Assembly: GCA_964035545.1 (NCBI GenBank)
Contig: OZ037769.1
Span: 5,933,929 to 5,997,928 of the forward strand
Origin: Bugula neritina
Taxonomy: Eukaryota > Animalia > Bryozoa
DNA: 64,000 bases
Direction: 5' to 3'
Shown in pieces: positions 1 to 64,000 of the stretch. The position numbers were made by a program, and so were the translations under genes. The notes beneath the pieces were generated by a model. That model did no database searches. It saw only the letters and a program-made list of their open reading frames with translations, and was not told the DNA's origin. Positions within the stretch are counted from its first letter, which is position 1. The number at the start of each line of letters is the position of its first letter.

Positions 1-819
1 TGCAGTTGGTCTTTAGTTGATTTTGCCATCAATTTTTTCTCAGCATTGTAATATTTGCTACTGTAATAAACATGCTAGGCAGAAAAATCGGGATTTGCAT
101 TACAAAAATTAATTAATAAACATTCAATTTAATAATATTTTATTTTGGCAGCTTATAATTATACTTTTTGTTGTCAAAGATTTGTAAGTGTTTTGCAAAC
201 CTTTGTTGTATATCTTTGGTTTTAAATCATTTATTTAAAAAGTTTAGCTATTTTTCTGCCCATATTGTTTAAAATCAAATTTTTATTTATAAGTGGACTT
301 GTAAAACAGGAAAACTTATGCATCCCTGAAGTTTTATAAATCATATAAGTTGTAATACTTGCAACTTTACGTTATTATGATCAAAGATCTGTTCTTTATG
401 GCCTGTAAATACTGCTTTTCCAATCATCAATTAGCAAATACAATATAACAAATTATGAACTTGACCAGCTTTCAAAATATTATATATTGCAGTAATTAAA
501 AACTCACACTAGTAAAATGTTGACTACTCTAAAGCAGCAATATGCTACATAATCAGGTTTGTTTTCAAAATAAAAATATATAGATTTTTTGAAAAAAATT
601 CAAATAAATTTGAATTAGACTGCAATATGTTTTAATAAAAGATTCTATAGTGATGATGAGTCAAAGCAAAGAGTAGACAGTGAATGCATCAAGCAATTAC
701 TTGCACTGTTCTGCTAACTTCCCTAAAAGCATGGCAGGAAAATGAATTATAAATAACTTATAAATTTTATTAAACTGCAATTCCTAGTGTTGAGATTCCT
801 CGGTAGACCTCCTCCCCCA

Positions 820-900
820 CCCTGTAGTTTAATGGTTAACAGGCTAGCTTGTAAGTTGGAGGTCTGCGGCTCGATCTCAGGTGGGGGGGGGGCAGAAGTT
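820..900 (+). mobile_element. Degenerate tRNA-like SINE head of a second family
   Basis: TAGTTTAATGG (A-box-like) and GGCTCGATCTC (B-box-like) at tRNA spacing; no clean cloverleaf. Confidence 0.45.
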
Positions 901-3242
901 TTTACAAGAATTTCACTGCAATAGAATTCTCTAACAAGTTTACATAAGAATATTATGTGTGGCCAGTTAGATCTGACATCACATTTCTAGTTTATCACAT
1001 TATTAGTAGCTTTTTTCAAAAAGTGAGTTACTTGTGTGTGCAGTGTAGACGACATTGAGAGTTGTTAATAGAATATTTATTTCAATGGGCAGTTTGTCTT
1101 CAAATTAGGAATCGTAGTTTTAGTTGCTCAGGTTTCAATGAGTTGAATACTTCAGATAGTTAAACTTATGCTATATCATGTATTATATAAAAAGAGTTGG
1201 TGTAACAAAGCATTGACCCGGAGCTCTGGGAAGTCCACATAGGTAGAGAATAGCTATGCACCAAGCTCGAAATTCTTCAACTACTGCATGATCAAACAGC
1301 AACAATAAAACCCTACAATATTTTGCCTGTGGCGAAATATCTTGTGTATATAATCACTGCAATCACATCTAATGTAATTATTGCATAATCCAGGCAAGTC
1401 AAAGTTTGTGCTCATCAATTAGCAAGGCTACAAAAGGACCTTGAATTTATTTAATGAAACAACAAAAGGGGGCGAGCTCTATATATAGTATTATTGGATA
1501 ATAACCTTTCGGTTGGAAACTTTCTGCAAGAATGGACCTGTCAGTGCGAAGGTTATTCCATGACAGCTGCCTACCAGGTAGTCTAAACTCTAGGCAGCGC
1601 TGTTTTTGCTGACAGTTGGATTTAATAAAAATTTTATTTAAATTTAACGAGATATAAGTTTTGCACTTATTTTAGCATATGAAGTTGTCTCCCTTCAAAC
1701 TCAATAAAACCAAAGAACATGCATTTATGTACTTAAACATTTAAATTTTCTTTTCTTAAATGATTTAAATTTAAATGAGTGCTGAGTTTTATCATATGAT
1801 GAAAATGTTTAAATCCATAGCGTCACTAGAAAGTATCCTACAGAGAATAGCTAACAGAAAATAGCTGACAGAGAATAGCTAAAAGACAGGCGGTAAAGAT
1901 GGAGTCTGAACCTTGACGAAAATTATGAGCAAAGGTCTCATCGGAAAGTTGTCGTCTGCCAGCAACACACTCTCAACTTCCTCCAACAAACATTCCAATT
2001 CCAAATTTATTTGTGAAACATAAATTTAAGAGGTAGCTTCCTGTTAGAGGCAACAGAATTGGCAGCCCGATGACGATTGTAAATTTTAAAAAATTCAAGC
2101 AAAAACTACCTATGTCAATAAACTGATAATAGTAAACATTTTCATTTTTTTACCTGAATGAAACTATCTCAAGACCATGTTAATAGAGTACAAAGTCCTC
2201 GGCGATGCTCGTTTTGAGTATAAATAATGCATATCAATAACTGAAGGGAAAGTGAGGGAGTGCTGCCAATAACCGGCTGGCTAGTTTGCTGTCAGCACCC
2301 CAAATCAAACACAGACATCCTTTCATAAACTTCAAACATAACAAGCAAGACATTCTTCTCAAGATACTTGGCGTACTTTCACTTAATAAACTCGCTATGC
2401 ACCAAGAGCTGGAGACAAAGCTGACGTAATGGCAGCAAACATTGTTAATGTTAATGCGTATTTGTAATTCAATGTAACTTTCATGCATGCAAAATGGTTG
2501 TTTTTGGTAATTATCGTCATTTTTAGCAACTGTTGATACAAGATTTTTGTAATATATTTATTTCATGATTAATTTGATTATTTTAATACAAGTACCTTTA
2601 TAACATATAATTATTGCTACACCTATTTCCTAAATCTGACAATCTAAAGTTCTATAAATTATATCGTAGTTTATAGAATATACATTTAAAAACTTCTACA
2701 AATTTGAGAGAACTGGTTGGCTACTTAATTATTCGATTTTTTTTATAAATTTTGACTGATTTTTTCAAAACTAAGCAGTTGATAAACTGTTTCGTAAATT
2801 CCCAAGTAATTAAACTAAGATAAATATTTAACCACGTCCATATAATTTGAACAGAATTATTGAACTACCGTCTTTTACTGGTAACTGATGTCTAGCCTCT
2901 CTTTACGATACCACCACAGATGTGGCATATACAAACAGGCAAAATTTTTTGCCTTTTTAGGGTCACAATGTTACGAAAAAAGAGGCAAAAATTCCATTCA
3001 TTTCCACAAAAACATGTGGTCTGTTGATTGTAGAGATAGATAACTTTATTTAAAACAAGACAAATACTATGGAATCATGAAAACATTATTCAAAAACAAG
3101 TCTATTTACTGTAGAAATAGAAGCTAAAAAATATGATACTTCTATACAATTTAAGCTTCATGTATAGTACTATTAATACGTTGAGATAAAATATAATACA
3201 GTTGTTAAATGTTTAGTCAATAGTACACAAAATAAAACTTTA

Positions 3243-6200
3243 TTAGCCGCCACTTGTCTCCGGGATTTCCTTTTCAACATTATTTTGTGCGTCTGTATGC
3301 AGCAGATAGTCTTCTATAAAAGATGGATATTCTTTTAATAGTTGCAAGTGAGTTTAGGCAGATACCATGAAATTAGTATGAATAAGATATGCACAGCCAG
3401 AAATGTAGCTGCCTCTACCAAGGTGAAGAAACCCAATGTAATTGGCTAAACTAGGGTTCAACAATCACCCTTCACTCGTGACATTGAAAAAGTTTAAAAT
3501 TTAGCTATTTTGACAGTTCATGCTAAAATATGGGACGCATTTCTAAAAGAGTAGAAAATATTTAGCATTCAAGTGAAGTCGTTGAGAATGCTAGTATAAA
3601 CTAGTCATTGGGTGCTTGGCATAGAAACATGTGACTTTGCCAAAATTACTGAAATAACATAGTGATAACATAAACAATAATTATATTACAATCTAAATAA
3701 ATCAAAGTACATACACTTTTATTGCTGACAAGCTAAACTAGAACCATCTGGCTCTATAGTAATTTTACTAACAAAGAGTAAAATATATAAAAATTGTATA
3801 CTGCATTTAGTGGTCACCATATATTTTAGTTATGGTCTAGATTAGCTTAGCTTACAACTTTTTAATTACAAACTGCAGAACTTTAACAAATATTTACCAG
3901 AAATTGACAAACGATGAGGTGATATTTCAAGTCACAAATCTTGCTGCATTAAAGTACAACTACTAAGAACCTAATAAGGAATTGTGTATAAATATTAGAT
4001 GCAATTTATGCAGGACTCATGTAAGATGCTTAGAAAAAAATTCACATCAACTATCCCTGTAAAAACCCCGGATGGAAATGGCTTTTTTAAAACGGGTTCA
4101 TGACTTAGTGATATGTGATACAGGAGCAACTATGACTGGATGCTCTTCCTAACATCACCAATGGCCTTTGTCGGGGTTCGAACCCATGACTTCGTGTTTA
4201 GTAAGCCAACGCTCTAACCCCTAGACCAGGGCTGTAAGAATTCTATATAACATACATATTTGTAAGCACACTGTAGCCTACCTGGAGACAGAAGGGCACC
4301 CATTTGGGAACTGTACTCTTGCAGCTTTGGTAATATGATGGCCACATATCCATCTGACCATGGCTACAATTAGTAACAATACCACAATGTAGTGTTCACA
4401 AAAAATAGTGCTCAAAACATGTGTGTTGATGTAATGTAGACCCAGGTCAACAACCAGTTGGCTAAAATAGTAATGGATATAGAGATGTGCCTTTGTGGTG
4501 GACAGCTACAGCCAGAAATATTATTTACAAAACAAGATAACATTCTCCGTCTGCTTACTAGGAAGTATTGCAATGTTTGGAAACTTTTTTGCCAAATCTT
4601 GTTTTGCAGAATAGAATATGTAAGTCACCATAGAAGCTTGTTTGTGTTTACTGCAAGAGTGACCGAAGCAAATATTTGGGAAAACTTAGTGGTTTGTATG
4701 TTGTCCAGTATAATCAGCTGACCCATGGCAAGTAAAACAAGTAGATACAATTTTGAGGATTATAAAAGAGACCACCAATGATGGTAAGTAAACCGGGCTA
4801 ATCAAAAAATTAAATGATAACAGCTAACTGAAAAGCAACATAAAATATTCTACATCTTCATTGGTATCCGTGAATAACAGTAACAAGATGACAATCTGAA
4901 AGGCAGGTTTTAGATGAATGCAAAAAAACAAAAATAAAATAAAATACTTTCTCATGGAGACTGAACGCAAAATTTCTTATTAGCTGGTGAACTTCCCAGC
5001 TGCTGTTGAACAAAAATAATCAGTGCAATGCAGCACTACAGTCACAACCAGAGCTGTGATAAGTTTTAGGTACAGAAATCTTAAAATCAGTTAGCATTGA
5101 TTTTCTATTCATTTAGTCTGAAATAAAGACTCGAGGCACGGCAGCAGACAGCATATTACAGTCAGTTGCCAGATTTATGACTCAACCTTCAGCAGAACAT
5201 CATCAAGGAAATTTCCAATTTGAAATAAAATCATATTCCACAAGCTGCCTAATAAAATAAAGCTTAAAACCTGTTAGATTACGCATGTGTGCAAATGAAA
5301 TTCGGACCAAGTAAAAATGTTGCTGTTGTCATTGTTGACACGCAGTTCTAATTTTGACACACTATATAATAGTGCAGCTTCATTTTTCAAAGCTTGTATT
5401 ATTTATAATTACAATGTTACATGCACATGACAAGGTAAGGCAAATACAAAGATTGACATAGTATTGTATAATAGTGAGTAATATTTACTGAGTGAACTCT
5501 GGGGTGCAGATTAAACATCAATTTGTAGGCTATTTATTTCAAAATATTGATCTTACTATTTTCATCTCTGCTGCGTGAGGTGGAATGTTATTGATATAAG
5601 TGGTTGCCTTAGCAACTAGCATAACAACACTTTCGTGGAGAAAAATATTGTCAACACCCTTAGAAAAGTGGGACTATTTTTAGCCACCCATTTTTAATTC
5701 CAACTGTATTGCAATAATTATCTTACAAAACAACTTACATGGCAAACACATTAATTTTTAAATGATATACTATCTAAAAACATCATAAGATGTCTATAAA
5801 TGAAAGATTCCACAATATATTAGCATACAGACTTGACAATTACTACATATTTAAAAGATAACAAATATTTTAATATTTTAACTTTTGTCATATAACAATT
5901 TCTTAGCCTTGGTGCTTTCAATTTATTGAGCAACTCTTTCGGGAACAATTACTGGACAATTACCATTACAAAAATCACAAAAACTGTTGTACTATTATTT
6001 TTAATTAGAATGTCTACAGATTCTAAAGAAGATGTAGGTAGACTTCCTCTGCCAATGCCGACTGAGATAGATAATTGAGCACGCTCAACGACAAGTGATA
6101 ATTAACTCTGTCACCCAATGGCTATGAGGCAATATAGTTATATTTCCTGACTAATAAATTTTAAGCAAAGGCCATAATTAAAAAGCTTAAAAAGTCCAAA

Positions 6201-9200
6201 GATTGAAACTAATCAATAAAATATACATCTATAATAACACAATTAATTAGATGGTACAATATTTCTAACCACGGCCTCTATTGCACAAACAGTATCAATG
6301 CACATTGAAGAGACATGATAAATAAAATAAGTGCTCTGGTACACTTCTGTGACCAAAGAACTCCTTACCCTGACAAAAGTTTTAAATATTGATTGATATT
6401 GAAGAGTATTGAGTTGTGTGAGCTAATATGTAGAACTCTATTACCCGACAGACCAGAAAGAAAAGATAGAAACAGCAAGATTGGACAGTAGTGGATTGAG
6501 TGAAAAGGATAATTTGTATATTACACAGACAACTCTCTACTGCCTAATGTTGAGATAATATTGAAAACCATCATAAACTTAGTGCCTTTCCCAATGAGAG
6601 ATTGAAATGGAATTTGTCCGAATATGTGCATTATCAAAAGAGTCTACAATATAAGTTGTCAAAATCGTCTTATAAATATAATATTATAATGGTGTAAATG
6701 ATTAACAGTTCTGGCTTTCAATTTTTTAAAATAACTCTATTATGAGTAAATTTCATATGTGATACATAAAGTGTTTACCAGATTTCAAATTGTATCTCAG
6801 CTATAAGATGTTCTGTGAGAATTTGGTGTGATGCAACTTAAGAAAATAAGTGAATTCAGTTCAGACACTTATTTTCAGCTCAACTAACTCTTCCCAACAA
6901 CGCTAAACTATTACAAAAAAAGCAGTAGCTCAGTTAAACTTAATTTTCACACTTTAATCGCGACATAAATGTTGTTTAGATTTGAGTGTCTGGAATAATG
7001 AGCTTGTTTTACAGTTAAATGTCGATAGATGTCAGAAAGTGATGAAAATCCCAAAATAAAACACATAAAAAATCTAATTCCAGCTTCCTAACCGCGGACT
7101 TTGACCCTGTTGCTGACTGAAGACAGGAAATTTGAATTGCAATAGCTAACTTATAAAAAATGAAAAAATGCATGGCAAAACTTGCAAACCCTAGATTTGT
7201 GATTTTACATTCAACTGCGGCAGACAAAATTAGCACATTTTTCAACATTGCTGGGCAAATAATCACAAACAACTAACTTCTTGGAGAAAAAACCGAGGAT
7301 CCTTGCGTAGCAGGCATACTTTAGACAACAAAAGACACCAGTTACTAACCATAATGTGCTGGAATGTAAATCTGCTACAGGCAAATATAAGTAAATACCT
7401 CTAACCAAGCATTACATAGAAATTATGTAGAATTGTATTAATAGACTTGGAAAGACAACTCCTTTACACTAACTTCTTTTACAAGAATCGGTGATATATA
7501 ATAATATTTTATGACATGAATTCTATCTAGAGAAGAACCCGCTTAAGTTTCAAAATTAGGTAAGTCCTCATTGAAAAGCACAGCTAACTGGTAACAATAT
7601 CTTGAGAGTGAAAGTTATAAGAAACATATTTCTCAGATATGATTGCTCAGCCAAAAGCAACTTGTTTATTAGTTTACAGTCTGAATCCGGGAGTGATGTC
7701 ATTGGGAAGTCAAATATCCGAGACAAGAACTTCAAAAATGTTCGACACTATAAGTAAACATAGTATAGGTGAGTGTAGCTGCCGGGCAGCGCAATGTAAA
7801 CATAGACTGGGCACTGTCCAGTCACTGGTCAAAGGTCAAACTGAGTTCAAACTATTCTATGAAATATTTTAGGAAGTCAGTCCTAGCAACTACTATTATA
7901 ACACACATACCACGACACAAAGCTCACACAAATTTTATTGGTATATAATCACACTGTTTATCATTTATTTGTATGCTGTTGATTTGAGTAAAATAGAAAA
8001 ATACCCACTAATGACTAACCTGATTATGCAAATTGTTCGTTGCCGAATATCTATTGACAGGAAGCAATTCATATCAGAATTATTCAGCATATCCCATCCA
8101 TAGCGGGATAGTATAGTGAAGTGGTGAAGCAAGTATTCAACGTTTGGTAGACACATAAACACAACGAAAATCTTGGAATAATCTCCTTTATTTCAACACA
8201 AAAGCATACATGTGAAAAATTTGAGTATTTTTACTTCTGATCGTTCTGACTTTACCCACATGGCTGATATATATCAAGAAATCCTTTTTAAAACATCAGT
8301 AACCAAGTATTACCAGTGTTATTACACAATTTCAGAAGTTTCTAAGAAAACTCATCGATTGTAAATTACTGTGGAATGCACAGCACTGCATAACTCCAGT
8401 GTGTAGAGTTATAAAAAGACACACTTAATTGACACATAATGAAGTCAAGCTCCACACTTTGCAAAGTTTGACCACAGCTATGTGGTTTCCAACCATAGAA
8501 ATGCCACCAAAAGATAAATATTGAACTTGCAAACTAATGGAGCTTTCCCTTGACAGATTAGATGTACTTTGACTGGTCTAAGTTGAATAGATCATGAAAT
8601 CAGAGCCTGGTTTATGATACTAAAAACAACTCACACAAGTTTATAGTCACTACCCCTTTGAAAATCTCTGATGGAAAGGTTTTTTTTAGCAGGCTAAGGA
8701 CTTATTTAGGTGGGGCACAGGAGCAATTATGACTGGGTGCTTTTCCTAGCATCACCAATGGCCTTTACCTCGATCATACCCATAACCTTCTATTTACTGA
8801 GCAAAAGCCCTAACCCCTAGACCACGGCTCTCCCTTTAGCCCTTGATACTATGCACCACAAAATGAAATCATCGAATCCAAACACACTAAATAAACTGCT
8901 GAAAGTCAAAAAGAATACAAACATAAACTAGAGTAGCACTTGAATACTGAAAACTCAAGCCAAACTCTTGCCAGCTAATTTTCTATTATAGTTTTAATTA
9001 TTTACAGTGTCTTAAGTATTATAATTATAGGAGACGAGTTATCACTTCCAATACTATACATATTTCATATATGTAAGGTTTTGATGTCTAGAATAAACCG
9101 AAATCAGCCTGAAACTAATGTAGACGACATCTATCAGCTGGACTAAACCTCAGATAACAGAAATTATGTCAGAATTTTTCTAACTAAGCTGTCATTCAAA

Positions 9201-11972
9201 AGGTTAGTAACAAACAAAACGATAACAATTAATAGAAGCTCTTGATTAAAAATATTGTACACTTGAACGAAATCATAATTCAATAATTATAGTAGCAAAA
9301 TACAGTGATGTCGTAGCATAATAAAACAGTGGCATAGCAACATAATAATATAGCAGTATGGTAATACAGTAGATCATAATATTAGTACTTATACTAGTTG
9401 TACAAATATTAACTCTAAATTTTAAAATTTTACGTTTCACTATTCTTATATAGCAGCTCCAACAACATATTAAAATCTATACAAGCCACACTAAACTCAG
9501 ATCTAATCTAATGAGATGACCGTTTATTAAATTTAAACATATCAAGCAATGTTAGATTGGAGTTACTATGCTACCATTTTGTTAGACATCTGTATTATTA
9601 CTATCTATCAGTTTTTTTTGGCTAGTGTTTGATCAAATATGACATTTATCGCTTGTCTCCACATTTGCATTAGTTATAGAGATCAAGGCAAGACAACTCT
9701 TCTGGTTTCAGTGAGCTCTGAAGTGACTCAAAAGCATCGAAGCAAAATTTTACTAAAATTAAATTTGCTGTAGTGCCAAAGCACTAAATTATAGAAAGAG
9801 GACACAAAGTAATCACCAACCTTAGACACAAGAAGGGAAGGGTTGTCTAGCAGTCTAGTATTCACTTCCACCAGTCTCCCTTTCACACAGGAATATATGG
9901 TGTAGACAGAACCGTCTGCACAGGTGACTAGACACACAACACCTGTCTCCGAGACAAACTGAGCATTCTAGTGAAATAATAGAAAGATTATACAGAATGA
10001 AGGTTTATATGAATTATATATTCAAATTTTTAGTATAAAAATGTGAAGCATTATAATAGCAGGGCATTTTCGGAGTTATCATACCATATCATGCAAATGA
10101 GAATACAATTCTTAAACTATAATGATAATTTATGTTTTTATTAGACAAATTAATGCCAAAATGTAACTAAAACGTAGGGCTTTGTTTTTACAAGCATCTG
10201 CAATTAATATTTTTAATGAGGAATAGAAATAAATTCACTAAAAAGCTGTAAATGACCGAGTACAATGTCTTTAAATGACTCATTGATTAAAAAATTACAT
10301 GTTAACACTTAACTAGAAGATACATAAAATTAAACGCTATGAAAAATTACTATTATTAAGACAATGAATAAAATGTCAACTAACTCTCTTATTTTTTCCA
10401 GAGGCCTGACTCTCCAATCGATTTCTCTTTTTATCAACTTGGAAAGATACAGACTGTACATTCTTCTTCTCACGCAGGATGGCATGTGACGGGGCTAAAG
10501 TCACCAAACACAACCTACCAAACATACATGATGCTGCACTTTCTTGAACGAGATAAAATTAATTAAATGCATTTAATTTCAAATTAAGAATAGTAACCTT
10601 TATGCTTGCAACTTGCATCACTTACTTGTTACTGTGACATAAAATGCAAAAGTCATTTCCACTTTGTCCTTTTACAGCTAAAATATATAAAAAGAAAGTT
10701 TTCAACAAAATTACTATTAGTTTTAAATTGGGACTTATTATGCATTTGTATCAGTTAAGAAAAGCAAGTTTTAAAATAGTTATTTCTTGGTAAAAAAGTG
10801 AAAATCTCAATACAGTAAGAACCAAAACCATGATCACTATACATCCATTAGACTCTAGTTGTCCTTCACATAGCGACAGAACGTAGGACAGAACATAATA
10901 ATATTAATTAGATAATCTTGTCACATAAGCCTAAGCCCTAAGGTATAATTACAATATCTTTTACTAATATCAAAATCCAAACTCACTGTTTATCTTCATA
11001 TTTTACATTTTTATGGTACTTTATACAATATAACATAAATGACCACATTAAACATTATTTAAGACAATCTTGAAATATGCCAAAGCAATGAAGTATCAGC
11101 ATGATAACAACCTTTAATTTAGAAAATTATTCAGTAATAAGTTTATACTTTTAGTTGCAAACTATAATTTGCTATCCTAAACATAAACAGTTTTATAATT
11201 TCAGATACGTCGTAAGTTTTTATTTTTATTAGTTATAATATAATTATTATTAAATAATTAAGCTCTATTTTTCCAAAATTTCCCTTTATTGTCAATATTT
11301 GCTTAACCTGTACATTTACTTTTAGTTTAACATTTACCATTTCATTCAATAGCAAATTAGCATACAGAAAAATTTATCTGGTGTATTTTTTAAAATGTGA
11401 TTTATTACACATAAACCTTGTCCTGGCCCCTGAAATTAGGCTTAGCATTGTCATATTTATAACTTATAAGTTATAACTCACAAATTGATACCACACAACT
11501 CCCTTAAAATTGCCCAAATATCATTACTTATTACTTATTAGCATTGAAAGCATATTCCTCAAAATTTTAGTTTTATGATTTTTTTCAAAGACTAGAAGCC
11601 AAACTAAAATTGAAATTTAAAGTAAAAGGAAGAATGAAAGTAAAATAAAAAAACAAATGAATAATCATGATGACCCTGGGCCTGGCAGACTTTTACTTTG
11701 ACTTTAACTTTAAGCTTCAAGTTCATATATTAATTTTAAAGCAAGACATGTGCTATGACTTAAAGTTGATTCTAGTATTACAAATAGAATAATACTATTA
11801 ATATTACTATTAGTATTACTACTAGACATCAGTAAAACAAAAATTATTTAATTTAGTATTTACCAGTCTTATATTTTTTAGTGTAATATCGCTCAACCAC
11901 CGTTGGATATTCATATACATTCGGTTCAATATTTTGTTTTAATTTTTCCTTAGAAATTTCCTGGCTTTCCAT
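3243..11972 (-). CDS. ABITRAM: Protein Abitram / Simiate (FAM206A, C9orf6 homolog), 6 coding exons, ~196 aa
   Basis: Exons (minus): 11864-11972, 10626-10677, 10385-10514, 9821-9967, 4282-4363, 3243-3313. All junctions are GT-AG with compatible phases. Translation includes YPTVVERYYT...CILCHSNKLCLVTLAPSH...IYSCVKGRLVEVNTRLLDNPSLL...PWSDGYVAIILPK, matching Abitram-family motifs as I recall them. The last exon is the least certain. Confidence 0.88.
4050..4233 (-). mobile_element. tRNA-derived SINE, copy 1
   Basis: Minus-strand head GCCCTGGTCTAGGGGTTAGAGCG (A box) ... GGTTCGAACCC (B box), then a non-tRNA body shared with 8649-8829. Confidence 0.75.
8649..8829 (-). mobile_element. tRNA-derived SINE, copy 2 (more diverged)
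   Basis: Aligns along its length with 4050-4233 (CAGGAGCAA.TATGACTGG.TGCT.TTCCTA.CATCACCAATGGCCTTT ... CTAACCCCTAGACCA.GGCT). Confidence 0.75.
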
Positions 11973-12510
11973 AATTTTTGCAGTTTGATAGTTCAAATTT
12001 TGCAAACCTAATTTTAAAGCGGAATTTTAAATGCATGTAACTTATTTAATTTTATACTACAAGTACTGGTATGTACCTCACCACATTTATTTTATCATGA
12101 TGATAACCAAAGAAACAGAAATCTGAACTCTTCTGCATAACCATTTGATTTTCATGAAAGTATGCAATGAAGATATCAAAGATAAGCTATAATATAACTT
12201 TGCGACTCTTGGCAGGATAGTCAAGTGTCACTGAAAAAAGATTATTGTGAAAAACAGAACAACTGCTAATTTGTCGACTCAAGTTTACAATCTTATTTTG
12301 AAACATTTTAACTTCAGCTGCTAATTTTCTATTAAACTGTCAATAATAGTAGCAAAACCTTCTACGTGTACACGACGCTTTTTACGGACTATGATACCAG
12401 ACACAGTATTGCCGGAGATTGGGCTCACTGAAACTGTTTCAAGTGCCCAAGATTGAATTTAGATAGCTAACCATTTCTTCTTTCGCTGATAAATCACATT
12501 CTGCATTATT
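11973..12510. promoter_or_regulatory. Putative bidirectional promoter region between ABITRAM and ATP5ME
   Basis: Divergent start codons only 538 bp apart; CpG locally more frequent around 12360-12540. Confidence 0.6.
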
Positions 12511-14761
12511 ATGCCTTCTGTCCCACACAAACCACCGAACCCTGCCACATCTCCTTTAGTGAGAGTAAGTGTTTTTAAGCTCTCATTTTTAACACAATAT
12601 GAATACTATTGAATTTCTTATCGATATTTTTATTTTATAATCATTTTCATTTTGATTTTCATTTTGATTAATTTTTTAAAACTTGATTAATATTATAGTA
12701 AGAATATTAATAAATATACTATCACTTTATTTTTTATTATTAATTATACTACAATTGTTTATTTATTTTTAGTTTTGGATTATAACCAACAGTAAGTGTA
12801 ACACTACCACAGTAACAGTAAAATTATTCAAATTCAATCATTATCATAATGATGATATTCATATTGCATTTCAATTTGATTATCACAACGATAATGATTT
12901 AGATAATGGCAATGAAAATAATTATCATCATAATATTGATGATTATCAATGATTCAACAATGAGTATGACCATCACGATGGTCTTCAAATTCAAATATCG
13001 TCCATTATCATCATGGATTTGATTGAATTTGATCATTGCAATTCCAATTGTCATTGTAATACTGATACTGATGCAGTGATTAACTGATTATCATTGCCTC
13101 ATACTCATAGTCATAGTCATGGAGATCATCATAATTAGTATTATGATGATTTAAATTATTTTAAGGTTGATGTTTACTTCAAGTCTAGCTTAAGTATAAT
13201 AGGTTAACTTTAAGGCTAAGGTAGATGATTATCTCACTCTGAATCTGTAATTTAGTAGACGTAGTCACTCACATTGTTCATTAGTGACATTACACTTGCA
13301 TTTTATGCTTATGTTACTTGGCTATTGTAAAAGACTATAATTAAAGCTCAAGTTAAGTTGCACTGAGATTGATGGTAAGTTACGGTTGCGCTTACACTTA
13401 CAGTGACAATTACAAGTTGACTAATTACTCAAGCTCATTGATTGGGAGTTTGCCATTCTGATTCTTATATTGATAGTGATGCTTATACTAATAGTCATAA
13501 TAATGCAGTTATAGTTGCCGTTATAACATTAGCATTGTGATTATCATAATCATTATGATTATAATTGAATAGATATTCATACTGACAAGCTAAATCAGAC
13601 ACTTTTTATAATAACACATATATATTTCTTACACCTACATAGTTACACTAATACTTAGACCTACAGTTGTTGTATGTTAAGCTGAATGAAGTAGTGCTTG
13701 GATTTATCAACAGAAACTTGAGTTTCACATGCTGTAATGTGTAAGTGTTTTATTTTATTGTAGGGGAGTAGATATGTTATGCTGGGATTAGGAATATTGT
13801 ACGGATCTTGGCAAATGAGTAAGTATTTATTTGATAGTTTTTGAAGTTGCCATAAGCCAATAACAGACTGATATTTTACAGTCTCAAAGATCCTATTTTA
13901 TTTTTAATCAACCATTACTAAAGCTTCCTTTAAAATTCATTAAGACTTAAAATCATAATCTTAACCCGTTATCATATATAAGATGCATCCAAATGTATTT
14001 CTTATTTATTAAGCTTGCAGCTGGTGTTTAAAAGTACCAGCTGTTACTTTGTGAAGTTTTAGTCATGCCTAATCACAACGATATGATTTTTTTAAGTCTT
14101 CGTTAGAGACTAAATTTGGAGAGGACATATTTTTTATATAGTGTTCACATAGTTTGGGTTGTTGATTTTATGAGTTGTCTACTCAGAGCACTTGTGTAAA
14201 GTGCAACAATGATTATTCTATACTTTGTACTTGTTGAGGCTAAAACATAAAGCTGCTCTAATCAAATATTTAGCCAGAAAATGCTAGCACTACAATATTT
14301 CAATTTCATTTGTTCTTGTAGAGAGACTTTCAAAGAAAGAAGTAGAAATACAGAAAGTTGAAAATGCAATTAGAGCTAAACGTGACGCTAGGTTAGCCAA
14401 AGAAGCTGAGGCAAACATGAAAGGTATTTTTTAGTCTAATACTATATTATTGTATAATTTTGGTGCATATTTAATCAGATTTGGATTATATATATATTGA
14501 TTTTATATTGTGTTTTTATACAGTTGCAATGCATAAAGTTGTAATGCATGTTGTTTTTTTTTAATAATTGATCTGTCATTGTAGACAATTTAAACATTCT
14601 AGCAAAATTGATTTAAACTCTGTGTTATACATAAATATCAAGAACTTTGGCCATTAGCTTGTGTTTTTAATTAGTAGATTTATCTATACCCATGTACTAT
14701 TTCTTTTACAGTTGAAATGAATGACCTAGCAAAAGAAATGGGAGTTGAAAACAGAATGTAG
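12511..14761 (+). CDS. ATP5ME: Mitochondrial ATP synthase subunit e, 4 coding exons, 86 aa (absent from the ORF track)
   Basis: Exons 12511-12564, 13764-13818, 14322-14423, 14712-14761, GT-AG and in phase. Protein MPSVPHKPPNPATSPLVRGSRYVMLGLGILYGSWQMKRLSKKEVEIQKVENAIRAKRDARLAKEAEANMKVEMNDLAKEMGVENRM has the SPL..R...GxxYG transmembrane segment followed by a charged coiled coil, typical of subunit e. AATAAA at 14900-14905. Confidence 0.9.
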
Positions 14762-15458
14762 TTTGGAAGTGTTAGTATCGTGTATATGTTTGTGCAAGCA
14801 ATATACACTCATTGGAAGTTTTCTTTATTAATATAGTTTGGGTTTGAATAAGCGAGACTTGATGTACAGATTTATGTATTCATGTTATTTTACTATTGAA
14901 ATAAAATGATAATATGCCAATATTTTTTTTGGGTTTTGACTTTAATATTTATCTATCTTTAAAAAACCTCAAAATAACAGCTACATAGAATAGTTTTCTT
15001 ATTCTCAAAAGCTTATACCATAATATCTTATTAGTATATCTAGGTTCCAATATTGTGCAAAACAAAATAATTATACAACAAAGCAAAATAGTATCAAAAT
15101 ATAACAACCAAGTGAAACAAATTCAAATTCGAAAAATAACTTACAGGAATATTTTATCCTGGGTTTTGAGTTATGAGCAAAAGAATACAAAACGCTAATA
15201 TAAAAATACCAACGGCAATTAGATCTATTGAATGACTACAGCTACATTAGTCGACAGATGAACGCTATAGTGTAAAAGGTACAATTACAATATATTAAAC
15301 GTAGACAAATACTCCATATGTGAAATAAATTGAAGGTACAAAAATAACTGAATTCTAATGAGTAGCTAAATATTCACCTGCATAAATGTTAAAAAAGTGT
15401 TATAGAAATCAATGTAAATAAACACACCACTTGTGTTGGTTAAAACTCAAACAAGGGT

Positions 15459-18400
15459 TCAACAGTCCAGCTGGAGACTTTCCAGCAACTGGTCAATCAG
15501 GGATAACTGGTCATGAACACTCTGTATTTCACTGTATGTTCGAACTCGACTGGTCATGTGATAGCGGACATTGTCAACGATGTCTATTGAATCTGAATCC
15601 TCTCTAGAAACCACTTCACTCGCATCATGCACCACCAAATTCTTAAACTCTGATCGCAACACCATCTAAAACATTCAAGTATAAGGTAAGTTGTAGGTGA
15701 CATGAGGTACATTGGCCAACAATGCAAGACAAATGTACAGAATACTAAAATTATACTGGTTTTTTAATATCTTCAAAAAATTATGAATTTAAACCAAAAA
15801 TTAAAATTTTAATGCAAGTACCGAAAATATAAGTTGCTAAAATATTGTTATTGAAAGTAAAATCCTAACCACCTCAAGATTTTCCAGTTGTGAAAAACAA
15901 ACCGCAATTTAGCTAGACTTGTTTACCTGCTCAATGTTTGCTGCGATGAACTCTGTACACTGATCCTCTAATTTAGGGAGATTAAACAGTCTACTCATCT
16001 CAAAGATTTGAAAGACATTTTCCTCATCAATTAAGTCAGCAATAAAAGCAGCACAGTACTTTTTCAGACCGGGTAGCAGGTACATATCAGCTTTGTACAG
16101 CACCTCAAACACTGTGTCTTCTGCCAGCTGAATAAGTTATTAGAAATAGAGTGAAAAATACATTAAAATGACAAGACAAGCATAACCGCTAAGAAAAATT
16201 TCTTTTTTTTTACAAAAATTTAAAAAGCAACTCTTATTATTCTAATAAATTTTCAGAACAAGGTGATGCAATTATTTCAGTGAGGTTTAAGGTTGATATT
16301 ACAATAGCTGGCATGAACTTGATAAGGTCACTTATAAAGACTATTAAACTCCTTAAGCAATACAGATTTAAACATATAACCTATTGAATTGCTATTAGCA
16401 CATGATGTAAGTAAACGTAATTACTCACAGTTCATTGAACTTAAAATATAGGTAACTAACTACACAAGTATTGATTTGGAATCCTTTAACAGCACCAATC
16501 ATGAATACACAAGCACATATGTTCCATTGTAACTCTGGGACAACCTACTACAGTGAACTTTATATGAAAAGAAGATTGCAAGTCACATGATTACCTCACA
16601 GCTGTCCGTGTAGATGTAGTATAGTATACATTTGAATGCTTCAATGCTAATATCATGCAAAACTATGCATTCAATCTGATCGTCAACATTTTCGTTAAAA
16701 TGATCCTGGAGTAAAGCTTTGAAATAGTCACTCCGTAAGCAGAAAAACGCTTTGTGACAGTTGAACCTAAAAATACACAATTTTATACGGAACTGAACTT
16801 TAATAACACATAGAAAACAAATACAACTGATGTCAGAAAATATTCTACAGCTTAAAAAATACACTTTAAGGTTTCTAAATTGGTTTTAAATGATGAGAGT
16901 ATGAAATAAGTAAAAAGATATATCATTATCCAAATTACTATTTAGGTAAAAAATCATTTGACACCCTATATTATCTAAAGGCATATAAAAAACTGTACTT
17001 AAGCTATTGAGATTATTTGTAGAATTTTGAATGTACTCAAAGCTAAAATATATATAGTGTAAGGGCATGAGACTCACTTAAAATCCTGCACCATGACACA
17101 CATATCTGGGTACACGGGCTTTATATTGGGACAAAATGGCATCTCCATCAACAGCTACAATACATTGAAAGTGTTGAGAATAGCTATAAACATGCGTTTA
17201 ACATAAACTATATATATTAATTTATAGTTACATATTTGACTAAAATGTGATTCTTATGAAACACGAAATTACCAGGGAGTGATAACTCTAACATTAAAAT
17301 AAATCGATAGCAATTTAATACCAACATGTTTCTGTTGGTTTTATATGATTTAATTGATTAACAGCAATGCTACACTAGACAATATGTCAATCGCCATACC
17401 ACTAAAAATAAAAGTTGAAGAAATATGTGAATCAATAAAATAGAATAGGAATGCTATTTCCTCACCGCATTTGTTTCGGAGGGTAAAGCCTGATCCGCTA
17501 ACTTGGCTAAATCTTGTTTAATACTCTCCCTGTCAACATCGTTGTCTATGGACAGGACGTCAACATGAACACCGGGCTTGCTACTTTCTACAGTCCAGCA
17601 TTAAATACATGTATCATAGTGAAAGAGCAATGCTGAAATTTCAACAGTTGCTTTCGTCTGTTATTCTTATGTAATGTTACAGACTCAGGTTCAAACATAC
17701 TTCACGCAACATCATTTTGTACAAGAAAATTACTGATTCTCTACCAACTCCATCCAAAAGTAACTCATTTAAATTTTGCTGAATTATTGTTATATTTTCA
17801 TTACAGGCCTGGAAATATGGGAAATTAGTAGTAAGCAGATGTGGGGTTGTCTTCTTTTTATCATTGCAAATTGAAAAAACAAAACAACTCACCAAACAAA
17901 TTTTCTTGATTTTAAACTTCACTTAAAGATATTGCAAACAGAACTATAGAGTCCAACCGGATAAAATAAAATAGAAATTAGTTTTTATTACTAAATTGTC
18001 ATTGCACTTCTTACCAAAAGATTTCTTTTCTTTAGCTTTTTTGCCAAGTTGCTGCGTAAGAAGAGGTAATCCACACTGGTTTGCTAAGAGATCTACAGTC
18101 GCTATACTATCATAGGGAACTTGACAGCGACCTTGGTAGATGTAGTCAATGAGAATCTTGAAAGAGTTCGGATCCACCTGCATTAAATATCCCATACAGA
18201 CTAACGTAACTTGTACAGAAAGAATATGAAAACATAACGTATCAGTAAAAGTCTCCAGTTTTACATTCTAGCATTTAATATACAAAGAAAAAAAGTTGTA
18301 GATAGATAACACAGTCTACCTACCGTCAGGTCTTTAACTATGATTGTCTTTTTATTCTCAAGTCTCTTCTCAACTTTATCTAGAAGAGTCGAACATCTGG

Positions 18401-21174
18401 AGGCCAAAATACATCTGTGCACGCAAAATTTCTCACCAAGAACTTTGAAGGTTGCATCGCAGTACAACTTGTCACCCTTTAGTCTGACGGAAAGAAGCAA
18501 TAATCCAACAGCAATCAAAGTTAACCAAAATATGATGCAACATCTTTCAGTAATGTACTTGATTTGTATATGTGCGTTTTTCTCTTTGTAGAAAAAATTT
18601 TACTATTCTCTTTTTATTTTTCGTGATATTATTTCTATTCTCATTACACCACAAGTCAAGGAAAATTTTACAAAGTTGTTAGGCACAAACGTACAGCATG
18701 TATATAGCCATAGACTAAAGACCCATGCAGGTAATGTAGAAACTACTCTAGTGTATAATGAATATTACCATTTACCTGCGCAGGAATTCATCATACAGAT
18801 CTCTCCTCATAGTAGAGGATGTTATCATTTTGTAGTTCTTGAGCAGCTTCTTGATTCTGTCATTCAGTGCAGCATACAAACATCTTTCTCCATCAAATGT
18901 GTTGGCTTCGCATTTAGCGCCTGGGCCAACATAGTAAAAGTTAATAGCTATGTTTAACAAAATGCACTAGCAGTAACATACTCTAAATATAGTTACATAT
19001 AGCTAAAATAACCCTATAAGTTTTATAATATACCAAACATTTATCGAAAAATATTATAAAAAAGTCTATTAACACTAAAATGTTTGTCAACCTTTTGAAC
19101 TTGGATATAAAAGGTAAAAACCTGTATAGCTTGATATCTTGAACTATTGGTTGAGGATACCCACTGTATTTCAATCAGGTGATTACAGTTTATTGACCCT
19201 ATGTGTAGTGCATCTACCAATACTTACCATTTTCTAGCAAGTATTTCACTAATGCTTCGTGTCCACAAAGGCAAGCATAGTATCTACAATAAGAAACGAG
19301 TTGACAATTTACTGCAAAGATTCTGCTGCACACATCATCCATCTGAGACTTACTTAATACTTACTGATTACTTACTTGATACTTACTTAATACTTACTTG
19401 ATACATACTTTATAATTACACAGAATAGTGGAATTACAGAGAATTACAGCCTAACAAACTATAAACCCTATCCAGACTACCAGTGTAGCTCATTGAAAAA
19501 GAGTTATGTTTACAGCATATTCAAAATTTTTAAATGTATCAATAATTTGTGGTATATATCAGGAATTTACAGTTAATGATCTGCTGCAATTACTCGAAAT
19601 TTTAGACGTCAACAGTGACAAAACATCCCCAGCTTAGGATTTAAACTTCTATAATTAAATGACCACAATCAATAGCTAAATCTGAATGTGTTTATAATCA
19701 TTAATACAGCAATACCATAGCAAGTGGCATAACTCCAAGCTATAAGACTGGAGGGTGAATGTTTTTAAATAAACGGAATGTTCAGAAATATGCTACCCTC
19801 TGCCAAAGATAATATTGATATTTGATATATTTTCTACCTGCAAGGCATTATTACTAAATGCTGATGGTTGTGAGCCAATTATTCTACACTTATACAAGTC
19901 AATATAGAAAATAGTCAATCAGTGACTACACTAAAACACAAGTTTATTAGATTCAGCTAAAGTTGAGTCAAATTCATAAATGAAGTTCTCTCTGACCTAA
20001 ATTATGTGTTTATTATGGTGGATTGAATCAGCTAGAAGATCAAAATTAACATCACAAATCCTGTTTCAATACAGTTACTTACAGAGGAGTTGTGTCCCAT
20101 TTATCTCTGATGTTAAGTTCTACATCTCTTGATTCAACCAGATACCTACATATATTCAACAGATCATTGCATAATAAAATTGAATAAAACTATGCAAATT
20201 AATTTAAAAAAAATAATTTCCTATTACTTGATTCTATTTGATTATTTGTTCTACCTGAGCAACAACTTAGACTCAACCTCTACCAGTTACTCATTTAAAT
20301 TCATTTCAATGACTTCAACTCATTTTCAAACATAGATACTTTAGTACATGATAGAGAGTTCTACAGCCAAAGCTTGCAAGTTTATTGAAGTCAATTTGAC
20401 TTTAAACCAATCACTCCAAGATTCATTTAAAATTTTCAATGAGATAAATAAGCCAAATATTAAATTGATTAAAAATTGATTAAAAAACACCTAACTTTTA
20501 CCTAAAACATCTAAATTTTACTGTTTGACCAGCATAATTATAAGAAAAACCGAGTGGTTTAGGTACTACTGAAAATTTACTATTAAAAATCTTACTCATT
20601 TAACAAGTAAATGTAAAAATTACTATGAAAATAACATGATACTTGAGAGTAATACTTAATCTTATGGCTATACCTTGAGAGTTATAGGCTTATACCTGTA
20701 GTTATACTCAATAACTTATAGTTAAACTTTATAGTTCCTATAAGTATGGTTATAACCGAGTATTACTAAAACTATTAGTATTACACTTACAGCTACAGTA
20801 TTACAATTACCATTACTACTAGTATTATTATTAGTAGTATCATTACTTATACTAAAACTAATAATATTACTGTAAAGTAAAAGTGTAAGGGTTATCCTAA
20901 TCCTTTTACTAATAGTAATAGTTATACTGTGATAGTAATACTGCTACTGGTAGTATTACTATTAGTAGTACTAATAGTATTTAAATAATAGTTAATGTTA
21001 TACTTATAAGTATACTTATAGTTATACTCTTATAGTAATGACTAAGTCTAATCATAATGTTTATGTCATAGTTAATGTTAATGTTATAGTTTAACTTTAT
21101 AGTATTAGTTATACCTACTTGATTTTTTCTAAATCACCAGTTCTACAACTTGTGAAAACATCGTGGTAGTCCAT
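15459..21174 (-). CDS. ABTB1: Ankyrin repeat and BTB/POZ domain-containing protein 1, 11 coding exons, ~473 aa
   Basis: Exons (minus): 21119-21174, 20083-20145, 19228-19283, 18776-18920, 18324-18483, 18015-18177, 17466-17587, 17078-17154, 16595-16766, 15927-16127, 15459-15665. Phases are consistent (1422 nt). N-terminus MDYHDVFTSCRTGD...RDKWDTTPLYYACLCGH...GAKCEANTFDGERCLYAAL, two BTB domains (HRCILASR, CHKAFFCLRSDYF) and C-terminal DSIDIVDNVRYH. Confidence 0.93.
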
Positions 21175-22424
21175 TTTAATTTAAATTTAAATCAGTCAGT
21201 ATTTAGTAATGAACTATTAACTAATTGAATATTAAAGCGATACTATCAATAATAGAACAAGTAGTAGTACTATAGTCAATTTGCAAATCTCAGTTGTGCA
21301 GGTTACGTTGTAGCAGAGGCTCACGGTTTAATAATGAGTGTCCATACTTTTGTTATGACATATTATAACATGCTGCGCGCAACAAGTTATAATAACAGCT
21401 CTCAGGCTATAAGCATGCAAATTGTTGTTATAGCCTCGATTTGAGCTATGGCAATAACCAAGTAGACCAATCAAGTGTTAGCGTTTCATGTCAGCTAAAA
21501 CTACTGAACTAAAACTCATAGTTCAATGGCTAAAACCAGGTTTATTCAATATCAATAGAAGGCAACTCCGAAACAATACTAGCGTCAAATTGTTTTAGTG
21601 ACCTTTTGTTAAGAAAATTAATAGTTTTTGCAAAAAAACATATAAACCATACAATGACTTATAAGGTTTACATCTCAAAAGTTATGTTAACTTATGCTAC
21701 AGGTTTCACACTGTATTATATAAGCATTTTATTCTTCATTAGCATATGCAAACTCATATATTTTAGCCAGAAGATTATGCTTTATCCTTTGCTAACAAAG
21801 TTATTTTGTAAGCCTTTGTGTATATCAGCAGAGTTACGGATCTCATAATTTATTATGTTCTTCAACTTAATTCAAATAGAAGGAGCTTTGACATAATGCT
21901 AACTTTGTACTTCGCAGCAATAAGATATATTTTATTGGACTATCAAAAACATTTGGATATGTTTAGATATCAGATATGTCCACAATTACTAGAATATGAT
22001 AAAGGTAGAAAAATAAGAAAATCTTCACATTGCAGAAATATGAGGTTTCACATTAATCTTTTCTCACTAAATGATTTGTAAAATGCAGCCTCAACCTAGC
22101 TATGTACATTTGTAGCTACAAAATTAGTCATAAGAAATAGAATGATTTGTAATGCACATAGTACCAATATAGCACAAAATAAGAGTAAAAATGTATATAA
22201 CTTTGTCTGTTATTTGGAGGTAAAACACTTGTAAAACAACTATAATGCCTTAAATATATATATATGAAATATTATTATGTACAACAATATTATTATGAGC
22301 ACAATGTGTTATAATAATACCAGAATATTATGAAATTTATTATTATATATAATAAAACTGTACAGTAGCTCGTAATAACAATACAAGTATGTCTAGAGCT
22401 GTTATAAGTTTGATCAGCAAAAGT

Positions 22425-38397
<15,973 letters not shown>

Positions 38398-40555
38398 CTA
38401 CAGACATGCAATATATTCTATCATCACACTCGGAAAGGTAGGTCAGTCAGAAATAAAAGCTCAGTGCTTACGAAATAAACATTGAGCATAAACATATGTG
38501 TAAAGCTATAGACTGCACAATTATTTAGTAGAATATGAGGATGACAATGTTAGCAACAGAATATAAACTCACCATTTTAGAAAATTTCCAGAATTGAAAT
38601 CTGTCTTACGGCAGCAACAGGTATTATAGGGTGCTCTAAAAATCCAGTAAATATCGTTAGAAGTAGTTATAAACATATAATTTGTCAAAAGAAGTCAATG
38701 CTTATGTATAACTTTAATCTTTATTACAGAAATAACAGTATTTCACTAAAGTTTTCTTCAAAAGAAGCTGTATAATAATTTTTGTAAAATAAGCACTAGC
38801 ATGTCACCTTTTAACTATCTAAATAACAAGCTTTTAGGTTGTATAACTTTTGAGAAATTAATAATACTAATAATTTACTTTGATATAATAATATAAATTA
38901 ATAGGATTAGGAGTAAAAGTAATATGTAAACTAAATTATATATTTACCAGCAAAAACTGCTTTGTCTAGTAATGATTAGCTTCTGTTTGAATATCTTGCA
39001 ATACTAAATTGATTGTTGAAAAATATTGTCAGAGTATGTTTTCTCTACCCGACCTGACGATCAACTGAAGCTGGTTCTCTCTGGCAGAGTATTTGTACCA
39101 TTTTACCATCTCGTGTTTGTGATTATTTTATTTGCTACGTGCTCCAATACCATGAGGTTTCAGCCACTTGAAAAAATTATTCGTTACTTTAATTAATCAA
39201 ATTCCATTTCAAAGAAATAGGCTAAATGCCTAACTATGGTAGTGCTCATTTTAAGGGATGGGCACATGCCAAACCAGTTTCAATCAAGCGGAGAACTTGA
39301 AGTTAAGCTATATGAATATATTAGTATATATATATATATATATATATGTATTGGATACTGATTTATCCACACGTGCGCTATAACAGAACAATAAACATTG
39401 TTATGCAATACCAATTTGCAACATGTTTACTAATATTTCAGGTTTTTGTTAAGAAATAAATGCTAACAAATTTGCTCAAACTATGATGTCATATATAACC
39501 CAGTTGTTGACTCACAGCTTAAGGATTTTCATTTGCTTTATTTGCTGCATCTGGAAATTTTTGCAGCCTGACTGTGAATTTCGTAAAGTTATAATATTAA
39601 ATAACATCTTTGACATAGCTTATGTTGACTGAAATCTTCAGTCACTCACCATTTTGTATCATTAGAAAACTCAATGAGATCTACTCTTTCTTTCCAGTGA
39701 AATAATGTTCCATGACACAGGAAGACGAAGTGCACAAGAATGGCACAATTTAATTTTAAGGCATGTTATATTTTCATCACATTTTTTCCTAATGTCCTGA
39801 TGATATTTTTTAGTCTGTTCAGTTTTTTTTATATAATTATATAGGTTTTAGTATGCAGAAAACCTTTTATTATAGGTGTTATAGGTATAAATTTCATAAA
39901 CAAAACAAACCGTCACGCGAAAAACAATGCCACAACCTCTTAAGTACCTTTAGTTAATTGATATAAGGTCAGCAAAACTTGGTTCTTAGTCAAAATTGAA
40001 AATTAAAATTAAAAAACTGTTTTTGTCAGATCAAGGTCATGGGAGATTTGATAAAAATTTTAAACCAAATGCAAACTGGAAATCAAAAGTCTTGAATTTT
40101 CAGTAAACAACACTGCTTAAAAGTAAGTATTATATAACATTGCATGTAGCACATCTATGCGTTAATCTCCTCCTAATTGTATGCATCCTACACTTCCTAA
40201 AGTGTATTTTAGAATTGGCACACTGTTGTATGGAAATTGCTAATTTTAATTCTGTTGGCCTCATCTCTATTGAACAGGTTATTAGCATAACGCGACAACG
40301 CCCCATTAATGTTAATTGTGTCAATTGTGTACAATAATTAGCATATAGTGTGTTGGTAGGTGACAACTACAAGCCATCATCTCAGGCTCCCAGACGAGTT
40401 CTCCCCTGGTATTAAATATATTCTATGCATACCTTACTCTCTGTACTCTCATTATTCAAGGGGCCCATGATTCATTGTTTACAAGCTCTCGTGCTAAACG
40501 AGATAAGTTTCTGTCTGCTGCAATAGTTTTGAAACTTTTTACGTAAGAGGCTTGC

Positions 40556-40648
40556 TGTTGAGCAAGGTCTCGCCACAAAAATGGTTTTGGTACGGACTGA
40601 GAAGAAGTTTTAACAAATCTCTCACTTTTATTAATTTTCTTCTAAATC
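40556..40648 (-). repeat. 93-bp inverted copy of the LTR 3' end (R-U5)
   Basis: Exact reverse complement of 41295-41387 and 48568-48660. Confidence 0.95.
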
Positions 40649-40687
40649 AGTTTAGTTAATTTCCCTGAGTGAAATTAAAGGGGGGAG

Positions 40688-41387
40688 TGTAAAGGATCTA
40701 ACAAAGAAGCATGATAGCCCTTGTTACAAATACCACTAGAACTTTTATTTTTAGCCTTTAATGGTGATATTTGTTATTATTAGATAGTTCATTCTCCTGT
40801 GCAGCAGTCAGCTGCCTAATAATAGGTAAAGCCTAACCGCCACCTTTGTTGAAGTCAGCTTTTAGGGTTTGACAGGAACTGATCCATCTTCCTTTATGAG
40901 GTCATTACATGTGCCCCATAGTTAGCTGACCATAATTATAGCTAAATTTAGATGTAATTACCTTTTCTTTGTGATTGCCCTGGTATTTAAGGCAGCATTG
41001 AAACTCCAAAAAGACAGTCACTCATGTAGCCTAAGCTGAGCTACTTATTTTGTTAAGTTAAGTGACAAAGAGCTAAATTTTGAAGATATTATAGCAAGCT
41101 CGTCAAGAGAATAAAGGTATTTTATTATTATTCTTTGCTATTTTTAACTTGATAATGCTTTATGTCTTTTGTTACAATTTTTATTGCTGTTATATTTTAA
41201 TATTATATCGTGATGTTTGCTGGTATTTGAACAACTGTATTGTATGAGTTTTAGCACACCTATATGTATTCTTTATGTTACTTGTAGTTTTTACGATTTA
41301 GAAGAAAATTAATAAAAGTGAGAGATTTGTTAAAACTTCTTCTCAGTCCGTACCAAAACCATTTTTGTGGCGAGACCTTGCTCAACA
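40688..41387 (+). repeat. 5' LTR (700 bp)
   Basis: TGTAAAGG...CTCAACA; identical by eye to 47961-48660. Confidence 0.95.
40984..41020 (+). promoter_or_regulatory. Putative LTR core promoter (TATA-like plus Inr-like)
   Basis: TATTTAA at 40984-40990 and CAGTC at 41015-41019 (A at +32 from the TATA T). LTR poly(A) signal AATAAA at 41311-41316. Confidence 0.5.
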
Positions 41388-41931
41388 GTAAAAACTTTAT
41401 CTCAAGTGGTGAAGCAGTAAAGCGCTGCTTCCAAGTGGTGGTGAGAGAATAAAGATTCCTTTCCAAGTGGTTGTGAGAGTCGGCAGTGAAGTCCTCGTCT
41501 CCAACTAGAGATAGCAGTCCGTCAAGTTCCATTTCGCAGCATTTTCCCTACTACCTACCCACTCCTTTCCAAGAAGTCGTACCTTCAGCCAAGAGGACAA
41601 TTTCAGCATTAACATTAACATTTCATTTGGAATTAATTGAAACCTCCATTCATTCCGGAAGTAGAAGAAGGGGTGAGCAATTATATTCTTAAATACCAGG
41701 CAATCTAGGGCTTATAGTAACTTAGTATAGGAGTATTATTTGGTCCCTTTGTTGTATTGCATGTGATGACCTTGCATTGAGGGTGAGGTCGGTTCCTTGT
41801 TAATTGTTGAAATTAATTAGTTGGCATTTTCTGGTGGTGTTAGGTTGATGAATTCATAGGTTAGGAAAATTGCTTAGTAATTACTTGACAAATTAGTTGT
41901 AACGTTTTAAGTGGTGTTTGAAACAAAAATC

Positions 41932-44900
41932 ATGTCTTCTATACATAGTGGTAGCCGCATTTCTGAAACTAGGAAAAGTAGCAGAACTAGGGGTTTATCT
42001 GAAAAGGCTCAAGAAAATGAGCTGGTAAAAGGATTAAAGTCTGTAAATTCTTGTATCCGTAAATTTAACAAGCTGTTGAAAAGTCAATCAGTTAATAATC
42101 CAGAAAATATTTCTGAGATGCAAAGCGCAGTTTTAGAAGCTCAAACCGAGCTGCATGTTCTTGGCAATTTACCAACTAGCAGTAGTAGTGAAGATCTTAG
42201 TGAGGTAGCTAAGCAAGTAGAAACAATGGCTAAAGTTCTTGAATCTATGCAAAAAAGTATTGAAATTGATCAAGGGCAACACAGTGCCTCACCTCCTCTT
42301 GAAGTTCAAAGCCCTAAGCATTCAACTAAGGCTAGTAGCATTTCCGCTAAAAGTAATAGGTCAATTCGAGTGGTTAAGAATAAACTTGCAGCAGCAAATG
42401 TTGATATAGAGTTAGAAACTTTAAGAAAGCAAGCACAGTTGAAAGCACAAATAGATGCAATGCAATTAGAATTGCAAGCTAGCGAATTAGAAGCTAAAAA
42501 GCAAAGAATTATGGTTAGGCGTGACGTATTAGAAGAATATGATGTAGATGAGAGGGAGGAAATAGAAGACGCTCTTGATGTAATTTCTTTGCATGGCGAC
42601 CCAATCATTCCTCCTCTCGAAAGAGTAGCTGTAGGTGAAAATTTGAATGTTATAGCACCTAGTTTAAACAATGAGCATCCAGCAATAGGTAACGGGCAGT
42701 CTTTGAGCAGTAAAAATATCAGTGATATACATGTCCTTGCAGATTCTATAACTAAAGCTATGCATGTAAATCGTCTCCCCATACCTGAACCACCAGTTTT
42801 CTGTGGCAACCCTCTTGAGTATGCTGATTGGGAAATTTCCCTTAGAACTCTTATTGAGAGAACTAATATTCCTGAATCTGATAGAATTCATTATTTGAAA
42901 AAATATGTGGGAGGTAGTGCAAGGGAGGCAATTAGTGGATATTTCCTACTAAATTGTGATGATGCATATTGTAAGGCAAAGGAAATTTTACGTGAACGTT
43001 TTGGTTCTAGCTATACAGTAGCTGAATCCTTTAGAACAAAACTAAATAATTGGCCTAAGATCAAACCTCATGACAGAATTTCTATTCAGAAATATTCAGA
43101 TTTCTTGTGCCAATGTGAAGCTGCCATGCTTAGATTTGATGAGTTAAATATTCTCAATGATTCCCAGCAAAATAAATCCATGTATGAAAAACTTCCTGAC
43201 TGGATGTCAAGTAGGTGGAAAAGGAAGTTAACGCAATTTAGAAAGGCAAATGGTGCTTATCCAAAGTTTGGCTTGTTTGTAGAGTTTGTAAAAACTGAGT
43301 CTGATATTATTAATGACCCTGTGACAGCTAGTGTGGACCATGCTGATAGGATAGATGCTAAAAGACCAATAAGCAGCAGTTATAGTAAACCAGTGGCTAA
43401 CACACGTGTAACTTCTCTTACATCAAGCAAGCACTGTATATTTTGTGACATGAGTAACCACGAAATTGATGAATGCTTCAAGTTTGGCAAGTTGTCAGTA
43501 CATGAAAGAAAGCAGTATGCAAGTAGATATAGGCTTTGTTTTCAATGCCTTAAGGCAAATCACATCAAGGCTCAATGCAACAAAGTATGTATCTGCAAAA
43601 AATGCCAAGGCAAGCACCCCACTAGCATGCATTATGGTAGTACACGTGACAATGCAGGGAATATTGGAAGGTCTCCGTCTAATAGTGGAAGTTATACCCA
43701 AAATGATGGTCATTATAGTAGCAAAGTTACTAGCAAAAGCAGTGTAACCAATGATAAAGGAAATGTAGCATCAAACATAGATAGTGCTAGCAATGCAAAC
43801 AACTGTAGTACTGTAAGAGCTAATTCTGGCCTGAGTTCCATGGTAGTGCCAGTCTGGCTGTGTGATGCAAGTGCACCCAAAAAGGAAATCTTGGTATATG
43901 CTATGCTTGATACCATGTCTGACACTACCTTTATTACAACTCAAGCAGCAGATTGTTTAAATGCACCAGGTGAAGCAACCTCATTAAAACTTACAACTAT
44001 GAATGGCACTAAAAGCTCAAATGAATGCTGTAGGTACAGTGGTTTGATGGTTCGTGGGTATAACAATGCTGACAAAATAGCTATTCCTTGTGCATATTCA
44101 ACTAAAGTTATTCCCCTTGACAAGTCACATATTCCATCTGCCAAAGTAGCAAATGCATGGCCTCATTTGCAGCAAATAGCACATGAATTCCCAAGTCTTG
44201 AAAATGTACCAGTTTCTATGCTAATTGGTTATGATGTGTCTAAAGCACTTATGCCACAGCAGTTAATAGTAGGATCTCATGACACTGACCCATTTGCTGT
44301 TAGAACACCTCTAGGGTGGTGCATTGTGGGAAATACCAGCTACCCTGGCAGTAAGCAATTTAGCACGTGCTGTAGGACAGTAACCTTGACCAATGAGCAT
44401 GCATGCAAAAATGAACAGACAGCTGTAACCTTTGATTGTGCTACTGCAAACTCAAGCAAGCAAATATTGCCTCAAAATGTACTTGAATTGCTACTGCAAG
44501 ACTTCATGGAAAATCAAACTAGAGCATGCACAACTATGTCACAAGAAGATAAGCTATTTGTTTCCAAATTAGAAGCAGGTATTGAGCAAAATGAAGGGGG
44601 TTATATCACCATGCCTTTGCCATTTAAAACTGATGCCAAGCCCTACCTACCCAATAACCGCTTGATGGCTGAAAAGCGACTTGAGTCACTTAAGACTAAA
44701 CTTAGCAAGAATGAGCACTTGAAGCAGGATTATTTAAAATTCATGAATGACGTAATTGATGCTGGTGATGCTGAGCTAGTGCCAGAGTGTGAAAAATCTC
44801 AAAACAACAGTACATGGTACATACCACATTTTGGTGTCTATCACCCCAAAAAACCAGGGAAAATCCGAGTAGTTTTTGATTGTAGTGCTAAATATGCAAA

Positions 44901-47865
44901 CTTGTCTCTCAATGACCATCTTATTCAGGGCCCTGACCTAATGAATAGGCTGGTAGGTGTTCTACACAGATTTAGAAAAGGCCAAGTAGGGATTATGTGC
45001 GACATACAGAAAATGTTCCACATGTTCAAAGTTCACAAAAATGACAGAGACTACCTTCGGTTTTTATGGTACACTGATGCTAGTTTAACAAAAGTAGCAG
45101 AGTACAGAATGACTGTACATTTGTTTGGTGCGACATCTTCACCAGGATGCGCCACCTTTGGTTTACGTTACCTGGCAAATAAAAATCACGATGCAAACGA
45201 TGAACACAGTGTTAGAGCTAAAGATTTTATAATCAATGATTTCTATGTTGATGATGGATTATTGAGCTTAAATTCAGTAACAGACATGGCCAATGTAATT
45301 TCTCAAGCAGTGGATCTTTGCAAAACAGGAAATATTAGGTTGCATAAGTTTGTAAGCAACAGTACACAGCTCCTAGATACAATACCAAATTCAGAAAAAG
45401 CTGAAACAATTAAGGACTTGAATTTGAACACAGGCAACAGTGTTCTGCCCATGGAAAGAGCATTAGGCATTAAATGGTGCACGCAGTCTGACAATTTTAA
45501 ATTCTCAATGAATCTCAAACAAATCGAGCCAGCTACAAAGCGTAGAATTTTGTCAACAGTAGCATCTTTATTTGACCCTCTAGGCTTCTTATCTCCTTTC
45601 ATACTGTGTGGCAAAAAGATTTTGCAATCTATATGTAAAGATGGGACAACATGGGATGCCCCAGTAAATGAAGATGTTAGTGCTCAGTGGCTCTCCTGGA
45701 AACATGAATTTAACATGCTAGACAATGTAGCAATACCTAGATGCATATATCCTGCTAATTTTGATACAATTGTGAAAACTGAGCTGCATCACTTTTCAGA
45801 TGCTAGTGCAATAGGTTATGGTCAATGCTCCTATATCAGACTTGTAAACAACCATGGTGATGTTCATGTTGCTTTGCTTAGCGCTAAATCCAGAGTAATT
45901 CCATTGAATAAGTCAGTAACCATACCTCGGGCTGAACTACAAGCAGCTGTAATGTCTGCAAAATTGGCTGATTCTCTTAAAGCAGATCTTAAAATTGAAA
46001 ATATCACAGATGAAATATTTTGGACAGATTCAAAAGTTGTTCTAGGCTACATAACCAATGAGGTAAAGAGGTTTCATGTTTATGTTGCAAATAGAGTGCA
46101 ACAAATTAGAGATCTTAGTACACCTAACCAATGGCAGTACATTAACACACAATCTAACCCAGCTGATATAGCATCTAGGGGAATTTCATCTATTGCCAAG
46201 TTGCTAGATTCCTGTTGGTTCAATGGGCCTGGCTTTCTACACGAGCCAGATTTGACTCACATGCTAACCACTCGGAACAAATTTGATATTGCTAGTGATG
46301 ACCCAGAGGTCAAAGCCACCACACATGTTGTTGCAGTAAATGACCTCAGTAAATCATGGAATGAGAAATTCAAAGCTTTCTCTAGCCTCTCATCAGCTGT
46401 TAGAGCAATTAGTACACTACAAAAGATAGCTAGGGCTAAATGTAAACAAACCAAAACCACAGTTATGTCAGATGTGGCATCAACTGAAAAGGCAAAGATG
46501 CAAATTTTAAAATGGGCTCAAATGGAGTTCCTAGCTAATGAACGCAAGGAAATTAAGGCTGGAAAAGTTACCAAGAGTAACAAAATACTTAAACTTGACC
46601 CATTTACTGATAAAAATGATATGCTAAGAGTTGGGGGAAGACTAAAAAATTCAAGCCTTGCCTATGGTGAAAAGCACCCTATTATTTTGCCAAAAAAGTC
46701 TCACATCACTAAGTTAGTAGTTGACCACTGTCACAAACAAGTAATGCACCAAGGTCGAGGGATGACAATTGCTCAAATTCAAAATTCAGGCTATTGGATT
46801 TTAGGCTGTAATTCTTTGGTCTCCTCTCAAATAGCTAATTGTGTCACATGTAGGAAAACACGAAGTGCACCAGAGATTCAAAAAATGGCAGATTTACCAT
46901 CTAAACGAATAGAACCAACCCCTCCATTCACATATGTAGGCAGTGATTGTTTTGGCCCATTTGTTGTTAAGGATAACAGAAAAGAATTGAAAAAATATGG
47001 GGTTATATTCACATGCATGGCTTCTAGGGCTATTCACATTGAGTTAGTGGACGATTTATCTACTGATGCCTTTATAAATGCATTGCGCTGTTTCATAGCT
47101 ATTAGAGGGCCCATCAGACAATTACACACTGATAGGGGAACTAATTTTATAGGTGCTGCTAATGAGCTAGCAAGTGTTGCAAAAGAAGCAACTAGAAAAA
47201 TTGAAAGCTTTTCTGAAAGTAATAGCTTCGAGTGGGTTACAAACACTCCCCACTCAAGTCACATGGGTGGTGTCTGGGAGCGCCACATAAGAACAATCAG
47301 GTCTGTCTTAAACTCAATGCTAGCTATAAACAGCACAAGGCTAGATACTAGTACACTGCGGACTTTATTATATGAGGTAATGGCAATAGTTAACTGCAGG
47401 CCACTAATATCTCAAACAGATGAAAGTTACCCAATGCCACTAACTCCCAACCAACTATTAACTATGAAGTCCAAAGTAGTGTTGCCTCCTCCTGGTCAAT
47501 TTGATGAACAAGATGTATACTGTAGAAAACGTTGGAGAGTAGTTCAAGGGTTGGTAAATCAATTTTGGAAACGTTGGCGCACTCATTATTTGCAACAAAT
47601 TCAATCCAGGCCAAAATGGTTGAAAAGGGCTGCTAACATTGCTGTGGGAGATGTAGTACTTTTAGTTAGTGATGACAAAAACAGGCGAGATTGGCCATTA
47701 GGCAGAGTAGTGGAAGTATTTCCTAGTGATGACAACTTAGTTAGGAGAGTTAGACTTAGCATAGCTGATGCAGAAAAGTTAGACAGAAAGGGTAGAAGAA
47801 TAAAATCAGAAACACAGCTTGAGAGGCCAATTCAAAAACTAATCTTCTTGTTTAGGCCCTCCTAA
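41932..47865 (+). CDS. BEL/Pao Gag-Pol polyprotein (~1977 aa from first ATG)
   Basis: Uninterrupted ORF. Gag PEPPVFCGNPLEYADW, three Cys/His knuckles (CIFC..H..C, CFQC..H..C, CKKC..H..H), protease MLDTMS, RT YVDD, RNase H FSDAS / PRAELQAA / WTDS / NPADIASRG, integrase HHCC plus DCFGP / TDRGTNF / WERHI, C-terminal FWKRW. Domain order PR-RT-RH-IN. Confidence 0.97.
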   Translation: MSSIHSGSRISETRKSSRTRGLSEKAQENELVKGLKSVNSCIRKFNKLLKSQSVNNPENISEMQSAVLEAQTELHVLGNLPTSSSSEDLSEVAKQVETMAKVLESMQKSIEIDQGQHSASPPLEVQSPKHSTKASSISAKSNRSIRVVKNKLAAANVDIELETLRKQAQLKAQIDAMQLELQASELEAKKQRIMVRRDVLEEYDVDEREEIEDALDVISLHGDPIIPPLERVAVGENLNVIAPSLNNEHPAIGNGQSLSSKNISDIHVLADSITKAMHVNRLPIPEPPVFCGNPLEYADWEISLRTLIERTNIPESDRIHYLKKYVGGSAREAISGYFLLNCDDAYCKAKEILRERFGSSYTVAESFRTKLNNWPKIKPHDRISIQKYSDFLCQCEAAMLRFDELNILNDSQQNKSMYEKLPDWMSSRWKRKLTQFRKANGAYPKFGLFVEFVKTESDIINDPVTASVDHADRIDAKRPISSSYSKPVANTRVTSLTSSKHCIFCDMSNHEIDECFKFGKLSVHERKQYASRYRLCFQCLKANHIKAQCNKVCICKKCQGKHPTSMHYGSTRDNAGNIGRSPSNSGSYTQNDGHYSSKVTSKSSVTNDKGNVASNIDSASNANNCSTVRANSGLSSMVVPVWLCDASAPKKEILVYAMLDTMSDTTFITTQAADCLNAPGEATSLKLTTMNGTKSSNECCRYSGLMVRGYNNADKIAIPCAYSTKVIPLDKSHIPSAKVANAWPHLQQIAHEFPSLENVPVSMLIGYDVSKALMPQQLIVGSHDTDPFAVRTPLGWCIVGNTSYPGSKQFSTCCRTVTLTNEHACKNEQTAVTFDCATANSSKQILPQNVLELLLQDFMENQTRACTTMSQEDKLFVSKLEAGIEQNEGGYITMPLPFKTDAKPYLPNNRLMAEKRLESLKTKLSKNEHLKQDYLKFMNDVIDAGDAELVPECEKSQNNSTWYIPHFGVYHPKKPGKIRVVFDCSAKYANLSLNDHLIQGPDLMNRLVGVLHRFRKGQVGIMCDIQKMFHMFKVHKNDRDYLRFLWYTDASLTKVAEYRMTVHLFGATSSPGCATFGLRYLANKNHDANDEHSVRAKDFIINDFYVDDGLLSLNSVTDMANVISQAVDLCKTGNIRLHKFVSNSTQLLDTIPNSEKAETIKDLNLNTGNSVLPMERALGIKWCTQSDNFKFSMNLKQIEPATKRRILSTVASLFDPLGFLSPFILCGKKILQSICKDGTTWDAPVNEDVSAQWLSWKHEFNMLDNVAIPRCIYPANFDTIVKTELHHFSDASAIGYGQCSYIRLVNNHGDVHVALLSAKSRVIPLNKSVTIPRAELQAAVMSAKLADSLKADLKIENITDEIFWTDSKVVLGYITNEVKRFHVYVANRVQQIRDLSTPNQWQYINTQSNPADIASRGISSIAKLLDSCWFNGPGFLHEPDLTHMLTTRNKFDIASDDPEVKATTHVVAVNDLSKSWNEKFKAFSSLSSAVRAISTLQKIARAKCKQTKTTVMSDVASTEKAKMQILKWAQMEFLANERKEIKAGKVTKSNKILKLDPFTDKNDMLRVGGRLKNSSLAYGEKHPIILPKKSHITKLVVDHCHKQVMHQGRGMTIAQIQNSGYWILGCNSLVSSQIANCVTCRKTRSAPEIQKMADLPSKRIEPTPPFTYVGSDCFGPFVVKDNRKELKKYGVIFTCMASRAIHIELVDDLSTDAFINALRCFIAIRGPIRQLHTDRGTNFIGAANELASVAKEATRKIESFSESNSFEWVTNTPHSSHMGGVWERHIRTIRSVLNSMLAINSTRLDTSTLRTLLYEVMAIVNCRPLISQTDESYPMPLTPNQLLTMKSKVVLPPPGQFDEQDVYCRKRWRVVQGLVNQFWKRWRTHYLQQIQSRPKWLKRAANIAVGDVVLLVSDDKNRRDWPLGRVVEVFPSDDNLVRRVRLSIADAEKLDRKGRRIKSETQLERPIQKLIFLFRPS

Positions 47866-47949
47866 ATTTGATACGTGCCCTAAATGAATTAGAACCTACT
47901 GAAAGTTAATTTTTTTGAATCAGTTTAGTTAATTTCCCTGAGTGAAATT

Positions 47950-47960
47950 AAAGGGGGGAG
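47950..47960 (+). other. Polypurine tract (second copy at 40677-40687)
   Basis: AAAGGGGGGAG abutting the TG of the LTR. Confidence 0.9.
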
Positions 47961-48660
47961 TGTAAAGGATCTAACAAAGAAGCATGATAGCCCTTGTTAC
48001 AAATACCACTAGAACTTTTATTTTTAGCCTTTAATGGTGATATTTGTTATTATTAGATAGTTCATTCTCCTGTGCAGCAGTCAGCTGCCTAATAATAGGT
48101 AAAGCCTAACCGCCACCTTTGTTGAAGTCAGCTTTTAGGGTTTGACAGGAACTGATCCATCTTCCTTTATGAGGTCATTACATGTGCCCCATAGTTAGCT
48201 GACCATAATTATAGCTAAATTTAGATGTAATTACCTTTTCTTTGTGATTGCCCTGGTATTTAAGGCAGCATTGAAACTCCAAAAAGACAGTCACTCATGT
48301 AGCCTAAGCTGAGCTACTTATTTTGTTAAGTTAAGTGACAAAGAGCTAAATTTTGAAGATATTATAGCAAGCTCGTCAAGAGAATAAAGGTATTTTATTA
48401 TTATTCTTTGCTATTTTTAACTTGATAATGCTTTATGTCTTTTGTTACAATTTTTATTGCTGTTATATTTTAATATTATATCGTGATGTTTGCTGGTATT
48501 TGAACAACTGTATTGTATGAGTTTTAGCACACCTATATGTATTCTTTATGTTACTTGTAGTTTTTACGATTTAGAAGAAAATTAATAAAAGTGAGAGATT
48601 TGTTAAAACTTCTTCTCAGTCCGTACCAAAACCATTTTTGTGGCGAGACCTTGCTCAACA
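47961..48660 (+). repeat. 3' LTR (700 bp)
   Basis: Directly follows the PPT AAAGGGGGGAG and is followed by the TSD. Confidence 0.95.
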
Positions 48661-49122
48661 CTTGCTAAGGCATCATCGAAAGATAAAATCAATTACAAAA
48701 TATCAATTACCTTAAAACATGTACAAGGATCATTTTCATTGAAAAATTTATTTTTATGTTGTCATGAGTGTTGTCATAACAAATTTTTCATTTGAACGAA
48801 TCAAAAGTTGAAAAAGTTAGGGTGTTGGAGATTAGCGATCTATAGTACACCTTTGTGCAGCCAAAAATAAAAGCTATTAACATGTTATTACAATTAGATG
48901 TGTAACTCACTAAGGCCAGCTATAGCAAAACATCAACACTGCAACTATGTAAACTACAGTTGCTATAAAATGCTGTACATGTTAATGACACTAGTAAAAT
49001 TCATCACGTACTTGAAACTATACAACTGTCAATTGCTATGTCTTTTGATAAGTTTCAGTGCCAAAAATTATATATTCTAGAAGTTTCCTGGCAAGTACAA
49101 AATGATTAAACAAGTTAAACAA

Positions 49123-49324
49123 ACTGGTACAGAAGCTGGTGGTCATATGGGTACTTCTGTAGCTGTGACCAGATCTGGTACAGAAGCTGGTGGTCATATG
49201 GGTACTTCTGTAGCTGTGACCAGGACTGGTACAGAAGCTGGTGGTCATATGGGTACTTCTGTAGCCATGACCAGGACTGGTACAGAAGCTGGTGGTCATA
49301 TGGGTACTCCTGTAGCCGTGACCA
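49123..49324. repeat. 51-bp minisatellite, 4 copies
   Basis: Unit CTGGTACAGAAGCTGGTGGTCATATGGGTACTTCTGTAGCTGTGACCAG(AT/GA). Confidence 0.92.
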
Positions 49325-52300
49325 AAGACTGAGAGAACAAAGATCAATGGTGCTAATACATCCACCGACTGTACTATTTATATAGGGGAGATGACAATCT
49401 TGTATATAAATATCTGCACTTACCATTTACACGAATTTTTCATGTGAAAGAGTGCCTAAGTATATTTTATATACTGCATATAGGAGTTCTTTTTGTTAAG
49501 GTTAATGGTTGTATAAACAAAGAATATCAGAGGCAGCAATGGTCTAGTGCTGTCTAGTGCTCTACGTAGTATGACCAACATAAACATAGATATAGGTAGC
49601 CCATCTCAGTAGCTCAGTATTGTGATGACAACAAGAGTATTGCATCATTATTGCTCTACTTTCAGTCATTAAACTAGGATAGTAGTATGGTAGCAGTAGC
49701 AATCTCTCTTTACCATCAAAGCTTTTGCTCGCAGGGTTTCGACTTCAAAGAAATGTAAGTTTAGATTACAGCATTCTATTGCACTACAGTGTAAATGATT
49801 TTTCTATACTACAGATGTTATGCAACAAGGGTTGTGTTGAAAGTGGGTTGTGTTTATAAAGTGTCACATGCTTTACATTAAATTCAATTATTACATATAT
49901 GCTTGGAGACAATATCAGCTCATTATAAAACTTATCAAAGAGATGTCAAAGCAATAACATCTGCCTTAAATTATATAGCAGGAGTTATGCAAGAGCAATA
50001 GGTAATAATAATATCATATTGCCTGTATCCATATTGTATATCTGTACCTCAAAGCTAGCTGTTGTTGAAGCATGAAGTACAGCAGGGTTGACGTATTAAT
50101 GTATGTATAGTACACCATTTAGGAAACATCCATAATTCAAATCAGTTATCTGTGAAACATCATATCTGGCATTATTATGATGCCAAACCTTCTACAAATA
50201 TGGAAAACTTTTTTACAGAAATATATCTTCTTAAGTGCAGAGTGCACATATTATGCAAATCTGATTAGCGACTATAAACAGCACATAATATAAATAAAAT
50301 GTGTTTCTAATTTTATTTTAAAAACATCCAGGGAGGGAAGTTTTTAATTGTTATATAAACTAGAATACTATCCCTATCTAGTTACAATAATATACTGGAA
50401 TAGTTTATACTAGCCTTGGCTCTATCATGTATGTGCTTGTAGCTTTTAAAAGTTGATATAAACTGCAGATATTGTAAGACAGTTTGCAGCTACACACACC
50501 TTCTAGCATTACACTGTTTCAACTTGAAATGTTTGAATCACTTTTTGGGCAGATTGAGGCCAAACACAAACAAAGCTAAACAATACGCTCCAACCTTTAA
50601 ACATATATTCAGCAATTAAAAACTCAGGCTAATAAAGACCAACCGTATTAGCATATTTTGTATAAACAGCCTAAAGAATTTGGCAATCAGCCCGTAGCTG
50701 ACAGATTTGACCATAACCATCAAATTAACTAATTAACATATAAAAGGCAACACAATAACAAATTCTGGTAAGGCTCTTTACTTTGAACTGAAACTGTAAC
50801 CTAAACTGCCTTAAGTAATTTTTCTTATGTATTTGAAGGTACAACCTTTACTCAGCTTAATGCATTTGTAATATATTAAAAGCATTGGCTGCAGTAAATA
50901 ATTCTACTAATTTTTTGGTTACATATATTATTATTTATTACTAATATTTCAGTATTGATTTCTGAGTAAATAAAATATGAAAGTTTTTGATAATTTATTA
51001 TTTGGATGGCATGAGACTTCACCAAGCCATTAATAGCAAATAACAATAACAACTAAAATGCTTCAAGTACAACTCCCTTTTCCTTTAATTAATTTCGTAC
51101 ATCAAATTCTGAATAATCATCTTCAATCAAAACAAAACAACTGCAAAATATTTACATAATTTGGTAGCACCAGGTTCCAGTATTTACCATAAACCTAGCC
51201 ATCGGCAAATCTCTGTGGGCGCTGAAACAGTAAGCATCTGTCCGCTGAAACTTATACATTGCCCCTAATAGCTGAAGTTTCACTTTCAGCTCGCCTTGCA
51301 GCGCATCACGAAACCCAACAGTAAACTTTAAGCCATGCCAGCACAAACACCAGTTGGCAAGAACTATTTCACTCTGTCCACACAATATTCAACACTAGGA
51401 GTGGCAGTCAAATATCTGTTACTGAATTCCTCTACCATCTGCACGTCAATTGTAAGTCAACATTGTATCAGGAGGTGTTGGCTAACAAATATTTCAGCGA
51501 GCAATTTGAATAGTATTTTTACCTTATTGTTGATTAAAGTAAGTTATTTACATAAAATAAAGTATTAGCAATGCCTGGCTACCGTATCTCATGATTAAGA
51601 TCATTAATTATTTTAATAATATGTAAAAATCATTTGATTGGCAAACAATTCTATTATATATATTGGGCAATGTTCTGGTAAATTCATGTGTTTTACATGT
51701 ATATGCATAATTTTTATATTGAAATGCATAATATTATAGCAATATTTTTATACAAAATATGACAGCTTATCACTATTAACAGTGTGAATGTTAGAGCTTA
51801 CTGATCTTGCAAGCTGCGTTCATGAAAAGCAAAGCCTTGCAAACTCTCTTGTAATTTCATGTTTTGCCTGTGTGCAATGTTTGAAGATGGCCGCCATTGA
51901 GCTAACATCCCTTCCTTCTTTAAATAATAACCTGAATCTAAAATTAGAATAGGAAATAGTGATGTAGCATATCTATCATCTATCAATAGAATATGTAAAC
52001 CTGAGCGTGCAAAGATAAGTTTGCTTTAGGAATTACATACTATCCCCCCCCCTCTCATACCCAATGGTTTACTTACTTTGATATTACACTTGATTGAATG
52101 GAGTTATGCTAGAGTACAGAGTTGCTGCTACTGTTATGCTAAGACTAATATACAAGTTTGAATACAAAGAACGGTTAGAAAGTGACTGAGTATACCCAAG
52201 TTAGGATATTATATAATCTATGGTGCAGAGCATAGCACAGGTTTGCAGTCCGGTATAGGGCATAGGCTTTCCTGAAAGTTTCCTTTGATTGGATTGTATG

Positions 52301-55300
52301 CAAAAGTATCTAAATTTTAATGCAATTAACAAAATTTGCATGCTGCAAAATGTAATCTTCCTGTTTTATAAATATCCATAAATAGTTTGAAGATAAAAAT
52401 AATTAAAACAAAAATAGAATTAATATTCATCCTATTAAGATGAAAGAATTTACCGAATTGTAATTTACAATTATAATGTAGACAGTGTAACAGCTTGTAT
52501 CAAGACAATTATAGTTTAATAGCAGCCATCTTTGAAAGCTCTTCAAATCATTTCCTGACTAGTCTATTGTGATACTCAGGTAAGCCTTAAAAATACAAGG
52601 CAAAGCAATTTTACTTCAACGCATTCCTCATAAACAACAGGTGATACAAAACTCATTAAAACACAATAATTGATAGCTTTTAATATGAAATCAATCAGTC
52701 AGAGGGCTGTCCACCCTTTGCCACGATATCGTGGTTATACAAATACAATATAATGATGTATACAATGAAACAAACTGTTCCTTTTCCATTAGCAACACAA
52801 AATATTTGCACAAATGGCAGAAGCAATGACCATGCAACATTATAATTTTGCAGCAGTGAAAAGTAGCATAAGGAACAGGTAGCATAACATAAAGCAACAT
52901 TACATAATATTATATAATATTGCATAGCATAATTTCACATGTATAAAGTATCATTATGTAACATATCATTACATAACATAATAATATAGGGTAGTATGAT
53001 TGTTGCTAACCAAGCAGCTAGAATCTACATGAATGATGTTATCGAAGTTTGAGCTTATGTCTAAGGTGAGCCAGTATCTTCTGGCCAACAAGATTGCAAC
53101 ATGAACATACAATAGGCCTACCATTAAAATACTGGCAAAATTTAATAACAGCATTTGTTCTGTATAAGTACCAAGCTCGAAAACATAACCGCCACTTTAT
53201 AAAAATTTTGATGAACATTAAATAAACTCATTTTTGACTAACTACTAACAACAGGCTTTCGAGCTAATTGCTGTTTAAAATTATTTCATTTGTAAAATTT
53301 CCTGGTTTAGTCAGCTTTTGGAAGCTTGAAGCTGGCAAAAGATGAAGCATGTCTTACTCAGAAATTAGCAGCTGTGTTACAACCTCTAGCCCACACACCA
53401 ACATGAATACTAAATGAAGTAGAGCACAGTCTGGAAGGTAGCCTGGAGAGGGTTATATGGTAGCCATGGGATTAGCGGCATTCTCTGTTGTTTTGCTGCT
53501 TCCTCTATTGCTTTGGGTTACACCTTCTGCCAAAACTTAGAAGGTTAAGCCTCAGGACAAATGCTGCATTTCCCTTTCTATTCTATAGAGAAAAAAAAAC
53601 AGAATTGCGAAATATAGCAAACACTTAGTGTAGTGGGAGTAGTTGGTTATATTTATCAAATGACTCATGTATCTTGAACATATTTGCAAAATCTCACAAA
53701 CAACTTAATAAGGCTATTGGCAACTGCTCGGTCAGCTAAATTTAGTAAACTAAGTCGTACCAGACTTTTCCCTAACTGTTGTAAAACTGTTTAACAATAT
53801 ATTGTCACAGTATGCAAGATAAAGATCAAGATCCAAACATTCTAGTTGAAGTATTGTAGCAGCTTCGGTAAGTGATTTAAGGAGGGTTTTAGTATTTACA
53901 TAAATTGGCAAGTTTCACTGTCTCTACAGGCTACATATACATTCGGGTGTGGTGTACGCATTTTCTCACAGATGTTTTATAGCTTACTGGCCTAAAATTT
54001 CTTAGTACAGGTGCAAAGGTTCTGATGTATTAAATATCATATGAATGCAAAGCAAAGGGTATGAGGAAGTTATATAACGTGCCATAAAAGTGATGTAAAA
54101 TAAGTAACTAACTCTGCCTGTTTATGACATCAAGTTACACGCAACTTTTCAAAACATATCAAAGGTTTGCTTGCGTGCACAGTAACTGAGTTACTCAGTC
54201 TATTACTTTTTAGCAAATCAAAACGCAGTTGTTTTAAAAATCTTATACTTTCCCCTTACACCAGCTGTGGTACACTTATAACAATACTACATGTACAGTG
54301 CACAGTATGTATACTGTGCACTGTATACTACATATTGCATAATGTATACTGTATACTGTGGTATAGAGTATACATTATGCAATATGTTGTATACATATAT
54401 ACTGAAATTTCATAATCATCCAAGCAAATGTTTATGTTTAAACTATTAAAATATGCTGAGAAGAATAAAACAGTTTTACCGATATTCTAACCACTATTCC
54501 AACCAACTTAAAAATGAAACTTAAAATTGACTGCAGTGCTGGTTAAAATAGATATATTAGTAAAATAATAGTTTATCAGTTTTATTATAAACTCTTTCTA
54601 AAAATATATGGACCTTTTAGTTTATTTTCTATTGCCAGCTGCATGCGTACAATAACACTAAGGCTTGTTTGGATATGCTAAAGTTAATTACTATACATGG
54701 CTTACAGGACAAGAAAAATAAACTTTTAAAGAATTTTAAATATTTGGCAGCCAGGTATGTTGAAATTTTATTACCAAGTCACAAGTACTTGTGATGCAAT
54801 CTTCAAATAAAACTGCAGATCTAAAAATTCCTCTAAAATTACACAAAAATATGAGTAATTAAACTTGAATATGAATTATGATTGATAAGATTTAAAAATA
54901 CATTATAGATTTTGTTGCAAGATTTTATGCAAGTTGTTTGTGAAATTTTGTTTAAATAACAAAAAAATATTTATTGCTATCTGATTGGTGAGTATCCAAA
55001 AAGTTGTTCATCATTACATCCAACCTAATGTCAGCTAAATAATTGTTTTAATGTTTTCAAAGCTGAATTTTTTTCAAGTCCTAAGGAGCCATTCTACTAA
55101 CACTTTACTTGATAGCTAATAACTTAGTAGCTATATTATAAGCAAATCTTAACAGCAGGCTGAATATAAATAATTAGTTTTTTTTTCAATAAAGTTATTA
55201 TTTATTAGAGCTGTGACAGTCAGTGGAACTTCTGGGTGATAAAACTTTGATGTGCACTTTGAATCAAGTAGATCTATGAGTTTTGTACATTTGATATTCC

Positions 55301-56908
55301 AGTTCAGTCATTAGTGACAAAAAAGTAGATAACTCTGTAAATGTGAAACTGAGCTTCCAATATTAAAAGTAAAGCATTTAATTTACTTATATGCTAACTA
55401 TCTAATTTAAATCAAGAAAACATTTATTAAAACAGTTCAATATTTTATTGCATTTGTGATATTTTGATAAGATTCTTAAAGCTATCACATTGCTTGAAAA
55501 CAAGTTTTGGGAGTTCCAAGTTCCAAGGCATGAGTCATGATTTATTGCTCAATAGAAAATAGTAGTACATGTTTATGTTGCAATACATATAGTATCAACA
55601 CTGCAGTGATATTATTATATATTATTATATTACATATTATTATTATATATTACCATATCATATATTGATATTATATAGGTATTACAGAAAAAGTTACATA
55701 TAACCTTTTCTATAACACCTATATAAAATAAACATAGCCCTAACTATACATAGCAGCTTACTGAGTGAGCACTTGCCAAGCACTAGCACCTTATGTCTGT
55801 TTTTAATGTCTGCTGTTATGTAAACCTGTCAAAAATGTAATCTGATAGCTGCTAGCAAAGCAAGTGTAAAACTCTCGAGCACGCCTGTCAGTTTTGACAT
55901 CATCTTTTCACATGTTTATACACGTGTTATACTGTCTCTAACAAACATTATAAAATGGAAATAAGGCAAGGGGTGATAATATTAGGCAAGTTTCCAGCAT
56001 TTAATTACTTGTTTAGTCTGGCAGGCAGACGTGATCGCTGATAGGGCATCATGTTTATAGACACATGAGCTGCTGGTGCTGATTATATAACTGTTAATTA
56101 TGTTGCTTCTCCTCTAATCCAAACTGTAGAGGTAAGCGGAAATTATGCCATTTATAAGGTTTCTAAAATTTAATTTTCAGCAGTGGTTTTCATGACATGT
56201 TGAACATATATACACACGATCCAACTTGGAAGAAATATAGAAAGTATATCGTGAATCTAGCTGCACAGATATAAAATTACTCATATTCAAGTATTTACCT
56301 GAAAAATAAATATGCAAATAACAACAAACTCTAATTTTTTGGTGAACACTAGCTAGCTAAAAGAGAAGATAACTCTTGCATAAGAACACTTATACTGTAC
56401 TTGAACTATAATTAGTTTATATGATTTGATCTTAATGATTAATTATCGTTTTCATATTTGAATTAATGCTTTATAGCTGACATTTTTGAGCTCTGAATTC
56501 ACTCAAGTTTTAATGACACTAACTCTGATACTAACTATGTTTGCAGTTAGTATAAGAGATTTTTGTCATAAACTAGATGCTTTAGTTTATTTTTAACCTT
56601 CTGCTTAATTTATGACCTGGTTTACCTGGCCTACTATGAAACAAGATTTTTGATTGGTCAGCAAAAGTCGTTTAATGAAACCCACCAGTAATTGCTTTGT
56701 GAGCTTGTTTACCTGCATGAGAGGCTTACTGTCTTCTATGGTGAACTCTTTCATTCCACTAATTTTACAGCAACAGTTTAAAAATATTTGCTGTACGTCT
56801 AAATTGTCAACAATCCATATTATTTTAGCAGAATAATATACGTTACTTTTGAGCCTAGAATTCATAATTCACAAACATAATTCAAACTAAGCTACAATAC
56901 ATTACAAT

Positions 56909-57031
56909 ATACACTACACTACACTACACTACACTACACTACACTACACTATACTACACTACACTACACTACACTGCACTACACTGCACTGCATTACACT
57001 ACATTGCACTATACTACACTGCACTACACTA
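56909..57031. repeat. (ACACT)n pentanucleotide microsatellite
   Basis: ACACT units degenerating to GCACT/ACATT. Confidence 0.9.
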
Positions 57032-58127
57032 GGCATCCTTTTAACATTTAGTCTAATAAGGAGCGAGCTGGGACTGCTCTGATAGTGCAGTGACTCAAGG
57101 GTCTCCAATCACGTGCCAAGTATTCCATCCCTCCCCCTCCCATTCATCTCTTTCTATACAATACTTTGAATCAAGTCATTTTAGGAGATCATCTTTTTCG
57201 GCTTAATTTACCGAAAGCTGAAAGTCTGTGCTATATTTAATGTTAGTAGATAATGAAGGAATTTAAAAATGTCAAGAAGATGGAAATACAAGTTACAAAA
57301 CATCCAGCACGACAACTTAATATATAATTTATGTAATATAGGTGTGAATTATTATTTTATGTTATCCCATGTCCACTCTTTTTGTTTATTTCTTCCTTAT
57401 AATTAACCTGGGGGGGGGGGGGGTTTAGTTGTATGAGATCATTTTTTAAAAGCTGTTAGAATGTATTTAACTATTATATATTATACTTGAGATGGTCAAT
57501 AGAAAAATATGTTATCTACTCTACCAAGAGAGGTCCTTACTTGGGAGTTTGGGGTTTAGGTTGATGACACATTTCACTAAGAGCAGAGTATACAACTAAC
57601 TGCTAGAACAACTGAGTCAATGAAATACACGTAGGGCAGCATGTCAGCGCCCTTATTACCTTTTATGATTTTAGTTAAAATGTCTTGACCCTTAATTTTT
57701 GGAAATTGCTAAGATTCATAACTTTATCTTGAACTGATATTTTCATATAACTACTATCACAACTGTAATATCAGTCAGGCATTTAAACAATCCTGATTCT
57801 GGTTAACAGATATAATTCAATTAGAAAGACAGTAAATTAAAAGCAGTATACATATTGTCTCTGCTATTTGGCAAAAGGCAACTCACAAGAATTAAAAACA
57901 CACATAACATAGTACATAATGTTAAAATGTGCGCAAATGGAAATATTCTGTTTAATACGAATTACCTTATAAAAGTTACAAGTACAGGTTATTGCTCTAC
58001 TATTGCTTCTTTTCTATATAACCAAAATATATAAAGCAGCAGTTGGAAAGAACCATGGTGGCTTAAATTGAAGCAAATTTGTTTTATAACAAAATCACCA
58101 ATGCCAAAGTATAGAAACTTGCTGAAG

Positions 58128-58289
58128 TAGGTGCAGCAATGAAGAAATTGAGAAAAGCCTGTGTTCTAGATTGTAAATGTAGCATAAGAAGTTATGTTCT
58201 CGCAAGAATTTCAACTGGCGCCCCAAACCATAATTTGATAATAAAACTAAAGAACTTAGGCTATCTCAATTTCTCCACTACTGCTCCTA
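58128..58289 (+). mobile_element. ~160-bp MITE (family copy D)
   Basis: Imperfect TIRs TAGGTGCAGCAATGAAGAAATTGAGA / TCTCAATTTCTCCACTACTGCTCCTA; three more copies in the window. Confidence 0.8.
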
Positions 58290-59770
58290 AATGAATTAAC
58301 TTGTTCAGATAACTTATACATATCATTAGGAGTTGCTTACACACGTATGCATTAAATATAAAAGCAAAAGCTTCTGGTTTCCTTTTAAATAAGCAAAACA
58401 CTCAAGGCTGGCCAATGTTACTATTTCAAAAATGGAAGTGTTCAGCTTAATACTAAATACCACATTCACAATTTTAGATGCATTTTCAACAGATCAAATG
58501 CACTGTTTTATATTAAAAACAGTACAAACCATAAAGTTATGTTTCTTCATGATGATGTTGTGTGGAAAGATAACTTCTCATTATTTAATTTGTTCATGTT
58601 AATTAAAAGATTCATCAATTTTTTAATTTTTTAAATAATAAAGTATGGCAATCAATTAAAAATTATGGTATGGTGATTGATGCAGGAAAATAAAGGTAAT
58701 ATTGAAACACTAATAGCAATACTATATAACAACCAACAAGCTCCAACATTGTTAATTGGGACATATTTAACTTACTCAACAGTAAGCAATAAAACTATGC
58801 AGGGTTTTGTTTTACCTCTATATACTTATCTGCCGTAATTATTGTATTAGTGTAAATATCAATTTTAAATAATACAGAGTTATGATATTCAATACTAGTG
58901 TTTTATTTGCACTTATAGCTTTGAATTTTTTTCCAGTGATGGATTGCTTATCTAATAATTGAGCATAAGCAAATAATTATAAATGGTTCAACAGTGAACA
59001 GATTATAAAAGTAAACAATTTCAAACAAGAGTTTATTTCTATATTTTGGAGTTGCCTGACCTTGAATAGTCAAACTGTGCACCATTTGATTATACTGAGA
59101 TAATATTATAGTATGCAAACTTGTTTTTACTAAATTAAGTTTCAGTGTAAAAAATTCAAAGACATTCTTTTAAAGGTTTGGCTCAAAAACTTAAGAATCA
59201 TGCTCCTAATGGATGTCTAAAGTTTATTGCAGATAAAATCATAATAACATAGTTTGGATTTAATTGATTTTATCTCATTAATAGTTCAGCACTTTTACGA
59301 GGTTTGGGCTTCAACTCTACTTATCTTTAAAGATTGTTGTCTTTAGCGGAGTAATGATTCAATCGAAGTAATTTGGTTTCTACAGCTGCATGAGTTTAGA
59401 AGAGTCAAATAATCCAAGTACTTCTACATTCTGGACAGTACATTTCTCATAAGCACAGATGTCTAGAGACTGTTGCAGTAAATTGAAAAAAAAGGATGTC
59501 ATAACAACCTGTTTTAGCGCATTTTCAACACATGAATTTGTATGAAATAAGAATTGGCATTGTGTTAATACTGGCAGGATAACTCCAAAACAGAATAATC
59601 TTCCCCAATTAACATAGCACTAGCTTCTTGGCTATATATTTAAATTTAAAAAGCAGCATTAATTTTGAATAAAAACAACAAATGCAGCAACTTCAATACA
59701 ACATGCCCCTGCATTAGCAGTTCAAAAACAAAACGATGACAGTTGATTCAAGATGTGAATTGTCTTTTTA

Positions 59771-59923
59771 GAATTGTTCTGTAAGCAGCTCCAAATTGGG
59801 GTGACTGAGTGCAATAGTTAAAGGTTCTCAAGTTTGGAGTTATAAGTCCCCAACTCTAAACTTGATAACACCTAACTATTGCACTCAGTCACCTCTAACT
59901 TGGAGCTGCTTATAAAACAATTC
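59771..59923. repeat. Foldback/palindromic element with ~70-bp arms
   Basis: GAATTGTT.T.TAAGCAGCTCCAA..GGTGACTGAGTGCAATAGTTA.. is mirrored by ..TAACTATTGCACTCAGTCACC..TTGGAGCTGCTTA..AACAATTC, with a ~10-nt loop. Confidence 0.8.
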
Positions 59924-61256
59924 GTTTTTTATACTTTAGCTATGTACTTTAGTGAGTGACAATTACTCTGAGAAGACAAATCCTAATCTACTTTGTTTTG
60001 TAACTCGTATGATTCAGTAAAGTCCCTGCCGTGCATTGCTGACTCAACTCGATTGTCACTGCAAAGTTGTGAAAAAAATATTTCAACTTCATCAGTGGTT
60101 TAGTTGGAATTATGGTTTATTCCGCGTAGGCAAGAGCTTAAGGTTCAAAAGATACTGGTGGTCTAGTGGGTAGGCACTGAATCATTAGCTATGCTGAGTA
60201 ATGCCCTGGCTGCTTTTGTTGTGGTAGTGCAAAGATTAGGTGATTAACTGAAATAGCAGTTACTTTGGGTTTTGATGGTATGAACTAAAAATAATTCAAT
60301 TAAAGCATTAATAACTGTTTTATGTGGAGCTGAACTATTCATTAATGTTCACAGTAATTTATAAAGTTTGCTGAGAAAATATTGTGTGGTCAACAGTTAG
60401 ATTTTTTCTAATAATAGTGGTAAGCGATTTGCAATATTGAAGCAAAAAACTCTTTTGGAAAACATGATGAAAGACAGTTGAAAATTTGATTAAGCCAATC
60501 CAATTATAGGAGACGGATTTGGTGTGCATGCATATAACCTTGTACAGTTTTTCATTCCGATAACAAAACTCAATATTCAACACAATAAAATAGTTTTATT
60601 TTGTTTTGTGGCTTTTACTACTTCTCTTCCCAAAATTATTGTTGGAAGATTAATGCATTTTTATAACACTGGCTTCTACAGTGTGAAAATTACTTTTGCA
60701 TCAATGAAATTAATTGTAATATTTTATAATATTGCCTTTATTACTAAAACACTTTGTGTTTGATAGAAATAATATATACATGTATAGGAATAATAGACTG
60801 CTTAACAATAAATTATGTACACCAGTTGATACAAAAATAGAGAGTAATTTGGCAAAGAATATGGCAACAGCTAAGACTAAGTGCCCATAATGAGTGAACA
60901 ATCTGTGAATAAATGATAAAAACTGGAATGCATAGGAATTGTGCTGACTAAGGTAAAAGTTGAAAGTAATTTATCAAAAACTGCAATATTTGAGCAAAAT
61001 AATATTTTAATTACCACTAATTCCTTTAATGAATTCCTTTAAAAATTTTACAAAAAAAAGTGAAGAGACTAAAAGTGAAAATAAATTAAAATGCCTGTAA
61101 TAGTATTAATATCTTATTCTAAATGATGATACTAAATCTAAAACCATTTGCTATAGAAAATACGACTATATACATTGTCAGGCTATCACACTATCCTAAA
61201 CTGGAATCGTACCAATGATTTTGAAGCAACAATTTATTATCGTTTTAAATGTATAC

Positions 61257-61682
61257 TTGTTTACTCATGTAGTTTGTTTTCGAATGGTGACAGTGCAGAG
61301 GTGTGTTCATATCGACATCGTGGCTGTCAAGGGATGTTGGATGACTGGATTGACTATACTGTGAGTCAGTAGATACGCTGCTATCCTCTCTACCATCGTA
61401 CAGATCTTCGGCACAGCACTGAGCACCCGCTTGCCTCTCGTTGTACGGCACCCCTATCGGAATATGATGAGGCAGGTGTATAGGCTGAAATGTTCTACGG
61501 TGATAGTTAGTGCTGAAGCTGTTGTCTGATGAGCAGATGCCGCTGTCTGTACGGTTGTGGTGGTGAGGACAGGTTGCTGTGAAGGATGGTGAAGTAGAAG
61601 CTGGAGGAGGCGGCTGGTGGTCTGGCAATGGAGGAGCCCGAAGTGACCCGCCATGTTGCCAATGCTTGTTTCCGTGATTCAC
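61257..61682 (-). CDS. Probable upstream N-terminal exon of the SLC4 gene (Pro/Ser/His-rich)
   Basis: GC-richer 145-codon frame beginning at a pyrimidine-tract CCAG| acceptor. YHRRTFQPIHLPHH resembles the His-rich N-terminal motif of AE2-type proteins. The donor (CAA|GTATAC, phase 0) is weak, so the 3' boundary is uncertain. Confidence 0.55.
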
Positions 61683-63884
61683 CTGGTAACAAAAATAGAA
61701 AAATTAACATAACATAATTGTTGCTAGCTTCTTGAACAATGTCTTGGAATTTCGAGATTAAACCACACCACCAGGGCATAATGATCATCCCAAACTCATC
61801 ATTGCACAACTTGCCCATCATTGGTCAGATTTAATTAATGGTATGCTTTTCTCAAGAATAAAACTAACCACTGGTATACTAGAGTGATTTGTCACCTATT
61901 AGGTTACAGGTGTTTTGGTAGGAAAACCGATAAGAACTGAAATTTATTATTTAGAATAATTCTTGAGTTGGTAGCAGCTTAAACCTTTCAGATACCCAGT
62001 GCAAATATATACAAGGTGGGGGAACAGTAGTTTCTGATAAAACAAGATTAACACAACATTGGATAGCTTCTGTAAACATAAGCTGAGTGCAAATACGATA
62101 ACAGCAACCTATTGACAACAGGTTGAGTAGCTCCTAGACAGCCAGTCTTACTTTACATCAAGTTTATATCAGGTTGTGGTCCAAACTAAGGTATAAGCAA
62201 GGATGGGTCAGTGAACGTAAGCTGGGTGTATAGAATATTGAGATAACTTTAAGGCTGGTTAAGCTAACAACAATATCAAACTTTTTCTTACTTTGACCAA
62301 TTATCACAAACCCATAGGCCTAAACAACATCTGTGCAAATATAAAACAAAGTGTGTAAAATATGGTAAACTTTCAGGCTGCATGTGTGTTCTGTGCTTTA
62401 CAGTTTCAATTTCACTGAAAAATTATTCCCCAGCTGGAGATAACCAAAAATTGTTACTATAAATATTCCTTGTTACCAAGACAGAAAAGTTAGTATTTAT
62501 ATAAGGGTAAGATTTTTATAGTAAAATAACAGCGCCCAGAGGCGCTACCATATCACGTATCAGATCCTCAACTGTGATAGGAAATTACTGCACAGCTTGA
62601 CATCGATATGATCCTTAAGAGATGAGATTAGTCTTTGAGCAAATCACATCTTTCAATTTAATTTCTTGACATATCATAGCAAAAAGACAACTTTGTTCTG
62701 CATCACTAAAAGCTGACTCGGGTGTCATGTTTCACTTTGTCTCATGGCAAGTTGTTCAACAATTATACAGCGAAACCCAGTTCTAAATAGTAGGTTTTAA
62801 AAAAGAGATACGGCAATTAAAAAAGTCACTTTTCAGCAATATTTGAATGAGAGTACAGACTGATAGCCAAACTAATAACTGGTCTAGTGTGAACTCACTG
62901 ACAAACAAAAAGTTCAAATCTAAATACAAGCCTGAAGCACTGTCTAACCAAAGCCAATAGTGTATTAAAACTTACTCAGACAGTTTTAAATATTTTTAAT
63001 TAAATTTTGCTAACAATTTGCATAAATCAAGCATAATAACACCTCTGCCTATTAAATCAATCACTCTTGCAGCAAACCTCTATGTACATTTATCTCTAGA
63101 TGGTAATTTACAAGCAACATACAAAATTATTTGGCACATTTACCAAGTGAAAATATTCATTAATTTGGAGTTAGCTCTGGAAATAGAAATCAAACAAATA
63201 GTTGATAAAGTAGTTCCATAGCCTAAACAACGACTTTCAACACATTTGAAAATACAGGAAAATGTGGCAGCTGAAGGAATAATAATTTTTATCTAAATTA
63301 AAAACACGCTGAAAGCATCGCTAGTAAGTAACGCCCCAGGCAAGCGGCTAAAAGGCTTCTCATCCGATAGAAAAGTCTATTTACTTAATTCATCAGCTGG
63401 CTGAGTAGTAAGTGGCGGAGTTAATGAGGATGTATATATCAACTCTTAAACCCTCAAGACACAGTGGTTTTTTGGCCTTAAACAAATTACTCCCAATTTC
63501 AGGCACATCTGCCTCTAAGTGTACTCAGTACAGGATGCTGTAACACTGAAGATCATGTCAACTGAAGGAGAACACTGAAGCTGTATGAAAGAAATAGGGG
63601 CCAATATTGCATGCTTCAGCACCTGCGTCTTAAAAGCACCTATTAGAATTTTTTTAGTTTTAGGAGTTATCTTAACCACATCTCAGCCTATGGTAGGTCT
63701 TCTGTATCTTAAAGTTTGCAGTAAGATATTTTTTACAATGTTTTTCATTAAAACTGTTTGTATAAATCTCTATAAAAATAATATTTTATTTAGTAATTTC
63801 ATAGAAAGGTTTTATAAAATTCCCAACTTTATAACTCTGCTTTTTACAATTAAGATTGTTTTGAAATACAAACATATTACTCAC

Positions 63885-64000
63885 CGTTCTTTCATCTATT
63901 TCTGCATACACATGCTTTTCAGTTGACGGCACTGATGCAGAATATCCGTCGTGTGTTGGGTTTACGTTACGAGAAGACAACTTTGGGCTAGCTGACTTGC
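63885..64000 (-). CDS. Coding exon upstream of the 61682 exon, probably SLC4 N-terminus, possibly truncated by the window edge
   Basis: Open frame KSASPKLSSRNVNPTHDGYSASVPSTEKHVYAEIDERT ends at a strong ACG|GTGAGT donor, phase 0, compatible with the acceptor at 61682. Confidence 0.55.

What the first reader, a model, noticed from the sequence alone, without database searches (positions are those of the whole stretch)
41111..41403. BEL/Pao element with no tRNA PBS: candidate self-priming site completed by a splice junction inside the LTR
Seen: the 5' LTR (ends 41387) is followed by GTAAAAACTTTATCTC, not the TGG needed to pair with a tRNA CCA end. Its first 9 nt are the exact complement of AGTTTTTAC inside the LTR (41286-41294). 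Removing the GT-AG segment 41117-41287 gives the junction GAGAATAAAG|TTTTTAC, which pairs with 41388-41400 over 13 contiguous nt (16 with one bulge). C41294 pairs with the first base after the LTR, so a 3'-OH there would start DNA synthesis exactly at the LTR's last base. Established: Tf1-type chromoviral elements self-prime by annealing their own 5' RNA to the PBS, followed by RNase H cleavage; BEL/Pao elements are generally described as tRNA-primed. Inference: this element self-primes from an internal, splice-assembled primer, which would couple splicing to reverse transcription. I do not know of a description of this, but cannot check the literature.
Basis: partly seen in the sequence, partly recalled or inferred. 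Interest (0 to 1): 0.92.

Follow-up and report, generated by a model that had tools for sequence, protein, structure and literature searches.

The report
Splice-built self-primer in BEL/Pao retrotransposons
This retrovirus-like jumping gene appears to start copying itself with a piece of its own RNA instead of a host tRNA, and the matching sequence is completed only when an intron inside its terminal repeat is spliced out; relatives in bryozoans, echinoderms and a fish share the design, with matching changes on both sides.

Summary
The 5' LTR (40688-41387) is followed by GTAAAAACTTTAT, not TGG. Its first 9 nt complement 41286-41294. Joining exon end 41116 to 41288 lengthens the match to 13 nt, or 16 with one bulge.

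- Contigs of two runs (probably RNA) carry the 41116^41288 junction.
- Ten further BEL/Pao elements were examined: two more families in this genome, Watersipora, a sea urchin, a sea cucumber, a fish and environmental contigs. All start this complementarity at or within 2 nt of the LTR boundary.
- In nine of the ten the complementary 6-7 nt follows a 3' splice site. The core has compensatory variants, and each exon-1 end fits its own post-LTR sequence best (11 of 200,000 permutations).
- The sea cucumber LTR, and two 5' LTRs of a sister family here, carry the joined form as DNA.
- This copy's left end is an inverted copy of exactly 41295-41387, inside the 5-bp target duplication. That is the strong-stop DNA predicted for a cut after C41294.

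Not shown: the transcription start, the cut itself, the primer-cDNA junction.

I rate self-priming about 0.85 and the splice-dependent version about 0.6. First-reader notes of this scan record the same idea elsewhere in this genome. No published description was found.

The parts
40551..40555 (.). Left copy of the 5-bp target-site duplication CTTGC
   Evidence: Identical to 48661-48665. All other copies of the family show target duplications at their LTR ends, 5 bp in all but one pair.
40556..40648 (-). X': inverted copy of 41295-41387, read as a fossil minus-strand strong-stop DNA
   Evidence: 93 nt, 100% complementary to the 3' LTR copy. It is the only such inverted copy in the genome. It lies inside the target duplication.
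40645..40687 (+). Extra copy of the 43 nt that precede every 3' LTR, including the polypurine tract AAAGGGGGGAG (40677-40687). AATC (40645-40648) is shared with X'.
   Evidence: absent upstream of the other 5' and solo LTRs, present upstream of all 3' LTRs.
40688..41387 (+). 5' LTR, 700 bp, TGT...ACA
40984..41019 (+). Predicted promoter: TATTTAA (40984-40990) and initiator ACAGTC (41014-41019, A41016 as +1)
   Evidence: Motifs read. A similar TATA box lies about 80-250 nt upstream of the donor in most relatives (read by eye for the fish; none was found in L080). Contig depth rises at about 40980-41040 in X10. Not mapped.
41016..41116 (+). Exon 1 of the leader (start predicted, end observed). 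41111-41116 ATAAAG and 41107-41109 GAG pair with the post-LTR sequence.
41117..41287 (+). 171-nt GT-AG intron inside the LTR
   Evidence: Joint in contigs of X5 and X10. All 21 genomic LTRs of the family keep it.
41288..41294 (+). Primer tail TTTTTAC, the first 7 nt of exon 2. The proposed 3'-OH is at C41294.
   Evidence: Complement of 41388-41394. Conserved or compensated in 10 relatives.
41295..41387 (+). Loop between primer and priming site, and template of the 93-nt strong-stop DNA. It holds the effective R (AATAAA at 41311-41316) and U5.
   Evidence: Equals X' in reverse complement. Contig depth falls after about 41340. A poly(A) signal lies 1-119 nt after the primer in all relatives, 13-64 nt in most.
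41388..41403 (+). Primer-binding site for the element's own RNA: 13 contiguous nt (41388-41400) plus CTC (41401-41403)
   Evidence: Identical in 7 full copies except one C/A difference at position 16.
41911..47865 (+). gag-pol reading frame (1984 codons) of BEL/Pao type
   Evidence: Pfam: Peptidase_A17 1e-47, DUF1759, Integrase_H2C2, DUF5641.
47961..48660 (+). 3' LTR, preceded by the polypurine tract at 47950-47960
48661..48665 (.). Right copy of the target-site duplication CTTGC

Best explanation
The element is a BEL/Pao LTR retrotransposon that primes its own reverse transcription.

1. Transcription starts in the LTR near 41016 (predicted).
2. The 171-nt intron 41117-41287 is removed from the 5' copy of the LTR sequence (junction seen in contigs).
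3. The last nucleotides of exon 1 plus the first seven of exon 2 then lie next to each other. They fold back onto 41388-41400(-41403), directly after the LTR, closing a 93-nt loop.
4. A cut after C41294 leaves a 3'-OH. This is inferred by analogy with the RNase H cut in Tf1.
5. Reverse transcriptase extends that 3'-OH and copies 41387 back to 41295 into a 93-nt minus-strand strong-stop DNA.
6. That DNA moves to the same sequence at the RNA's 3' end, upstream of the poly(A) site after AATAAA 41311-41316, and synthesis goes on.

Everything upstream of 41295 in each new LTR, including the intron, is copied from the 3' LTR region of the RNA, where the intron stays unspliced. Splicing of the 5' leader therefore leaves no trace in the progeny.

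The same design is used by a clade of BEL/Pao elements in several animal phyla.
For: Shown:
- There is no TGG after the LTR. The complementarity is anchored at the first post-LTR base, and splicing lengthens it from 9 to 13 nt.
- The junction 41116^41288 is present in contigs of 2 runs, at depth 272 against 105-141 for intron contigs in X5.
- The same anatomy occurs in 9 further intron-bearing elements. These are families F2 and F10 of this genome, two Watersipora elements, three environmental contigs, a fish and a sea urchin.
- Core variants TTCTTAC/GTAAGAA, TTTCAT/GTGAAA, TTTGAC/GTCAAA, GTTGAAC/GTTCAAC and TTATTAC/GTAATAA keep the pairing. In the swap test the true pairing is the single best of 720.
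- In every intron-bearing element the GT site whose exon end best extends the pairing is unique (one of two tied sites in L072). These sites look like splice donors (GTGAGT, GTACGT, GTATGT, GTAATG...). Own-versus-swapped test: 11 of 200,000.
- Window versus F2 show two double compensatory changes.
- The joined form exists as natural DNA. It is contiguous in the Holothuria LTR (11-nt match, about 170 nt downstream of the predicted start). It also occurs in the 5' LTRs of F2 copies L045 and L057, whose 3' LTRs keep the intron.
- The left end of this copy is an inverted copy of exactly 41295-41387, placed inside the target duplication.

Inferred: the site and agent of the cut, the transcription start, and the strand-transfer details.
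Against: - No raw reads were available, so no transcription start, RNA end or primer-cDNA junction was seen.
- The junction contigs have only 28 letters on the shorter side, and the runs' RNA nature is the tool's guess. My argument for RNA is that 37-50 Mb of contigs is too little for DNA of a 216-Mb genome at the depths seen.
- The junction was found in only 2 of the 4 runs.
- The 9-bp core forms without splicing. In this element the unspliced RNA is predicted to make an alternative extended duplex of -10.4 kcal/mol, against -11.0 for the 13-bp spliced one.
- In some relatives splicing adds only 1-2 bp beyond the AG (per-element P of 0.2-0.4 for three of them).
- A primer of roughly 108 nt leaves open what stops plus-strand strong-stop synthesis.
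- The inner boundary of X' has a 4-nt ambiguity (AATC) and rests on a single event.
- Host tRNAs, including mitochondrial ones, were not compared directly.
Confidence: 0.62

Rival explanations
1. Self-priming as above, but the working primer is the unspliced 9-bp pairing (41286-41294 with 41388-41396), or either form works. The intron serves another purpose such as expression or export, and the junction complementarity adds little.
For: The 9-bp core is identical with or without splicing, because both exon 1 and the intron end in AG. The unspliced RNA folds into this stem with a predicted extended duplex of -10.4 kcal/mol. The extension beyond AG is short in several relatives.
Against: The exon-1 end covaries with its own post-LTR sequence. 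Intron-less natural forms place exactly these nucleotides together. The extra unspliced pairing of this element is not seen in F2.
Confidence: 0.2
2. The pairing is a structural or regulatory RNA helix, for example controlling use of the LTR poly(A) site, packaging or dimerisation. Reverse transcription is primed by something else.
For: Retroviral leaders have U5-leader helices around the priming site (established knowledge). The loop holds the poly(A) signal in a hairpin.
Against: The helix starts at the first base after the LTR in 10 of 11 elements, and 1-2 nt after it in the other. Only a primer explains that position. No alternative priming site with TGG is present. X' ends where the helix begins.
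Confidence: 0.07
3. Tf1-type priming in the strict sense. A second start site at A41286 makes an RNA whose first 9 nt fold back on the priming site. Splicing is unrelated.
For: A weak TATA-like TATATG (41262-41267) lies 24 nt upstream of A41286, and A+T-rich TATA-like strings lie about 25 nt upstream of the AG in several relatives. Tf1 and Tj1 use the mRNA's 5' end (PMC4600332).
Against: - The AG is always preceded by a pyrimidine tract and is used as a 3' splice site here.
- In Holothuria the contiguous primer has no TATA nearby and lies about 170 nt from the predicted start.
- F2 5' LTRs with exon 1 fused to exon 2 show that reverse-transcribed RNA began upstream of exon 1.
- The covariation of the exon-1 end is unexplained by this rival.
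Confidence: 0.05
4. A host RNA (a tRNA fragment, a mitochondrial tRNA or another small RNA) ending in ...AGUUUUUAC is the primer. The LTR copy of that sequence is coincidental.
For: Host tRNAs could not be compared directly. The window holds no tRNA gene.
Against: Five different core variants in different hosts each have their own complement in their own LTR, at the same place. A run of five T would terminate RNA polymerase III inside a nuclear tRNA gene (established knowledge). There is no TGG for a CCA end.
Confidence: 0.03

Closest known systems
Self-primed Ty3/gypsy elements of the Tf1/sushi group (Tf1, Tf2, Tj1, Maggy, Skippy, Cft-1, Boty; Lin and Levin 1997, cited in PMC6934838 and PMC4600332)
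   Same: There is no tRNA-type priming site. The sequence directly after the 5' LTR is complementary to the element's own RNA upstream in the LTR. A cut at the end of that duplex would give the 3'-OH. The duplex length is similar (11 bp in Tf1, 10-13 bp here).
   Different: The superfamily differs (BEL/Pao). The primer segment is not the 5' end of the RNA but lies about 100 nt or more inside it. It spans an exon-exon junction, so an intron inside the LTR must be removed to complete it.
Predicted self-primers in plant Tcn1 (Ty3/gypsy) and TAR (Ty1/copia: Houba, Osr-1) lineages (PMC6317226)
   Same: [quoted passage not shown]
   Different: No intron or splice junction is involved there, and no BEL/Pao elements. 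That screen needs a contiguous complement of at least 10 bp, so it would miss this 9-bp genomic match.
Penelope-like elements that keep a spliceosomal intron near the transcription start (PMC2377424, citing Arkhipova et al. 2003)
   Same: A retroelement carries a functional intron in its terminal or promoter region and keeps it through transposition. Most transcripts are spliced.
   Different: Penelope-like elements are not LTR elements and prime on the target DNA. Their intron has no proposed role in priming.
Half-tRNA priming of copia-type elements and ordinary tRNA priming of LTR elements
   Same: The priming site abuts the 5' LTR.
   Different: No complementarity to a CCA end. The T-run makes a nuclear tRNA source implausible. 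The partner sequence sits in the element itself and covaries with it.

Membership tests
BEL/Pao (Belpaoviridae) LTR retrotransposons | Pao-type aspartic protease and a pol of this lineage | tested here: met
   PF05380 Peptidase_A17, E 1e-47. The nearest proteins all carry PF05380, PF03564 and PF18701.
BEL/Pao (Belpaoviridae) LTR retrotransposons | gag of DUF1759 type and an integrase with zinc-binding domain and DUF5641 tail, in the order gag-protease-(RT)-integrase | tested here: met
   DUF1759 at residues 297-436, A17 at 1209-1374, Integrase_H2C2 at 1599-1652 (just under the curated cut-off), DUF5641 at 1873-1979.
BEL/Pao (Belpaoviridae) LTR retrotransposons | Direct LTRs with TG..CA ends, a polypurine tract and a short target duplication | tested here: met
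   700-bp LTRs with TGT..ACA ends, AAAGGGGGGAG before the 3' LTR, target duplications at all copies (5 bp in all but one pair).
Self-primed LTR retroelements (Tf1 type) | No priming site complementary to a tRNA 3' end | tested here: inconclusive
   No TGG after the LTR. The host tRNA set could not be fetched, so this is excluded by argument only.
Self-primed LTR retroelements (Tf1 type) | The first bases after the 5' LTR are complementary to the element's own RNA within the 5' LTR | tested here: met
   Ten relatives show the same, with covariation.
Self-primed LTR retroelements (Tf1 type) | The primer is the very 5' end of the mRNA (first 11 nt) | tested here: inconclusive
   Promoter motifs, the spliced junction and exon1-exon2 fused 5' LTRs place the start about 100 nt or more upstream. 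The start itself was not mapped.
Self-primed LTR retroelements (Tf1 type) | RNase H-dependent cut of the RNA duplex creates the primer 3'-OH | not testable with these tools
   Only indirect: the inverted 93-nt left end stops at the complement of G41295, within a 4-nt ambiguity.
Self-primed LTR retroelements (Tf1 type) | Phylogenetic membership in the Tf1/sushi chromovirus group | tested here: not met
   The pol is BEL/Pao. It works like Tf1 but is not a member of that group.

The most novel reading that the evidence does not exclude
In a whole clade of BEL/Pao retrotransposons (bryozoans, echinoderms, fish) splicing is an obligatory licensing step for replication. Only an RNA whose 5' LTR intron has been removed, while the identical 3' copy is retained, can assemble the primer helix and be cut and copied. 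A possible extension is that the post-LTR GTAAAA motif also acts as a pseudo 5' splice site, which would make splicing and poly(A)-site bypass specific to the 5' LTR.
Probability: 0.4. Interest if true: 0.92.

Novelty: new variant of a known kind. Interest (0 to 1): 0.85.

Why it matters
- Priming of reverse transcription is a defining step of every LTR retroelement. Self-priming has been shown or predicted only in Ty3/gypsy (Tf1/sushi, Tcn1) and Ty1/copia (TAR) lineages. This would add the third superfamily, BEL/Pao.
- It would also add a new principle: a primer that exists only after splicing. That links the host spliceosome to the choice of which RNA is copied.
- It explains how an intron can persist inside an LTR. 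Everything upstream of the cut is inherited from the unspliced 3' copy.
- It explains why annotation tools find no priming site in these elements. tRNA-based searches fail, and searches for contiguous self-complementarity of at least 10 bp miss a junction-spanning match.
- The natural intron-less LTRs and the fossil strong-stop DNA give rare direct records of replication intermediates.

Tried and rejected
- Mechanical LTR borders were wrong by 43-51 nt and were corrected with other copies.
- A nested insertion as the origin of X' is rejected. The sequence after the 3' LTR is the flank with the same CTTGC, not the rest of an inverted LTR.
- DNA search with the leader 41388-41950 found only the 7 copies of this family, so relatives had to be found by protein.
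- Related solo LTRs at 73-88% identity (L022-L030) keep TGTAGTTTTTAC but have no internal part, so they gave no covariation test.
- ARAGORN finds no tRNA in the window. Rfam gives no credible hit in 40400-42000.
- The fold of 41280-41410 is not more stable than shuffles (z = -1.5).
- A first swap test was biased because donors had been chosen by pairing. It was redone taking the best of all GT sites for every LTR/priming-site combination.
- An Aedes element at 28% identity shows no anchored complement, so the design is not universal in BEL/Pao.
- The sequence joined to exon 1 in one X10 contig is not in the window.
- Literature searches found no BEL/Pao self-priming and no splice-dependent primer. 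The library is incomplete, so this is not proof of novelty.
- I did not build, fold or search the joined exon1-exon2 sequence. Pairing across the junction was scored exon by exon, and the joined form was read only where it occurs naturally (L045, L057, L079).

Full report
THE OBSERVATION

The window holds a full-length LTR retrotransposon. Its single long reading frame (41911-47865) has the BEL/Pao signature: Peptidase_A17 at E 1e-47, DUF1759, Integrase_H2C2 and DUF5641.

The two LTRs are virtually identical. Comparison with 20 other LTRs of the family in the same genome fixes their borders at 40688-41387 and 47961-48660, with TGT...ACA ends and target duplications that are 5 bp in all but one pair. 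The polypurine tract AAAGGGGGGAG precedes the 3' LTR.

After the 5' LTR comes GTAAAAACTTTATCTC, with no TGG. AGTTTTTAC at 41286-41294 is the exact complement of the first nine bases. 41117-41287 begins with GT and ends with AG.

I scored the pairing exon by exon. ATAAAG (41111-41116) adds six contiguous pairs to the seven of TTTTTAC (41288-41294). After a bulged A41110, GAG pairs with CTC. Of 40 GT sites in the LTR, no other adds more than two. On its own, a nine-base anchored complement arises in about 1.2% of shuffles of this A+T-rich LTR.

RNA EVIDENCE

Only assembled contigs of public runs were available. Laid on 40500-42299, contigs of two runs from two studies carry a joint that skips 171 bases with GT..AG ends. 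This is equivalent to 41116^41288. Its depth is 272 in X5, against 105-141 for contigs inside the intron, and 48 in X10.

Caveats:
- The shorter side of the joint is 28 letters.
- The tool only guesses that these runs are RNA.

I consider RNA likely. The runs total 37-50 Mb of contigs, while the depth on this roughly 7-copy element would imply a fully assembled 216-Mb genome if they were DNA.

No genomic LTR of this family lacks the intron. Contig depth rises near 40980-41040 and falls after about 41340. That fits a start at the TATA/initiator pair (40984-40990, A41016) and polyadenylation after AATAAA (41311-41316). Contigs cannot prove either point.

THE LEFT END OF THIS COPY

Upstream of the 5' LTR lie two extra segments:
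- The 43 nt that normally precede only the 3' LTR, polypurine tract included (40645-40687).
- Before them, a perfect inverted copy of 41295-41387 (40556-40648).

CTTGC flanks the whole (40551-40555 and 48661-48665), so the integrated DNA really began with this inverted segment. It is unique in the genome.

The segment is exactly the minus-strand DNA expected if synthesis starts opposite A41387 and the template ends at G41295. My reading is that a free 93-nt strong-stop DNA annealed by its last four bases (AATC) 43 nt upstream of the polypurine tract and primed the plus strand there. This gave a left end that mimics a U5 end.

The inner border has a four-base ambiguity, and this is a single event. 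I found it independently.

RELATIVES

Protein searches in the same genome and in public data gave ten further elements with usable LTR ends. Their LTR borders were fixed by solo or 3' LTR hits, or by LTR pairs with target duplications.

| Element | Source | Protein identity |
|---|---|---|
| F2 | this genome | 39% (gag) |
| F10 | this genome | 45% (gag part) |
| L072, L073 | Watersipora subatra | 51%, 48% |
| L074, L080, L081 | environmental contigs | 59%, 42%, 32% |
| L076 | the fish Acanthochromis | 45% |
| L075 | the sea urchin Lytechinus | 42% |
| L079 | the sea cucumber Holothuria | 41% |

A TARA contig (L078) has the same post-LTR sequence, but its LTR is not on the contig.

In all ten, the bases directly after the LTR are complementary to a stretch 46-204 nt upstream of the LTR end. 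In L081 the complementarity starts 1-2 nt further on.

Six elements, counting the window, share TTTTTAC/GTAAAAA. The others have TTCTTAC/GTAAGAA, TTTCAT/GTGAAA (one G-U pair), TTTGAC/GTCAAA, GTTGAAC/GTTCAAC and TTATTAC/GTAATAA. Both sides have changed together. When LTRs and post-LTR sequences of the six variants are swapped, the true assignment is the single best of 720.

A host primer cannot explain this. A mere structural helix would have no reason to begin at the LTR border.

THE SPLICE JUNCTION IN THE RELATIVES

In nine of the ten relatives, the complementary 6-7 nt follows a pyrimidine tract and AG. In each, the GT site whose upstream bases best continue the pairing is unique (L072 has two tied sites). 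These sites look like real splice donors (GTGAGT, GTACGT, GTATGT, GTATGC, GTAATG, GTTAGT...). They lie about 80-250 nt downstream of a TATA box, which in several elements has a GTATA(T)AAG-like form, and give introns of 93-404 nt.

The continuation is 3-6 nt including the AG. The contiguous duplex is then 10-13 bp.

The donors were found through the pairing, so I tested fairly. For every LTR and every post-LTR sequence I took the best of all GT sites. The true assignment is reached by 11 of 200,000 random permutations, and by none of 14,833 derangements with eight elements.

Between the window and F2, two positions differ on both sides (T:A to A:T, and A:T to G:C).

THE JOINED FORM AS NATURAL DNA

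- The Holothuria LTR has the eleven complementary bases contiguous. There is no intron and no nearby TATA, and they lie about 170 nt downstream of the predicted start.
- Two F2 copies (L045, L057) have 5' LTRs in which the predicted intron is missing to the base, with exon 1 fused to TTTTTAC or TTTTTAT. Their 3' LTRs keep the intron.

The F2 copies show that the F2 intron is spliced at the predicted sites. They also show that RNAs with a spliced 5' leader and an unspliced 3' LTR were reverse transcribed. That is the combination the model needs.

A plausible route (inference): the minus strand, after an intermolecular first jump, ran to the capped end of an uncut, 5'-spliced co-packaged RNA.

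MECHANISM

The anatomy is constant:

promoter, exon 1, intron, 6-7-nt primer tail, short effective R with AATAAA, U5, LTR end, priming site.

The steps that follow are inferred:
1. The spliced leader folds back on the priming site.
2. A cut after the last paired base, as in Tf1 (PMC4600332 and references there), gives the 3'-OH.
3. The short strong-stop DNA transfers to the 3' R.
4. All LTR sequence upstream of the cut is copied from the 3' end of the RNA, which explains how the intron is inherited.

Open points:
- The start site.
- The nuclease.
- Whether priming acts in cis or in trans.
- What limits plus-strand copying of a primer of roughly 108 nt.
- How the 3' intron escapes splicing. One idea is that its terminal exon is very short, and that the post-LTR GTAAAA, present only after the 5' LTR, may act as a pseudo donor. 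This is speculation.

The unspliced RNA can form the 9-bp core and, in this element, an alternative extended duplex of similar predicted stability. Splicing may therefore improve priming rather than be strictly required for it.

COMPARISON WITH WHAT IS KNOWN

Self-priming is established for Tf1. It is predicted for the Tf1/sushi and Tcn1 groups of Ty3/gypsy and for the TAR lineage of Ty1/copia (PMC4600332, PMC6934838, PMC6317226). In those the primer is the RNA's 5' end and is contiguous in the DNA.

Introns retained by retroelements are known from Penelope-like elements (PMC2377424), without any link to priming.

I found no mention of self-priming in BEL/Pao or of a junction-spanning primer. 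The library lacks many subscription papers, so an earlier description cannot be excluded.

The element works like Tf1 but is not a member of that group. Two first-reader notes of this scan (s1-472012, s1-472023) record the same idea on other pieces of this genome. They are unchecked notes, not independent support.

VERDICT

- Observation: confirmed.
- Interpretation: supported. I put self-priming with a 3' end at C41294 at about 0.85, and the splice-assembled version at about 0.6.
- Novelty: a new variant of a known kind of mechanism, conserved across phyla.
- Interest: high.

Noticed in passing
window 40551-40687: The left end of this copy is an inverted 93-nt copy of 41295-41387 plus a second copy of the 43-nt polypurine-tract region, all inside the CTTGC target duplication. 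It reads as a fossil of a strong-stop DNA that mis-primed the plus strand.
   Followed up: yes
L045 and L057 (G000:C5:13969340-13970548 minus strand; G000:C4:9437742-9438225): Two copies of the sister family F2 have 5' LTRs that lack the predicted LTR intron to the base, while their 3' LTRs keep it. These are natural processed LTRs.
   Followed up: yes
window 41444-41454 versus 41106-41116: The 11 nt AGAGAATAAAG at the end of exon 1 recur in the leader 57 nt after the priming site. This copy could pair with 41395-41403 and compete with the primer. F2 has a similar purine stretch in its third leader repeat.
   Followed up: no
window 41388-41480; L046 875-960; L073 after the 5' LTR: The leaders begin with 25-37-nt tandem units. 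In F2 and in one Watersipora element the priming-site motif itself is present twice in tandem. The motif CAAGT recurs in every unit of the window and F2 leaders.
   Followed up: partly
L079 and L068-L070, between primer tail and LTR end: Short tandem repeats sit directly after the primer tail: a 12-nt unit about 7 times in Holothuria, and a 14-nt unit about 6 times in F10. As a result the loop length varies widely (46-204 nt) between elements.
   Followed up: no
L004 and L018 (G000:C6:12713478 minus strand and C6:12688401 plus strand): A 5' LTR and a 3' LTR that share the target duplication GATAG lie 25 kb apart in opposite orientation. This suggests an inversion or rearrangement through one insertion.
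   Followed up: no
window 41117 (run X10, loose ends): One contig joins the end of exon 1 to unrelated sequence that is not in the window. The LTR donor may also splice to other acceptors, for example in LTR-driven chimeric transcripts.
   Followed up: partly
window 41299-41387 (runs X1, X10): An 89-nt contig with exactly these limits occurs in two runs. A graph branch after 41328 would fit a poly(A) site 12 nt after AATAAA. This was not verifiable.
   Followed up: no
L068 (G000:C7:4449300), 5' LTR: This F10 copy has lost 44 nt including the LTR acceptor and primer tail. L069 has TTTTTAT, which gives a terminal G-U pair. The same C-to-T change occurs in three LTRs of the window's family (L011, L018, L021).
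   Followed up: partly
window 49072-49324: Four to five tandem copies of a 51-nt unit lie downstream of the element (family D2).
   Followed up: no
whole window /: The nearest named proteins come from the bryozoan Watersipora subatra (48-51% identity). One run holding the element is labelled a symbiont metagenome. The host is probably a bryozoan.
   Followed up: no
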